Shown here piece by piece: positions 1 to 52,813 of a stretch of DNA of 52,813 bases; position 1 is the stretch's first letter; every line of letters begins with the position of its first letter. The DNA comes from a virus. A program made the position numbers and the translations under genes. The notes beneath the pieces are model-generated. The model was not told where the DNA came from. It saw only the letters and a list, made by a program, of their open reading frames with translations, and did not search any database. Location of the stretch: the IMG/VR virus record IMGVR_UViG_3300025291_000002. One strand, given 5' to 3'.

Positions 1-127
1 AACCGCTTTTGGTTTAATCCTCTTCAGCAACGCCTTATAGAGCCGCGTTCGCCACCAGAAGACATTAAACACTCTGGAAACACGCGCGGCATGGAATGCT
101 ACGAGACCCGTTTCCGATTGGAGTACA
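1..127. repeat. Terminal overlap copy A, identical to 52687..52813
   Basis: Base-by-base comparison of the window start and end shows 127/127 identity. It lies inside a coding frame that runs through the junction. Confidence 0.95.
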
Positions 128-651
128 CTGGCGATCCGTTCGAAGGCTGGGTGGCGACGATAGCGCGGAGCGACACGCCCTAGTATCGCACTCAAGGCGA
201 TGATGGATGTATCATCAAACACCGGCGGAACCTTAGCCATAGCGCGAATGTCATCATAACCAGGTACGTCCGACGACGATATTTTCGCGCCCGCATCCAT
301 GCGATCGAGAATGTCATCGAAATAAATATCTCGGTATTTGTCGCCATCAAAAACGCGGAGCGCTGAGTCGAAAGTTTTGCAGACATACGCGGCCGGACGG
401 ATGCCTCTGACTACCTGAAAAGCCCCGGTTCGCAGGCTCTTCAGAATGCTCGATCTCCCCACATTTTGACGCCGAGGAGCAAGGTTTTGTAGCCCTAACG
501 AGACCTCGAAACGCACCAACTGCCAGGGGTTAACTCCGTCGACACGCAACCCGAGCAACCCATTCCGAGTCTCAACATCACGCACAAGGCGGGAGACCTC
601 TGCCTCTGTCATTCGTTTGTGATCAAGCATGCGCCACCGGAAGTCGTTCAT
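1..651 (-). CDS. N-terminal 217 codons of a junction-spanning GT-B-like polysaccharide transferase (continues at 52686 down to the stop at 51901)
   Basis: My translation shows the minus-strand frame open from ATG 651 (MNDFRWRMLDHKRMTEAEV...) to nt 1. It is in phase with ORF 51901..52758 once the overlap is collapsed, giving 478 aa combined. It is absent from the ORF track because it has no in-window stop. The start codon is uncertain (no clear SD). Confidence 0.7.
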   Translation of the reverse strand, partial: MNDFRWRMLDHKRMTEAEVSRLVRDVETRNGLLGLRVDGVNPWQLVRFEVSLGLQNLAPRRQNVGRSSILKSLRTGAFQVVRGIRPAAYVCKTFDSALRVFDGDKYRDIYFDDILDRMDAGAKISSSDVPGYDDIRAMAKVPPVFDDTSIIALSAILGRVAPRYRRHPAFERIASVLQSETGLVAFHAARVSRVFNVFWWRTRLYKALLKRIKPKAV

Positions 652-725
652 GTGTATTGTCTGCGCAGGAGGTGGACATGTTCTTTCACAAGTTGTAGGT
701 GAGATGGGCTATCTAACCTGTCTAA

Positions 726-1985
726 GTGGAAACTTCTAGCGGCAACTGCAGAAACATGATTTTTCGTCTGATAGTCGCGGCAGCGTTGTTCTTTCCAGTT
801 GTCGGATCGTTCCTATTAGAGCTCGGGGTCTGGGGGCAAGGAATTAATCAGTTCGGCAATCCGAACGGTGCAACATTAGCCATGATAGCTTTTGTCGCAA
901 TGTTCTTGGCGGTTATCGCATGGCTTGAGCGAACGAAGCTGTTGAGCCAGCTTGGAGCAGGCCGCGCAGTTTCAGCAGATTTAGATCTAACCCCTGTTCG
1001 CTGTGCGGTGCTTCTCGTCCCGATGGCCGGATACGTGCTGTTCGTGATCGGAGGCATTCATACGATACTGGATGGCGTGGGAGCTGGCAAATTCCGGGCC
1101 GAGCTCGGCAATGGCGGCGCGCTCGGATATTTGATCCTGAAGTTCTATGCCCCCGCGCTGTTCAGCGTGACCGCATTGTGCATGGCGACCACACGCCGCT
1201 TGTCACTGTTTTCAGTCGCAAGCCTAGTGCTTTTGGCCGTCATATCCATCTCTTTTGGTTACAAGAGCGCGATTATAATGGCGCTGCTCCCCACGGCAGT
1301 CCTGCTGTTTTGGAACTGCCGCTTGCGATCTGTCCTCTATTTGGGCGGAGCAGTGACAGTAGCAATTGTCGTCTCTTATTGGTTTATGAAGCCCGACGAC
1401 CAGGTGAAGATCCCGCTTCTGGCTGCCATTGGGTACCGCGCATTTGTCCTGAACGCGGAAGGCGCCTGGAAAATATGGGATATCTACAGCAGTGGCGGAG
1501 ATCTCCCGAGCTACCTAAACACTCTGCCAGCAGTTTTCGGTGACCGCGTATACTCGGCCCTGACGGGCATCACGCGATCCGATCCAGAAGCCTGGGTCAT
1601 GTCGCATTTCAGTTTGATGGCAACGCACCTTTCTGGCTACAAGCCCGAATATCTCCTTGCAACGGGACACAACAACAGCGCGGGCGTGATGGCGGAAGGT
1701 ATCATTGCCGGCGGGGTCGCCGGGATGTTGGCGTTTGCAGCTGTTGCCGCAGTGATCACGAACGCCCTCTACCACTTTATCGAGAACCGGCTGGAAGCTC
1801 AGGATTTCGCAGCAGCGTCGGTAGCGGCGTGCTATTTCGTCTACAGCCTGATCGCATGGATGATCGGCGGAGGCGTTGTCGAAATCATTCACCTCTCCAT
1901 AATCGTAGGAACGTTGAGCAGTTTTGCATTGCTCAGGTGGACCACCGGATGGAGACCATCCTGGCGCCTTCAGGAGGCATCATGA
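726..1985 (+). CDS. Polytopic membrane protein, Wzy-type repeat-unit polymerase-like
   Basis: 419-aa ORF (GTG 726, alternative ATG 756 MIFRLIVAAALFF) with many hydrophobic helices and one large loop. It sits in the polysaccharide cassette. The family assignment is by architecture only. Confidence 0.5.
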   Translation: METSSGNCRNMIFRLIVAAALFFPVVGSFLLELGVWGQGINQFGNPNGATLAMIAFVAMFLAVIAWLERTKLLSQLGAGRAVSADLDLTPVRCAVLLVPMAGYVLFVIGGIHTILDGVGAGKFRAELGNGGALGYLILKFYAPALFSVTALCMATTRRLSLFSVASLVLLAVISISFGYKSAIIMALLPTAVLLFWNCRLRSVLYLGGAVTVAIVVSYWFMKPDDQVKIPLLAAIGYRAFVLNAEGAWKIWDIYSSGGDLPSYLNTLPAVFGDRVYSALTGITRSDPEAWVMSHFSLMATHLSGYKPEYLLATGHNNSAGVMAEGIIAGGVAGMLAFAAVAAVITNALYHFIENRLEAQDFAAASVAACYFVYSLIAWMIGGGVVEIIHLSIIVGTLSSFALLRWTTGWRPSWRLQEAS

Positions 1986-3346
1986 CCGATCAGACCGCTT
2001 CGCTATCATATTCGCCCACCACCCTGTGGGACTGGTATCGGCGCGGCGGCGACATTCTGGTCTACCTTGCAATTTCCCTGAGCATCGCAATCTTCGTCGG
2101 CCAAGAGAGGATGATCTCTCGGGGCGATTTGGCGTATTGGCTTCTCGTCGGCCCTGCCTTGCTCATGCCGTTGCTTCGCGTCCGGCAAACGATGGAGAAC
2201 CTCCTGCTTGGGGTAGCGCGCCCCATCGCCGCATTCGGCATTCTCAGCGGGGTTTGGTTCCTCTTCCAACGCGACTTTGGCGCCATCCCCCCAATCTTCC
2301 TGATCGTTTGGGTGGCTGGTTGGGCCTGCCGCTCTGAAGCAAGGATAAGCGCGAGAACTCTATTCGCCTTAACGTTGGTCTTCTATCTTGCGGGCAGCGC
2401 ATCCTTCCTCATGCAGCCGCCCTATGGAAATTTCCCTTGGTTGATGGAGCATTTAGCCCAACCCGAGGCCGCCGAAGGCAACAGCGATGTTGAACTTGCA
2501 GTGCCGGAACAAGAGCGTGCTGGATTGAACATCAACGCCTGGGGCATCCTGCCAAACCAGACGGCGGTAGCATTCCAGCCATGGCGGATATCCGTAACTC
2601 CAAACATCGCCACCTCGGGGATATTCTCCCTGATGGTTCTGCTGGTGCTCGTTCGCCGCTTCAGACCGAAGCCGATCGAGGCCCTGACCGCAGTCACCGC
2701 CATTTATTTCGCGATTCTATCTTTCGTTAGGGCGGTGTTCGTCAGCATAGCACTCTTTGCGGCCACACTAGGCATTATGGCCGTATTGCCCAATCGTCCT
2801 GGCTTGCGGGTCGCTGCAGCCATGTGCATGACTGTCGGCCTGACCCTGTTCGTGGCTTTCTCTCCGTTTCTGCTTTATGCCCTGCAGGATTGGAGCATCT
2901 TGTCTCGAATGTTCCTTCGCGGGCAGACTGGCATGTCCACAGCCGATATCTATCGGCAGATGTACCGCCCGTGGCTCTGGGGCGAGCACATGAAGCTATT
3001 CTGGAGCAGCCCCTATCTAATGGGATATGGCAGCGAGCTCGCCACCAGCGCCCTCAAAAACATCATTAACGCGGGCCAGATGCGATCGGATTCCGTTTCG
3101 TTCCTAACGCGGATGATCGCAACTTATGGCATCCCAGCTTTCGGGATCATCATCTTCCTTGTTGAGCGGTGCTATCGCCATGCAAAGGACAACGACATCT
3201 GGGCCGTGGCGGTCCTGTCAGTCATGATCTGGCTGATGATGAGCTGGGGCAGCATCTTCCACCCCAGCAACGGCATGTTCGCGCTTGCGTTTCTTCTTGT
3301 CGGAAAAGGATCAAGAGCATTGGATGGCGACGCGCGCGCCCAATGA
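1982..3346 (+). CDS. Polytopic membrane protein, O-antigen ligase/polymerase-like
   Basis: ATG 1982 overlaps the upstream stop (ATGA); the ORF-track start at 1829 lies inside the upstream gene. About 454 aa, multi-pass, with a late loop WLWGEHMKLFWSSPYLMGYGSE. Confidence 0.5.
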   Translation: MTDQTASLSYSPTTLWDWYRRGGDILVYLAISLSIAIFVGQERMISRGDLAYWLLVGPALLMPLLRVRQTMENLLLGVARPIAAFGILSGVWFLFQRDFGAIPPIFLIVWVAGWACRSEARISARTLFALTLVFYLAGSASFLMQPPYGNFPWLMEHLAQPEAAEGNSDVELAVPEQERAGLNINAWGILPNQTAVAFQPWRISVTPNIATSGIFSLMVLLVLVRRFRPKPIEALTAVTAIYFAILSFVRAVFVSIALFAATLGIMAVLPNRPGLRVAAAMCMTVGLTLFVAFSPFLLYALQDWSILSRMFLRGQTGMSTADIYRQMYRPWLWGEHMKLFWSSPYLMGYGSELATSALKNIINAGQMRSDSVSFLTRMIATYGIPAFGIIIFLVERCYRHAKDNDIWAVAVLSVMIWLMMSWGSIFHPSNGMFALAFLLVGKGSRALDGDARAQ

Positions 3347-3877
3347 TCACCACTCTTCGATCTCCACTGCATAGTTGAGGGAAAATGAGAACGCCGATCC
3401 AAGCGCATTGGCATTGATCGGCGTGAGGCCGGGGTTCCCGCTGTTCTGCACACCGATCCTCAGGAATGCATCACCGCCGAGGCCAAGCAAACTGATGTCT
3501 GCCGCAAGGGCTGTCGACAGGATCATCCTGCCCGCGATGAAGCGAAAGCTGTTCCACTGGCTGTCGATATGGACGTTACCATCAGACCCGTTGTAGCCGA
3601 TCGATACGCGAGCCTCTACTGCGGACGTGGAGCCGGCAGTAGCGTCGACAACGCCATAGAGAATGTTGCCAACGCGCCAAGATCTCGCCTTGACTAGAGA
3701 CAGCGATCCGAACCCCGTCAACGTCGGCGTATAAGCGACTGGTGCTGAGACAAACGGGATGTCGGCCGGGATGCCGAGCAGCGTCCTGATCGCGGCAGCA
3801 TCCGAGGCCGACAGCACCTGCCTCCCTATTGCGGTCGCATTCTGGATCCTGCCTTGGTCGAGCTTTGTGTTTGCCAT
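3347..3877 (-). CDS. Small tail-fibre-like / tail-fibre accessory protein
   Basis: 176 aa and the last gene of the tail operon. The N-terminus (MANTKLDQGRIQNATAIGRQVLSASDAAAIRTLLGIPA) resembles phage fibre N-termini. Function inferred from position. Confidence 0.45.
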   Translation of the reverse strand: MANTKLDQGRIQNATAIGRQVLSASDAAAIRTLLGIPADIPFVSAPVAYTPTLTGFGSLSLVKARSWRVGNILYGVVDATAGSTSAVEARVSIGYNGSDGNVHIDSQWNSFRFIAGRMILSTALAADISLLGLGGDAFLRIGVQNSGNPGLTPINANALGSAFSFSLNYAVEIEEW

Positions 3878-3888
3878 GTCAATCTTCC

Positions 3889-5886
3889 TCAGCAGGCGTT
3901 CGGGGTTGAGAGGATCAAGTTGGCGACGACATCGTGTCCGAGAGGTCCGATGTGCTGCTCATCAACGAATAGGGCTGCGTAGGCCGGCGCAGACATGGAC
4001 GCTTTGAGATCCATGAAACGCTCGTACACCGGCACGTAAATCACGCCAGACATCGCACCGACTTCCTGCTGAGCAGTCAGATAGGGACCAAACCCTGCGA
4101 GCATGCCAGCGTTCTGAGTGGCAGTGGCCGACGACAGCGTCACGGTGATGCCGGCTGCCTGGGCTTGGTTGACCATCCACGCCAGGTCGTCCTTCATGCT
4201 GGCTGCTGAATAGCCATCGAAGAAGTCGTTGATGCCAGTCATGATGTGAACGGCCTGAGGCTGACGGGCCACGACATCGGCCGTGAAGCGCGCGCGCATC
4301 TCCGATGCGTTTTCACCGGGCACGCCTTTATTGAGACCAAACGCCCACCTGCGCCCGTTCTGGACCTTCGTCCGGAACGAGTCCTTTTCGGTAACCCCAG
4401 GCCTGACTGCATAGGTGACGCTATCGCCCATCCAGACGAGGTCACGCCTTACACCGGCTGGATACATACCAGAAAGGCGCAGCGTGCCTGCAGCATCATA
4501 GGGGAGCGGGCCACCGCCTCCGTTGGCTCGGTTCTGAAACAGAATGTCTGTCCTGTTGGCGAGTTGTACCGCTTGGATGTCATCGCCTGTAAATGTGATC
4601 CCCTGGGCAGCGATGACCACAGGTGTATTGATGCCAGCTGAAATATACGGCAGCCCATCCACGTACATGTCGCCCGACCCGGTGCCTCCGGTCCAGACAA
4701 GTTCGAGGTTGAAGAACACCATCCCACTCACGAGACGGTAGGTGCCAGACTGGACGCTATAGGTTGCCGTTCCCGCGACAGTGCCGCCCTTGACAACCGG
4801 CATGATGCTGCCGAACTCCCCGAAGAGGCTGACGACACTCGGGCCGAGTTTTGAATACTCGACGGACTCGTCTTCAATCTGCTCGTTGCCGACGGCCCCC
4901 AGCTGGAGTTGATCTGTCCCGACCGTGCCATCGCTGGGTGCGCCGAGCTCTCGCACTTCCGTTTGGACAACGGCCTCCCATGGGATGCCGGCCCCCGGAT
5001 CATCAACGAACGTGAAGGTGTTGCCGCTGATCGTGTAGACCGACGAGGTGTGGTCCTGGATAACGCCGCCGAGCTTGATATCGATGTTGTTGATGCTACC
5101 GATCGCCACCCCGACGTTGTACGGGCCGACGTTGGCCGGCGCTCCGGTACCTGTCGTGCCGCGCGCAGACGCTCTGTTATAGGTGACGGCGCTCTGTGCG
5201 ACGAGTGCCCACTCCTTCGCAGACTTTGTGAGTGCACCACCAGGCAGCGTTCCTTCTGCCCACGCCTCCGCGAGAGCCGCCGCCGCTTCAGATGCAGCCT
5301 GTATCGCCGCGCTCGCAATGTCGCTGGCGAGGCGGAACTCTGAACCGGATTTGACGCCAAGAACCTGCATCCCAGCCGTGAAAGCTCCCGCCGGGATCTC
5401 ATTGCCGCTGCTCGTCTTCATCGTCAGAACGGCGTTGCCATTGAACTGGACCGTCACGGGGCTTGCGTCGTTCGCCTCGGCGACGTCGAGAATGACCATC
5501 ACTCCATCAACGATAGGGAGCGCCGATGTCGCCTTGATTGCGTTGGACGTTCCCTCGCCGCTGTCGGAAGCCGGGATGAAGGAGAAGGGCAGCGGCAGTG
5601 CATAGACGAACGAGCCCGTGCCAGGTGCACCCAGCTTTCGCCAGATGCCGTTATTTGCCGGCGTCGGGTCTGCATAAACCCAAACGGTCTGATCCGGGTT
5701 GTAGGAGAGATCGGCAAACAGTTCCGCCTTCGTGGCCTTCGCCTCCGAGCCAGCCCCCACGCCGACGGCATTCAGGATCGTCTCGTACTGTGTCAGCAGC
5801 GATCTGATTTGATCCTTGCTCGGCTGATATGGGTCGGCGGAAGGCCCGTCGGCGAACACCGTCGCCGCGTTAGGGGAAAAGGCCAT
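3889..5886 (-). CDS. Tail fibre with C-terminal SGNH/GDSL esterase domain
   Basis: 665 aa. The C-terminal ~185 aa carry SGNH blocks: WMGDSVT (I), GVPGENA (II), GINDF (III), DEQHIGPLGH (V). It lies downstream of the tail-tip protein. Confidence 0.75.
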   Translation of the reverse strand: MAFSPNAATVFADGPSADPYQPSKDQIRSLLTQYETILNAVGVGAGSEAKATKAELFADLSYNPDQTVWVYADPTPANNGIWRKLGAPGTGSFVYALPLPFSFIPASDSGEGTSNAIKATSALPIVDGVMVILDVAEANDASPVTVQFNGNAVLTMKTSSGNEIPAGAFTAGMQVLGVKSGSEFRLASDIASAAIQAASEAAAALAEAWAEGTLPGGALTKSAKEWALVAQSAVTYNRASARGTTGTGAPANVGPYNVGVAIGSINNIDIKLGGVIQDHTSSVYTISGNTFTFVDDPGAGIPWEAVVQTEVRELGAPSDGTVGTDQLQLGAVGNEQIEDESVEYSKLGPSVVSLFGEFGSIMPVVKGGTVAGTATYSVQSGTYRLVSGMVFFNLELVWTGGTGSGDMYVDGLPYISAGINTPVVIAAQGITFTGDDIQAVQLANRTDILFQNRANGGGGPLPYDAAGTLRLSGMYPAGVRRDLVWMGDSVTYAVRPGVTEKDSFRTKVQNGRRWAFGLNKGVPGENASEMRARFTADVVARQPQAVHIMTGINDFFDGYSAASMKDDLAWMVNQAQAAGITVTLSSATATQNAGMLAGFGPYLTAQQEVGAMSGVIYVPVYERFMDLKASMSAPAYAALFVDEQHIGPLGHDVVANLILSTPNAC

Positions 5887-5910
5887 GTCTTTCTCCAGAA
5901 GGAAGATGAG

Positions 5911-8112
5911 TTAGATCGTGATCGTCGATGACGCTTGCGTCGCAGAGGGAATGCCGGAGCCGTTCTCGGCGCCGGCCCAGTATTTCCATGTCCCAACGCC
6001 GGGTGTGTCGGTGAACGAGATCGTTTGGTTGGCGGTCACGTTGTATTGGCCGATCAGCGTTGCGGCCGCGAAACTTTGCGACGTAAGGCCTCGCTTGAAG
6101 ACGAGGAAACGCGTGTTGTCGTTTGCGGCCTTGGCGCTGACCGTCACGGTTCCGGCGGCGTTGCTGGTCGTCATGTTCGTCGGCACGCCCGGCGCTGTCG
6201 GATCGACCGTTGACGTAACGTTTGCGGTGATCGACCAAGGCCCGTAGTCGCCATCGGAAGCGATAAATGCCACCTGAATATCCAAGAGCTTGTTTGACGG
6301 CACGACGTTCGTGCTCATGTCGATAAAGCCGCCAGCCGGCACAGGGTTCGGGAACCGCTGCTCGATCCATGGGCCGGGCGTGCCGGAGCCCGCATCAGCG
6401 AGGCGATACCGCACGACCGGGATAAGGCTGCTGTCGGCCGGGTCGATGATGACCACACGGACATAGACGCTGTCGCCGTTGGGGCGAGCTTGAACCAGGT
6501 TGATGACCGGCGTCAGGATGCCGGCAGGGCTAGTTCGCGGTGGTGTGGAAGGCTGGCGTCCTTCGTCTGTCGCCGGGTTCCATGCGTCGATGTTGTCGGG
6601 GTGCTTCATGATATCCATCACGAAGCCACCCTGCAGTAGCGACAGGACGGATTTGCGGTTCTCGACGATCTTGCCGTCCAGCCTCGGAAGCATGTTCGGC
6701 GTCACCATGCGGACCCATCGGCTGTATACCGAATTGATACCGGAGAGACGGACGTTGATCTGCCCGGTCACCTTCTGCTGAAGGCGAAGCCAGTCACGCT
6801 TGCCGAGCCGGCGCGCCTGCCGCCACTGCTGCACCCACTGGTAATTCGCTTCCTGCGCGAGAACGCGGCCGGCGATCAGCTGAGCGGCAGTGTCCTCGAA
6901 ATAATCCGTGTCGGATGTCGCATAGCCGATCTCGGGATAGCAGAATTTCGGGACGAGGCGATTGCACTCGTCCTCGAACAGCACGTCATATTCGATCTGA
7001 TGTCCGACGATATCGGCATCCGTCAGTGTCGTCAGATACTTTGCCCGGAACTTGCCGACAATGAACAGCAGAGCCCCGTCGCCTCGCTCGCAGATCCAGC
7101 CATCGCAAGACGAGAGGATCGCGTTGGTCCCCGCCTTCGGGTCGTTTTCTGTCGTGTCGAAGCCATTGCACTCGTACCGGCGCTCAAAGCCTCCGCCTGC
7201 GAGCGGCACGAGCTCGTCGCAAACGTCGGCTTCTTCCTGCCACATGTCGAGCACAGGAAGGATCGCGCGCTTGTAATCCCGGCGATGACCGAACTCGTTG
7301 AAGCACTGGTGCCAGGCCATGATGACTGCGGCGTTCCGCGTCCATTGCCATGTCGCGGGGTTCTCCGGGTCCTGAAGCGGGTCGCGAAAATCCCAGCAGA
7401 GCGCCATATCGGCCTCGACCGAAAGCTGCGGCGGGCCATAAGGGAACGTCTTCTGCTGTCTCTCGGCCTTGTCGCTGGTGCAGATCATGGCAACGGATGC
7501 CTGTCCGTCCCCGCGATGATTGTTCGTCCACACTCCCGCGGAAGCAAGATCGCCCGAGATGATGGTGTAAGGTGTCTCCGGCACAAGACCTAAGCGGCTC
7601 AGGATCATGACGTTGGTTTTGTAGTTCGTACCCGGGTTGATCTCGCTGTTGACCGCGAGCGTCACCTCGTCATCGTGAAGCCAATATCGATTGACCGACT
7701 TGATACGGTGGCCGGCAATGGCCTGCACCGCGTAGAGCTTCTTGCCGATTGCCTCCCATAGCATGAAGGCGCCTGCGATCCTGTTTCGGCCGACGCCCCA
7801 CCAGCGATAGGGAATGGACTGGATCTTCGGGATTTTGCCGTCTTCAGGCTTCGGCGGCTTCGGAGCGAGCAGCGCTTGAATACCGATCGAGATCGCCGTG
7901 GTCGCGATGGCGGCAGCACCCGTTGCCAGCAAGCCAGCGGTCGTCGCCGAGAACCCGAGCGACGTGAATAGTGTCGTGAACAGCGGAGTGAAGATCGGAT
8001 CGTAATGCGCTGTCGTGCCACGCAGAAACCGATCCTGCCATTCCCACCGGTGAGCATCGAAATAGTGTTCGGCCTCGCTCGGGACGCTTTCATAGGTCGT
8101 CTTCAAGCTCAT
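5911..8112 (-). CDS. Tail tip / host-specificity protein (lambda gpJ / GTA g15-like) with C-terminal FN3-like domain
   Basis: About 733 aa. ATG 8112 overlaps the upstream stop (ATGA). It has a hydrophobic Gly/Ala N-terminal segment followed by a large beta-rich body, and it follows the NlpC/P60-like gene as in GTA-type tails. Confidence 0.65.
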   Translation of the reverse strand: MSLKTTYESVPSEAEHYFDAHRWEWQDRFLRGTTAHYDPIFTPLFTTLFTSLGFSATTAGLLATGAAAIATTAISIGIQALLAPKPPKPEDGKIPKIQSIPYRWWGVGRNRIAGAFMLWEAIGKKLYAVQAIAGHRIKSVNRYWLHDDEVTLAVNSEINPGTNYKTNVMILSRLGLVPETPYTIISGDLASAGVWTNNHRGDGQASVAMICTSDKAERQQKTFPYGPPQLSVEADMALCWDFRDPLQDPENPATWQWTRNAAVIMAWHQCFNEFGHRRDYKRAILPVLDMWQEEADVCDELVPLAGGGFERRYECNGFDTTENDPKAGTNAILSSCDGWICERGDGALLFIVGKFRAKYLTTLTDADIVGHQIEYDVLFEDECNRLVPKFCYPEIGYATSDTDYFEDTAAQLIAGRVLAQEANYQWVQQWRQARRLGKRDWLRLQQKVTGQINVRLSGINSVYSRWVRMVTPNMLPRLDGKIVENRKSVLSLLQGGFVMDIMKHPDNIDAWNPATDEGRQPSTPPRTSPAGILTPVINLVQARPNGDSVYVRVVIIDPADSSLIPVVRYRLADAGSGTPGPWIEQRFPNPVPAGGFIDMSTNVVPSNKLLDIQVAFIASDGDYGPWSITANVTSTVDPTAPGVPTNMTTSNAAGTVTVSAKAANDNTRFLVFKRGLTSQSFAAATLIGQYNVTANQTISFTDTPGVGTWKYWAGAENGSGIPSATQASSTITI

Positions 8113-8525
8113 GCGGGCAGTCTCCACGCGGCGATGAACTCAGCCTTCGTTGCTCGGACGCCGCTCGGGTGGATGCAGGCCCATAGAGGCCCGAAGCGGA
8201 TTGCACCGATCACTGCCTCGGCCTGATCTTCGAAAGTCTCTCCTGTCATGGCCTTGATGAGCCCGATATCGCCCGTGTCCGGCTCCTGGATGCGCTTGGT
8301 CTTGAGCGGCGAAAGCTGATGCTCCATGAGCGCCAGAGAGCCGCCATAGGCTTCGAGGATCTGATGGGCTTCCTCGCGGGTCCGGTATTGCCCGCGAAAC
8401 TCTTCAGCAGGGTCGATATCTGTCACGCGATGCACCCATGAGGCCGGGAAGGTCAGGCAGTCGTCGCCGCCCACCCCGCCCCACCGGAACCGGTGGGGGA
8501 GCGCAAGGAAATGATGAATGTCCAT
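8109..8525 (-). CDS. Tail-associated NlpC/P60-like peptidase (GTA g14 / lambda gpK-like)
   Basis: 138 aa with GGDDC (candidate Cys nucleophile) and a later CIHPSG His. Position matches a conserved tail-tip cluster. Confidence 0.5.
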   Translation of the reverse strand: MDIHHFLALPHRFRWGGVGGDDCLTFPASWVHRVTDIDPAEEFRGQYRTREEAHQILEAYGGSLALMEHQLSPLKTKRIQEPDTGDIGLIKAMTGETFEDQAEAVIGAIRFGPLWACIHPSGVRATKAEFIAAWRLPA

Positions 8526-8531
8526 GAAGCC

Positions 8532-9146
8532 TCAGCTAAAGACCGGCCACTTGGGCTGGATGCCGCGGGCAAGCCTTGGCGTGCCGTCGCAGAATGCGTC
8601 ACTTGGGTACATCGAACGCTGCATCGCGTCCGACCAGAGAACCTTGGAAGGCCGGGAACGGGTGTTCTCGCCGGCAACCACTGCCAGGCTGAGTGAGAGC
8701 GTTGCCGTCTCCCCTTCCCGGATCGGTGGGCGCGCTTCCTTCGGATGCGATGCCACTCCGGTCCAGATCGGGATGATCTTGCTCATCGGCTGGTAGTAGC
8801 GATCGAGTGTCGTCAGTCCGACCTGAACGAGCTTGCCGCGCACCGGCGGGATGCTGTCGATCATCTTGGCCCCGGTGGCAGGGTCGATACCGGAGACCGA
8901 AAAGTCCACCGCATCGGACGTCCCGTTGACCAACACCTCGAGCGAGGGAACGCCGATCAGTCGTCCGCCGCCAAGATAGACCGTCCCGTCAGGGTCGATG
9001 CCATCGAAGCCGATCGGCACGTCATTGACGCCGAACCACATGTGCAGCGCCGGTTCCGTGTCGATGCGCAGGAACACGCCGAGCTGGTGACTGCCTCGCA
9101 TCTCCTCGATGACCTCGGCCGGCACATATTGAGCCGAATATGCCAT
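8532..9146 (-). CDS. Minor tail protein (tail-tip cluster)
   Basis: ATG 9146 overlaps the upstream stop by 1 nt (TGATG arrangement). About 204 aa. The ORF-track start at 9206 lies inside the upstream gene. Function inferred from position. Confidence 0.55.
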   Translation of the reverse strand: MAYSAQYVPAEVIEEMRGSHQLGVFLRIDTEPALHMWFGVNDVPIGFDGIDPDGTVYLGGGRLIGVPSLEVLVNGTSDAVDFSVSGIDPATGAKMIDSIPPVRGKLVQVGLTTLDRYYQPMSKIIPIWTGVASHPKEARPPIREGETATLSLSLAVVAGENTRSRPSKVLWSDAMQRSMYPSDAFCDGTPRLARGIQPKWPVFS

Positions 9147-9877
9147 CAGAATGCTTCCGTGAACTGCACCGTCGGACGGGATGAATACCAGCCCCGATAG
9201 GTCCAAGGCACGGTGACGCCCTTCGGCAGCTTCATCACGCAGCGCGGGCGGGCGAGCTCGACGCGAGTGCCCGCGGTGACCGCCTCACGCAGCGGAGGGC
9301 TGAGCGCCAGCCGATAAATCGGGTGGGCGTCATCGCTCTTGTCGACCACCTCCCAGTGACGATAGACACGCCAGCCTTTTGTCGGGTGATAGATCGAAAA
9401 CCAGTCCGACCAACGGAGGTCTCTGGCTGCATCAAATACCTGCATGGAGATGATGCCAGCATTAAGCGGCGCATCCTCTCTCACCTCGCCGTAAACGGTC
9501 GCCTGCGAGTATCCGGAGCCATCCGAGAACAGAGCGCCGTCCGAATGCGGAATGCCCTTGACGATGGGCCGGCGTGTGTTCCGGATGATCGGGAAAGGCC
9601 CGATCTTGTCGTTGACGATCGGCACATTGATGAAGCGGAAGCCGCCATTGAGGCGGGCACCGAGCCAGTTCAGCACCTCGAAGCGCTCGTCAGGGCCTTC
9701 CAGCACCATGTTCGAATAGGTGGCGGTGATGATGCCGCCGCCTGATGTTTCGATGCTGATCGGCTCCCCTACCCCATTGACGCCACCGTCGAGGCCGCTT
9801 CCGGGATTATCGAAGCTTGCTTCGGTCGGCCGCAGAAAATCCACGGGGAACATCGGCTGATCGGTATAGGTCGCCAT
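9146..9877 (-). CDS. Distal tail protein-like (first gene after the tape measure)
   Basis: 243 aa, immediately downstream of the tape measure. Function inferred from position. Confidence 0.55.
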   Translation of the reverse strand: MATYTDQPMFPVDFLRPTEASFDNPGSGLDGGVNGVGEPISIETSGGGIITATYSNMVLEGPDERFEVLNWLGARLNGGFRFINVPIVNDKIGPFPIIRNTRRPIVKGIPHSDGALFSDGSGYSQATVYGEVREDAPLNAGIISMQVFDAARDLRWSDWFSIYHPTKGWRVYRHWEVVDKSDDAHPIYRLALSPPLREAVTAGTRVELARPRCVMKLPKGVTVPWTYRGWYSSRPTVQFTEAF

Positions 9878-9879
9878 CC

Positions 9880-12765
9880 TCAGCCCACCCGTGAATTGAA
9901 TTTCTTCTGCGTGCTTCCGAAGCCGCCGCGCGCTTGGTCGATCTTGTCCTGGTAGAGCGCTTCCTGCGCACCCTGCCGGGCGAGTTCGCGCACATGCTCG
10001 TCGCCGCTTCCACCGTGGACATGGACTTCCAGCTTACGAGGCGAGGAAGAGCCGTTGTCGTTGCCGGCTCCCATCATCTGGGCGCTGCGGTTGGTGTTGA
10101 AGACCTGCGAGCCCTGCGGCAGGTTCACAAGCTCAGGGCCGCGCTCGCCGACGATCGACAAACCGCCCGGCGCATAGTTCGTGCCGTCGGCATAGAGACC
10201 GATACCGCCGAGCTTCCATGCGCTCGCGAACTGCGCGGAAGACGAGAAAATGCTCTTGCCTATGCCCGATAGAGCACTCAAGAGCCCACCGCCTCCGCCC
10301 GCCGCGCTCGTGCTGAGGGTCGTCCCAAGTTGGCCGAGGCCGTTCCCCAACTGGCCCAGACTGCCGGTCGCTTTGTCAGCGGTGCCGCCGAACTTCGCTA
10401 AAGCCGCTTCGGCGCCATCGAGCCGCCCCGTGAAGTTATGAGCGCCTTCAGGGTTGCTCCAAGAGAAGCCCTGCGGCCGCTCGAAACCCGCAAAGGCAGC
10501 AGTTGCGCTGCGCACGTCAGGTGCAGCCCTCAGCGCGTTCCATGCTTTGCTTTCCGGCCCCATCAGTTCCGAGTAGGCGAATTGATGTTGCGCTAGCTCA
10601 TTGCCGAGGTTTCCTCGACCACCAATCGCATTTAGCAGGGATGGCGACCGGTCGTTCCACTGATAGAGACCTAGCGCTTTACCGGCATCTCCGACCGCTT
10701 TCGGGTTGAACGAACTCTCCGCGCCGATGTTACCGAGGACGCCCGCCACTTGGTGATCAGCGAGTCCCTTCGATTTCCAGAAGTTCCAAGCGAGGGAAGC
10801 GCCATCGCCAAGCGGAGCACGGGTTACCGGGATGACTGGCGCCTTCCCCATATTGTCGTTCGCGGCGCCACCGAGAACCGATGTTGCGAGCGATGCCGCC
10901 CCCGAGATCGATCCGCCGCCTTTACCTCCGGTGAAAAGTCCTGAAATCAGATTGCCGATGCTGTCGAAGAATTTCTTCCACAAATCGTTCGCCTGACTGG
11001 TAATGGCCGCTTCGAACCCCTTCAGGAATGCTTTGCCGATATCATGGCTGCCCGAGATTAACTCGCTGCTGAAAGCCGTCCCGAAATCGTTTGCAATCTC
11101 CTTGGCCTGCTGGCCTCGTAGCTGCTGCCGGATGGCCTCGGCTTCAGGTGATTTCAGATCCTCGTTGAAGCCATAACGGTTCAGCGTGGTTGCCACCTGC
11201 TGATCCATGGCGCTGCGCTCGGCCTGGCGCTGTTGGAAGCTGATGTCGAGCCAGAAGTCGGCCTTTGCCTCCTGTGCACGGCGGTAGGCCTTTTCGAGGT
11301 CGGTTACCTTGTCGGTCTGGTCGTCGATCTCGAAGAAATTCGGCTTCTGGCCGGGTACCGGGACATTCACCAGTTTGCCGTCACCGTTCATGATCGTCGG
11401 CGCACCGGGATCCTGGTCAAGCTCAAGCGGCCGGCGGTTCGGCGTTGGCACGTTCGACGGAATGAAATCCGAGGGGCGGAAGGTCCGGCCCCCGTCGGTG
11501 AAGGTCGCACCGGTAACGATATCCTGCACGTTCGAACCGCCGGCGATCGCCTTGATCCACTCGGTGCGGGCCTTCTGCGCTGCCTCGACGCCGCGATAGA
11601 TGGACTCCGTCACTTTGTCGAAGGCTGCCTGGAAATCCAGAACGGCAGGCACGCCATACTGACTTACAGCATTCGCCAGTTCGGTCTGGACCCGATTGAG
11701 GTCGGCCATCGAGGCCGTGCCATCGTCCAAGCGGTCGCGAAGGTCGCCCCAAGCCTCTCGCAGGTCGCGGATGACAACCGCATTGCGAGGATCGCCCTGG
11801 AGTGCTCGGAAAGCCGCCACGCCCTGCTTCTGGATGGAGTCGAGGTTTTCCGACAGGCCGTCCAGTTCACGGCCGGCAAGGATCTCTCCCGCCTGCCTGC
11901 CCTGCGTGAGCTTGTCGGCACGGTCGAGCTGATCGACATATGCCTTCAGCGCCGGGGTCGCATCGCCCCAGAGTTCGGCCGCGCGTCGGATGACCTCGTT
12001 CTGCTCTTCGAAGAGCTTGCTGGTCTTCCCTGTGCCGCTTTCCGCCGTCGTGAAATACTGAACGAGCGCCGCAACGCCGGCAGTCAGACCGATCGTCACC
12101 AGAGAGACCGGGTTGATCAGCGAGCCGAAGGCAGCCGCAAGGCCTGCGACAGGTCGTTCCATCGTGCCGAGAACGGAAGCAAGCTGCGTACCTTGCTGAA
12201 GGCCGATCATGAGTGGGTTCATGCCCATGGCCGCGGTGACAGCGATATCTTGAAACTGGTAGCCCGCGTTGATGCCGGCTGCGCGCTGCGCTCCGGAGAC
12301 GTTGTTGCTGTTCGCAGCCTTCACGGCAGCGCCGGCAGACGCCGCGGACGTGCGGAGCTTCTCGTATGCCTGCCGCTCCCGATCGAGCGCCTGCGTCATC
12401 TGCTGGGCATTGATGACACCGATCTTATGCGCCCGCTCAATTTCGCCGATCGCTGTCTCGTAATTCCTCGTCGCCTGAGCGAGGGGCTGGTACTTCAGCG
12501 TCAGTCGCTCGACCTCCATGCGGAAGGCGCGGACATGGTCGTCCTGGTCGGCGAGAGACTTCGCCATCCGCTCGATCGGAGGAGCGGCCTTGTTGGCGCC
12601 GTCGGCAGCGCGGGAGAGAGCGCCGCCAAGCGATGCCGCTTCAGTTTCGAGCTTGTCAGCGGCCTGCTGCGTGCGGTTGGCGGCAGCCGTCAGCCGGTCA
12701 AGATCAGCAGCGCCGGAAACGGCCTGCGAACTATCAATCTTGAAGCCAAGCGTTGCCTCGGTCAT
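9880..12765 (-). CDS. Tail tape measure protein with embedded lysozyme-like domain
   Basis: 961 aa with a coiled-coil Ala/Gln-rich N-terminal half and Gly-rich segments. An internal segment (GVLGNIGAESSFNPKAVGDAGKALGLYQWNDR) resembles the phage tail lysozyme fold. It follows the G/GT chaperones. Confidence 0.85.
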   Translation of the reverse strand: MTEATLGFKIDSSQAVSGAADLDRLTAAANRTQQAADKLETEAASLGGALSRAADGANKAAPPIERMAKSLADQDDHVRAFRMEVERLTLKYQPLAQATRNYETAIGEIERAHKIGVINAQQMTQALDRERQAYEKLRTSAASAGAAVKAANSNNVSGAQRAAGINAGYQFQDIAVTAAMGMNPLMIGLQQGTQLASVLGTMERPVAGLAAAFGSLINPVSLVTIGLTAGVAALVQYFTTAESGTGKTSKLFEEQNEVIRRAAELWGDATPALKAYVDQLDRADKLTQGRQAGEILAGRELDGLSENLDSIQKQGVAAFRALQGDPRNAVVIRDLREAWGDLRDRLDDGTASMADLNRVQTELANAVSQYGVPAVLDFQAAFDKVTESIYRGVEAAQKARTEWIKAIAGGSNVQDIVTGATFTDGGRTFRPSDFIPSNVPTPNRRPLELDQDPGAPTIMNGDGKLVNVPVPGQKPNFFEIDDQTDKVTDLEKAYRRAQEAKADFWLDISFQQRQAERSAMDQQVATTLNRYGFNEDLKSPEAEAIRQQLRGQQAKEIANDFGTAFSSELISGSHDIGKAFLKGFEAAITSQANDLWKKFFDSIGNLISGLFTGGKGGGSISGAASLATSVLGGAANDNMGKAPVIPVTRAPLGDGASLAWNFWKSKGLADHQVAGVLGNIGAESSFNPKAVGDAGKALGLYQWNDRSPSLLNAIGGRGNLGNELAQHQFAYSELMGPESKAWNALRAAPDVRSATAAFAGFERPQGFSWSNPEGAHNFTGRLDGAEAALAKFGGTADKATGSLGQLGNGLGQLGTTLSTSAAGGGGGLLSALSGIGKSIFSSSAQFASAWKLGGIGLYADGTNYAPGGLSIVGERGPELVNLPQGSQVFNTNRSAQMMGAGNDNGSSSPRKLEVHVHGGSGDEHVRELARQGAQEALYQDKIDQARGGFGSTQKKFNSRVG

Positions 12766-12768
12766 GCG

Positions 12769-13056
12769 TCACTTCCGTTTATTGGGGAAAATGGCATCGA
12801 ACAGTCTGCTGGTCAGTGGGCGTTCCGAGACCTGCTGTTCGGGCTCTTCCTTGTCGACTGCCTTCTGAGCCGCGACTTCCCGACGTTTCAGGTCCATGGC
12901 GATGATGGCGTCTATCTGCCATTGGAGCAGCGTCACGCCTCGAAGCCGTGCCCACTCTCCGATCGCCTGAAACCCGATAGGATTCATCCCGAAGCCATTG
13001 CCCGAACGCTGGCAATCGAGTTCGCGGAACCAGTACCAGACCTGTTCGCCTGCCAC
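12769..13056 (-). CDS. Tail assembly chaperone, gpT-like frame (probably expressed as a G-T fusion by -1 frameshift)
   Basis: This frame is open upstream to at least 13200 and is -1 relative to the gpG-like gene. It lies between the chaperone and the tape measure. Confidence 0.55.
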   Translation of the reverse strand: MAGEQVWYWFRELDCQRSGNGFGMNPIGFQAIGEWARLRGVTLLQWQIDAIIAMDLKRREVAAQKAVDKEEPEQQVSERPLTSRLFDAIFPNKRK

Positions 13057-13115
13057 CGGTACCGCGATTTTCCTTCCTTCGTGCTGATCGACGATGAGGC
13101 GGCAAAGCCTCTCGA

Positions 13116-13541
13116 TCAGCTTTTGGTAAAAGAGCTGCGGCGAACCGCCCTCACCTCGACCTGGTCGCGGATGATCCTGAACTTGGCATAGAGGTTGCGG
13201 ACATTTTCTTCCGAGAACGGAATTACCTGGCCGCCGATCTTCGGATTGGGCGACCAGTGTGTGGTCGACTTCGCGAGGATGGCGATCATGCGCTCGTCTG
13301 CGTCATCCGTTGCATCGGCCGCGGGATCGAGACTGGAGCGCTCGGCAGCCTTCTTTGCAAAGTCGGCTGCAACATCCCGCATGGCTTTCTGCATGCGATC
13401 GCTGTCAGGACCGACAAAGCCGATCTTAAGGCCGATCGGCTTGCCCTGCTCATTGAGGATATCGATCTCGATGCCCTGCTCCTGGGATTGGAGCAAGGAT
13501 TCGAGGCCGGAGAGGTCGGCGAATTCTTCAGCGGCCATCAA
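13116..13541 (-). CDS. Tail assembly chaperone (gpG-like)
   Basis: 141 aa, acidic, between the major tail protein and the tape measure. ATGA overlap with the major tail protein stop. Confidence 0.65.
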   Translation of the reverse strand: MMAAEEFADLSGLESLLQSQEQGIEIDILNEQGKPIGLKIGFVGPDSDRMQKAMRDVAADFAKKAAERSSLDPAADATDDADERMIAILAKSTTHWSPNPKIGGQVIPFSEENVRNLYAKFRIIRDQVEVRAVRRSSFTKS

Positions 13542-14275
13542 GCACCTACCGGAGCGACGGTTATAACCGGGCTGTTGATTTCGACGTTGCCCTGCAGAAG
13601 GCGAGCTGTGTTCGCGCCGCCGCCGTTCTCCTGGGCCGTCATGACGATGCCGTAGAAGAACTTGGTGGTGCCGGCAGGAACCGTGGAGATCGTGTGGACG
13701 CCCGACTGCGTGCCGGTGGTGGTGATCGCCGCGCCGCCAGGAGTGGCCGACAGGGTGATGGTGTTGGCGTCGGTGACCGTCTTCACATAGTAGGTGGTGC
13801 CGGCAGTCAGACCGGTCGGCAGCGCGCCGGTGGTCGAGAGCTTGACCGGGTCATTGACCTGGCGGCCGTGGCCCGTCCATGTGATCACGCCCGGCGAAGC
13901 GATCGTGATGGTGGCCACACCGGAAGCGACCGGCGGCGCATCGTCGAAGGCCAGCTTGAACGGATAGTTAAAGTCCGTGTTCTCGGCGGCGATCAGAGCG
14001 ATCTGGCCGGGATCGTTCGGCATGATGATGAAGTTGTTCTGCATCGAGCCGGCGTTTCGCGTGCCCTTTGCCTTCAGCGTCCGTCCGGAGGAAATCACGT
14101 CTTCGGAAATGAGCGTTGCGGCGTCGCCGATGGCGCCCATCGTCTGCCAGCCCTTGAGCTCGGTCCAGGTGACGGAAGCAAAGTCGGTCGCGTCGATGTC
14201 GGCATCATCGGGAACGGTGTTGACAGCAGGGCCGATATAGATCTTCGCGCCCGCCACAGGGTAGAGCTGAGGCAT
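13538..14275 (-). CDS. Major tail protein
   Basis: 245 aa and Thr/Gly/Ala-rich. The N-terminus (MPQLYPVAGAKIYIGP... ELKGWQTMGAIGD) resembles TP901-1/GTA g9-type tail tube proteins. Position fits. Confidence 0.75.
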   Translation of the reverse strand: MPQLYPVAGAKIYIGPAVNTVPDDADIDATDFASVTWTELKGWQTMGAIGDAATLISEDVISSGRTLKAKGTRNAGSMQNNFIIMPNDPGQIALIAAENTDFNYPFKLAFDDAPPVASGVATITIASPGVITWTGHGRQVNDPVKLSTTGALPTGLTAGTTYYVKTVTDANTITLSATPGGAAITTTGTQSGVHTISTVPAGTTKFFYGIVMTAQENGGGANTARLLQGNVEINSPVITVAPVGA

Positions 14276-14332
14276 GATGGTTTCCTTTATGTCTGATCGC
14301 GCACTTGCCTAAGGTGCAATGAGGCAGGCCAA

Positions 14333-14764
14333 TCAGGCCGGAACGAATGGGTATGTTTTCCAGAAGGCCGTCACCGGCACTTGGAAGTGGGTTTCGCTGG
14401 TCATAAGGTTGGCGAGCGCCGGATCCTCGTCGAAGCGAACCTGGACCTCGTCGCGGTAGACCTTCGTGCCGCGCTTGAACGCGAGCCTCACCTGTCCAGC
14501 AACATCGTAGCCATCGACGACGGCTCGACCTTTCGGAAGCATCACGTTGCCGCGCACGAAACCCTGCCTGATCGGGTCCATCTCAAGCGACAGGTCGGTC
14601 TCGATCCCGCGATTGAAATGGATCTCGAACGAGACATAGCGGCTTGCAGCTGTAGGCGAGTAAGCATCGCCGGGGATTGCCTTCTCCCAACCTGCCGGGA
14701 GACTGATGCCCTGCACCGCGACGAGCAGAGCCTGATAAATCTTCTTCTCAATCGTGTCGGCCAT
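14333..14764 (-). CDS. Tail terminator / tail completion protein (positional)
   Basis: 143 aa, directly upstream of the major tail protein. SD AGGAGA lies upstream. Confidence 0.5.
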   Translation of the reverse strand: MADTIEKKIYQALLVAVQGISLPAGWEKAIPGDAYSPTAASRYVSFEIHFNRGIETDLSLEMDPIRQGFVRGNVMLPKGRAVVDGYDVAGQVRLAFKRGTKVYRDEVQVRFDEDPALANLMTSETHFQVPVTAFWKTYPFVPA

Positions 14765-14771
14765 GCTGTAA

Positions 14772-14996
14772 GTGTCTCCTATGGCCGAAAAACCGCTCAG
14801 CGACGAAGAAGTTTATGACCTGCTCCACCAGGCGCTGACGCTGTTGCTGAACCGCACCGTGCGGACGAAGAATGCGCAGGACGTGCTCTCAGTAGCCATC
14901 CGAGACCTGACGATCATCCAGACGGCGTTCCTGACGCTCACCGAGGGCGTCAAGCTTGATCGAAGCGGTTCCGAACAGTCACTTCAGCCTGAGTGA
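14772..14996 (+). CDS. Small opposite-strand ORF inside the structural operon (hypothetical)
   Basis: 74 aa (likely ATG 14781) filling a 185-bp gap between minus-strand genes. Third codon positions are strongly G/C-biased and the sequence looks helical. No clear SD. Confidence 0.45.
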   Translation: MSPMAEKPLSDEEVYDLLHQALTLLLNRTVRTKNAQDVLSVAIRDLTIIQTAFLTLTEGVKLDRSGSEQSLQPE

Positions 14997-15411
14997 CGAT
15001 CTGCTGCCAGCGCTGGGCGACTGCATCAACGAAGCCAAAGCCGGCTTGGTTATAGGTCCGCCCGAGAGAGTCCGCACCGACAAAGCCGTAGTTCATGCGG
15101 GCCGCATAGGCAGCCTGAAATCCGAGATAGACCGTGTCGCCGAGGCGCGCGTCTGCGATCACCAGTTCGATCCCGTTATCCTGAAACTCTGTCTTGCCTT
15201 CCTGTACGGTAGGCATGTCTGCGGTCGAGGCCATCAGCGAGCGGCGGAGGTTGCCAGTTTTGAGAGGCATCCGACCGCCTTCAGCGACCGGCGTCCTGAC
15301 CTCGTTGGCGACTTCCTGTGCGGCAGTCTGGAATACCGCTTCCTCGCGCTCGATTTCAGCCTTGGCCCATTCCGATACCTGGGCGGCGAAGGATAGGTTC
15401 TCGGTTGCCAT
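14950..15411 (-). CDS. HK97 gp10-family head-tail joining protein
   Basis: 153 aa. The motif region (RMPLKTGNLRRSL...DTVYLGFQAAYAARMNYG) is typical of the HK97 gp10 family. Confidence 0.7.
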   Translation of the reverse strand: MATENLSFAAQVSEWAKAEIEREEAVFQTAAQEVANEVRTPVAEGGRMPLKTGNLRRSLMASTADMPTVQEGKTEFQDNGIELVIADARLGDTVYLGFQAAYAARMNYGFVGADSLGRTYNQAGFGFVDAVAQRWQQIVTQAEVTVRNRFDQA

Positions 15412-16463
15412 CAGCGGCCCCGCGAGCGGGCATATGCCTCGGCAAAATTGAAATTGTATTCGACATCACAGCGGCAGCCAGCGACTTCGGCCGGTCCGGC
15501 ACCGAGTGCTGTATCCCCCGGGTATCGAAGCAATGCGCCCGATGGAGATTGAAAAGGAACATCCATCCCGGTCACTTCCGTGGCATTGAGCACTTGGTGG
15601 GTGTGCCTCACCTTCTGGTCGCCGGCAGAACGCCACTTGCGGGTGACAAGGCTTGCGTCTCGGTTCGACTTCGACAACGCCTGCTGGAATGCCTCATGCT
15701 TCGACGACATCACGGCCGAAAGCGTCTCGGTCCTCGCTACCATCTCGCCACGTAGGCGAAGGTTGCGGTCCCGAAGGCGCATCAGCACCTTGTCAAGCGT
15801 TTCCTTGTCCAGCGGCTTGCCTGCGGCGATGGCGCGCTGCACGGCCTTATCGAGCCGCTTGTCTCTCGTCTTGAGCGCCAGATACTTCCGCATCTGTGCC
15901 GGGTCGCCCGAGAGCAGGTTGATGCGGGTGCGCTCGATCAGCTCTGCCTGCGGAGCGTTGAGGCCGATAATGCCGCCTTCTCGCTTGCCGGTCGTGGCCG
16001 ACTTCCGGCCGACGAGGTCGAGAGCGATCTTGGCCGGACCGGCGCCGTGCGAATACGCCTCGACGATAGTCCGCCGGGCCGCCGCGACGGTCTGCTCGCT
16101 GATGTTCGTGATCATCGTCGAAGACAGATTGCGGATGTTCGCCTCTGCTCCTTGGTTGCTCACATCCCACCGGAAGACGATGCGATTTCCAAAAGCGTCA
16201 GCCAGTCGTGGCATGTTCTGCGACGTCAGCAGCCCGCCGGCGTCGTATGCCTGCCTCAGCGCCTCGGAGAGCGGACGAAACGCGGCTGGGTCGATATGGA
16301 GGGCCTGGATAACACCTTCCACGTCGCGCGCTTCCAAGAGAGCCACGATCTCGCGCAGCACTACCTCGCTCCTGATGTCGTCGATCGCGTCAAGGAAGGC
16401 TTTTGCGAGCGTTGGCGAGAGCTTGTCGACGAGATCAAGGATCTGCTGGCGAAGGGTGGGCAT
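15411..16463 (-). CDS. Minor head protein, Mu F / SPP1 gp7 family
   Basis: 350 aa. The C-terminal signature (RKWRSAGDQKVRHTHQVLNATEV...CRCDVEY) is typical of the Phage_Mu_F domain. Confidence 0.75.
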   Translation of the reverse strand: MPTLRQQILDLVDKLSPTLAKAFLDAIDDIRSEVVLREIVALLEARDVEGVIQALHIDPAAFRPLSEALRQAYDAGGLLTSQNMPRLADAFGNRIVFRWDVSNQGAEANIRNLSSTMITNISEQTVAAARRTIVEAYSHGAGPAKIALDLVGRKSATTGKREGGIIGLNAPQAELIERTRINLLSGDPAQMRKYLALKTRDKRLDKAVQRAIAAGKPLDKETLDKVLMRLRDRNLRLRGEMVARTETLSAVMSSKHEAFQQALSKSNRDASLVTRKWRSAGDQKVRHTHQVLNATEVTGMDVPFQSPSGALLRYPGDTALGAGPAEVAGCRCDVEYNFNFAEAYARSRGR

Positions 16464-16633
16464 TATTCGGCGTCAACACCCTTGCCGGTCTTCTTCGGAG
16501 CCGGCTGCTCTTCCTTGAGGATTTCGCCGACGCCGATGGTTTCGAGCGCGGTGGCTTCGCCTGCGGAAAGGTCCGTGAGGATCGAACCGGCGGCGCGGCC
16601 CTTATACTTCTTCGTGAGCAAGACGTTCGTCAT
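16463..16633 (-). CDS. Unlisted 56-aa ORF (MTNVLLTKKYKGRAAGSILTDLSAGEATALETIGVGEILKEEQPAPKKTGKGVDAE)
   Basis: My own translation. The start overlaps the upstream stop (ATGA) and the stop overlaps the downstream start (TAATG). It is below the ORF-track length cut-off. Confidence 0.6.
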   Translation of the reverse strand: MTNVLLTKKYKGRAAGSILTDLSAGEATALETIGVGEILKEEQPAPKKTGKGVDAE

Positions 16634-17001
16634 GGGGAAACAGTCCTTCCTTGGCAGATGAAGACGACATTGGTCTGGCCGTCGTAGTTGTTCGGATCAT
16701 CGTGAACGATGAGGTATTCCATGCCGTCGGCGCCGATCGCTACGTCTCCGACCTTGGGCGAGACGCCTATGCTGATCGAGCCGATGTAAAGCTGCTTGTC
16801 GGATGCCAGGATGTTCGCGCCGTCGACATAGCGGCGGTCGTAGGTGGCCGGGAACAGCTTGCAGGCGTAATCGACTGTCGTCCCATCACCGCCAAGCACG
16901 GGGTCGGGTGGCGAGATGCGGCGGATGGTGCCGGCCTGCCCGTACTTGGTAATGAGGCGCTGTGCAGTTGCCTGCAGGCGGGTGAAGAGCGGATCAGCCA
17001 C
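16630..17001 (-). CDS. Head closure / head-tail connector protein (positional)
   Basis: GTG 17001 overlaps the upstream stop (GTGGCTGA). About 123 aa. The ORF-track start at 17079 lies inside the upstream gene. Confidence 0.5.
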   Translation of the reverse strand: MADPLFTRLQATAQRLITKYGQAGTIRRISPPDPVLGGDGTTVDYACKLFPATYDRRYVDGANILASDKQLYIGSISIGVSPKVGDVAIGADGMEYLIVHDDPNNYDGQTNVVFICQGRTVSP

Positions 17002-17503
17002 AGCGAGAGCCACCGATCGACATGATGCCGAGATAGACCAGATCCTCGCAGCGCAGGTAAGGCGCGAGCATGCCGTCAACGATCGAGATCAGCGGCGTGA
17101 TGCCGGAGGCCGTGCCGTTGGATTCGGCTGCGGCGTATTCCACTTCGAGCTGCCCGACCTTTTCGCGCTTCACAGCCGATGAGGCAGAGCCGACCACCGA
17201 CAGCGAACCGGGCGATAGCGCTTCCTGATATGCGGCCTGATACGAGGCGTTGATGACGGCGGCCGGCACCACGTCAGAAGGCTGGAGCTTGCCGTTGACG
17301 ATCGCGCTCTCGCGCGGCCACTGCCGCTCCTGCGATGCATCAGCGATCGAACCGAGGAACCGAGCGCCATAGGTCGCGTCGATATAGTTGCTGCCCCGGT
17401 TGCGCAGGACAGCCGCAGCCGGCGGTGCAGGATCTGTCGGCAAAGTATAGCCGTTGTCTGCCAGCCAGGCCGTGAAGCCGCTGTCGGTGCCGTATCCAGC
17501 CAT
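16994..17503 (-). CDS. Head-tail adaptor (gp6-like / DnaT-like family)
   Basis: 169 aa. The N-terminus (MAGYGTDSGFTAWLADNGYTLP) and overall shape are typical of head-tail adaptor proteins. Confidence 0.55.
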   Translation of the reverse strand: MAGYGTDSGFTAWLADNGYTLPTDPAPPAAAVLRNRGSNYIDATYGARFLGSIADASQERQWPRESAIVNGKLQPSDVVPAAVINASYQAAYQEALSPGSLSVVGSASSAVKREKVGQLEVEYAAAESNGTASGITPLISIVDGMLAPYLRCEDLVYLGIMSIGGSRCG

Positions 17504-17605
17504 GTGAGGTTATCCGATCATTTAAGGCTTGGAGTTACAGAGATTTCACAACCGCTGGATTGTGTTTTGTGGTAGTGCTTCGCCGCCAACCAAAAAGGAG
17601 AAAAC

Positions 17606-17920
17606 ATGACCAGAGACGAATACGTTGCGGCTACGAATTCCGCGAACCAGTCCTACATTGCGCGAGCAGGTTCAGACCTCGAAAACGCGCATGCTGTCGA
17701 TGACGCCGGGCTTATCCGCATCATCGAAGCGCAGAAGCGGGCTAACATCGAGCAATTCGCTGAATATCAGCGCTCATGGGTCGACCGCTGGGTTGCCAGC
17801 AACACGACCGGGGATCGTCGCACAAACGAGACCGTCTATCTGACACTCGCTGCTGAGAATGCTCGGCTTGAACTTCAGATGCGCCTTGAGGCGCTCCACA
17901 GGGAATACACTGGCTCCTGA
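17606..17920 (+). CDS. Opposite-strand moron, hypothetical 104-aa protein
   Basis: Strong SD (AAAAAGGAGAAAAC-ATG), preceded by a 102-bp intergenic region, and convergent with the SGNH gene. Confidence 0.7.
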   Translation: MTRDEYVAATNSANQSYIARAGSDLENAHAVDDAGLIRIIEAQKRANIEQFAEYQRSWVDRWVASNTTGDRRTNETVYLTLAAENARLELQMRLEALHREYTGS

Positions 17921-17948
17921 GGCCTCGCTCACTAGCATTGGCCGTTTT

Positions 17949-19328
17949 TCAGGCGGCCAGTGCCTCTGCCTCGCGCGCCGCCATCCAGCTTCTTGTGATG
18001 ACCGCCATTGCTTCAGCGGTCGCCGGCGCAGGATGCGTTCCATCAGTTGTGCCTGCCTGCTGCCACTTATAATACGACGCCTGGCCCTTGGTCTGGCCAA
18101 TGCGCCAAGCGCTGTCGAGGTTGATCAGCGTTTGCGGGCTGTTTGGAGTGCCGACCTTGGCAGCGAGCGTATCCATGAAGAGATCGACGTCGCCGCCAGC
18201 ATCCCACATTGGACCCCAGACGGACTGATCGGAGCCGTCTGCCAGTGCCCATGCGCCTGTGGTGCGGGGGCCGAGCTTGGTCCGCCCGAGCCTGATTGGC
18301 TGGCCGCCTGCGACTGGAGCATTTGCCAGGATCTGAGCCCATACCGCCGTGACAGCGTTAACTTGGAAGGTAACCGAGCCCGTATTTGCCGCACCTTGCG
18401 TTGGGAAATTGTTCGTGCCGTATTCTTCAATGAACGTGTTGCAGAGGGCGAGGTATTGGTTCAGCGTAGCGGCTGCAGTCGTCCAGAGGCCTGAAAGACC
18501 GGCGTTCATACCGAAGTTGATGCCGCCCCTCGCGCCAGATACCCCGATCACCGACCATAGCGCCCGGGTGAAGAAGCCGGCCGCGACCTGCGTGATGTTG
18601 CTGCCGGACATGTCGCCGACGTTCTGCATGATGCTGTCACCGATGCCGCCATAAGTAAGCGGGTCGCCGGATACGAACTCACCGACGAGCTTGACCGACA
18701 TGAACCGATCGTTGGTCGGCGCAGTGCCGGTATAGGTGAAGGCCCCCGACCCGTTGATATTGGTGATCGTCGTCACGGCGGGATCATAAATGTGCGAATA
18801 CATCCCGAACTGGGCATAGGCCGGGCTGAAATTGTGCTTGCACCACTTGTTACCGTTTGCGGGCACGCCGCCGCCGTAGCGGATGTAAAACTTGCTGTCG
18901 CGCGTGAACTTCGACAGGCCGAAAGCCGACGGAAGAATCGGATCGGAGAAGACAAAGGCCTCACCATCGGCCAGCGTCCGGCTCGGCGATCCACCGAAGA
19001 GCACCGGAACGGCCTGCCCGGTGGCATCACTGACGAGATACATTTCGTCATAGGTGAAGGTGTTGCCGGGAAGCTGAATGTTTGCGGTGCCGACGGCGAA
19101 GTTCTCGACGAGGACGCGCACCTTTCTGGCATCGCCCGAGCCAATGTAAACAGGCCAGTTACCGCAGGTTTTCGTGCGGCTGGATGCTGATGCCAGGACC
19201 GCGCCAGCCATCCAGTTCGTGGGGCTCAGGGCGCGCGTGATACCGGTAGCGGGAGGGCCACCACCGCCACTTGCTGCGATGATGCCCGCCCCAACCAGAG
19301 CAGCAATAGAAATCGGTGAACGTGCCAT
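17949..19328 (-). CDS. Signal-peptide-bearing SGNH/GDSL hydrolase inserted in the head module
   Basis: 459 aa with SD AAGGAG. The N-terminus (MARSPISIAALVGAGIIAAS) looks like a signal peptide. SGNH blocks: GIGDSIMQN (I), YGTNNF (III-like), DGTHP (V). Confidence 0.7.
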   Translation of the reverse strand: MARSPISIAALVGAGIIAASGGGGPPATGITRALSPTNWMAGAVLASASSRTKTCGNWPVYIGSGDARKVRVLVENFAVGTANIQLPGNTFTYDEMYLVSDATGQAVPVLFGGSPSRTLADGEAFVFSDPILPSAFGLSKFTRDSKFYIRYGGGVPANGNKWCKHNFSPAYAQFGMYSHIYDPAVTTITNINGSGAFTYTGTAPTNDRFMSVKLVGEFVSGDPLTYGGIGDSIMQNVGDMSGSNITQVAAGFFTRALWSVIGVSGARGGINFGMNAGLSGLWTTAAATLNQYLALCNTFIEEYGTNNFPTQGAANTGSVTFQVNAVTAVWAQILANAPVAGGQPIRLGRTKLGPRTTGAWALADGSDQSVWGPMWDAGGDVDLFMDTLAAKVGTPNSPQTLINLDSAWRIGQTKGQASYYKWQQAGTTDGTHPAPATAEAMAVITRSWMAAREAEALAA

Positions 19329-19364
19329 CGGTATCTCCTTGGCTGCTCTGGGGTTTGGAGGTGG

Positions 19365-19739
19365 TTAAGCGGCGGGCTTGTGCAGGTCGGCGAAAGCGGC
19401 CTTGTCTTCGTCCGACAGTTCGTCGAAGCCGGCGACGTCGTCCTTGCGGAGGCCCTTGCTGACAGGCTCGCCGTCCTTCGTGATCACGTAATAGCCGCCG
19501 CCCTTGCTCTCGACCGCATAGCCGGGAGTGACGGAGCCGTTGGCAGGGTTGGTCACAGCCTGCTTGCCTTCGGTCGATCCCGAGATGACCTCATAGCGGC
19601 CGGCCCAGTCGGTCGGCTCCTTCATGACGTCGATTTCCGTACCGATCGGGATCTCGCCGCTCGGGTTCTCTTCCGATGGCTTGCCGTACAGGCCGGACGA
19701 GGTTGCGCCCTTGAACGGCGCGATGATCTTGATGCGCAT
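19365..19739 (-). CDS. Hypothetical protein downstream of the capsid gene
   Basis: 124 aa with SD AAGGAGG and coding-like composition. Confidence 0.7.
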   Translation of the reverse strand: MRIKIIAPFKGATSSGLYGKPSEENPSGEIPIGTEIDVMKEPTDWAGRYEVISGSTEGKQAVTNPANGSVTPGYAVESKGGGYYVITKDGEPVSKGLRKDDVAGFDELSDEDKAAFADLHKPAA

Positions 19740-19777
19740 GATGGGCCTCCTTCGGCCATTGCGTGATGAGGGGAAGG

Positions 19778-19795
19778 CCCCGCCCGAAGGCGAGG
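19778..19795 (-). terminator. GC-rich hairpin just downstream of the capsid gene (possible partial terminator or stabiliser)
   Basis: Plus-strand CCCCGCC-cgaa-GGCGAGG, 7 bp including one G-U pair. No strong U-tract. Confidence 0.3.
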
Positions 19796-19802
19796 CAGGT
19801 CA

Positions 19803-20837
19803 TCAGGTGCTGACGCTATAGAAGACGCCGGACCGGCCGTTGATGTCGGCGCGGATCTCGATGCCCAGCGCGTTCATGACGAGGAACTGATAGTTCGCCG
19901 TCGGCGTGTTGCGGGGCATCGCCGTGGTGTTGGTCGCCATGCCGATCAGCGGGCGGATGTACTCAGCCGACGGCACGAAGCCGAAGAACTGGTTGCCCGT
20001 CAGCTCGAAGGATACCGCGATCTTGTTGATGCGGCGGTTCAGCAGAAGCTGGGACAGACGCGTGCCGAGCGTGATGCCGGCTGCCGTGTTGACCTGGCGG
20101 TCAAGGTTTCTCGCGATCTCCGGGGAGATGTAGAGGTTGACCTTGCCGGCGATGTAGTTGGCATCCAGCATGGCGCCGAACGGGCCGTTGAAGAATGCAT
20201 CGATCGCCGGCCAGTCGGCCGAGGTGAGGTCGATGTTATTACCGGACGGGCCGATGTTGATCGACTTCGAGTAGGGCGAGGTCTTGATGCCGTAGCCCGT
20301 GTAGCCCTGGAAGACGATGCTGGCATCGCCGTTCAAGACATAGAGGGCGTTGTCGCGGCGGATCTTCGCCGTGATGGCTTCCTGGTCGTCGGAGAGAGCA
20401 TCGAAGTTCTCGGACTGCAGGGTGTTCCACTCGCGCCACTCGCGGCCATAGCCGGACGAGAAGATTGGCACGGGCGTTCCCCGGTAGTCATAGGCGACCT
20501 TGTCGAGGCCGATCGGGACCTGACCGGAGATCGACCGCACGACCGCGCCGGCATCACCGGAGACGCGATTGAGCGCCACGATCTTGCCGATGTTGACCGT
20601 GCGGGCGAGCGGCATGAGATCAGCCATCCAGACCTGACCTTCGTCCGCACGCATGACGCGGCGGGTCGTGTCGTCGAGGTCGAACCAAGCATCGCGGGGA
20701 AGCACGGCAGAGGCGTTCTGCAGTTCCGCGAAGTGCGCTTCCACATTGTGGAAGTGCTGGCGCTCGGCAGAGACTTCTCCCCACCACTGCGCATGCGCCG
20801 CGGAGTTCGCGACAAGCTGCTCGTCGAAATAACGCAT
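19803..20837 (-). CDS. Major capsid protein
   Basis: 344 aa with strong SD (TAAGGAGA). It follows the scaffold and decoration genes. No motif can be verified by eye. Confidence 0.7.
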   Translation of the reverse strand: MRYFDEQLVANSAAHAQWWGEVSAERQHFHNVEAHFAELQNASAVLPRDAWFDLDDTTRRVMRADEGQVWMADLMPLARTVNIGKIVALNRVSGDAGAVVRSISGQVPIGLDKVAYDYRGTPVPIFSSGYGREWREWNTLQSENFDALSDDQEAITAKIRRDNALYVLNGDASIVFQGYTGYGIKTSPYSKSINIGPSGNNIDLTSADWPAIDAFFNGPFGAMLDANYIAGKVNLYISPEIARNLDRQVNTAAGITLGTRLSQLLLNRRINKIAVSFELTGNQFFGFVPSAEYIRPLIGMATNTTAMPRNTPTANYQFLVMNALGIEIRADINGRSGVFYSVST

Positions 20838-20849
20838 GTCGGTTTCTCC

Positions 20850-21296
20850 TTATGCGAAGTGGTAGCCCTTGGCAGCGCGGACGCTGACAAGCTGGTCGGC
20901 ACCAGAGGTGTTGTTGTAGGTCTCGTTCGCGAACGCGACGACGAAGGTGCCGGTGGTGGCAGGAATGAACTTGCCAGCAGCGTTGACCGAAAGGGCGGCA
21001 TCCTGCGTGATGCTGGTGCCGGTGGGGACGCGGACGCGGAACAGCTGCTCATCGAGCAGCTCCATGCCGATGATGCGGTCATTCGCGAGCCAGGCATCAT
21101 CAACGCCCTTCATGGCGAGATAATTGTCCTGGGCGACGAAAATCCGGCCCTTGCTGGAAGCATTCGCCTGGACGAATGCGCCGGCAGTGCGGACAAGCGC
21201 CGTGCCTGGAAGAACCGCTGTGGTGCAGATCGCCTCATGCACCTGAGGCTTAACTTCCTCGACGGGGCCGCCGTAAATCTTGTTGTAACGGGCCAT
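20850..21296 (-). CDS. Head decoration / DUF2190-like protein
   Basis: True start is ATG 21296 (MARYNKIYGGPVEE) behind SD GGAGA. The ORF-track N-terminus (to 21539) is an out-of-frame overlap with the scaffold gene. 148 aa, between scaffold and capsid. Confidence 0.55.
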   Translation of the reverse strand: MARYNKIYGGPVEEVKPQVHEAICTTAVLPGTALVRTAGAFVQANASSKGRIFVAQDNYLAMKGVDDAWLANDRIIGMELLDEQLFRVRVPTGTSITQDAALSVNAAGKFIPATTGTFVVAFANETYNNTSGADQLVSVRAAKGYHFA

Positions 21297-21297
21297 G

Positions 21298-22419
21298 TTA
21301 CTTGTCTCCCTTCGGAAGCTTGAAGCCTTCGGTCTTCTCGCCGCCGCCGTTGAAGGCGGCGTTGAGGCCGACGGACTTCTTCGGGTCTGCCTGGGGTGCC
21401 AGGGCGCGCAGCGTGGCCAGCGGGGTTGCCTTCGCCGTCGCCTCGTCGAGGATCTTGGCGTTGACGACCTTCGTGACGAGCTCGGCATGCTCGGCGTCGT
21501 CCTTGGCCTTCTGGTTGGCGACCATCTCGGCCTGTGCATCGAGCACCGGCTTGAGGGCGGCGGTTACGGAGTTGGCGATGGTTTCGCCAATCTTCGCCAT
21601 GCTTCCCGAGAGGGCTTTGACCTCATCGGAAAGCGACTTGAACTGCTCGTCGGTGACAGGCATCTCGTCTTCCTTCGTGTTGGTTGAGGATTCCCGCTCG
21701 TTGAAGCCCAAGGCTTCCATCATTGCGGTCTTGGTCTTCTCCCACAGGCCGACGTTCTTCCGGCGCATGAGAGCTTCAACGAGGCGTGTTCCAGCCCAGT
21801 CGATTTCCTGGTCGGCGGCGTCCGTCAGTGCGGAGTTGACGACCTCGATGTCTTCCATCTCGCCCTTGGCGTTGACGAGCATGCCGACGCCCTGATCGGG
21901 GGTGGCTGCGCCCTCCTCGCCAATGAGGATCGCGTCATGGTCAAACACCATGTTTCGGGCAATGCGCTTGTGATCGGAGGCGTTGACCGTCTCCATAGTG
22001 GCGAGAAGACCAGTCGAGGTGTGGACCGGGCCGCCTGCCTCAATCGCGGCAAGAACTGCCCTTCCGCCTTCCGTGCGGTTGGCGACCTCAACATCGATCA
22101 CCTTGTCCAGCAGCACGCGGCCGCCTTCCCGGCGCACGTTCTCGTTCCATGCCCCGATATGGCCGATGTTGACGCCTTCCGGGTCTCGGGCGGAGATGAA
22201 CTTGCCGTTGACCAGCGGATGACCGAGTGGAGCCGGCGACCGGTTGAGCGTCAGATAGCTCTTCTCGATCTCCTCGGACGGGTATTTGATCCCGTTCATG
22301 ATGATGTCGTCCGGCAGGGTCGCCGAGGGCACGATAACCACATCACGGCCGTTGCGCTTTTCCTTGCGGACAGCCTTCACGTTCGCCAGTGACCTGACGT
22401 TCACACGCACCTGGGGCAT
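21298..22419 (-). CDS. Capsid scaffold (possibly protease-scaffold fusion)
   Basis: 373 aa with a globular N-terminal half and a C-terminal Ala/Lys/Glu-rich coiled coil. It lies between portal and capsid. Confidence 0.55.
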   Translation of the reverse strand: MPQVRVNVRSLANVKAVRKEKRNGRDVVIVPSATLPDDIIMNGIKYPSEEIEKSYLTLNRSPAPLGHPLVNGKFISARDPEGVNIGHIGAWNENVRREGGRVLLDKVIDVEVANRTEGGRAVLAAIEAGGPVHTSTGLLATMETVNASDHKRIARNMVFDHDAILIGEEGAATPDQGVGMLVNAKGEMEDIEVVNSALTDAADQEIDWAGTRLVEALMRRKNVGLWEKTKTAMMEALGFNERESSTNTKEDEMPVTDEQFKSLSDEVKALSGSMAKIGETIANSVTAALKPVLDAQAEMVANQKAKDDAEHAELVTKVVNAKILDEATAKATPLATLRALAPQADPKKSVGLNAAFNGGGEKTEGFKLPKGDK

Positions 22420-22425
22420 GAGCGA

Positions 22426-23802
22426 TTATTCCTGTGTGGGTGTGGGTTTCCCGAGAGATGCGGCGGTTTCTTCATCCGTCGCTTCGTCTCGATACTTGTC
22501 GCCTTCGTCCAGCGGCTCATAGCCGACGGCGCCGCGGATATCCTCGGGCGTGAAGACCCACTCGGTGGTGCCGGTCTTCTGGTTGACGTCGGCCATCTTC
22601 ACGGCGCGGTCGATCTTCTCGCCCATCGATGCCTCTGTCAGGTCGGCCTGGTCGATGAACCAGTCCTTCTCCGGCAGGATGCCGAAGCGAACGAGCCGTG
22701 TGACAAACTCCATGATGTTCGGATGCGTGATATTGGCGCGGCGCGACATGCAGGTCTGCGCCCACTCGTCTGCATCCTCTTGGCTGGCGCGCTCGCCTGT
22801 CTGCATGCCGATCAGGATCTTCACCGGCATAGTGATGGAGGCTGCGAACGAGCTCAGCGGGGTTCCGAAGAAGTGCTCGGGCGACGGCAGCGTAACATTG
22901 AGCTGCTTCGCCTGCATGCCCATGAGCATCAGAAGCTGATCGAAGCCGGCGTTATAGTCGGCCACCTGATCGTTCATCTTGTCGGCAAGCTCTTCGACCG
23001 TGACACCCATGGCCTTCGCCATCTGGTCGATCTTGGCTTCCTTGTCGATTTCGAGCACCGGCGCCGACTTGGCGTTCTTCCAGAAGCCCTCGCCCCCCGC
23101 GCCCTTGACCTTGTCCATGTCAATCAGGTCGTTGAAGCCAGGTTCAAGGATCGACCGGCCATAGATCGTGCCGTCTTCCGACCAGATCAGCACGCGGTCG
23201 GGATGGATGCGAAGCTGGCGATTCTGCTTCTTGTCACCGTCCAGAGCGGACTCGGTGAACTGATACATGGTCGGCTCGCCATAGGTTTCCGACCGAGGAT
23301 CAGCATCATATTCGGCGACCGTGAGCTGACCTTTCCAGACCGGGTCGACCTTATAAAGACCATCGAGCCCACCCGGTACGCGGTCGACTGGCTGGTCGAA
23401 TGCCTTGCCGTCCCTCACCCGTAGGATCACGCCGGAATAGCCGCCCACCATTGCCATGCGGTCCGCATCGGCAAGCTTGGCCCACAGGCGCAGCGCGGCA
23501 AACTTCTTGCGGATATCCCTTTCGAGTGTCGTTTCCTTCTGCGGGCCGGTTTCCGAGCCGTCGCGCTCCTGCTCAAGGAGGAATGGCGCGTCCTGCCATG
23601 TCTTCAGTGCCGTCTTGTCCACGCCGGCAGCAGCCACGCCGTTGCGCAGATACATCTTGTAGAGCTGATCAAAGGTCAGCGTCTCAGGCCAGCCGAAGTC
23701 CTTGTAGTAGTCATGCTTGACGTTCTGACCCGGGAAGAAGGCCGGGAACATGCTGCCGAGCCGGCGCTGTGCGTAGTTTGCCAGCCGTACAACTTGGTTC
23801 AT
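22426..23802 (-). CDS. Portal protein
   Basis: 458 aa, ATGA-coupled to TerL, with an acidic C-terminus. The DUF1073-like N-terminal region reads FGWPETLTFDQLYKMYLRNGVA. Confidence 0.75.
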   Translation of the reverse strand: MNQVVRLANYAQRRLGSMFPAFFPGQNVKHDYYKDFGWPETLTFDQLYKMYLRNGVAAAGVDKTALKTWQDAPFLLEQERDGSETGPQKETTLERDIRKKFAALRLWAKLADADRMAMVGGYSGVILRVRDGKAFDQPVDRVPGGLDGLYKVDPVWKGQLTVAEYDADPRSETYGEPTMYQFTESALDGDKKQNRQLRIHPDRVLIWSEDGTIYGRSILEPGFNDLIDMDKVKGAGGEGFWKNAKSAPVLEIDKEAKIDQMAKAMGVTVEELADKMNDQVADYNAGFDQLLMLMGMQAKQLNVTLPSPEHFFGTPLSSFAASITMPVKILIGMQTGERASQEDADEWAQTCMSRRANITHPNIMEFVTRLVRFGILPEKDWFIDQADLTEASMGEKIDRAVKMADVNQKTGTTEWVFTPEDIRGAVGYEPLDEGDKYRDEATDEETAASLGKPTPTQE

Positions 23803-25481
23803 CGGTGCCTCTTGCTCAGGAACATGGCGACCGTCGGTCCTGCCGGCGGGTCCACGAATGTCAGCATCAGCGCATCAGCATAGTCAGGCGATGCGATACC
23901 GCGCTTTGCGAGCGCCTCTTTCCGTTCGATGACGATCTTGCCCTTTTCATTGCGCCCCCACTTCACCAGGGAGAGCTGCAGGCAGAGCTCGTCGGATTCC
24001 TTGTCGCCACTGGGCAGCGCCAGAAGGTCGGTGACCTCGTGCTGCAGGCCGCCCTTACCTTCGAGCCACAGGACGTGCTCATGCGTGCGCTGCAAGGCCG
24101 TGCGGCAAAGCCACCAGATTTCAGCCTTCAGGTTCCCGAACATCTCTACCGAGGTTCGACCGTCCGGCCATTCCCGATCTTCCGAGGGCGGAAGGCCGGT
24201 GTTGATCGGCGTCACCGTCAGGTGCGCAAACAGCCTCGCCTTCTCTGGATCGTCCGACCGATGCATCATCGTGGACGAGACGCCTGCACCGACGCCAGGG
24301 GCATCGAAGTTCAGCGTGTCGCACCGCTCTGACAAGGCAGCTTCAAGCGCCCACCAGGCAGTCTCGGTGGTATCAGGATCACCGCGGCTATGCGGCACCT
24401 CGACGACCGCCCCCCGCCTGGGGACGACAATTGACTTGGCCTTGCCGGCGCCGACGTCCACGCCAAGGCGGCCATCGTTGCTCGGCCTTAGGCGTGGCTC
24501 CAGGCTGCGAAGGCGCTTAGCACTCTCCACCCACAGCGCCGGGATGCAGATGCCCTCCACCGATGCGCTGTAGTCGATATCGTACTCGCTCGCCCATGTG
24601 GTCGGGTCGGAGAAGCTGGCCTGCTTGTTCGCGGCCCACTCTTCTGTCTTGCGAGGATCATCGCGCCAGTGGATGCGCATGATCTGGTTTGGCTTAAGGA
24701 TCGAGTGGCGCTTGCGGGCGAAGAGGTTGCCCATGCCATTGACCGACGAAACCCAGATGACGCAATCGGTGTTGCCGGACAGTGCCTTCTCGACTACCTC
24801 AGCGTTCGGAACGAATGCCGCTTCGTCGACGACGTACATCGAGGATCGACCGCCGCGGCCCATATCCTCGCCGCCCTCGCCCGATATCACAGCGCCTGTC
24901 TCGGGGTTGGCCAGGCGCATGTAGTTGTCGTGCTGCGCCCACGAGAAGCCCTCGGGGAGCATCTCAGGAGGCAGGCGTCGGCCCATGATCCGTATCTTGG
25001 CGAAGATGCTGTCCGGGTTATCCTTCTTGTCAACGTAATCGACCTTGCGAGAGCCGAACGTTGCCTTGAAGCCCGGGTTAAAGAGCCACTGATGCAGCGC
25101 TACGCCGGCCGTGATGTAGGTCGCCCCGGTGTCACGGCTTTTCTCGATAAGCCCCTCTTCCTCGCGCCTGATCTTTTCCAGCAGCCAGAGAACGGCTTCG
25201 CGCTGCCTTGGCCAGAGCCTGAATTGAACGTAGGCGCCGCCTGGCTTGCCTACCAAGCGCGGGTCGTATGTCCAAACCCACTTGTCGAACCAGTAAAGGA
25301 TGTCGGCGGCGCAGCGCTCTTTCTCTGCCTTCCATCCACCGGCGTCTGCCTCGACGCGCTCCCTCTGCTCTCGCTCTGCCTGCCTCTTCCGCTTTGCTTC
25401 GAGAAGGGCGAGGTATTCACGCTTCTCCCTCAGGCTCATCTTCGCCAGCACCAGCTGCGAGGGCTGCAATGCGAGCATCAA
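23799..25481 (-). CDS. terL: Terminase large subunit
   Basis: 560 aa, between TerS and portal. It has an ATPase N-terminal half and a nuclease-like C-terminal half. The start is uncertain (alternative ATG 25439). Confidence 0.8.
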   Translation of the reverse strand: MMLALQPSQLVLAKMSLREKREYLALLEAKRKRQAEREQRERVEADAGGWKAEKERCAADILYWFDKWVWTYDPRLVGKPGGAYVQFRLWPRQREAVLWLLEKIRREEEGLIEKSRDTGATYITAGVALHQWLFNPGFKATFGSRKVDYVDKKDNPDSIFAKIRIMGRRLPPEMLPEGFSWAQHDNYMRLANPETGAVISGEGGEDMGRGGRSSMYVVDEAAFVPNAEVVEKALSGNTDCVIWVSSVNGMGNLFARKRHSILKPNQIMRIHWRDDPRKTEEWAANKQASFSDPTTWASEYDIDYSASVEGICIPALWVESAKRLRSLEPRLRPSNDGRLGVDVGAGKAKSIVVPRRGAVVEVPHSRGDPDTTETAWWALEAALSERCDTLNFDAPGVGAGVSSTMMHRSDDPEKARLFAHLTVTPINTGLPPSEDREWPDGRTSVEMFGNLKAEIWWLCRTALQRTHEHVLWLEGKGGLQHEVTDLLALPSGDKESDELCLQLSLVKWGRNEKGKIVIERKEALAKRGIASPDYADALMLTFVDPPAGPTVAMFLSKRHR

Positions 25482-25863
25482 TTTCCTCTTCGGTCAGGTT
25501 GGCGTACTCGATCGGGCCGCCGTTCGGGCCGGAGTGTTCGCGCTTCAGCGGGGCATAACTGCCCTGCATCTTGTTGGCCTCAGCGATCGCAGAGATCGCC
25601 ACCCGAGCGTCTTTCTCCGCGTGGCTATCGAAGATCGTCTTGAGGGCTTGAAGCCTGTCAGCGGCCGTCCATTCCGCCTTCTTCTCGACTTTCTCTTGCG
25701 CCTTGGCGATGGCTGCAGCGATGTCAGGTTTTGAAAGGTTCTCTGACCCGACACTGCGCGCCGTCTTAGCGCTATAGCCAGCTCGTATGGCCGCCTTGGT
25801 AGCGTTCAGATCAATCAGGTACTCGGAGACGAACCGGCGCTGCTTCGCACTCAGAGATGGCAT
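25417..25863 (-). CDS. terS: Terminase small subunit (Terminase_2 type)
   Basis: The signature LSAKQRRFVSEYLIDLNATKAAIRAGYSAKTA is present. The likely start is ATG 25863 (MPSLSAKQ). The ORF-track start at 25929 overlaps the DUF3309 ORF. Confidence 0.8.
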   Translation of the reverse strand: MPSLSAKQRRFVSEYLIDLNATKAAIRAGYSAKTARSVGSENLSKPDIAAAIAKAQEKVEKKAEWTAADRLQALKTIFDSHAEKDARVAISAIAEANKMQGSYAPLKREHSGPNGGPIEYANLTEEEIDARIAALAAGAGEDEPEGEA

Positions 25864-25876
25864 ACGGCACCTTGGG

Positions 25877-26032
25877 TCAAACCCGCCCCAGCAAGACCAG
25901 AATGATGATAATCGTGAGAACGAGAGCAACGCCTCCGGTCGGTCCGTAACCCCAGCTTGCCGAGTAAGGCCAGTTCGGGAGGGCTCCGATGAGGAGCAGG
26001 ATCAGGATGATGAGGAGGATGGTGCCGAGCAT
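25877..26032 (-). CDS. DUF3309-family small membrane protein (51 aa, unlisted)
   Basis: My own translation: MLGTILLIILILLLIGALPNWPYSASWGYGPTGGVALVLTIIIILVLLGRV. Strong SD AAGGAGA. The sequence pattern matches the widespread DUF3309 peptides. Confidence 0.8.
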   Translation of the reverse strand: MLGTILLIILILLLIGALPNWPYSASWGYGPTGGVALVLTIIIILVLLGRV

Positions 26033-26044
26033 GTCAGGTCTCCT

Positions 26045-26182
26045 TTATAGCGCCCGCCACAGATCGCGACCTGGCGGTTCGTAATGCCCACACCCCGCAA
26101 GTGACGCGAGCCCGGCGATCCCGAAGGCGATAGCGGCGACCGTGATCATGATCGTGATTGTCGAGCGTTCTTTGCGCGTCAT
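26045..26182 (-). CDS. 45-aa lipoprotein (lipobox LAGC)
   Basis: MTRKERSTITIMITVAAIAFGIAGLASLAGC|GHYEPPGRDLWRAL. ATG 26182 overlaps the upstream stop (ATGA). The longer 92-aa ORF-track form is unlikely. Confidence 0.6.
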   Translation of the reverse strand: MTRKERSTITIMITVAAIAFGIAGLASLAGCGHYEPPGRDLWRAL

Positions 26183-26256
26183 GGGACGATCCACAGTGAG
26201 AGCCATCCAGATACCAGGATGACGATGAGGAGAGTGATGAAGGCGTCTGTGGTCAT
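26179..26256 (-). CDS. 25-aa hydrophobic peptide (unlisted)
   Basis: My own translation: MTTDAFITLLIVILVSGWLSLWIVP. ATGA overlaps at both ends. Confidence 0.45.
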   Translation of the reverse strand: MTTDAFITLLIVILVSGWLSLWIVP

Positions 26257-26402
26257 GCAGCTTGGCGGACCATACGGACGGCATTGAGAGCGCCCTGCAC
26301 GTTCGGCCACGCATCGAAATCACCGGGGAGGATCATCTTCTTGACCGTTGGGCTCACTTGCGCCTCGGCTGCGGCCTTGCGCGCGACCTCAATGTCAGTC
26401 AT
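26253..26402 (-). CDS. 49-aa soluble protein (unlisted)
   Basis: My own translation: MTDIEVARKAAAEAQVSPTVKKMILPGDFDAWPNVQGALNAVRMVRQAA. SD GGAGAG. Its stop overlaps the next start. Confidence 0.5.
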   Translation of the reverse strand: MTDIEVARKAAAEAQVSPTVKKMILPGDFDAWPNVQGALNAVRMVRQAA

Positions 26403-26414
26403 CTCGCTCTCCTG

Positions 26415-26448
26415 AAATGCGAAGCCCGCCTCGGCGAACCGGGCGGGC
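26415..26448 (-). terminator. Rho-independent-like terminator after the 248-aa regulator-like gene
   Basis: GCCCGCC-N11-GGCGGGC stem (26424..26448), followed on the minus strand by TTCGCATTTC. Confidence 0.45.
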
Positions 26449-26507
26449 TGTGTGGGGTCGGGAAGCTCTGCAGTAGCAGAGGCGGATAGATGTCACCTCT
26501 TCCCTAT

Positions 26508-27254
26508 CTATGCGGCCTGGCGCTTCTTGGCCTCTTCCTCGCGGCGTTTGGCCTCGCGCGCCTTGCGCTTTTCGTTCTGTTTGATGGCCCAGTCGAAGTT
26601 GGTCAACTCGCTGTCGAAGAACTCTGCCATCGGCTTCGCATCCGGCTCCCTGTAGGCGGTGCGCTCGTCAATCGGCGCGTCGGCTGCGATGTTATCTGAA
26701 ACATGCCAAAAAACAGGGGGTAGAGGCAACACAGCAATTTCGCCGTTTTGACTATGCTGCGACGGCTCGCGCAACAGATGAGCCAATTCTTTTATCGCCT
26801 TGTCTTTTCTGCGTTGTCCGGTCATTTCGTGAATGCCTTCTGACTTGCACCACTTGGTGAATGGTTTCCCGCCGGCCTTGGCCCTTGCCCACGCCCACAG
26901 AGCGCGCCGGTTCTTCTCGACGCTGACCATGGCGATGAGGCTTAGGCGGCGTTCCCAGTCGCTGACGTCGGTCGCCTCAAGCTTCTGGTGGTCTGGGTCC
27001 CACATCGCCATGCGCTCTTCGATGTAGCGGCCAAGATCGCCGTCCTCCTGCTGGTCCCCGGTCTTCTTCCGGTTGGCGATACGTTCGCTCCGGGTCCGCC
27101 CGTTCACCGAGAACCAGCCGCGCATGTCTTCTGCGGTGTGATAGTACGGGATGTGCTGGGCTCGAAGCGGCTCGGGCCTTGCGAACTCTGCCGGCAAGCG
27201 CTTCTCGATCGTTGCACCCTTGATGAAGAGATCTATGATTTCTTCCTTGTTCAT
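26508..27254 (-). CDS. Hypothetical protein, candidate late-gene regulator (HTH-like segment, basic C-terminal tail)
   Basis: True start is ATG 27254 (MNKEEIIDLF), overlapping the upstream stop (ATGA). It is the last gene before the packaging module. The segment FTKWCKSEGIHEMTGQRRKDKAIKELA looks HTH-like. Confidence 0.4.
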   Translation of the reverse strand: MNKEEIIDLFIKGATIEKRLPAEFARPEPLRAQHIPYYHTAEDMRGWFSVNGRTRSERIANRKKTGDQQEDGDLGRYIEERMAMWDPDHQKLEATDVSDWERRLSLIAMVSVEKNRRALWAWARAKAGGKPFTKWCKSEGIHEMTGQRRKDKAIKELAHLLREPSQHSQNGEIAVLPLPPVFWHVSDNIAADAPIDERTAYREPDAKPMAEFFDSELTNFDWAIKQNEKRKAREAKRREEEAKKRQAA

Positions 27255-27721
27255 GCTGCTCCTCGTCGGTCGTCCAGAAGATCGGGCTGGACCGCCAGCG
27301 CTCCGAAGCGCCGCCGCATCCTCTCGTATATCATCCCCCCAAGGGCATGTCGTTTGGAGACCACTCCATCCAGGTCGAAAGCCCAGTATTGTAGATAGCC
27401 CAGCGGGATTTTGTCGAAGAAGTCGAACCATGCGGAGACATTGTTATCGACCAGTTCGGGGAAGTTCTTTGCCGCAGCTCGGGCCATGTCGCTCACAACC
27501 CACAGAGACGTCTCGTCAATGAACGCCTTGTTGTTTGCGGTCTCTGATAGCGTCATGACGACGAAGCGAGCGTGCGCCTCTCCATGGCGCTTTCTGATGC
27601 GGTCCAGCGTGGCTATTGCTCTTGTCTGTCCGATCGAGGGCATGACATGCGCCGGCACGACAGCGATGCCGTATTCAGCGAATATCGCGAGTGCCTCGGG
27701 ATGATCGGACATTGGCGTCAC
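27251..27721 (-). CDS. Hypothetical protein
   Basis: 156 aa, translationally coupled on both sides. Confidence 0.7.
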   Translation of the reverse strand: MTPMSDHPEALAIFAEYGIAVVPAHVMPSIGQTRAIATLDRIRKRHGEAHARFVVMTLSETANNKAFIDETSLWVVSDMARAAAKNFPELVDNNVSAWFDFFDKIPLGYLQYWAFDLDGVVSKRHALGGMIYERMRRRFGALAVQPDLLDDRRGAA

Positions 27722-27921
27722 GACAGCACCCCTCTCCTGAACGCGGCAGCGATGAGGGCCGTCTCCTTGTAGACCTCGAACTTGACCTTCAGCCGCTCTT
27801 TGATGCCGCTGGCCGTGTGATAGGAGATACCGAGAACGGCCGCGATCTCCGCCGAGGTCTTGCCGTCGGCTACCAGCGTGAGGACTTCTTTCTCGCGAGG
27901 GGAAATGGATACGGCGTTCAT
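27718..27921 (-). CDS. LuxR/GerE-type HTH transcriptional regulator (67 aa)
   Basis: SPREKEVLTLVADGKTSAEIAAVLGISYHTASGIKERLKVKF. ATG 27921 overlaps the upstream stop (ATGA). Confidence 0.8.
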   Translation of the reverse strand: MNAVSISPREKEVLTLVADGKTSAEIAAVLGISYHTASGIKERLKVKFEVYKETALIAAAFRRGVLS

Positions 27922-28385
27922 TCGAACCTCACACGGTAGGCCCGGCGGCTGTGGTGGGTGCAATAGGTGGCCTCGGTCGCCGCAGAGCAGAACTTGATCT
28001 CCTGCCCATCCATTAGCGGCCAGCGGCATTCGTGTTGGCCGATCTCCAGAAACGTCTTAGCCTTCAGCTTGCGCTCGTTATCGTAGGCGGTCGGGTAGAA
28101 CTCGATCCGCTCGTCTCCCTGGTTCATGCCTTGCACGGCTTCTTTCTTCGCCCGCCTGACGCGCTGGATATTCACGCGGCGGGACGATCGAGCCGGAGCG
28201 CCGTTGCTGTAGCTCTCGACCGTCAGGCCTCCTTTCCTCTTCGGGAAGAGTCCACGGTTGCGGTTCATGAAGCCCGCGATCGACTGACGGCTGACGCCAT
28301 ACATGTTGGCAATCTCGGTTATCGATTTGCCGGATTTCCAAAGCTCGGATGCTTCCGAGAGGTTTTGTCTGACGATGGCGTTCAT
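27918..28385 (-). CDS. gcrA: GcrA-family cell-cycle-regulator-like protein
   Basis: N-terminal HTH (LWKSGKSITEIANMYGVSRQSIAGFMNR) and a C-terminal signature (CRWPLMDGQEIKFCSAATEATYCTHHSRRAY) that matches the C.WP...FC...YC..H...AY pattern of GcrA. Confidence 0.8.
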   Translation of the reverse strand: MNAIVRQNLSEASELWKSGKSITEIANMYGVSRQSIAGFMNRNRGLFPKRKGGLTVESYSNGAPARSSRRVNIQRVRRAKKEAVQGMNQGDERIEFYPTAYDNERKLKAKTFLEIGQHECRWPLMDGQEIKFCSAATEATYCTHHSRRAYRVRFE

Positions 28386-28684
28386 GCTGCTTTTCCCTTG
28401 CTTTCAACTTCGATCACCTTGCCTCCTCCTCGGAAGAGCTTATGAGCCTGAGCCTTGGCGAGCGCCTTCTTGCTGGTCGGGCCGGTGATCGCCTCGGATA
28501 CGATCGGGCTGTTCATCTGGCGGAGGAACTCGTTCTTTGCCGCGGCCTCTGCTTCGGCTTCCGACGGGAAGATGATGTCGTCCCGGCCGTGGCGGAGGGT
28601 GCGGTTCTCGCCGTGGTGATATAATCTTATCCAGGCGATGAAGCCGGTTGGGCGCTTTAGGGTGCCGAAGCCACAGTGGTTCAC
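28382..28684 (-). CDS. Hypothetical protein (about 100 aa)
   Basis: GTG 28684 overlaps the DnaB stop (GTGA). The ORF-track start at 28837 lies inside dnaB. Confidence 0.55.
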   Translation of the reverse strand: MNHCGFGTLKRPTGFIAWIRLYHHGENRTLRHGRDDIIFPSEAEAEAAAKNEFLRQMNSPIVSEAITGPTSKKALAKAQAHKLFRGGGKVIEVESKGKAA

Positions 28685-30192
28685 AGGAAGCTCCCTTGCT
28701 GGTTTTGGTGAAGATCGGTGAACATGGTTCGCGGCCCGTCCCATCCGACGGACTTGCGTTGCGGCCAGCGGGTGTGACGCGACAGGGCGAGCACAATCTC
28801 TGCCTTGTTGCGCACGTCGCCCATAACCTCTTCCCATACGACGTGGAGGTCATCGATCTCGGCGGGCTCGTTTTCATCCATGACGGCCTCCGCACGGAAC
28901 GGCGTGATGACGTGGTCCGCGTCCTTCTCGCAGGAACCGAACAAGTCGGCAGCCTTCGGGCGCCGGCCGATCACCTTCATGAAGGTCTTGCGGTTGATGG
29001 TCCGATCGGTGATTTCGAAGATGTTCTTCTTGAGCTGCGCTGCCGCGACGATCGGGAGCTTGTAGTTCCCGGCGAAGACCTTCAGCTTGCGGGTGACGAT
29101 CGAGGAGAACTCGGCGTCGTTCGTCCTGGCGTGGGTGCTGTCTTTTTCAACGAGGCCGACGTGGTCGACGACAGCCATGCCGCCAGGATTGCGTTTGGAG
29201 AAGTCGGCAAGGTCGCGATCGATCTGCCGGAGCGTCATCGTGTCATCGCGGATGAATACCCGATCCTGCCAGGTTTCGGCATTGCGGCGCGCTGTCTCAA
29301 GCCTCTCGTAATCATGGTCGCTGACTTTTCCGCGAACCTGCTGCCAGGCTTTGATATCGGTGAGACGGGCAAGCGCTCGGCGGGCGAGCTCCTCATCCTT
29401 CATTTCACCGGAGTTGATCCAGACCGGGTGTCCGTTGATCGCGGCGCCGGCAACCATCTGCTCGATCAGCGAAGACTTGCCGTGCTTGGTCATGCCGCCG
29501 ATGATGACCTCTTGGCCCGGCAACAGCGGGCCGATCATCTGCATCAGGAAGGGAACGCCATAGTCGACGCCTGACAGGCCTTTGCCCTGGTAGGCCAGCG
29601 CGGTCGACGCAAGCGAGCGCTTCGACGCCTGAGCCAGCGTCTTTGTCTTCTCCTCACCACTCAGCGCACGGCTTACAGCTTCGAACTTCGCCCGCAGAGC
29701 GTCGAACTCGTCCATGATGTCGAGCTCTTTGGAATAGGCCGTCTGCTCCATCTTCTGGCTGAGAGTGAGGCAGGCACGGCGCGCAGCTGTCTCAATGATG
29801 GCGCGGGCATAGTCCGGCGCGTTCAGTACGCTGACGGCCGCCTGTACGAGCTTGGCGAGGTATTGGGCCATGGTGAGATCGCCCACCATGCCATCGTTGA
29901 CGAAGTTCTTGACGGTGACAGGATTTGCCACCCTGCCGGCGCGACGGAGGTCAACAGCTGCATCGAATATCTGGCGGTGGACCGGCTCATAAAAGTGGTC
30001 CGGCTCGATCGGTACGCGTAGAGCGTCGAGCGCCTCGTTATTCATGAGGATGGCGCCGAGCAGCGCCTGCTCTGCGAGGATGTTACAGGGAACCTCCTGC
30101 ACTTCCTCTGCGTGGCCGAAGTGAAGCGCGCGCTCCTCTTCGGTGAACTCGTCCTGCTTGCGCTTGTGGAGATCGGATGGATGAGCGTTCAT
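28681..30192 (-). CDS. dnaB: Replicative DNA helicase DnaB
   Basis: 503 aa with the N-terminal motif AEQALLGAILMNNEALD and Walker A GGMTKHGKSSL. Confidence 0.9.
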   Translation of the reverse strand: MNAHPSDLHKRKQDEFTEEERALHFGHAEEVQEVPCNILAEQALLGAILMNNEALDALRVPIEPDHFYEPVHRQIFDAAVDLRRAGRVANPVTVKNFVNDGMVGDLTMAQYLAKLVQAAVSVLNAPDYARAIIETAARRACLTLSQKMEQTAYSKELDIMDEFDALRAKFEAVSRALSGEEKTKTLAQASKRSLASTALAYQGKGLSGVDYGVPFLMQMIGPLLPGQEVIIGGMTKHGKSSLIEQMVAGAAINGHPVWINSGEMKDEELARRALARLTDIKAWQQVRGKVSDHDYERLETARRNAETWQDRVFIRDDTMTLRQIDRDLADFSKRNPGGMAVVDHVGLVEKDSTHARTNDAEFSSIVTRKLKVFAGNYKLPIVAAAQLKKNIFEITDRTINRKTFMKVIGRRPKAADLFGSCEKDADHVITPFRAEAVMDENEPAEIDDLHVVWEEVMGDVRNKAEIVLALSRHTRWPQRKSVGWDGPRTMFTDLHQNQQGSFL

Positions 30193-31514
30193 GCTGCACC
30201 ATCCATCGCAAACAGGTTGACGGTCTTTGCCTCATCTAGCTCCGCAATGTTGCGTACAGCCTGGCGGAAGTAGGACGGCTTAAGCTCGAAACCTATACCC
30301 TTGCGGCCAGCAGCCACCGCGCCGTAGACCTCGCTTCCGATACCGAGGAACGGCGTGAGCACCACGTCACCCGGGTTGCTCCAAAGTTCGATGCATCGTT
30401 CGATCACATCCAATTGTAGCGGGGAAATATGCTGCTCGTCTTTTTCGTCTCGGCCAGCGCGATACTGCAGGGTTCTGGTCTGGTTGATGTCCATCCAGAC
30501 CGGAGAGGCGTAACGCTGCCAAACCTCGATCGAGAACCACTTTTCAGCGTCAGCGGACGATTTTCCCGATGCGATGCGGCTGTCTACGCTAGCAGGCTCG
30601 TTGCCATAGCCGACGTAGCGGTCGAACATGCCGTCGACCGGCTCGGGATTATCACCTGGCTTGCGGAACATGAGCATGTAATCGGCGAGCCCCTGCCCGC
30701 TGATGGTGCTGTCTTTGGTGATCTGCTTGTGTAGCAGCCTTATCGACTTGGTGCGCTGCTGCGCGACTACCGGGTCTTTCCAGATGCAGACCTCGGAATG
30801 GAATATCCAACCGGCGTCCTCGTAGGCTCTGACGACCTCGCCGCGAAAGTCGCGCATGCCGATGTGGCCGTGGCGTATCTTGCTGGTCGGCAACTGCATG
30901 CAGTGGACGCTGCAAATTCTGCCGGGCATGGTAACCCTGAGCAGTTCCTGAATGAGGAACTGGTAATGCGCCCAAAACCCATCCTTCTCATTGTTAGAGA
31001 TGTCTCGGTCCGAGTTGGAGAATTTATAAAGCCCCTCAAAGGGAGGAGAATGGATACCAAAGTGAATGCTGTTGGTCGGTATCGCTCGGATCAACTCAAT
31101 GGAGTCGCCTTCATAGATTGCATATCTGTCCGTCACGACTTGGTTGACGCACTTGATGTCCGATATCACCGATCGTTTCCTTCCAAGATATTTGATGGCT
31201 GTCTCTAAAATCTCTGTTTTGTCCTTAGCCATGCCGAGCATGTTGTTGCAGTGCTGGCACAGGACGCCGCGAATGTTCCCGGTCTCGTGACAGTGATCGA
31301 CGTGCCACCCGCTTGACGTCGCGGGTTTAGATGTCTGGCAGATCGCACACTTGCCGCCCTGCATTGACAGGATTGTTGCCTTGCCTTCCACGGTGATGCC
31401 GTATCTCTGCTTGATAAGGCTGCGCCGGTTGCCTTCGCGGCGAGCGTCCGGATTTGCCGCATATCTAGCTCTTGCCATGGCGTTCTTGTGCGCCCGCTTT
31501 TCATCGCTCATCAC
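30189..31514 (-). CDS. Fusion protein: N-terminal endonuclease VII-type (HNH-like) domain plus beta-class N6A/N4C DNA methyltransferase
   Basis: CAICQT...HVDHCHETGNIRGVLCQHCNNMLGMA (EndoVII signature) is followed by motif IV HSPPF and, later, motif I VLTPFLGIGSEV, all in one uninterrupted 441-aa frame. Confidence 0.8.
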   Translation of the reverse strand: MMSDEKRAHKNAMARARYAANPDARREGNRRSLIKQRYGITVEGKATILSMQGGKCAICQTSKPATSSGWHVDHCHETGNIRGVLCQHCNNMLGMAKDKTEILETAIKYLGRKRSVISDIKCVNQVVTDRYAIYEGDSIELIRAIPTNSIHFGIHSPPFEGLYKFSNSDRDISNNEKDGFWAHYQFLIQELLRVTMPGRICSVHCMQLPTSKIRHGHIGMRDFRGEVVRAYEDAGWIFHSEVCIWKDPVVAQQRTKSIRLLHKQITKDSTISGQGLADYMLMFRKPGDNPEPVDGMFDRYVGYGNEPASVDSRIASGKSSADAEKWFSIEVWQRYASPVWMDINQTRTLQYRAGRDEKDEQHISPLQLDVIERCIELWSNPGDVVLTPFLGIGSEVYGAVAAGRKGIGFELKPSYFRQAVRNIAELDEAKTVNLFAMDGAA

Positions 31515-32893
31515 GCCGCCTCCAGAAATTCTGGCAGGCGCAACGGAATTTGAGGATCGTAGTCAGGTCGGTCGCGGATCATGCCGCGGACCTCTTGGCT
31601 CGACAGGTCGGCCATGTGCATCACCATCGCGGCGGCCATCCGCTCGGCGTCGTGGTCCTTGCGGCGAATGTTGGCGACGGTGGCGCCTTCCATTTCGGAT
31701 GCGATGATATGGGCGTTGACAGGCTTGGTCTGGCCGAAGCGCCAGAAGCGGCGGACAGCCTGATACAGCTGCTCATAGCTGTCATTGAGGCCAACGAAGC
31801 CGGTATCGGCGCAGTGCTGCCAGTTCATGCCGAACCCGGCCAGTGATGCCTTAGTGATCAGCTTCTCGATCTTGCCATCGCTGAAATCGAGGAGGATGCG
31901 CTCTTTCTCGCTATCCTTGAGACCGCCGTGGAGATTGACCGCGCCGGGGATTGCCTTGGTGAGGGCTTCTGCCTCGCTATTGAGGTTGCACCACCATACG
32001 AAAGGCTTACCTGCCGGCGTCAATGATGCAGCGAGATCGACGCGCTCCTCGACGCTATCGCGCCGCGCCGCTATACGCTCCTGCATCGTCCTGGCTTCCA
32101 TCGGGAACAACAGGCCAGTGTCCATGCTCGGGGCGTAGTCAACACTGACTGTATGCTGGTGATAGCGAAGCGGCGGCAGGTCGTAGCCAGTATTGTCGTA
32201 GCCGAGATCGGAAGGCATACGAAGCATGACGGCCCACGATGCCATCCACTTCCAGAACTCGGACTCGGCGTGGCCTTTCAGTCGCCACTTCTGCGTATCG
32301 CCGCCGTCATGGGTGAAGAAAGTCGAGAGCATGTCGGTGTAGGACATGACGCCCAGGAATTCAGCGTGGTTGCCGAGCTCCATGAAATCGTTCGGTGCGG
32401 GTGTAGCAGTCGCAGCGAGGCGGAACGGGACCGACGCGCACTCCTCGATCAGTTGGTTTCGGTATTTGCCATCGGTGTTCTTGAGGATCGAGCTTTCATC
32501 GAGAGCGACCCCGCCAAACTCTGAAAGATCAAACCGATCGAACTTCTGATAGTTGGTGATATCGATCGTCTCGTTCGAAGGAGACGAAACAACCGTGGCC
32601 GATATGCCGAACTTGTTGCCTTCGCGAACGTGCTGATGGCTGACGGCGAGAGGTGCCAGGATCAGAACCGGCCGGCGCGTCTCCTGCGCTACCTCCTTGG
32701 CCCAGACGAGCTCCATAAGCGTCTTGCCAAGCCCTGTGCCGGCGAAGATCGCCGATCGGCCGCGACGAAGCGCCCATGCAGTGATGTCGGTCTGGTGAGG
32801 CTTGAGGTACTCGGGTAGCACGAGACGCCGCGTGATGCCGGTCGACGGGTCTGTGATCTGCTTTCGGGCGAGGAATGCATCATAGGCGTTCAT
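31511..32893 (-). CDS. SF2 (SNF2/DEAD-like) helicase
   Basis: Motif I AGTGLGKT and motif II LDESS. ATG 32893 overlaps the upstream stop (ATGA). Confidence 0.75.
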   Translation of the reverse strand: MNAYDAFLARKQITDPSTGITRRLVLPEYLKPHQTDITAWALRRGRSAIFAGTGLGKTLMELVWAKEVAQETRRPVLILAPLAVSHQHVREGNKFGISATVVSSPSNETIDITNYQKFDRFDLSEFGGVALDESSILKNTDGKYRNQLIEECASVPFRLAATATPAPNDFMELGNHAEFLGVMSYTDMLSTFFTHDGGDTQKWRLKGHAESEFWKWMASWAVMLRMPSDLGYDNTGYDLPPLRYHQHTVSVDYAPSMDTGLLFPMEARTMQERIAARRDSVEERVDLAASLTPAGKPFVWWCNLNSEAEALTKAIPGAVNLHGGLKDSEKERILLDFSDGKIEKLITKASLAGFGMNWQHCADTGFVGLNDSYEQLYQAVRRFWRFGQTKPVNAHIIASEMEGATVANIRRKDHDAERMAAAMVMHMADLSSQEVRGMIRDRPDYDPQIPLRLPEFLEAA

Positions 32894-33513
32894 GCTGCAG
32901 CCTTCCGCTTTGCATCGAACGCACCGGTGCGCAGTTCCATGAACCGCTCCTGCATCCATTTGATCTCAGGGATGGCGCATTGAGCCCAGCAAGTGCAGAC
33001 GCCGATCGCCTCGGCCGCGTCACGCTGTTCAGCCTTGGTGGATGGCAGAGCGATGTGCTCGCGCTCGGCATATTCGATGGCGAGGTCTTTCCAGTCCTTG
33101 CCTTCAGCCGGCTTGACGCCTTTGCCGAAGTAGACGGGACGCCACGATACGGCGGCAATGGTGCCGTACGGGATGCCGCGGATCTGGCAAATGGCGATGC
33201 AGGCGCCGGCGATGCCGGTAAGCTGCAGGGCGGCCGGGTTGATGGTGGAGATTGTCTCCTCCTGCCCGGTGAGGTCGGCTTTGCCCTTCTTCTTGAACTG
33301 GCGAACACCATGCTCGGGGCGCTCGATCGCGACGAAGTCGGGCTTGTGCTCCTTCACGAGGCGATAGAAGAGATTGGCCGCAATCGCGTACTTTTCTTCC
33401 CAGTCATAATCCTTGACGGTGAAGGTGCCGCAGAGGATCGAGGACCGATGTCTCGCGCTGTCGCGTACAGCCCAACCGCTGCGGGTGGCAAGGTCTAAGC
33501 CCATTACAATCAC
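32890..33513 (-). CDS. RuvC-like Holliday junction resolvase
   Basis: N-terminal GLDLATRSGWA and a later FVAIERPE, resembling the RuvC-fold acidic residues. Confidence 0.6.
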   Translation of the reverse strand: MIVMGLDLATRSGWAVRDSARHRSSILCGTFTVKDYDWEEKYAIAANLFYRLVKEHKPDFVAIERPEHGVRQFKKKGKADLTGQEETISTINPAALQLTGIAGACIAICQIRGIPYGTIAAVSWRPVYFGKGVKPAEGKDWKDLAIEYAEREHIALPSTKAEQRDAAEAIGVCTCWAQCAIPEIKWMQERFMELRTGAFDAKRKAAA

Positions 33514-33534
33514 GGTAACCTCCGTAGGCGTTGG

Positions 33535-33599
33535 AAAAGAAAGGCCACATTCGCGTGGCTTAGGTGGGCGGCTCAGCTCTGGGAGGACAGCGAGCCGCC
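33535..33599 (-). terminator. Tandem hairpins plus T-tract inside the early operon
   Basis: GGCGGCTC-N17-GAGCCGCC (33567..33599), then GCCAC-N6-GTGGC (33545..33559), followed on the minus strand by CTTTCTTTTCC. Confidence 0.5.
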
Positions 33600-33612
33600 T
33601 GGGAGGAACTGG

Positions 33613-34149
33613 TCAGTCGTCTTCGCCCTCGGGAGGCGCTTCCTTGTCGGCTTCCGCGTTGATGCGGGCCATGATGTCGGGGATGACGGTGTCGTATTCT
33701 TTTCGTCCGGCATCGTAGGACTCGAGCCACGCCTTATCCTCGGTGCTGCCGGCGGCATATTTCGAGACACGGTCAAGACCGTTGACGCCTGCATGGAAGC
33801 CCTGGGCGGCGATCAGCTGCTCCTTGGAAGCGCGGTCGGCGAGAAGATCGCCTTGTGGGTCTTCATGGATGAGACCGAGCCAGATCAGGTTCTCGCGCTC
33901 GGACCGGTGCTTGTCGACCGGCTTCTGCTGGTCTTCCGCCTGGAAGGATTTGAGATAGTGGTCCAGCTTCTGCGAGGGGAAGCCTGCTGCCTTGGCGTTC
34001 TGCCGGTTCGACTTCTTCTGCTCATTGAGCTCGCGGATCTTCGCCGCAAGCTCCCTGTCCTTCCGGTGATAATAGGAGAAGGAGACGCGCCGTTCGCGGT
34101 CCGCCTTACTGTTGTCGCCGACTGTCGCTGCTGCTGCCATTGCCATCAC
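33613..34149 (-). CDS. Hypothetical protein
   Basis: 178 aa, charged and helical, coupled to the upstream gene. Confidence 0.7.
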   Translation of the reverse strand: MMAMAAAATVGDNSKADRERRVSFSYYHRKDRELAAKIRELNEQKKSNRQNAKAAGFPSQKLDHYLKSFQAEDQQKPVDKHRSERENLIWLGLIHEDPQGDLLADRASKEQLIAAQGFHAGVNGLDRVSKYAAGSTEDKAWLESYDAGRKEYDTVIPDIMARINAEADKEAPPEGEDD

Positions 34150-34559
34150 CTTCCTTTTGCTTGCCTGACCTTTTCAGCCAGAGCTTCCACCTCGCGGCCA
34201 AGATCTTCCAAAGAAGCATCGCCGATCCTCGCTTTCTCGATCTCCAGTTCGTGCTGTAGTGCCGCTATCTGCCGCGCGCAGAGATCAAGGTACGCGGCGC
34301 GAATCCTCCCGAAGACGGCGATCCCTGGGTCGCGCGTCTCACCATTCAAAAGCCTGCGCAGAGAACGGGCGGTCATGCCGCAACGGCGCCCTACCCTTTC
34401 CAGCGCGTTCATCTGGTCCCCGTTTCCGCGGGATTCTCTCTCGACCATCCGGCGCGCGTACTGCGCAGCCAGATCGGGAGTAAAAGCGTCTACAGAACTC
34501 ATTGTTTTCGCCTTGTTTTCGGATTTTCTAATTGTCAGTTTAGGGTTGAAGTTTTCCAT
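34146..34559 (-). CDS. Hypothetical protein
   Basis: 137 aa. The start is uncertain (alternative MSSVDAF). Confidence 0.65.
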   Translation of the reverse strand: MENFNPKLTIRKSENKAKTMSSVDAFTPDLAAQYARRMVERESRGNGDQMNALERVGRRCGMTARSLRRLLNGETRDPGIAVFGRIRAAYLDLCARQIAALQHELEIEKARIGDASLEDLGREVEALAEKVRQAKGR

Positions 34560-34615
34560 TCGAGACCGCCTGCCCTGGCTATGTTGCTATTCGTCGGGCA
34601 GGCGGTGTCAGATGG

Positions 34616-34813
34616 TTATGCGTTCCCGCCTCTCGACGGGTTGTGATGAGCCTGAAAGCTGAGCGTGGAACCTTGAGCTCGCAGGCGAGTGTAATGAAAC
34701 GAAGCATCTTCCCCGGACTGGGGAAGGATCGGCGCTGTGGATCGAAAATGATCGAGAAGCGCAGTGACAGCGCAGGTGAAGAACATGCCGATGATGAAAC
34801 CGACGGCGAGCAT
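34616..34813 (-). CDS. Small membrane protein (one N-terminal TM helix), hypothetical
   Basis: 65 aa. The ATG directly follows the upstream TAA. The N-terminal 23 codons look coding; the rest is less convincing. Confidence 0.45.
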   Translation of the reverse strand: MLAVGFIIGMFFTCAVTALLDHFRSTAPILPQSGEDASFHYTRLRAQGSTLSFQAHHNPSRGGNA

Positions 34814-35122
34814 TTACGCGGCCTCCACGGTGGAGATTGCCCGACGACCTTCGGCGGAGCGCTTAACGAGTCCTCGCTTCTGGAGGCTGGCAACCATCAA
34901 GCTGACGTTGCCACGAGACGCCAACCCCATGCGTTCAGCGATTTCCGCGAGCGTGGGCGCATAGTCGTTCTCGGCGACAAAGGTCTTGATGACCTCGAAG
35001 CATTCTCTCTGCCTACGCGGGAGAGTGGAGACGTTGGCAACGGAAAGCTGCCGGCGGATCTCCTCTGCCAGCGCCGGGTCTTCGCTGATCAGTTCGCGGG
35101 CTTTGGTGGTGAGGTCGGTCAT
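34814..35122 (-). CDS. Winged-helix regulator resembling the LexA N-terminal DNA-binding domain (no peptidase domain)
   Basis: LPRRQRECFEVIKTFVAENDYAPTLAEIAERMGLASRGNVSLMVASLQKRGLV. ATG 35122 overlaps the upstream stop (ATGA). Confidence 0.6.
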   Translation of the reverse strand: MTDLTTKARELISEDPALAEEIRRQLSVANVSTLPRRQRECFEVIKTFVAENDYAPTLAEIAERMGLASRGNVSLMVASLQKRGLVKRSAEGRRAISTVEAA

Positions 35123-35547
35123 GCCGCGTCTCGACGAGCAGATTTGTAAGAACGGAGTTCTCGAGCATGAGCACGGCACCCGAGGGCCATAGCCTCGTAT
35201 TCTTTTGCCCGTGCTTCGATTTCCTCGTCCGTCATCTGATCGACGGGAACGAGAACAATCTGATCATCCCGCATTACTGTGTAGGCGACCTGCAGGTGCT
35301 CGAACCCGTCGAGCGTCAGCTGCCGGTCTGTCTTCGGCTGTCCGTCGTACTTTCCGATGCACCGCTTCACGACGTCCTTCACGTGGGTGAAAGCGCAGAT
35401 GCGGTAAAATTCCGTGTCGGTGCCGGTGATCGCAGCTTTGCTCGATACGATCTCGTGCGTGAGCCAGTCGATGACGACGACATCACCGCGCGCAACTTTC
35501 TCGGCGATGAATTTCCTCACTTCCGGATAGATGCTGGATTCCTGCAT
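35119..35547 (-). CDS. Hypothetical protein
   Basis: 142 aa in the early operon. Confidence 0.7.
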   Translation of the reverse strand: MQESSIYPEVRKFIAEKVARGDVVVIDWLTHEIVSSKAAITGTDTEFYRICAFTHVKDVVKRCIGKYDGQPKTDRQLTLDGFEHLQVAYTVMRDDQIVLVPVDQMTDEEIEARAKEYEAMALGCRAHARELRSYKSARRDAA

Positions 35548-35550
35548 TTT

Positions 35551-36249
35551 TCAGATCCTCGTGATGATGCGGTCGTGGATCGCGTCGATCTCCGTGATCG
35601 CTACGCGGATGCGGCTGGCTTCGACTGGCGTCAGCGCCGGGAGCATCTTTTCCAGATCGAAAGACCGGATTGCCTTTGCGTAATCCTCGAACTCAGCCAC
35701 GAAATGCATGGAGCGGTTGAATTCCCCGGGGTCGCGGCCTTTGAGATCGACGACTGGCTTTGGAGCGGCCTTGGTGCCCTGCTCTGCCAACTTCGTCACC
35801 GTTGGCGGGTTGTTGCTTTCGACCTGGCGCTCGAATTCTTGCTCCGGAACATTAGCCACGCGGATTGCTGTCTTGATCTGTCGATCCGACATCCCGGCTC
35901 CTGCCCCAGCTTCTTTTCGAGAAACCAAAGGGCCGTTGCCGGCCGTTTGATATTCCTCGGATTTTCGATCCCCGCCTTTTTTCGGCTCGATCTGCTTGAG
36001 AAGTTCGCCGGCTCGACGAATGGCTCGATCCCTGATGCGGGTTGCCATTTTCATCAGCTCGTCGTCGTTTGCCTGCTTCGCATAGGAAGCCAAGGCGGCG
36101 GCCTTGTCGGCCCATGTCTGGCACTCGTCGATCGACACGCAATTCGACAGGGCGTTTTTCGCGGTTTCGTAGCTGGCTGGCAGCTTCGCGTTGGCGGGAT
36201 TGATGGTCGCCGGTACCGATCCGGCTGTTTCGTACCGGATCATGTTCAC
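35551..36249 (-). CDS. Hypothetical DNA-binding-like protein (ParB/DUF3102-like flavour)
   Basis: About 232 aa. GTG 36249 overlaps the cro-like stop (alternative ATG 36243). The segment MSDRQIKTAIRVANVPEQEFE looks HTH-like. Confidence 0.4.
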   Translation of the reverse strand: MNMIRYETAGSVPATINPANAKLPASYETAKNALSNCVSIDECQTWADKAAALASYAKQANDDELMKMATRIRDRAIRRAGELLKQIEPKKGGDRKSEEYQTAGNGPLVSRKEAGAGAGMSDRQIKTAIRVANVPEQEFERQVESNNPPTVTKLAEQGTKAAPKPVVDLKGRDPGEFNRSMHFVAEFEDYAKAIRSFDLEKMLPALTPVEASRIRVAITEIDAIHDRIITRI

Positions 36250-36458
36250 TCTGCGGCCTCCGAAACCTGCGCCACGTGGTCGGCGAGCATCCGGTCGATC
36301 AGCTTAAGAACTGGTCCCGACGGGTTTGCTTTGCCGTTGATCCACTTGGACACTGTGCCCTGGTCAACGCCGAGTTCATCGGCAAAGCGTGGCTGGTTGA
36401 GGCCGAGCGTCTTCATCGCGGCCTTGATGTTCTCGGAGTGGTTCAGATCGTGCGTCAT
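36246..36458 (-). CDS. cro: Cro-like XRE-family HTH regulator
   Basis: 70 aa with LGLNQPRFADELGVDQGTVSKWINGK. Divergent from the CI-like repressor. Confidence 0.75.
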   Translation of the reverse strand: MTHDLNHSENIKAAMKTLGLNQPRFADELGVDQGTVSKWINGKANPSGPVLKLIDRMLADHVAQVSEAAE

Positions 36459-36462
36459 GCAT

Positions 36463-36493
36463 ATTAAATGCCTTACGCATTCTTTCGTGTCAA
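36463..36493 (-). promoter_or_regulatory. Candidate cro-side early promoter (-35 TTGACA, -10 TTTAAT or CATTTA)
   Basis: TTGACA on the minus strand at 36493..36488. An AT-rich -10 lies 17-19 nt downstream and ends about 5 nt before ATG 36458, which implies a leaderless mRNA. Confidence 0.45.
36467..36481. promoter_or_regulatory. Operator candidate O1: AATGC-CTTAC-GCATT
   Basis: Perfect 5+5 inverted repeat with a 5-nt spacer in the cI/cro intergenic region. Confidence 0.6.
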
Positions 36494-36506
36494 TGCCTCT
36501 TGCATT
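36492..36506. promoter_or_regulatory. Operator candidate O2: AATGC-CTCTT-GCATT
   Basis: Second perfect copy, 25 bp (centre to centre) from O1. It overlaps the cro-side -35. Confidence 0.6.
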
Positions 36507-36523
36507 TTTGTTTTCGGTAGAAC

Positions 36524-37249
36524 GTGCATATGGCAGATGATGTTGAAATCGGGCAGCGCCTGAAAGCTGCGAGGAAGAAGGCTGGCTTCAAAACAGCTAA
36601 GGCGGCGGCCGAGTCTCTTGGCGTGCCCTACCCCACGTATTCGCAGCACGAGAACGGCACTCGGGGGATCACCAGGGAGGCAGATCTCTATGTGCGCCGA
36701 TACAAGATTTCGCTTGATTGGCTGATGAGAGGCAAAGGCGATGGCCCAACGGGTGCAGCCGCTGACGAGCGTGTTCCGGTTGTGGAAACCCGCACCAAAC
36801 CGAATGCCAGCTTCCCGCCTCGCTACCAGCCATTTGCCACCGACAATTTTCTGCCCCTGCTCGGGCAAACAGTAGGCGGCCCGAATGGCCGCTTCGTTCT
36901 AAACGGATCAGAAGTGGGCCGGGTCTTCATCCCGCCTATGCTCGAAGGCGTCGAGGGCGCCTATGCCGTCCGCGTTTACGGAACGAGCATGGAGCCGCGG
37001 TATTATGCAGGCGAGACTGTGTGGCTGAACCCGCACGAGCCTGTTCGTCAAGGTGACGATGTCGTCGTGCAGCTGATCACCGATGAAGAAAATGGCCGGG
37101 AGAGTTACATCAAGCGATTTGTGTCGCGATCGGCCAGCGTCACTCGCCTATGGCAGCATAATCCCGACGAGGGAGAGACGCAGGAGCTTTCCTTCGACAC
37201 TGACCAAGTGTTCTCGATCCACAAGATCGTATTTCACGCCACGGTCTGA
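36524..37249 (+). CDS. cI: CI-type repressor (XRE HTH plus S24 LexA-like autopeptidase)
   Basis: N-terminal HTH IGQRLKAARKKAGFKTAKAAAESLGVPYPTYSQHENG. C-terminal VRVYGTSMEPRYYAGETVWLNP...IKRF (Ser/Lys dyad). The start is GTG 36524 or ATG 36530, with no SD. Confidence 0.85.
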   Translation: MHMADDVEIGQRLKAARKKAGFKTAKAAAESLGVPYPTYSQHENGTRGITREADLYVRRYKISLDWLMRGKGDGPTGAAADERVPVVETRTKPNASFPPRYQPFATDNFLPLLGQTVGGPNGRFVLNGSEVGRVFIPPMLEGVEGAYAVRVYGTSMEPRYYAGETVWLNPHEPVRQGDDVVVQLITDEENGRESYIKRFVSRSASVTRLWQHNPDEGETQELSFDTDQVFSIHKIVFHATV

Positions 37250-37500
37250 AGCTGGCCATGATCGACCCAGGTCGGGCGAATGGTGAGATTGCGCAATGCC
37301 GGCGGCGTCTTCGGGCACTCGCTACACCGGATCTTCCGACAGAGCTGCATGTAATTGTGGACGCCCAGTTCGGCGGCCTTCTTCAGGTTCGAGAGATGCA
37401 GAACGCGGGAGTGACCGCAGTCGTCACAGGCGACGTATAAGCTCGAGAGTTCGACGACCAGGCGCATTGCTTCGGGGTGGTCGACTGGAGCACGCGGCAT
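37234..37500 (-). CDS. Small Cys-rich (CxxC...CxxC) protein, hypothetical
   Basis: The likely start is ATG 37500 (MPRAPVDHPEAM). It contains CDDC and CSEC pairs. Its 3' end overlaps the cI 3' end by 16 nt. Confidence 0.5.
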   Translation of the reverse strand: MPRAPVDHPEAMRLVVELSSLYVACDDCGHSRVLHLSNLKKAAELGVHNYMQLCRKIRCSECPKTPPALRNLTIRPTWVDHGQLQTVA

Positions 37501-37804
37501 TCTCTTCTCCCGTTTGTTCTCATTTCGTTCTCGGATTAAAAGCAAATCCTGATGGAAGAGTCGAATCGATTTTTCGCTTCGGCGCGCTGATTCGCGCTAA
37601 CCCGCGACAGCAACTATGAATTTTATTTTCGCGCTTCAGAGAGACCATCTACTCTCCTCAAGGTATCTGTTTTTCTGGTCTTGAACCCGAGAGAAGGGAG
37701 GGAGTGAAGCAAAGCTCCCCCTACCCCTCAAAGCCTGTAAAGACCCTGAAGAGCAGGAGGAGCGTGTGCTTCGGGCTTGAACCGTCGTTCGGTCGGTCGC
37801 TCTA

Positions 37805-37840
37805 GCAGGATGCCTTGCGGCTGATCCGTCCTGCATTTTC
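37805..37840 (+). terminator. Terminator-like hairpin GCAGGA-N18-TCCTGC followed by ATTTTC
   Basis: Read directly from the sequence. The middle arm can alternatively pair with GCAGGAC at 37851..37857. Confidence 0.35.
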
Positions 37841-37961
37841 TGGCAGCACAGCAGGACTCTCGCTCCCCGCGCCTCGGGCTTCACCAGCTCGGGAATTGCA
37901 CCCGGTCGCCCGTCGATTGCCTATGCATAAGCCCCGGCGTTGCCGACGGTCAACAAAATAA

Positions 37962-37976
37962 AATGCGTTCTGCATC
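37962..37976. promoter_or_regulatory. Operator candidate O3: AATGC-GTTCT-GCATC
   Basis: 9/10 match to the O1/O2 half-sites, just upstream of the plus-strand promoter. Confidence 0.5.
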
Positions 37977-37984
37977 TTTTATGC

Positions 37985-38013
37985 TTGACGCACAATAATG
38001 CGTAATGCATATT
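37985..38013 (+). promoter_or_regulatory. Sigma70-like early promoter of the plus-strand operon (-35 TTGACG, 17-nt spacer, -10 CATATT)
   Basis: Hexamers and spacing read directly from the sequence. It lies upstream of the first plus-strand early gene. Confidence 0.55.
37997..38011. promoter_or_regulatory. Operator candidate O4: AATGC-GTAAT-GCATA
   Basis: 9/10 match to the O1/O2 half-sites. It overlaps the spacer and -10 of the 37985 promoter. Confidence 0.5.
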
Positions 38014-38084
38014 CTCCTCAACAGCAGCCGACTGAGCCCGCTCAAAGCGAAGTCCGCGAAACGGTCTGCTGGACCCAAACGAGG

Positions 38085-38351
38085 ATGACGGCGATGCAGC
38101 ACATTCGATCAATCGAAACGGAACAGTCCAAGCGGGACGCCCGCTGGAACAGCGTCAAGACGCTCGACGACTGCAACGCCTACATGGCGATCGAAGCCCA
38201 GCGGATGGGTGCTCTCGCCGGTCCGTTCATCGAAGCAAATGCCTGGAAAGGCCCGACGTGGGTCCGTGGGGCGATCTCTGCCCGTCGCGGTCACTACGAC
38301 TACGCCAGATCCATCATGGGCATCACCAACGAGGATCAGTTCTATGCGTGA
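38085..38351 (+). CDS. Hypothetical protein (first gene of the plus-strand early operon)
   Basis: ATG 38085 or 38094 behind GAGGA. The ORF-track start at 37998 would lie within the promoter. Confidence 0.6.
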   Translation: MTAMQHIRSIETEQSKRDARWNSVKTLDDCNAYMAIEAQRMGALAGPFIEANAWKGPTWVRGAISARRGHYDYARSIMGITNEDQFYA

Positions 38352-39003
38352 GCCGCAAGCTTCCGACGTGAACCTGCAGCTCGCCATCCGGGCGCATGCA
38401 GGTACCAGCCACAGCCCCGAGCGCCGGGGTGAAAGCGAAGTCGCCGATTACGTGGCGCACATGACCAACTTCAACGCCAAGCTCGTTTCTGTCGCTGACA
38501 CAGATGAGCGCATGGCCGAAGCGGTCGCGCAGTCTGAGCGCTACCGGGAAAACTACCTCAAGCGCCTCTCTGAGGTCTGGTCTTCTCGCAGCCGAATGAT
38601 GTCGACGATGATCACCGGCCCAGCGAACTTCCCTGTTCGTCGTCAGGAGAAAATCTGGAACTCCTACGAGAAGAAGGCCAAGGAGCTTTATGACTGGCAG
38701 GACCGAGCCTTGGCTGCTTCCATCAAGGCAGTGAAGGCCGTCGGCTATGTCGCCCCTCCCAAACCAGAAGGCGCGAAGACCGGTAAGGAAGAGTTCGCCA
38801 TCGGCGATGTCCTCATAGTCGCCAATCACGACATTGAGCGCCTGCAGATCATTTTCGACGGCAAGCCCTCTGCCGAGATCATTTCCGCCCTGAAAGGCGC
38901 AGCCTGGAACTGGTCGCCGAAGAACGGCGCATGGCAGCGGAAAATCACGAACAACGCGATCTACTCGGCCAAGCAGATTGCCGCCAAGGCAGGTGCAGCA
39001 TGA
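38344..39003 (+). CDS. Hypothetical protein, DUF3560-like C-terminus
   Basis: ATG 38344 overlaps the upstream end (ATGCGTGA). The C-terminus LKGAAWNWSPKNGAWQRK resembles DUF3560 proteins. Confidence 0.55.
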   Translation: MREPQASDVNLQLAIRAHAGTSHSPERRGESEVADYVAHMTNFNAKLVSVADTDERMAEAVAQSERYRENYLKRLSEVWSSRSRMMSTMITGPANFPVRRQEKIWNSYEKKAKELYDWQDRALAASIKAVKAVGYVAPPKPEGAKTGKEEFAIGDVLIVANHDIERLQIIFDGKPSAEIISALKGAAWNWSPKNGAWQRKITNNAIYSAKQIAAKAGAA

Positions 39004-39200
39004 GCTACGCCGACGCCCTCCGCGCTCTGAACCAAGCGGCCTATGCAGCCGCCAGAGCTTGCCAGAACGAAGAAGAAAAGCGCCGGTTGAAGCAGATGTG
39101 CTTTGAGACGGACGCGCTCGTCGATGCGTTGCCGAGCCGGCTTGATCTCGATTTCCGAGGAGAGCCGCCGGTGTTTCGAGTTGAAGGGGCGCGCATATGA
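39000..39200 (+). CDS. Hypothetical 66-aa protein
   Basis: ATGA overlap with the upstream stop (MSYADALRALNQ). Confidence 0.55.
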   Translation: MSYADALRALNQAAYAAARACQNEEEKRRLKQMCFETDALVDALPSRLDLDFRGEPPVFRVEGARI

Positions 39201-39583
39201 GCAAGCACACTCCAGGCCCTTGGAGGGCCATACCGATGGGCGGCTCGTCCACTGTCGTATCCCCCACCTTGCCGCCAAGGAACGATACTCGCTCCAAGGT
39301 AGGATATGGATACCGCGATGGCGAATACTGCGTTGGCTATCCGTTCCTTGACGACGAAGATCGGGTGCGGATGGACTATGTCTGTTTCTCCCACGATGAC
39401 GCACGGCTGATAGCCGCTGCACCTGACCTTCTGGATGCGCTGGAAAGCATCTATCTCTACGCGAACGACACTCTCTCCGGACGTACAGACGGACCTGACG
39501 ATAGGGAATGGCAACGTGCTGCGGTGATCGAGGTGAGAAACCGCGCTCGCGCCGCTCTCGCCAAGGCGGAGGGCCGGTCATGA
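39197..39583 (+). CDS. Hypothetical protein
   Basis: 128 aa (MSKHTPGPWRA...), ATGA-coupled. Confidence 0.7.
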   Translation: MSKHTPGPWRAIPMGGSSTVVSPTLPPRNDTRSKVGYGYRDGEYCVGYPFLDDEDRVRMDYVCFSHDDARLIAAAPDLLDALESIYLYANDTLSGRTDGPDDREWQRAAVIEVRNRARAALAKAEGRS

Positions 39584-39786
39584 CCGACATCCAAGCCCGC
39601 CTCGCCGACATCAACGCCCGCTGCGCCGCCGCTCAGGCCGCACGCGACCGGCAGTTTTACTCGATCATCGCCTACCACATGCTGGTGATCTTGGTCGCCG
39701 TCATCGCCTTCGTATCGATCCCGAGCTGCAGCGAAAGTTTTCGCCAGATGGAGCTCGCCAATCAGGAGAACGTCAGCCGTGGATAA
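39580..39786 (+). CDS. Small membrane protein (one TM helix)
   Basis: ATGA overlap. MTDIQARLADINARCAAAQAARDRQFYSIIAYHMLVILVAVIAFVSIP. Confidence 0.55.
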   Translation: MTDIQARLADINARCAAAQAARDRQFYSIIAYHMLVILVAVIAFVSIPSCSESFRQMELANQENVSRG

Positions 39787-40780
39787 GATCATCGACAAGG
39801 ACTCCTTCCAGTCGGTCGGATCGGTCGCGGGCGGGATCGTCGCCGGCCTTCGAGCTGAGCAGAAATGGAACGGCAAGACCATCATCCGCCGAGGCGTCTA
39901 TGCTGGCGTCCCGATCGAGGACTACCACCAGAACGTCGATCTCTTTGACGGATTCTCGATCTCCAGTTCTGGCCTTCGTGCAGCACTTCATCGCCCTTCC
40001 GAATACTGGGCATATTCGCCCTACAACCCTGACCGGTTCGAAGACGATAGCTCGTCAGCGTTGGAGTTCGGCAAAGCCGCACACATGCTGCTCCTTGGCG
40101 AGCAGGGCTTCAAGGAACGCTATTCGCTCCGGCCGGCGGCCTACCCTGACGGCAAAGGCGGCGAGAAGCCGTGGAGCGGCCAGTCCAACTGGTGCAAGGC
40201 ATGGCTTGCTGAGCAGGCCGGCGCGGGCAAGGTCGTTATCACCGATACCGAAATCGGCCATATCCGTCAGATTGCCAAGGCTCTCGAACGGAAAGAGGCA
40301 ATCCGCCTCGGCATTCTGAACGGTCGTATCGAACGAAGCCTGTTCTGCAAGGATGGCGATATTTGGCTGAAGGCTCGTCCGGACGTCGTCCCGAACGACA
40401 GCGGCGACTTCGTGGACCTGAAGACTGCTGCGTCGGTCGACGACGAAAGCATCTCCAAAGCGATCTTCAATCACGGCTACCACGTGCAAGCCGGCCTGAT
40501 GCGGATGATCGTTCGCCATGTTCTCGGAGCCGACGCTTTTTCGAGCTTCACTTTCGTCTTCGTCGAGAAGGCCCCGCCATATGACGTTCGCGTCCTGCAG
40601 TTGAAGGATGAGGATATCGACCTCGGCGAGCGTCAGGCCCGCGTGGCTATCGAACTGGTCAAGCGCTGCCTGAAGGAAAACCGCTGGCCTGGCTTCGACG
40701 GCTTTGAGCGTGAGGTTTCCTACACGGAAATGCCCAGCTGGGCCAAGACGCGGATCAAGACCGCGCTGGAGGCCGCATGA
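39779..40780 (+). CDS. PD-(D/E)XK-family exonuclease (recombination partner of RecT)
   Basis: GTG start behind AGGAGA. Contains DFVDLKTAASV ... GYHVQAGLM, typical of the PD-(D/E)XK D..(D/E)xK...Q pattern. Confidence 0.6.
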   Translation: MDKIIDKDSFQSVGSVAGGIVAGLRAEQKWNGKTIIRRGVYAGVPIEDYHQNVDLFDGFSISSSGLRAALHRPSEYWAYSPYNPDRFEDDSSSALEFGKAAHMLLLGEQGFKERYSLRPAAYPDGKGGEKPWSGQSNWCKAWLAEQAGAGKVVITDTEIGHIRQIAKALERKEAIRLGILNGRIERSLFCKDGDIWLKARPDVVPNDSGDFVDLKTAASVDDESISKAIFNHGYHVQAGLMRMIVRHVLGADAFSSFTFVFVEKAPPYDVRVLQLKDEDIDLGERQARVAIELVKRCLKENRWPGFDGFEREVSYTEMPSWAKTRIKTALEAA

Positions 40781-40986
40781 CCTCCGTGACCGTCCAGATG
40801 AGCAAAGAGGAAGCTGAGATCCTTAGCAACGGATTGTCCGATCTCCTCTGCTGGTGCGCCGGCTTTAATGCCGCTCTCAGTCCACCCGAAGACCACGACC
40901 GCCGACCGTATGGGATTAGCGCGGCTCGGGACATCAACATCAAAATCAAGAAGGCGATCGATGATGCAGAGAATCCGCGTAGTTGA
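40777..40986 (+). CDS. Hypothetical 69-aa protein
   Basis: ATGA-coupled to the exonuclease gene. Confidence 0.55.
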   Translation: MTSVTVQMSKEEAEILSNGLSDLLCWCAGFNAALSPPEDHDRRPYGISAARDINIKIKKAIDDAENPRS

Positions 40987-41653
40987 TTTCGAGACCACAG
41001 GATTTCCCGAAGACGCTGTGCGTGGCATATGCGAGGTCGGCTACACCGATCTGACTTCGGATTGGAAGGTCGGAGAGACGTTCTCATTCCTCGTCAACCC
41101 GGGGCATCCTATCCCGCCACAGACGCGCGCTATCCATCACATCTCGGATGCTGATGTTGCTAATGCCGTGCCGCCTGACGTGGCGCTTCGTACGCTTATG
41201 GTCGGCATGGAGCCCGGTGACGTCTTCGCCGCTCACAATTGCAAATTCGAACAGGCGTTCTTTGCTGGCGGCGGATTGCCGTGGATCTGCACGATGCAGT
41301 GCGCCAAGCACATCTTCCCTGATGCGCCCGGGCATTCGAACCAGACGCTGCGGTATTGGCTCAAGCTGGATGATTACTTCAAGGACACTGCTCGGGCCAT
41401 GCCACCTCACCGCGCCGGCCCTGACACGTTTGTCACCGCCCATCTGCTCGATCGCCTGCTGCTGGTCGAGGGTGTCGAAGAGCTTATCCGCCTGACCACA
41501 GCGCCAGTCCTGCTGCGAGACGTCACCTTCGGCAAGCATAGGGGCGACAAATGGGCAAACCTGCCGTGGGACTACCTGAACTGGGTTGCCCACAAATCTG
41601 ACCTCGGCGCTGACGAGAAGCATACCGCGCGCCATTACCTGGGAGCGCGATAA
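40961..41653 (+). CDS. DnaQ-like DEDDh 3'-5' exonuclease with DUF3820-like C-terminus
   Basis: VVDFETTG (Exo I), AHNCKFE (Exo II), HRAGPD (Exo III). C-terminal VTFGKHRGDKWANLPWDYLNWV. Confidence 0.8.
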   Translation: MMQRIRVVDFETTGFPEDAVRGICEVGYTDLTSDWKVGETFSFLVNPGHPIPPQTRAIHHISDADVANAVPPDVALRTLMVGMEPGDVFAAHNCKFEQAFFAGGGLPWICTMQCAKHIFPDAPGHSNQTLRYWLKLDDYFKDTARAMPPHRAGPDTFVTAHLLDRLLLVEGVEELIRLTTAPVLLRDVTFGKHRGDKWANLPWDYLNWVAHKSDLGADEKHTARHYLGAR

Positions 41654-42840
41654 TGAACCAACTCGCAGAACGCACCGAACGCCTTCCGATGGATTCGGTC
41701 GGCATGTCCACCGGCTCGACCGGCGCGAAGATCGCCCCGCAGAACCTGGCCGAGGTCGTTAAGTTCGCCGAGGTGATGTGCCGAGCCGATATCGCTCTTC
41801 CGAAGCACCTGCGCGGGAACGCCGGCGCATGCATGGCCGTATCCCTGCAGGCCCTCGACTGGCAGATGAACCCTTTTGCGGTTGCTTCCAAGTCCTATCA
41901 GGTGAACGGCATGATCGCCTACGAGGCGCAGCTCATCATTGCCGTCATTAACACGCGGTCTGGGATTGAGGGGCGGCTTGAATACCGTTTCGAGGGTGAA
42001 GGCGCTGACAAGGTATGTATCGCTTCTGGCAAGCTGGATGGAAAGGTTCTGGAAGTCCGATCGCCGAAGTTCAAGGATATAACCCCGAAGAACTCGCCCT
42101 TGTGGAAGTCCGATCCAGATCAGCAGCATTGCTACTACACTGGCCGCGCATGGGGACGCCGGCACACCCCGGAAGTTATCCTTGGGGTGTATGACCGAGA
42201 CGAGGCCGAGCAGTTCCAAGGCCCCGACAACGCCCGTGATATCACTCCGCAGCCGACCGTCATGCAGCGCTTGCGCCAGAACGCCACCCAGCAGCCCACC
42301 GGCGATCGTGAAGGCTTTGACAGTTCGTTCGTCCACTCGGAGACTGAACAGACGCTGACGGGCTTGGATGGCGAAATACTCAATGATGAAACCGAATCCG
42401 ACGCACCGCCCCCGCCGTCGGATACGTCAGACGAGCCTCCTCCGCCGTCTGACGAGGAGACCGGACCCGCCCCGGTCTCCTCCACCTCTTCCGATACTTC
42501 TGCCGCCGCTGGAGTATCGGACAGTGCCGGAGATCCTAACCCGCCGTCGGAATCGCCGGCACCTGAGACAGAGAACGGTCTGCTCATCCAGTTCGCCCGA
42601 GACGTGCTGCCGATGGCTGCCGATACCGAAACCTCTGGCGCAGCGCTGAAGGCGATCGAGAACGAATGGGCACCGCGGATCAAGGCGATGTCTCCTGAAG
42701 GACAAGCCAAGGCCAACAGCATCTCGAAGTCCATGCGGGCGATCTTCAACGGGAACACGAGCCTGGATAGCGCGCTGGATTATTACGCAGAGGCGCTCGG
42801 ATGCTCGATCTATGATTTGGGAGCCGACGCAAATGGCTGA
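41653..42840 (+). CDS. recT: RecT-family single-strand annealing recombinase with a long acidic Pro/Ser-rich C-terminal extension
   Basis: N-terminal region (VKFAEVMCRADIALPKHLRGNAGACMAVSLQALDWQMNPF) is typical of RecT. The extra C-terminal ~170 aa include the PPPPSD repeats. Confidence 0.75.
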   Translation: MNQLAERTERLPMDSVGMSTGSTGAKIAPQNLAEVVKFAEVMCRADIALPKHLRGNAGACMAVSLQALDWQMNPFAVASKSYQVNGMIAYEAQLIIAVINTRSGIEGRLEYRFEGEGADKVCIASGKLDGKVLEVRSPKFKDITPKNSPLWKSDPDQQHCYYTGRAWGRRHTPEVILGVYDRDEAEQFQGPDNARDITPQPTVMQRLRQNATQQPTGDREGFDSSFVHSETEQTLTGLDGEILNDETESDAPPPPSDTSDEPPPPSDEETGPAPVSSTSSDTSAAAGVSDSAGDPNPPSESPAPETENGLLIQFARDVLPMAADTETSGAALKAIENEWAPRIKAMSPEGQAKANSISKSMRAIFNGNTSLDSALDYYAEALGCSIYDLGADANG

Positions 42841-43756
42841 GAATTCTGCAATTTCGTGGACGCGCCACACTTGGAACCCGGTGATAGGCTGCACCAAGGT
42901 CAGCCCCGCGTGCGACGGGTGTTATGCGGAAGCGATGATGGATCACCGATATCATCGTGTGCAGTGGGGGAAGCCTGGACAAAAGGGGACGCTCTCCAGG
43001 ACAGGCGCCAGCACGTGGAATGATCCTTTAAGGTGGCAGCGCCAAGCCGAAAAGGACGGTGATCGTCCATTTGTCTTCTGCTGTTCTCTCGCTGACGTCT
43101 TTGACAATCAGTGGGATCCGCAATGGCGCGCCGACGCCTTTGAGGTAATGCGCAAGACGCCGCGCCTTGTTTACCTGCTGCTGACCAAGCGCCCTCAGAA
43201 CATCATCAAGCTTGCAACCGAGGCTGGCGGCTTGCCGAGCAACGCGGCGATCGGAACGACCATCGAGGATCAGAAGCGGGCCGATACCAACATTCCGGCA
43301 TTGCTGCGTGCGAAGCACGAGACGAATCCGCTCTTCGCCTTCCTTTCCTGCGAACCACTTGTGGGTGAGATCGATCTCGAATGGCCGAATAGCGTCTGGC
43401 CTGGCGGACCGCCGATGTGCTGCAACGGTTATATGTGCGGGTGCCGTGGCATGCCGACCGATCCTCCATTGATCTACGGCATCGACTGGGTAATCACCGG
43501 AGGAGAAACCGACCAGGGCGGGCATAAGGCGCGCCCCACTCATCCGGACTGGTTTCGTAAGCTGCGTGATCAGTGCGCTGCGTGGTCGGTGCCATTCCAC
43601 CATAAGCAGAACGGCGAGTGGGTGTCGGTCTCGGAGGTCGCCGGTCCTGGAGATCATTTCAAGTTCGAAGACGGCGCAACGGTTCGCCGGATCGGAAAGA
43701 AGCTATCCGGGCGCACGATCGACGGCGTCACCCACGACGCATTCCCGGAGGTGTGA
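42833..43756 (+). CDS. Phage Gp37/Gp68 family protein (DUF5131)
   Basis: ISWTRHTWNPVIGCTKVSPACDGCYAE signature. ATG 42833 precedes the RecT stop. Confidence 0.8.
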   Translation: MAENSAISWTRHTWNPVIGCTKVSPACDGCYAEAMMDHRYHRVQWGKPGQKGTLSRTGASTWNDPLRWQRQAEKDGDRPFVFCCSLADVFDNQWDPQWRADAFEVMRKTPRLVYLLLTKRPQNIIKLATEAGGLPSNAAIGTTIEDQKRADTNIPALLRAKHETNPLFAFLSCEPLVGEIDLEWPNSVWPGGPPMCCNGYMCGCRGMPTDPPLIYGIDWVITGGETDQGGHKARPTHPDWFRKLRDQCAAWSVPFHHKQNGEWVSVSEVAGPGDHFKFEDGATVRRIGKKLSGRTIDGVTHDAFPEV

Positions 43757-43757
43757 C

Positions 43758-43994
43758 ATGGGTCGAGAAGATTTCGAAGGCCTCGTCCCTCCTGCCATGC
43801 GTATCAGGCGCACGAAGATGCAGGAGGAGGCCAACCAGCTTGATCTTGAGGTGTTCCGGCTCATTGGCAAGCTGGAGGCCTTTGGCGTCCTCCATCGACT
43901 GAACGACGTCATCGACATGTCAAAGACCGTCGGCGCGCTGCGGTGGCGTGTTCGTCAACACATGCACAAGGCTGATCGGGAGAAGACATCATGA
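43758..43994 (+). CDS. Hypothetical 78-aa protein
   Basis: ATG behind GGAGG, 2 nt after the upstream stop. Confidence 0.6.
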   Translation: MGREDFEGLVPPAMRIRRTKMQEEANQLDLEVFRLIGKLEAFGVLHRLNDVIDMSKTVGALRWRVRQHMHKADREKTS

Positions 43995-44971
43995 CAACCT
44001 CCGCCGAATTCGCCCAGTGGCTCTCATCCGTCCGCAATGTCGGAACGTCGATGGCCAACACGCTCTACAATCTCCGGCAAGATCCGAAGATGTCGGCCGC
44101 GGATGCAAAGGTCATCAAAGAGATGATCGACGCGTGGGACGCGATACCGCAGTCCCCACCGCCCTCGTCACAATCGATGGGCGTCACCCTGACTGCTGAG
44201 ACCGTTATCGCGATGCGTGACGCCTTGATCCGCAATGATGTCTCGGAGGCCTATCACCAGCTCTACCAAGCCGTCGATCCGACCTTTTGCCGATATGAGC
44301 CTTGGGTTGATACCGAAGCGCAGCTGCGGCCCGCTCCCGCCGATCATCCGGTGGTGGGTGGCCAGATGCGCCGTATTGCCGAGTTGGAAGCAGAGCTTGA
44401 GGATGCGCGCCTTGAGATCGAAGGAGCGCGCCGCCGGAAGGTCACTGTAGGCAATCCATCGCGCGAGAGGTGCGAGCGCCTAGAAGCCGCGATACGGCCG
44501 ATCAATGACGAAGCGGCGGAACTCGTGGGGCTTGTACCGTTTTTCATTGAGCAGGCCGCGACCTGGCGGGGGATTGCCGCCGCCATGGGCTATGAACCGC
44601 TTGCCCACAAAGAGGTTCGCCCGAAAGGCCAATGGCTCAACGAGCGCGTTGCCATGTTCAGGGCGAAGGTCATTGAGGAAGGCCAGCCCACTCCCGCAGA
44701 TAATGTGCGGGCGGATGCCTGGATCGACGTCAACGAGCGTCTTCCGGGCGAGCAGGGCCACGACAGCGAAGACGTGTCCGTATTTCTCAATGGCCATTGT
44801 GGCCTTCTCGATCGTGAAAAGCGTAATGGCGGCGGCTGGGGCTACCGCACCGGCTTCTACGACGCGGCGAAGCAGTGCTTCCGCGTTCACGGCCAGTTAG
44901 ATCGGTTCGTTACACACTGGCAACCGCTTCCCGCTCCGCCCGCCACCGCAACTCCGGAGACGAAGCCATGA
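43991..44971 (+). CDS. Hypothetical protein with DUF551-like C-terminus
   Basis: The C-terminus WIDVNERLP...VTHWQPLPAPP matches the DUF551 pattern. Confidence 0.6.
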   Translation: MTTSAEFAQWLSSVRNVGTSMANTLYNLRQDPKMSAADAKVIKEMIDAWDAIPQSPPPSSQSMGVTLTAETVIAMRDALIRNDVSEAYHQLYQAVDPTFCRYEPWVDTEAQLRPAPADHPVVGGQMRRIAELEAELEDARLEIEGARRRKVTVGNPSRERCERLEAAIRPINDEAAELVGLVPFFIEQAATWRGIAAAMGYEPLAHKEVRPKGQWLNERVAMFRAKVIEEGQPTPADNVRADAWIDVNERLPGEQGHDSEDVSVFLNGHCGLLDREKRNGGGWGYRTGFYDAAKQCFRVHGQLDRFVTHWQPLPAPPATATPETKP

Positions 44972-45237
44972 GCGAGCACACCGTACGTTACGATTTCTGC
45001 CAGCTAACCTATTGGAACAACCACTCGATGGCGAAGGATGGCGAGGGTTGGACCGAATGCAAGGTTACGCCGCTCGGCGCCTATACCTACGGCGAGCAGA
45101 CCTTCGTTAACACCGAGCAGGATATCTACCGACGCGATGCGCTGATCGCCTTCCTTGAAAAGGCCTATGAGCTTGGCCGAGCGGCTGCGAAGCGCGAGAT
45201 CCGTGAAGTTCTCGGTGTGAAGGACCCACGCCTATGA
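44968..45237 (+). CDS. Hypothetical 89-aa protein
   Basis: ATGA-coupled (MSEHTVRYDF). Confidence 0.6.
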   Translation: MSEHTVRYDFCQLTYWNNHSMAKDGEGWTECKVTPLGAYTYGEQTFVNTEQDIYRRDALIAFLEKAYELGRAAAKREIREVLGVKDPRL

Positions 45238-45452
45238 CGGACAAACTCTCGAAATGCCCCGCCTGTGGTGGCCTCGGATACTTCCGCTGCGACTGCTGGC
45301 CGGGAGACTGCATCTGCGGCCAGGACGAAGACACATGCTTCGAATGCGAAGGTGAAGGGCTGATTGACCCGACATACGACGACGATTTCGGAGTGCCTTT
45401 CGAGGATGATGTCCCAGCACCGCCCTCGCAGGGGGAGGATGCCGATGGCTAG
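45234..45452 (+). CDS. Small Cys-rich protein with DnaJ-type zinc-finger-like CxxCxGxG repeats
   Basis: CPACGGLGYFRCDC ... CFECEGEG, with an acidic tail. Confidence 0.6.
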   Translation: MTDKLSKCPACGGLGYFRCDCWPGDCICGQDEDTCFECEGEGLIDPTYDDDFGVPFEDDVPAPPSQGEDADG

Positions 45453-45834
45453 ATCAGTCCCCGAGTGGATCGGCAAGCACGATGACCAGAAGGTTCCGGA
45501 CCGTGTGCGTATGCGCATTTTCGACCGGGAGAATGGCGTTTGCCACCTGACAGGCCGCAAGATAGATCCGGTCAGCGATGCCTGGGACCTCGATCATCGG
45601 GTTTCGCTCATCCTTGGCGGAGAGCACCGCGAGAGCAATCTCTTCCCCGCCCTGAAGGAGCCGCACAGGAAAAAGACTGCAGCAGAGGTTGCCGTAAAAT
45701 CGAAGATCGCCCGTACCCGGAAGAAGCATCTCGGCATCAAGCCAGACAAGGCCGGCGGCTTCAACAAGAGATTCCGGCGCAAAATGAATGGCGACGTCGT
45801 CGACACGCGCACTGGTGAGGTAATCAGCAGGTGA
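45445..45834 (+). CDS. HNH endonuclease
   Basis: CHLTGRKI...DLDHRVSLILGGEHRESNLFP. ATG 45445 behind GGGGGAGG. Confidence 0.8.
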   Translation: MARSVPEWIGKHDDQKVPDRVRMRIFDRENGVCHLTGRKIDPVSDAWDLDHRVSLILGGEHRESNLFPALKEPHRKKTAAEVAVKSKIARTRKKHLGIKPDKAGGFNKRFRRKMNGDVVDTRTGEVISR

Positions 45835-45859
45835 CCGCGCGAGAACGAAAGGTGAATTA

Positions 45860-46048
45860 ATGACCGATCACCTGCCCTACATCTACCGGTGGGATCGCCA
45901 AGGTCGGAAGGGCCAGCCGTGCGAGGTGCGCGCTCGCGGAACCATGAATAGCTGCGAGGTCCGCTTCGCCGACGGCTATACGATGATCACCAGCCGGAAT
46001 GCCCTAAAGCGTGCACCTGTGGATAAGTTCTGTGGAGATCGGGGATGA
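45860..46048 (+). CDS. Hypothetical 62-aa protein
   Basis: ORF with ATG 45860, coupled to the next gene. Confidence 0.55.
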   Translation: MTDHLPYIYRWDRQGRKGQPCEVRARGTMNSCEVRFADGYTMITSRNALKRAPVDKFCGDRG

Positions 46049-46323
46049 AAAAGCCCGCCTGCCTCGCTTATGGCGTTGCGCCCCGGCTTATCCCGGTCGA
46101 AGCGGCAGCCGCTTATTGCAGCATGACCATTGAGGAATTTGAAGATTTCTATTCAGGACGAGCAATCAAGTCCCGATCCGGGAAAACTCTCTACGATATT
46201 CGCCTGATTGACACATGGCTTGATCAGCGCGTCAGCATGTCAAAAGGTGCCACCGACCCGAAAACCTTGCTGAAAGGGCTAGGAGTTGGCGCGACCAAGA
46301 GTAAGACGGCGCATGTGGTGTGA
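46045..46323 (+). CDS. Excisionase-like small DNA-binding protein (positional)
   Basis: 92 aa, directly upstream of and overlapping the integrase. The segment LIPVEAAAAYCSMTIEEFEDF looks HTH-like. Confidence 0.5.
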   Translation: MKKPACLAYGVAPRLIPVEAAAAYCSMTIEEFEDFYSGRAIKSRSGKTLYDIRLIDTWLDQRVSMSKGATDPKTLLKGLGVGATKSKTAHVV

Positions 46324-47356
46324 CGGGATCAAGGGGATCAAGTCGTATCAGATCGGCGACGTCTGGTATCATTACGATCGGAAGAGCGGGAAGAAGATCG
46401 AGGCCCAAAGGGGCACGCCTGCCTTCAAAAAAGAAGTCGAGCGACTTCGAGGCAAGCCGAAAGCAGATGACTTCTACGGCACCATAGACGGTGCCATTCT
46501 GCTTTACGATCAGGATGACAGATGGAAATTCCTGCGCGAGAGCACCAAGGCGGATTACCGGAAGGTGCTGACCTGGCTGGAGACGGTTGGCTCTACGGCG
46601 CTTATCGACGTGACAAAGCCGTTTGCTGTCGAGCTGCGTAATCGCACATCAGAGGAAAAGGGATATCGGTTCGCCAACAAGACGTTGACGATCCTGAAGC
46701 TGTTAATGGATTGCGCGGAAGAGGCAGGCTGGATTTCTGAGCATCGCATCAAGGGCATCCCCTACGCAAAACGCCCACAAGAGCTCCCACAGCGCAACAA
46801 GCCGTGGACGGCTGATGAGTGCCGCCACATGCTCGCTAACGCCTCAGCGACTGTCCTGGTGCCTTTGGCGCTATGCATCTACCTCGGCTTCCGAATAGGG
46901 GACGCGCTCACGATCAGCTCCAAGGATTATGACGGCCGATCGATCCGCAAGGAGACCAACAAGCGTGGCGTCTTCGTATCGATCCCCGTACCGGCTCCGC
47001 TGAAAAGGATTTTGGACAATCGCCCTCGTGGTGATTCGGTAACGCTCGCCTTGAAGGCGGACGGCACGCCATGGGCTTACGGAGGCTATCACCAGCGGTT
47101 CAACGAACTGCGCGCCAAGCTTTCGACCGCCACCAAAGACAGGCCGATTCTCGTCCGCAGCGATATAACCCTTCACGGATGCCGCCATACGGTAGCGACG
47201 ATCCTCCGCGATGCGGGCTACAGCACGGAACAGGTGGCGCAATATCTCGGCCAGGAAGATGAAACGATGCCATTGCTGTACGGCAAGAGCGCAGAATTGA
47301 ATGCCGTAACGGGGCCAATGGCGGAAATTATCGCCCTGAAAGTCGGCGCGTCTTAG
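46313..47356 (+). CDS. int: Tyrosine recombinase / phage integrase
   Basis: C-terminal catalytic region LHGCRHTVATILRDAGYSTEQVAQYLGQEDETMPLLYGK (H-x-x-R ... Y). The start is ATG 46313 or TTG 46286. Confidence 0.9.
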   Translation: MWCDGIKGIKSYQIGDVWYHYDRKSGKKIEAQRGTPAFKKEVERLRGKPKADDFYGTIDGAILLYDQDDRWKFLRESTKADYRKVLTWLETVGSTALIDVTKPFAVELRNRTSEEKGYRFANKTLTILKLLMDCAEEAGWISEHRIKGIPYAKRPQELPQRNKPWTADECRHMLANASATVLVPLALCIYLGFRIGDALTISSKDYDGRSIRKETNKRGVFVSIPVPAPLKRILDNRPRGDSVTLALKADGTPWAYGGYHQRFNELRAKLSTATKDRPILVRSDITLHGCRHTVATILRDAGYSTEQVAQYLGQEDETMPLLYGKSAELNAVTGPMAEIIALKVGAS

Positions 47357-47379
47357 ACAGTTTCCGAAAATCTGTCTAA
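47353..47379. repeat. Inverted pair TTAGACAG-N11-CTGTCTAA at the integrase stop (arm-type site pair and/or int terminator)
   Basis: 8-bp perfect inverted repeat. It shares the TGTCTAA heptamer with the sites at 47486 and 47538. Confidence 0.5.
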
Positions 47380-47407
47380 ACGACAAAACATAAGTGGTTG
47401 AAAAGAT

Positions 47408-47455
47408 TGGAGGCCTCGCCCGGAATTGAACCGGGGTACAAGGATTTGCAGTCGC
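47408..47455 (-). other. attP core: 3' portion of tRNA-Cys(GCA), from the anticodon loop to CCA
   Basis: The minus strand reads GACTGCAAATCCTTGTACCCCGGTTCAATTCCGGGCGAGGCCTCCA. Parts: anticodon loop CTGCAAA, T-arm CCCGG-TTCAATT-CCGGG, acceptor 3' strand CGAGGCC, discriminator T, CCA. No matching 5' acceptor strand lies upstream. Confidence 0.75.
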
Positions 47456-47483
47456 CTCTTGGTTATTGAAAAGCCTGCATCAA

Positions 47484-47544
47484 ATTGTCTAAAAGGCTGA
47501 CCCGTCGCGCACAGGATCGTTAGTTTTTTCCTGTCATTGTCTAA
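47484..47544 (+). repeat. Two direct ATTGTCTAA 9-mers (47484..47492 and 47536..47544), candidate integrase arm-type sites
   Basis: Exact 9-mer repeated 52 bp apart on the side of the core distal to int. Confidence 0.45.
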
Positions 47545-47587
47545 GCGTTCTTGGGCTGTTCTCTACCCTCGACCGAGGCCGCGCGTC

Positions 47588-47842
47588 ATGACCCCCTTGA
47601 ACGAAATCCCCCTGCTCAACAACATAGTGGTGCACTGGCGGCTCATCGACGATGCATGGGAGATCGCCGCCTACCGCACATCAGGCGGCGGGGGAATGCT
47701 GAATTCTATAACGGGAGAGCCCATACGAAGGACATCGCAGGGAGGGCCGGGAACGGAAGAGTTCGGCCAGGCGCTGGGGATGGTCGTGATGATCGCCTGC
47801 ACCAGGATACAGAGCGACAGGATTAACGGATCGAGGCGCTAG
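47588..47842 (+). CDS. Hypothetical 84-aa protein (accessory locus next to attP)
   Basis: ATG 47588 behind GAGG. The ORF-track TTG start at 47537 falls inside an arm-type repeat. Confidence 0.5.
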   Translation: MTPLNEIPLLNNIVVHWRLIDDAWEIAAYRTSGGGGMLNSITGEPIRRTSQGGPGTEEFGQALGMVVMIACTRIQSDRINGSRR

Positions 47843-47845
47843 GCT

Positions 47846-48067
47846 GTGGAACGTCACGAGGAAGTCAGGAACGCCGTCGCTGATCTAATCAGAGAGCTAG
47901 GCAAGCAGGTCGGCGAGGAGTTCAGCATGTACGCGATCGGGGTGCCCCTCATCGAGAAGGGCTTCGATCAGGACGAGGTGGCGGGAGCCATCGAACAGCT
48001 GGTGCGCGATAAAGTCGTCGAGATCGTAAAGGGCACCAACGGCCTGCGGCTTTTGCGGCCGCTTTAA
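47846..48067 (+). CDS. Hypothetical acidic 73-aa protein
   Basis: GTG start 3 nt after the upstream stop. Helical, wHTH-like composition. Confidence 0.5.
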   Translation: MERHEEVRNAVADLIRELGKQVGEEFSMYAIGVPLIEKGFDQDEVAGAIEQLVRDKVVEIVKGTNGLRLLRPL

Positions 48068-48087
48068 ACGAATCGGAGGGGGAGAGG

Positions 48088-48189
48088 ATGTTTCGCCGTT
48101 ACGAGCCGCACTTCTGGATCATGGTGGCTCTGCTGGTGGGGTACGGCTTATATGGGCTGGGGAAACTGATCGCGGGAATGTTCGGCTAG
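48088..48189 (+). CDS. 33-aa membrane peptide (unlisted)
   Basis: My own translation: MFRRYEPHFWIMVALLVGYGLYGLGKLIAGMFG. Very strong SD GGAGGGGGAGAGG. Confidence 0.55.
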   Translation: MFRRYEPHFWIMVALLVGYGLYGLGKLIAGMFG

Positions 48190-48662
48190 GTCAGAAATGT
48201 CGTGATGCTGATCCCCGAGATCAGGCCGGCGATAAAGAGCGCGATACCGAACCGCAGCAGGCTCGCATTCGCCACCCGGCCATTGTCGACGTCGGGCGCC
48301 ATGGAGACCAGCGCAGCCGAGATCATCAGCATCCAGGAGATGAATGGCGAGACCGGCGAGTTTACCATGTCGTCAGGCCGACCGTAGATGTCGAGCGCGA
48401 TAGCCCAGATCCTCTGGCCGAACAGAATGACGAAGGTCATGTAAACGCCGACGATCAGGAAGTGGTAGCCCTGCCGACCGTCTCGGAGCGCATAGAAGGC
48501 GTCTCTGGTATAACGGACCAGGACCGCGAAGACCGCTCCCAATGCAAGGCTATAGGAGACCTTCGTAAGCTGATCGGGCTCGAGTAAGCTGTAGAGACCC
48601 CAGAACGATAAAACAGCACCCAAGACACCCCACGCCGCAAGGCTCTTTTTGAACCGCCTCAT
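48186..48662 (-). CDS. Polytopic membrane protein, last gene of the lysis operon
   Basis: 158 aa with about 5 hydrophobic helices. ATGA-coupled to the upstream gene. Confidence 0.7.
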   Translation of the reverse strand: MRRFKKSLAAWGVLGAVLSFWGLYSLLEPDQLTKVSYSLALGAVFAVLVRYTRDAFYALRDGRQGYHFLIVGVYMTFVILFGQRIWAIALDIYGRPDDMVNSPVSPFISWMLMISAALVSMAPDVDNGRVANASLLRFGIALFIAGLISGISITTFLT

Positions 48663-48844
48663 CTGCCCTGCCCTTCTCTCATGCTTTTTATGGCCTGCTC
48701 TGCAATCTCTTGCACTCTGTGCCGCCTGCGTTCGAACGTGATGGTGGCTTGCGCCAATTCCGCCCGTAGCTCTCGATGCTCTTGTTCGATCTGCTTGATC
48801 TGATCGTCCTTCGGCCTTCTGCTCAACCAGGCGGGCAGCGTCAT
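48659..48844 (-). CDS. Hypothetical 61-aa coiled-coil protein
   Basis: ATGA overlaps at both ends. Confidence 0.6.
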   Translation of the reverse strand: MTLPAWLSRRPKDDQIKQIEQEHRELRAELAQATITFERRRHRVQEIAEQAIKSMREGQGR

Positions 48845-49140
48845 CCCATCCTCCTGTCGATGTTGCGCATCAGCAGCGGAAGAACCGTATCCATTGTTTG
48901 CGTCAGCTTCTGAACCAGAGGGAGGATTGTCTTGAGCGTCTCGACATTGGCCGCCTGCGCTTCCTTGAGTTGCTCGTCGAACTCTTCGCGGTCCTTCGAC
49001 CGCCCCCGGCGCTCGTAGATGTAGAGGCCGGTCATGATGAGGGCGAGGACACCGATCGGCCCCTGAGAGATGAGATATGTGCCGAGCTCGCTGCCCACTT
49101 GTTCCATGCTATGCCACCTGTCCCGCCGCCATGCCTTCAC
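48841..49140 (-). CDS. 99-aa single-TM membrane protein (holin/antiholin-like candidate)
   Basis: Central TM GPIGVLALIMTGLYIY followed by a charged tail. ATGA-coupled to the o-spanin candidate. Confidence 0.6.
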   Translation of the reverse strand: MKAWRRDRWHSMEQVGSELGTYLISQGPIGVLALIMTGLYIYERRGRSKDREEFDEQLKEAQAANVETLKTILPLVQKLTQTMDTVLPLLMRNIDRRMG

Positions 49141-49442
49141 CGCTTGGTGCTGACCCCCGAATTGTAATCGTCCTCGTATGCCTTGCAGTCGTCAGCCAGC
49201 CGGTCGCGATTGTCTGCGGCAATTTCCCAGCGCTGGCGGAACACCACCCACGGCTCGTTTCTGAGCTTCACCCGCTCCATGTGCATCGTGCAGGCATCAG
49301 GAAGCACGAGACGCGGCCTGGCAGCCATAGCCTGCCCTTTGACCTCAGCCGCCTTCTCCGCGCGCTGTTCGAGCGTCTGACAGCCCTTGGCGCTCATCAA
49401 CAGGAGAGCGACAGGCAAGAGAATCAGTGCGCGCCTATCCAT
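49137..49442 (-). CDS. Outer-membrane spanin candidate (signal peptide, Cys after LLMSAKG)
   Basis: 101 aa. Its start overlaps the i-spanin 3' end by 19 nt. The lipobox is non-canonical (K at -2). Confidence 0.45.
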   Translation of the reverse strand: MDRRALILLPVALLLMSAKGCQTLEQRAEKAAEVKGQAMAARPRLVLPDACTMHMERVKLRNEPWVVFRQRWEIAADNRDRLADDCKAYEDDYNSGVSTKR

Positions 49443-49852
49443 CTGCGGTCCTCCTCGTTCGGCCGGGAGAGCTTGTCGTTCAGCTTCGCCTCGGCTTCCA
49501 GCGTCTCTAATCGAGCGTCTGCCGCCTGTTTCGCCCGCAGCGTTTCGTCAGCACGCGTTCTGGCGTTGGCGGCTGCTCGGTTCGCCTCAGACAACATGCG
49601 CTCTGTCGCGGCTAACTGAGCCGAAAGCGCGTCCCGTTCGAACGTCGTCACCATATCGGCTGTCGCCAGCTTCACTTGCTGGGCCGCATAGGTGTGGACG
49701 CGGCCGGCGGCGAGATCGCCGATTATCGGGATGTTCGGCAGGAAGGGGATCCGGGAAGCTCCGGGAATGCCTTCCTCATAAAGAAGCAGTCCGATGACGA
49801 GGACGCCGCCGATACCGATGAGACGCGCGATAGCGCCAAGGATTGCAAGCAT
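49424..49852 (-). CDS. Inner-membrane spanin (Rz-like)
   Basis: N-terminal TM IGIGGVLVIGLLLY followed by an Ala/Arg/Glu coiled coil. It lies downstream of the holin. Confidence 0.6.
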   Translation of the reverse strand: MLAILGAIARLIGIGGVLVIGLLLYEEGIPGASRIPFLPNIPIIGDLAAGRVHTYAAQQVKLATADMVTTFERDALSAQLAATERMLSEANRAAANARTRADETLRAKQAADARLETLEAEAKLNDKLSRPNEEDRRWIGAH

Positions 49853-50199
49853 CAGCGGCTCCCGGTGTCATTGGTGTTGAAGGGACGAGACGGCGGATCG
49901 TAGGGCTCGACAAGCGGCTCGCCGTCTACCGCTACCGGCGGCGAGGCATACGGAAGCCCCGTGCGGGTCGCGAGGATCGCGGCAATATCCTGGGCCGTCG
50001 CAAAACCGGTATAGAAAAACGCCAGCGAGATAATGAGAACGATCCAGCCCCACGCGATCGTCTGGTTGACGACGGTGTCAGGCGCGTTCTCCATGACCAT
50101 CAGCCGCCAGCAGGCGAAGACGATCAATGGGAAGATGACCGCACGCCGCCATTGCCAGCCAGGCTCGCCGCTGCGCTTCGCCTCTCTCGGCTTCGGCAT
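49852..50199 (-). CDS. Holin candidate (two TM helices)
   Basis: 115 aa with AVIFPLIVFACWRLMVM and IAWGWIVLIISLAFFYTGFA. It directly follows the endolysin. Confidence 0.55.
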   Translation of the reverse strand: MPKPREAKRSGEPGWQWRRAVIFPLIVFACWRLMVMENAPDTVVNQTIAWGWIVLIISLAFFYTGFATAQDIAAILATRTGLPYASPPVAVDGEPLVEPYDPPSRPFNTNDTGSR

Positions 50200-50792
50200 C
50201 AGGCCGCATCCTGCAGGGCGTCATAGAAGCGCTTGGCATAGCCGGCGATATCGTTGGCGCGATCGAGGCCGTTGATAATTTTGCGGGCGTTCACCCAGTC
50301 CGAGCTTTTCGGCGTGAAGTAATCCCCCAGCTTCTTGCCGGTGAAGAGCCCGCGCGCCATGCCTTCGAACATGATCCGGACGGCAACGTCATCCTGCATC
50401 GCCGCGTCTGGATTAACGACCAAGTCGACGCCGACGAGCTTGCTGAAGGTGGTGTAGTTTCGCCGGCCTGTCAGCTGGACGAGACCCCTGCCCGCAAACC
50501 TGACGCCATCGCCGGTCTGAGTGTTGCCGAGATCGGCGGCCACCTTCGGCCTCTGGCCTTTCGGGTCGTACATGCGGAAGAAATAATCCGTGCCGCCACG
50601 CTCGTGGATCGGCTGCATGGTCTGCCCGGTTTCGTGGAAGGCCGTTGCCAGCATGTAAGCCAGCCAGCGAGGATCGATGAAAGCCTTTCCGGCCTCGTCC
50701 AGCACTGCCTCCATGCCATTGACTTGCGACTGCGAGAGCGACCCGCCGAACAACGACGAGCGAACGCCCGCATAAAAATGCGCACGATTCAT
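50199..50792 (-). CDS. Endolysin, glycoside hydrolase family 19-like
   Basis: AFHETGQ ... FAGRGLVQLTGRRNY matches the GH19 chitinase/lysozyme signature. Confidence 0.75.
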   Translation of the reverse strand: MNRAHFYAGVRSSLFGGSLSQSQVNGMEAVLDEAGKAFIDPRWLAYMLATAFHETGQTMQPIHERGGTDYFFRMYDPKGQRPKVAADLGNTQTGDGVRFAGRGLVQLTGRRNYTTFSKLVGVDLVVNPDAAMQDDVAVRIMFEGMARGLFTGKKLGDYFTPKSSDWVNARKIINGLDRANDIAGYAKRFYDALQDAA

Positions 50793-50897
50793 TGGTGATG
50801 TCTCCGATGTTGAAAGAAAGGCACGCCGATGCGCGCCAGTGGTGCGGTGAGCGTCTATTTGCTAATGGCGTCTGCAAATCCGACAAATGGAGCAGAT

Positions 50898-51914
50898 ATG
50901 AAGATCGATGCCCGGGTGACAACAGTCGACTTTGCTCGCGGGCTTATGGCGTGCGCCGTAATGATCTACCATCTACTCTACTGGGAAGGCATCGCAGACA
51001 TCGAGCGTATAGGGTTCTATGCGGTCTACGGTTTTTTCGTTATCAGCGGGTTTTCACTGCACATTGCCTATACTGGCAAGCTCGGTAATTCCGCTCAATT
51101 GTGCAAGTTCGCAATTCGCCGGTATGCCCGGATCGCGCCTTTGTTTTATACAGCGCTATTTTTTTACTTGCTTCAAAACGGACTCCCTGACCGGTGGCCG
51201 CTCCTGCTTCTGGCAAACTTCTCACTGGGGTTGGGTTTTATGAACCCCGGCGACACATCTATTCTAGTTGGGGGATGGTCTATCGGTGTGGAGATAGTCT
51301 TTTATGTCTTCTTCCCGTTGGCCCTAATGTTGGCTGCGCAATCTGTTCGGCGAATAACTGCAATTGCGGCAGTGGCACTGGTAGCCCAGATAATCTTCGT
51401 GAATTACGTCCTCGCCGGCCTGAACAGCACAGGAGAAGGATGGGTGCGATATACCCAACCAGTATCCTTCGCTGGATATTTCGTGATGGGCATGTTTTTT
51501 GCAGAGCTTTATAGAGCACGACCGTACATGAAGGGTGCGCCCGTCATGCCGAAGCTAGCATTATACTGCCTCGTCCCTTTCGTTGTGATCCCGGCTTCTG
51601 AGCCATTGGATCTTCTGCGAGGATGGCGAGGCCTTATTCTGGCGGCATCAACAATTGGCCTCGTCGGCGCCGCGGCGTTTATTGAAGAGCCAACGGGTCG
51701 CTTGCGCCAAGTCGCAAAGAAGTTAGGAGACCTCTCCTATTCGATCTACCTACTTCACCCGCTCGTGTTCATTTTTATTCGCGATCACGGTGTCCCGACC
51801 TCAACAGTCAGGATAGTCGCGACAATTGTGGTCTCTCTAATCGCAGCTAATCTTCTACACCGGTTCATCGAGATGCCGTGCCGTAATTTGGGGCGGCGGA
51901 TCACCTCGGGATGA
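50898..51914 (+). CDS. Acyltransferase-3 family membrane O-acyltransferase
   Basis: The start MKIDARVTTVDFARGLMACAVMIYH is typical of the family. About 10 TM helices. The ORF-track start at 50829 is probably too long. Confidence 0.75.
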   Translation: MKIDARVTTVDFARGLMACAVMIYHLLYWEGIADIERIGFYAVYGFFVISGFSLHIAYTGKLGNSAQLCKFAIRRYARIAPLFYTALFFYLLQNGLPDRWPLLLLANFSLGLGFMNPGDTSILVGGWSIGVEIVFYVFFPLALMLAAQSVRRITAIAAVALVAQIIFVNYVLAGLNSTGEGWVRYTQPVSFAGYFVMGMFFAELYRARPYMKGAPVMPKLALYCLVPFVVIPASEPLDLLRGWRGLILAASTIGLVGAAAFIEEPTGRLRQVAKKLGDLSYSIYLLHPLVFIFIRDHGVPTSTVRIVATIVVSLIAANLLHRFIEMPCRNLGRRITSG

Positions 51915-52813
51915 GGGATGCCAGGTTGTCGGCAAAGCCTTCTTCGAAGAAGTGCCCACTCACGCCATCAGGAACAGCCGGAAACTGGCGCGCCTGAACA
52001 AGGGTGGCGAGAGCTTCCGGGGATCGCACCAGCACGACGCCTTCGCTGCCTAGGACGTCAATCACAGATTCATGTGTTTCCAGCGCTAGAATGCCTGTGG
52101 GTGTCCCAATGCCGAGGGACTCGTAGTGACACGTCGAGGAGATGCTCAGATGCATGTCAGAGAGTGCGATCAACTGGTGGGTCCCAACTTCCGACTGGCC
52201 AGAGACAATGTTGATGCGTCGGTCGTCACCGAATTTTTCCCGATAGAAGCTTTCATCTCCATTGTAGGCAGGATGCATCTTGAGGTTCAACTTTACGTCA
52301 GGGCCACATTTTTGAAGGAAGCCGGCAAGAAATTCCCCCAGCTCTTCCATCGCAACGCCCTGCGCGGTAATTGTGAGGACAGGTGAGCCACCTGGCTTCC
52401 ATTCCCGTTCCCTGATACGTCGAGCATTATCGATGTAGGACGCACCAACGCACGCAATACGACCCTCTTTTTCGAGGAGCGTTCCGGACAGCGAAGCCTT
52501 AGAATGTTCGCCGTAAACCGCGAAAGTAGACGGGGCAAGCAAACCCATCCTCAGGTCTGGAGCGATGTCGTCCGGCAGGATGTTGGGGTGGATATTAGTG
52601 CAGACCCCATGCTGCACCTCGACAAATGGGATGCCCAACTGATCCGACGCATGCATCAAAGCGAACGCGCCGCTGTCGGCAGCGAGAACCGCTTTTGGTT
52701 TAATCCTCTTCAGCAACGCCTTATAGAGCCGCGTTCGCCACCAGAAGACATTAAACACTCTGGAAACACGCGCGGCATGGAATGCTACGAGACCCGTTTC
52801 CGATTGGAGTACA
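51901..52813 (-). CDS. C-terminal part of the junction-spanning GT-B-like polysaccharide transferase (unique part 51901..52686)
   Basis: Contains VQHG and LKMHP motifs, like the HG/HP pair of TagF-type and capsule-polymerase-type GT-B enzymes. The frame continues upstream across the window junction into 1..651. Its stop overlaps the acyltransferase 3' end by 14 nt. Confidence 0.7.
   Translation of the reverse strand, partial: VLQSETGLVAFHAARVSRVFNVFWWRTRLYKALLKRIKPKAVLAADSGAFALMHASDQLGIPFVEVQHGVCTNIHPNILPDDIAPDLRMGLLAPSTFAVYGEHSKASLSGTLLEKEGRIACVGASYIDNARRIREREWKPGGSPVLTITAQGVAMEELGEFLAGFLQKCGPDVKLNLKMHPAYNGDESFYREKFGDDRRINIVSGQSEVGTHQLIALSDMHLSISSTCHYESLGIGTPTGILALETHESVIDVLGSEGVVLVRSPEALATLVQARQFPAVPDGVSGHFFEEGFADNLASLIPR
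52687..52813. repeat. Terminal overlap copy B, identical to 1..127
   Basis: Same 127-nt string as the window start. Confidence 0.95.

What the first reader, a model, noticed from the sequence alone, without database searches (positions are those of the whole stretch)
50793..52813. Lower-GC surface-polysaccharide remodelling cassette between the tail and lysis modules (continues at 1..3346)
Four genes interrupt the late region between the last tail gene (3347) and the endolysin (50792). They are an acyltransferase-3 O-acyltransferase (50898..51914), the GT-B-like transferase (51901 through the junction to 651) and two polytopic Wzy/O-antigen-ligase-like proteins (726..1985, 1982..3346). Composition differs from the phage backbone. 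The sample line 51061..51120 has 29/60 G+C, against 41/60 for 20041..20100 in the capsid gene. The gene content resembles known prophage serotype-conversion cassettes, such as Pseudomonas phage D3 (polymerase plus O-acetylase) and the Shigella and Salmonella oac/gtr phages. This one is larger: two polymerase/ligase-like proteins plus a GT-B enzyme. It could rewrite an O-antigen, EPS or capsule repeat in a lysogen.
Basis: partly seen in the sequence, partly recalled or inferred. Interest (0 to 1): 0.7.

Follow-up and report, generated by a model that had tools for sequence, protein, structure and literature searches.

The report
Prophage cassette that remodels Rhizobium surface polysaccharide
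A temperate Rhizobium phage carries, between its tail and lysis genes, four foreign genes (an O-acetyltransferase, a soluble sugar-transferase-like enzyme and two polymerase-like membrane proteins) that most likely change the host's surface polysaccharide. This is a larger and differently built version of known phage serotype-conversion cassettes.

Summary
The window is a circular 52,686-bp temperate phage with a 127-bp assembly overlap, and metagenomes also show it integrated in a Rhizobium sp. Between the last tail gene and the GH19 endolysin lie four genes:
- A: an AT3 acyltransferase (Pfam E 9e-25).
- B: 478 aa, soluble, GT-B fold (AF2 pLDDT 92).
- C and D: two unrelated 10-TM proteins.

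These 5.2 kb are the lowest-GC stretch of the genome (54.9% against 60.1%). C and D miss family thresholds themselves. However, 14 of 16 C relatives hit the repeat-unit polymerase model TIGR04370, and 14 of 43 D relatives hit Wzy_C.

Chromosomal relatives of B, C and D sit in Wzx/Wzy-type loci for legionaminic-acid and acetamidino sugars. There B is paired with either a C-like or a D-like protein, never both. B weakly resembles the Tannerella nonulosonic-acid transferases and keeps their HP motif.

The closest isolated phage lacks the cassette. Two other phages carry 4-gene and 3-gene versions in the same slot, under purifying selection. GenBank phages hold no B, C or D.

Best reading: a serotype-converting moron that finishes, re-polymerises and O-acetylates an O-antigen or capsule unit. 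It is a new variant of a known kind, and the function is inferred.

The parts
50898..51914 (+). Gene A: AT3-only membrane O-acyltransferase, 338 aa
   Evidence: PF01757 E 9.1e-25, 87.8 bits. It has R14-X10-H25, FFVISG and R75-x-x-R78 motifs (motif definitions from PMC9558356). About 7 or more hydrophobic segments. It lies antisense to the flanking late genes. 70% identical in prophage L006 and 83% in IMG/VR phage L016. dN/dS 0.12-0.14.
51901..52686 (-). Gene B, 3' part (C-terminal residues): soluble GT-B-fold enzyme
   Evidence: The ORF is continuous with 1..651 once the 127-bp overlap is removed. AF2 pLDDT 91.9. Foldseek against PDB finds GT-B enzymes, E about 1e-10. The invariant K353-x-H355-P356 and H396-x-S398-x-x-S401 motifs lie here. 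The 3' end overlaps the 3' end of A by 14 bp.
1..651 (-). Gene B, 5' part (start ATG at 651..649, N-terminal residues); 478 aa in all
   Evidence: an identical 478-aa protein is called on 17 metagenome contigs. No TM segment.
52687..52813 (.). Assembly overlap, identical to 1..127 (mark of circularisation)
652..755 (.). Divergent intergenic region between B (minus strand) and the C-D pair (plus strand); presumed promoter region
   Evidence: Read from the sequence. The sigma-70 consensus scan gave nothing above chance.
756..1985 (+). Gene C: polytopic membrane protein, 409 aa (alternative GTG start at 726); Wzy-type repeat-unit polymerase candidate
   Evidence: About 10 TM segments with a loop of about 110 aa. 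The window copy scores 15 bits on TIGR04370 (cutoff 40), but 14 of 16 family members hit it, best E 1.3e-13. The only credible PDB fold match is the WaaL ligase 7tpg_B (prob 0.95, TM 0.35). C-like proteins are the only polytopic partner of B in chromosomal loci L021, L029, L030 and L032.
1982..3346 (+). Gene D: polytopic membrane protein, 454 aa; candidate from the Wzy_C (O-antigen polymerase/ligase) superfamily; start overlaps the stop of C
   Evidence: About 10 TM segments. The window copy has no Pfam hit, but 14 of 43 family members hit PF04932, best E 1.9e-8. 76-81% identical to proteins at the edge of Rhizobium O-antigen loci (L012, L023). D-like proteins follow B directly in L044, L045, L046 and L048, and follow it closely in L019 and L043. 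dN/dS 0.06.
50793..50897 (.). Intergenic region between the endolysin start and the start of A; holds a terminator-like hairpin on the minus strand (50837..50820)
   Evidence: This is a consensus match only; 7 such sites were found in the region against 2.6 +/- 1.8 expected.
3347..3877 (-). Left flank: last gene of the tail module, 176 aa, no family match
3889..5886 (-). Tail fibre, 665 aa, with a C-terminal SGNH/GDSL esterase domain (residues 484-629)
   Evidence: PF13472 E 7.2e-12. The N-terminal ~190 aa are shared with the fibres of RHph_TM3_3_3, L006 and L016.
50199..50792 (-). Right flank: GH19 endolysin, 197 aa
   Evidence: PF00182 E 3e-6. 84% identical to the endolysin of Rhizobium phage RHph_TM3_3_3.
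46286..47356 (+). Tyrosine integrase (establishes the temperate lifestyle)
   Evidence: PF00589 on the identical contig L001
47408..47456 (-). attP core: the 3' ~49 nt of a tRNA-like sequence (anticodon loop CTGCAAA), at which phage and host sequence diverge
   Evidence: Comparison of L001 with L002 and the sequence itself. ARAGORN finds no complete tRNA.

Best explanation
This is a lysogenic-conversion ('moron') cassette of a temperate Rhizobium phage that alters a Wzx/Wzy-assembled surface polysaccharide, either O-antigen or a K-antigen-type capsule.

Proposed steps, all inferred:
1. B, a soluble cytoplasmic GT-B enzyme, adds or re-links a sugar on the undecaprenyl-diphosphate-linked repeat unit that the host builds. 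The sugar is probably the terminal one. My best guess for the donor is the host's CMP-activated legionaminic-acid-type nonulosonic acid.
2. The host flippase exports the altered unit.
3. The phage's own polymerase-like proteins C and/or D join the altered units, which the host polymerase may no longer accept.
4. A O-acetylates the polymer on the periplasmic side.

The lysogen would then display a changed serotype. The usual consequence is that phages using the original polymer, including this phage with its esterase-bearing tail fibre, no longer adsorb.

Shown here: the gene structures, the fold and family relationships, foreign composition, insertion into a conserved phage slot, purifying selection, and the chromosomal contexts of the homologues. 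Inferred: every biochemical step and the phenotype.
For: Phage and lysogeny:
- The contig is circular, with a 127-bp overlap.
- The same phage is found as a circle and joined to host genes at a tRNA-like attP.
- The host-side PopZ/DUF2497 protein is identical to that of Rhizobium sp. BK512.

Foreign insertion:
- The cassette is the lowest-GC 5.2 kb of the genome.
- The closest isolated relative, RHph_TM3_3_3 (endolysin and 738-aa tail protein both 84% identical), has only a 93-aa ORF in this slot.

Real genes:
- Cassettes in the same tail-lysis slot occur in an R. laguerreae prophage (L006: D-C-B-A, 70-84% identical) and in an IMG/VR phage (L016: D-B-A, no C).
- dN/dS is 0.06-0.14.

Gene identities:
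- A is AT3 with its motifs.
- B has a GT-B fold and no TM segment.
- The C family matches TIGR04370 in 14 of 16 members.
- The D family matches Wzy_C in 14 of 43 members.

Context of homologues in 33 species-representative genomes:
- The recurrent order is Wzx - B - HisH - HisF - [C-like or D-like] - WbuX - GT4.
- NeuB/LegG/PtmE/CMP-synthetase genes lie within 10 kb in 16 of the 33 loci.
- No locus has both a C-like and a D-like protein.
- B is the only non-GT4 transferase candidate in these loci.
- Rhizobium sp. BK196 clusters with this host by its PCMT protein and has native B (45%) and D (76%) homologues.

B and nonulosonic-acid transferases:
- 31 of 40 close and 32 of 52 distant family members weakly match NF046086 (best E 9.6e-13).
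- NF046086 models the Tannerella forsythia Pse/Leg-derivative transferases (PMC5420450).
- The HP motif those enzymes share with bacterial sialyltransferases is invariant in B at H355-P356.

Strand layout: A, C and D lie antisense to the late operon, as morons often do.
Against: - Nothing was measured: no expression data, no polysaccharide chemistry, no adsorption data.
- The window copies of C and D fail every curated threshold. C has no significant structural match in PDB or BFVD.
- The match of B to NF046086 is far below the cutoff (25.7 against 200 bits) and covers only the C-terminal Rossmann domain. Its best fold matches are UDP-sugar 2-epimerases rather than transferases.
- The tightest partner of B is the WbuX/HisH/HisF amidotransferase trio, including a B-WbuX fusion (P0169), rather than NeuB.
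- Distant B homologues sit in loci with no nonulosonic-acid genes nearby.
- B lies on the late-gene strand, so it may be expressed during lytic growth.
- No Iap-like inhibitor of the host polymerase was found.
- No explanation for carrying two polymerase-like proteins has been tested.
Confidence: 0.62

Rival explanations
1. One of the two polytopic proteins, most plausibly D, is an O-antigen ligase (WaaL type) rather than a polymerase. The phage would then supply a polymerase (C) plus a ligase (D) that attaches the altered polymer to lipid A-core.
For: Pfam Wzy_C (PF04932) covers both WaaL ligases and Wzy polymerases. The most distant D relative is named 'O-antigen ligase family protein' in Legionella waltersii. 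This reading would explain why the phage carries two such proteins with no detectable similarity to each other. In Rhizobium loci D lies at the edge of the cluster rather than inside it.
Against: In L019, L043-L046 and L048 a D-like protein sits within a few genes of B, directly after it in four of them. It is the only polytopic candidate in a cluster that has Wzx, which is the position expected of Wzy. In L019 it occupies the exact position that C-like proteins take in L021, L029 and L032. The 3-gene phage version (L016) has D but no C, so D alone suffices with B and A.
Confidence: 0.2
2. B is not a glycosyltransferase but a nucleotide-sugar-modifying enzyme with a GT-B fold: 2-epimerase-like, PseG-like hydrolase, or a helper of the WbuX amidotransferase. 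It would change which sugar the host transferases incorporate.
For: The top Foldseek hits are UDP-GlcNAc and UDP-GlcNAc3NAcA 2-epimerases (E about 4e-10). The only PDB sequence hit, although insignificant (E 0.96), is a UDP-GlcNAc 2-epimerase. There are weak PseG hits. One family member is fused to a WbuX domain (P0169). B is nearly always followed by HisH-HisF and a WbuX gene. Several loci that have WbpB/D/E-like genes show no separate WbpI-type epimerase among the called genes.
Against: Where B aligns with the epimerase motif HVEAG it reads E-x-Q-H-G, so the catalytic Glu is replaced. TM-scores are only 0.43-0.49 normalised to the query, and TagF/TarL and CalG transferases score almost as well. 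63 of 92 family members scanned weakly match the nonulosonic-acid transferase model NF046086. In the phage, B is surrounded only by polymer-assembly genes and no sugar-nucleotide pathway. An IS-flanked chromosomal copy (L018) is again paired with a Wzy_C protein.
Confidence: 0.17
3. The cassette acts during lytic growth rather than in the lysogen. For example, it could alter the surface of the infected cell so that released virions or competing phages do not adsorb to it.
For: B is co-oriented with the late tail and lysis genes and lies directly between them. No promoter for any of the four genes could be identified.
Against: A, C and D are antisense to the late operon. A terminator-like hairpin separates the cassette from the endolysin on the late strand. 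Re-polymerising an O-antigen takes generations of growth to replace the existing surface, which suits a prophage better than a lytic burst. This last point rests on general knowledge of seroconverting phages.
Confidence: 0.1
4. The cassette is inert cargo: genes captured from a host O-antigen locus that are no longer expressed or functional.
For: D is 76-81% identical to chromosomal Rhizobium genes, which suggests recent capture. No promoters were identified.
Against: All four ORFs are intact in 17 metagenome contigs. They are conserved in the same slot in three phage backbones, with pN well below pS and dN/dS 0.06-0.14. The start of D is translationally coupled to the stop of C, and A has a good ribosome-binding site.
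Confidence: 0.05

Closest known systems
Pseudomonas aeruginosa phage D3 seroconversion module (iap, wzy-beta, oac); from my own knowledge of Newton et al. 2001, not read here
   Same: Both are temperate phages carrying an O-antigen polymerase-like membrane protein plus an AT3-only O-acetyltransferase. The expected outcome in both is an altered linkage and acetylation of a Wzy-dependent O-antigen, and superinfection exclusion.
   Different: No Iap-like inhibitor peptide was found here. This cassette adds a 478-aa cytoplasmic GT-B enzyme and a second, unrelated polymerase-like protein. There is no sequence similarity: tblastn of B, C and D against 50,697 GenBank phage records, which should include D3, found nothing.
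Shigella/Salmonella phage O-antigen modifiers: Oac of Sf6 and SfII, and the gtrABC clusters of SfV, SfX and P22
   Same: A has the AT3-only architecture of Oac, with the R/K-X10-H and RXXR motifs. Both are prophage-borne.
   Different: No GtrA, GtrB or GtrC-like protein is present: no bactoprenol-linked glucosyl translocase or GT2 hit appeared in Pfam. Here glycosylation would occur on the cytoplasmic side through a GT-B enzyme, not in the periplasm through Und-P-glucose. A has only distant relatives (24-36% identity) in four phage records.
Tannerella forsythia nonulosonic-acid transferases Tanf_01245 / TFUB4_00887 / BFO_1060 (NCBIfam NF046086; Tomek et al. 2017, PMC5420450)
   Same: Both are GT-B/TagB-like enzymes. 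They share a C-terminal nucleotide-binding domain with an HP motif, which is invariant in B at H355-P356. Both have genomic neighbours that make pseudaminic or legionaminic acid derivatives.
   Different: The match is far below the family cutoff (25.7 against 200 bits) and limited to about 100 residues. The D/E-D/E-G motif is not conserved in B. B is about 110 aa longer, with a different N-terminal half. The Tannerella enzymes act in protein O-glycosylation, not in polysaccharide repeat units.
Legionella pneumophila Lag-1 (AT3-only 8-O-acetyltransferase of polylegionaminic acid)
   Same: Both are AT3-only enzymes associated with a legionaminic-acid-containing O-antigen (PMC9558356). A D-family relative occurs in Legionella waltersii.
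   Different: The acceptor sugar of A is unknown.
Chromosomal Wzx/Wzy O-antigen clusters with acetamidino sugars (P. aeruginosa O5 wbp cluster, E. coli O145 wbuXYZ/fnl/neu cluster); from my own knowledge
   Same: The chromosomal homes of B, C and D contain WbpA/B/D/E-like, FnlA/B-like, HisH/HisF and WbuX genes (TIGR03573 above cutoff), plus Wzx, GT4 transferases and a nonulosonic-acid pathway.
   Different: The phage carries only the unit-finishing and polymerising genes and none of the sugar-nucleotide pathway. It must therefore depend on the host's precursor pools.

Membership tests
Acyltransferase-3 (PF01757), AT3-only type such as Oac and Lag-1 | Match to the AT3 domain above Pfam's gathering score | tested here: met
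   87.8 bits against a cutoff of 31, covering residues 10-318 of 338
Acyltransferase-3 (PF01757), AT3-only type such as Oac and Lag-1 | R/K-X10-H motif in TM1 and RXXR motif in the first cytoplasmic loop | tested here: met
   R14-X10-H25 and R75-Y-A-R78 are present, and FFVISG as well. Motifs as defined in PMC9558356.
Acyltransferase-3 (PF01757), AT3-only type such as Oac and Lag-1 | No fused SGNH domain | tested here: met
   The protein is 338 aa and the AT3 domain fills it; there is no SGNH or GDSL hit
GT-B fold glycosyltransferase superfamily (gene B) | Two Rossmann-like domains with a GT-B topology | tested here: met
   AF2 pLDDT 91.9, pTM 0.89. 310 PDB chains match at E <= 0.001, and all of the listed top matches are GT-B enzymes.
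GT-B fold glycosyltransferase superfamily (gene B) | Glycosyl-transfer activity, as opposed to epimerase or hydrolase activity in the same fold | not testable with these tools
   The best fold hits are 2-epimerases. Family-level hits are to a transferase model.
BFO_1060 family nonulosonic-acid transferases (NF046086) | Score above NCBIfam's curated cutoff | tested here: not met
   25.7 bits against 200; only residues 345-448 align. The best family member reaches E 9.6e-13.
BFO_1060 family nonulosonic-acid transferases (NF046086) | HP motif and D/E-D/E-G motif of bacterial sialyltransferases | tested here: inconclusive
   The HP motif is invariant (H355-P356). No conserved D/E-D/E-G is present, and a conserved E-x-Q-H-G stands in the N-domain instead.
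Oligosaccharide repeat-unit polymerase (TIGR04370, Wzy type), gene C | Score above the curated cutoff | tested here: not met
   The window copy scores 14.9-15.3 bits against a cutoff of 40. 14 of 16 family members match at E <= 0.1, best E 1.3e-13.
Oligosaccharide repeat-unit polymerase (TIGR04370, Wzy type), gene C | Polytopic membrane protein with a large extracytoplasmic loop, encoded in a Wzx-containing cluster | tested here: met
   About 10 TM segments with a loop at residues 207-315. C-like genes lie between HisF and WbuX in loci L021, L029 and L032, which also have Wzx.
Wzy_C / O-antigen ligase-polymerase superfamily (PF04932), gene D | Match to PF04932 | tested here: inconclusive
   The window copy gives no hit at E <= 1. 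14 of 43 family members hit, best E 1.9e-8. P0085 and P0104 carry the precomputed domain.
Wzy_C / O-antigen ligase-polymerase superfamily (PF04932), gene D | Polymerase rather than ligase | not testable with these tools
   Context favours a polymerase.
Phage seroconversion cassette of the D3 / epsilon15 type | Temperate phage carrying a replacement O-antigen polymerase | tested here: inconclusive
   The temperate lifestyle is shown. Polymerase identity is supported only at the family level.
Phage seroconversion cassette of the D3 / epsilon15 type | Small inhibitor of the host polymerase (Iap-like) | tested here: not met
   The two intergenic regions of about 105 bp hold no plausible small membrane-peptide ORF. 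An inhibitor encoded elsewhere is not excluded.
Gtr (GtrA/GtrB/GtrC) glucosylation cassette | GtrA flippase, GT2 GtrB and GtrC present | tested here: not met
   No such Pfam hits among the four proteins

The most novel reading that the evidence does not exclude
The prophage carries a portable 'finish-and-polymerise' module that taps the host's CMP-legionaminic-acid pool. B would be the first phage-encoded nonulosonic-acid transferase, and a representative of a large uncharacterised family (at least 300 clusters at 50% identity) of native legionaminic-acid transferases for polysaccharides. C and D would be two alternative, linkage-specific polymerases that co-travel with it, and A a Lag-1-like O-acetyltransferase of the nonulosonic acid. 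Lysogeny would then switch a Rhizobium O-antigen or K-antigen between sialic-acid-like serotypes, with effects on phage susceptibility and possibly on symbiosis.
Probability: 0.28. Interest if true: 0.78.

Novelty: new variant of a known kind. Interest (0 to 1): 0.6.

Why it matters
Serotype conversion by prophages is well known in enteric bacteria and Pseudomonas. There it uses periplasmic Gtr glucosylation, single AT3 acetylases, or a polymerase swap with an inhibitor.

This cassette instead combines a cytoplasmic GT-B enzyme with two unrelated polymerase-like proteins and an acetylase. All of them are drawn from the variable part of O-antigen loci for legionaminic-acid and acetamidino sugars. 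None of B, C or D has a counterpart in 50,697 deposited phage genomes.

If the model holds, three things follow:
- Phages can move the 'last sugar plus matching polymerase' unit of a Wzy pathway as a module. That would be a direct mechanism for O-antigen diversification in rhizobia, where surface polysaccharides govern both phage adsorption and legume symbiosis.
- It singles out a widespread unannotated ~480-aa protein family as a candidate for the largely unknown native legionaminic-acid (or acetamidino-sugar) transferases.
- It offers a natural experiment on Wzy specificity, because the phage carries two polymerase families that are mutually exclusive in chromosomes.

Tried and rejected
Searches that led nowhere:
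- Sigma-70 promoter and intrinsic-terminator scans over 1..4000 and 50000..52813 gave counts at or near shuffle expectation, so no expression signal could be assigned.
- Profile searches of the C and D families against PDB sequences gave no hit at E <= 10.
- Foldseek of the C model against PDB gave nothing at E <= 0.001, and only WaaL stood out by probability. Against BFVD viral structures nothing was credible.
- hhalign of the C family against the D family showed no relationship (probability 0.2%), so the two are not recent paralogues.
- DNA search of 1..3400 against GenBank phages found no match. tblastn of B, D and C against the same collection found no match.
- ARAGORN found no intact tRNA in the window or at the integration junction.
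- Literature searches for legionaminic acid in Rhizobium O-antigens, and for rhizobial prophage seroconversion, found no direct precedent in the held library.

Ideas considered and dropped:
- A Gtr-type cassette: no such domains are present.
- B as a strict marker of nonulosonic-acid loci: only 16 of 33 loci have NeuB within 10 kb, and distant homologues lie next to GFO_IDH oxidoreductases and GT4 enzymes with no NeuB.
- The WbuX type fused to B being the NeuB-linked type: it is the other, X368 type.


Full report
**What the window is.**
The first and last 127 bases are identical, so the contig is a circularised assembly of 52,686 bp. Structural genes match Rhizobium and Sinorhizobium phages at 72-76% DNA identity. 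The closest isolated relative by endolysin and by the 738-aa tail protein (84% each) is the temperate Rhizobium phage RHph_TM3_3_3.

The exact B protein is called on 17 metagenome contigs. In some the phage is in circular order with a tyrosine integrase. In another the lysis end is joined to host genes for PCMT, PopZ/DUF2497 and ValRS. Phage and host sequence diverge at a tRNA-3'-end-like core at window ~47408-47456. The host-side PopZ/DUF2497 protein is identical to that of Rhizobium sp. BK512. This is therefore a temperate phage of a Rhizobium sp. that has been observed as a prophage.

**Checking the observation.**
- A is 50898..51914 (+).
- B is on the minus strand from 651 through the junction to 51901. 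It is an uninterrupted 478-aa ORF only after the 127-bp duplicate is removed.
- C is 756 (or GTG 726)..1985 (+).
- D is 1982..3346 (+), with its start overlapping the stop of C.

The cassette is flanked by the last gene of the tail module (3347..3877, minus strand) and the GH19 endolysin (50199..50792, minus strand).

The 5,240-bp cassette has 54.85% GC against 60.1% for the rest, and it is the single lowest window of that size on the circle. GC3 rises from A (0.575) through B (0.597) and C (0.632) to D (0.695), against roughly 0.68-0.86 for clear backbone genes.

B is co-oriented with the late genes. A, C and D are antisense to them.

**What the genes are.**

*Gene A.* A is a bona fide AT3 acyltransferase (PF01757, E 9e-25). 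It has the AT3-only architecture and the R-X10-H and RXXR motifs.

*Gene B.* B has no Pfam family and no TM segment. Its AlphaFold model is confident (pLDDT 91.9) and is a GT-B fold. The best PDB matches are UDP-sugar 2-epimerases (E ~4e-10), followed closely by TagF/TarL and CalG transferases.

A profile of its family recovers 5,997 clusters (50% identity level) at E <= 0.001, and 300 full-length relatives at E <= 1e-30, so it is a large unannotated family. Across members 23-34% identical, the invariant positions are H243 (in E-x-Q-H-G), H355-P356 (in K-L-H-P) and S401 (in H-x-S-I-S-S).

63 of 92 members scanned weakly match NF046086. That model describes the Tannerella forsythia pseudaminic/legionaminic-acid derivative transferases, which are GT-B/TagB-like and carry the sialyltransferase HP motif (PMC5420450). 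The window copy scores 25.7 bits against a cutoff of 200, so B is not a member of that family. It does share the family's nucleotide-binding domain.

*Genes C and D.* Each has about 10 TM segments and large loops. Neither window copy passes a curated threshold.
- 14 of 16 C relatives match TIGR04370, the oligosaccharide repeat-unit polymerase model (best E 1.3e-13).
- 14 of 43 D relatives match Pfam Wzy_C (best E 1.9e-8).
- The only credible fold match for C is the WaaL ligase (prob 0.95, TM 0.35).
- C and D show no profile-profile similarity to each other.

**Where the genes come from.**
A scan of one genome per species found B relatives in 33 loci from Rhizobium, Hoeflea, Devosia, Afipia, Bradyrhizobium, Nitrobacter, several Betaproteobacteria, Chloroflexota and others. 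Mapping neighbours by tblastn and Pfam gives a recurrent order:

legionaminic-type pathway genes (NeuB, LegG-like epimerase, PglD-like acetyltransferase, PtmE-like NTP-transferase, CMP-synthetase) with a WbuX/HisF/HisH trio; WbpB/D/E-like genes; Wzx; B; HisH; HisF; one polytopic protein; a second WbuX (TIGR03573, above cutoff); GT4 transferases; FnlA/B-like genes.

- NeuB lies within 10 kb of B in 16 of the 33 loci.
- A WbuX of the second type lies within 10 kb in 22 of the 33.
- The polytopic protein is C-like in L021, L029, L030 and L032. It is D-like in L019, L043-L046 and L048. No locus has both.
- In Rhizobium leguminosarum-type loci the D homologue lies at the edge of the same cluster (L010, L011, L012, L023).
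- Rhizobium sp. BK196, which clusters with this phage's host by its PCMT protein, has native B (45% identical) and D (76%).
- B is the only transferase candidate in these loci that is not GT4.
- An IS-flanked chromosomal module in Rhizobiales isolate AFS079129 again pairs a B copy (63% identical to the phage's) with a different Wzy_C protein (L018).
- One family member is a B-WbuX fusion (P0169).

**Distribution in phages.**
RHph_TM3_3_3 has only a 93-aa ORF between its last tail gene and its endolysin, so the cassette is an insertion into a conserved slot.
- An R. laguerreae prophage (L006) has D-C-B-A in the same slot, at 84, 70, 70 and 70% identity.
- The single IMG/VR hit (L016) has D-B-A without C, with A 83% identical but B and D only 47-50% identical.

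The cassette is therefore modular and mosaic, independent of the phage backbone. Between copies, pN is far below pS and dN/dS is 0.06-0.14, so all four genes are maintained by selection. tblastn of B, C and D against 50,697 GenBank phage records finds nothing, and A has only four distant relatives.

**How it most likely works.**
All steps here are inferred.

The phage carries no sugar-nucleotide pathway. It carries only paralogues of the unit-finishing transferase and of the polymerase(s) from its host's own Wzx/Wzy cluster, plus an acetylase.

The most economical model has four steps. B modifies the lipid-linked repeat unit in the cytoplasm using a host precursor. The host Wzx flips the unit. 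C and/or D polymerise units that the host Wzy may not accept. A acetylates the polymer outside the membrane.

Pairing a terminal-sugar transferase with its matching polymerase makes sense, because Wzy forms its bond to the non-reducing end that the last transferase creates. This fits the observation that B always travels with exactly one polytopic partner in chromosomes.

The donor is most likely a legionaminic-acid derivative, for three reasons: the NF046086-like domain, the HP motif, and B being the only non-GT4 transferase in loci that make this sugar. An acetamidino hexuronic acid or FucNAm-type sugar is a serious alternative, given the WbuX linkage.

Why this phage carries both polymerase families is unexplained. 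The 3-gene version shows that C is dispensable.

**Rivals.**
- D (or C) could be a WaaL-type ligase (0.2).
- B could be an epimerase- or hydrolase-like sugar-nucleotide enzyme (0.17).
- The cassette could act during lytic growth (0.1).
- The cassette could be inert cargo (0.05).

These are laid out separately with their tests. Whether the target is LPS O-antigen or a capsule cannot be decided from sequence.

**Verdict.**
This is a new variant of a known kind, a prophage serotype-conversion cassette. Three things distinguish it: its composition (cytoplasmic GT-B enzyme, two unrelated polymerase-like proteins, AT3), its origin in loci for legionaminic-acid and acetamidino sugars, and its absence from deposited phage genomes. 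Function is inferred throughout.

Noticed in passing
window 3889..5886 (minus strand); L006 6595..7302; L016 5812..6519: The tail fibre next to the cassette ends in an SGNH/GDSL esterase domain (PF13472, E 7e-12, residues 484-629). The two other cassette-bearing phages instead have a separate 235-aa protein just before D. The L016 copy gives a weak GDSL hit (E 0.008), and the L006 copy is 83% identical to it. These phages may deacetylate an O-acetylated receptor polysaccharide, which would tie receptor use to the cassette's acetyltransferase.
   Followed up: partly
window 1..127 and 52687..52813: An exact 127-bp terminal duplication, an assembler's mark of circularisation. Any ORF read across the junction is frame-shifted unless one copy is removed.
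   Followed up: yes
window 47408..47456 (minus strand), next to the integrase at 46286..47356: The attP core looks like the 3' half of a tRNA (anticodon loop CTGCAAA, T-arm, CCA end), which suggests integration into a tRNA-Cys-like gene. ARAGORN finds no complete tRNA in the phage or at the sampled junction.
   Followed up: partly
window 50820..50837 (minus strand): A GC-rich hairpin followed by a T-run lies on the late strand between the cassette and the endolysin start. If it works as a terminator, it would insulate the lysis genes from transcription of B or require antitermination.
   Followed up: no
protein P0169 (860 aa, metagenomic): A natural fusion of a B-family domain (residues 17-479) with a WbuX N-acetyl-sugar amidotransferase domain (residues 488-824, 290 bits). 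The WbuX part is of the type encoded next to B (48% identical), not the type next to NeuB (25%).
   Followed up: partly
L018 6379..17056 (Rhizobiales isolate AFS079129): A second, IS-flanked B copy (63% identical to the phage's) lies 15 kb from the native one. With it are an ABC transporter, an unannotated 462-aa protein and a different Wzy_C protein (450 aa, PF04932 E 8e-13). This is a non-phage mobile version of the 'transferase plus polymerase' pair.
   Followed up: partly
L015 4849..6009 (Aurantimonas MAG): A 386-aa DUF2793 protein is encoded inside a legionaminic-acid biosynthesis cluster, between NeuB and the LegG-like epimerase. As far as I recall, this domain also occurs in phage tail-fibre-like proteins.
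   Followed up: no
window 665..698 (plus strand): In the divergent B/C intergenic region, a perfect AGGAGG lies 7 nt upstream of a 6-codon ORF (MFFHKL, ATG at 678). It could be a chance match or a leader peptide.
   Followed up: no
L008/L009 12847..13179: A 110-aa ORF between HisF and WbuX matches only the last ~50 residues of D (43% identical). It looks like the remnant of a D-like polymerase gene in a locus that otherwise shows no polytopic partner for B.
   Followed up: no
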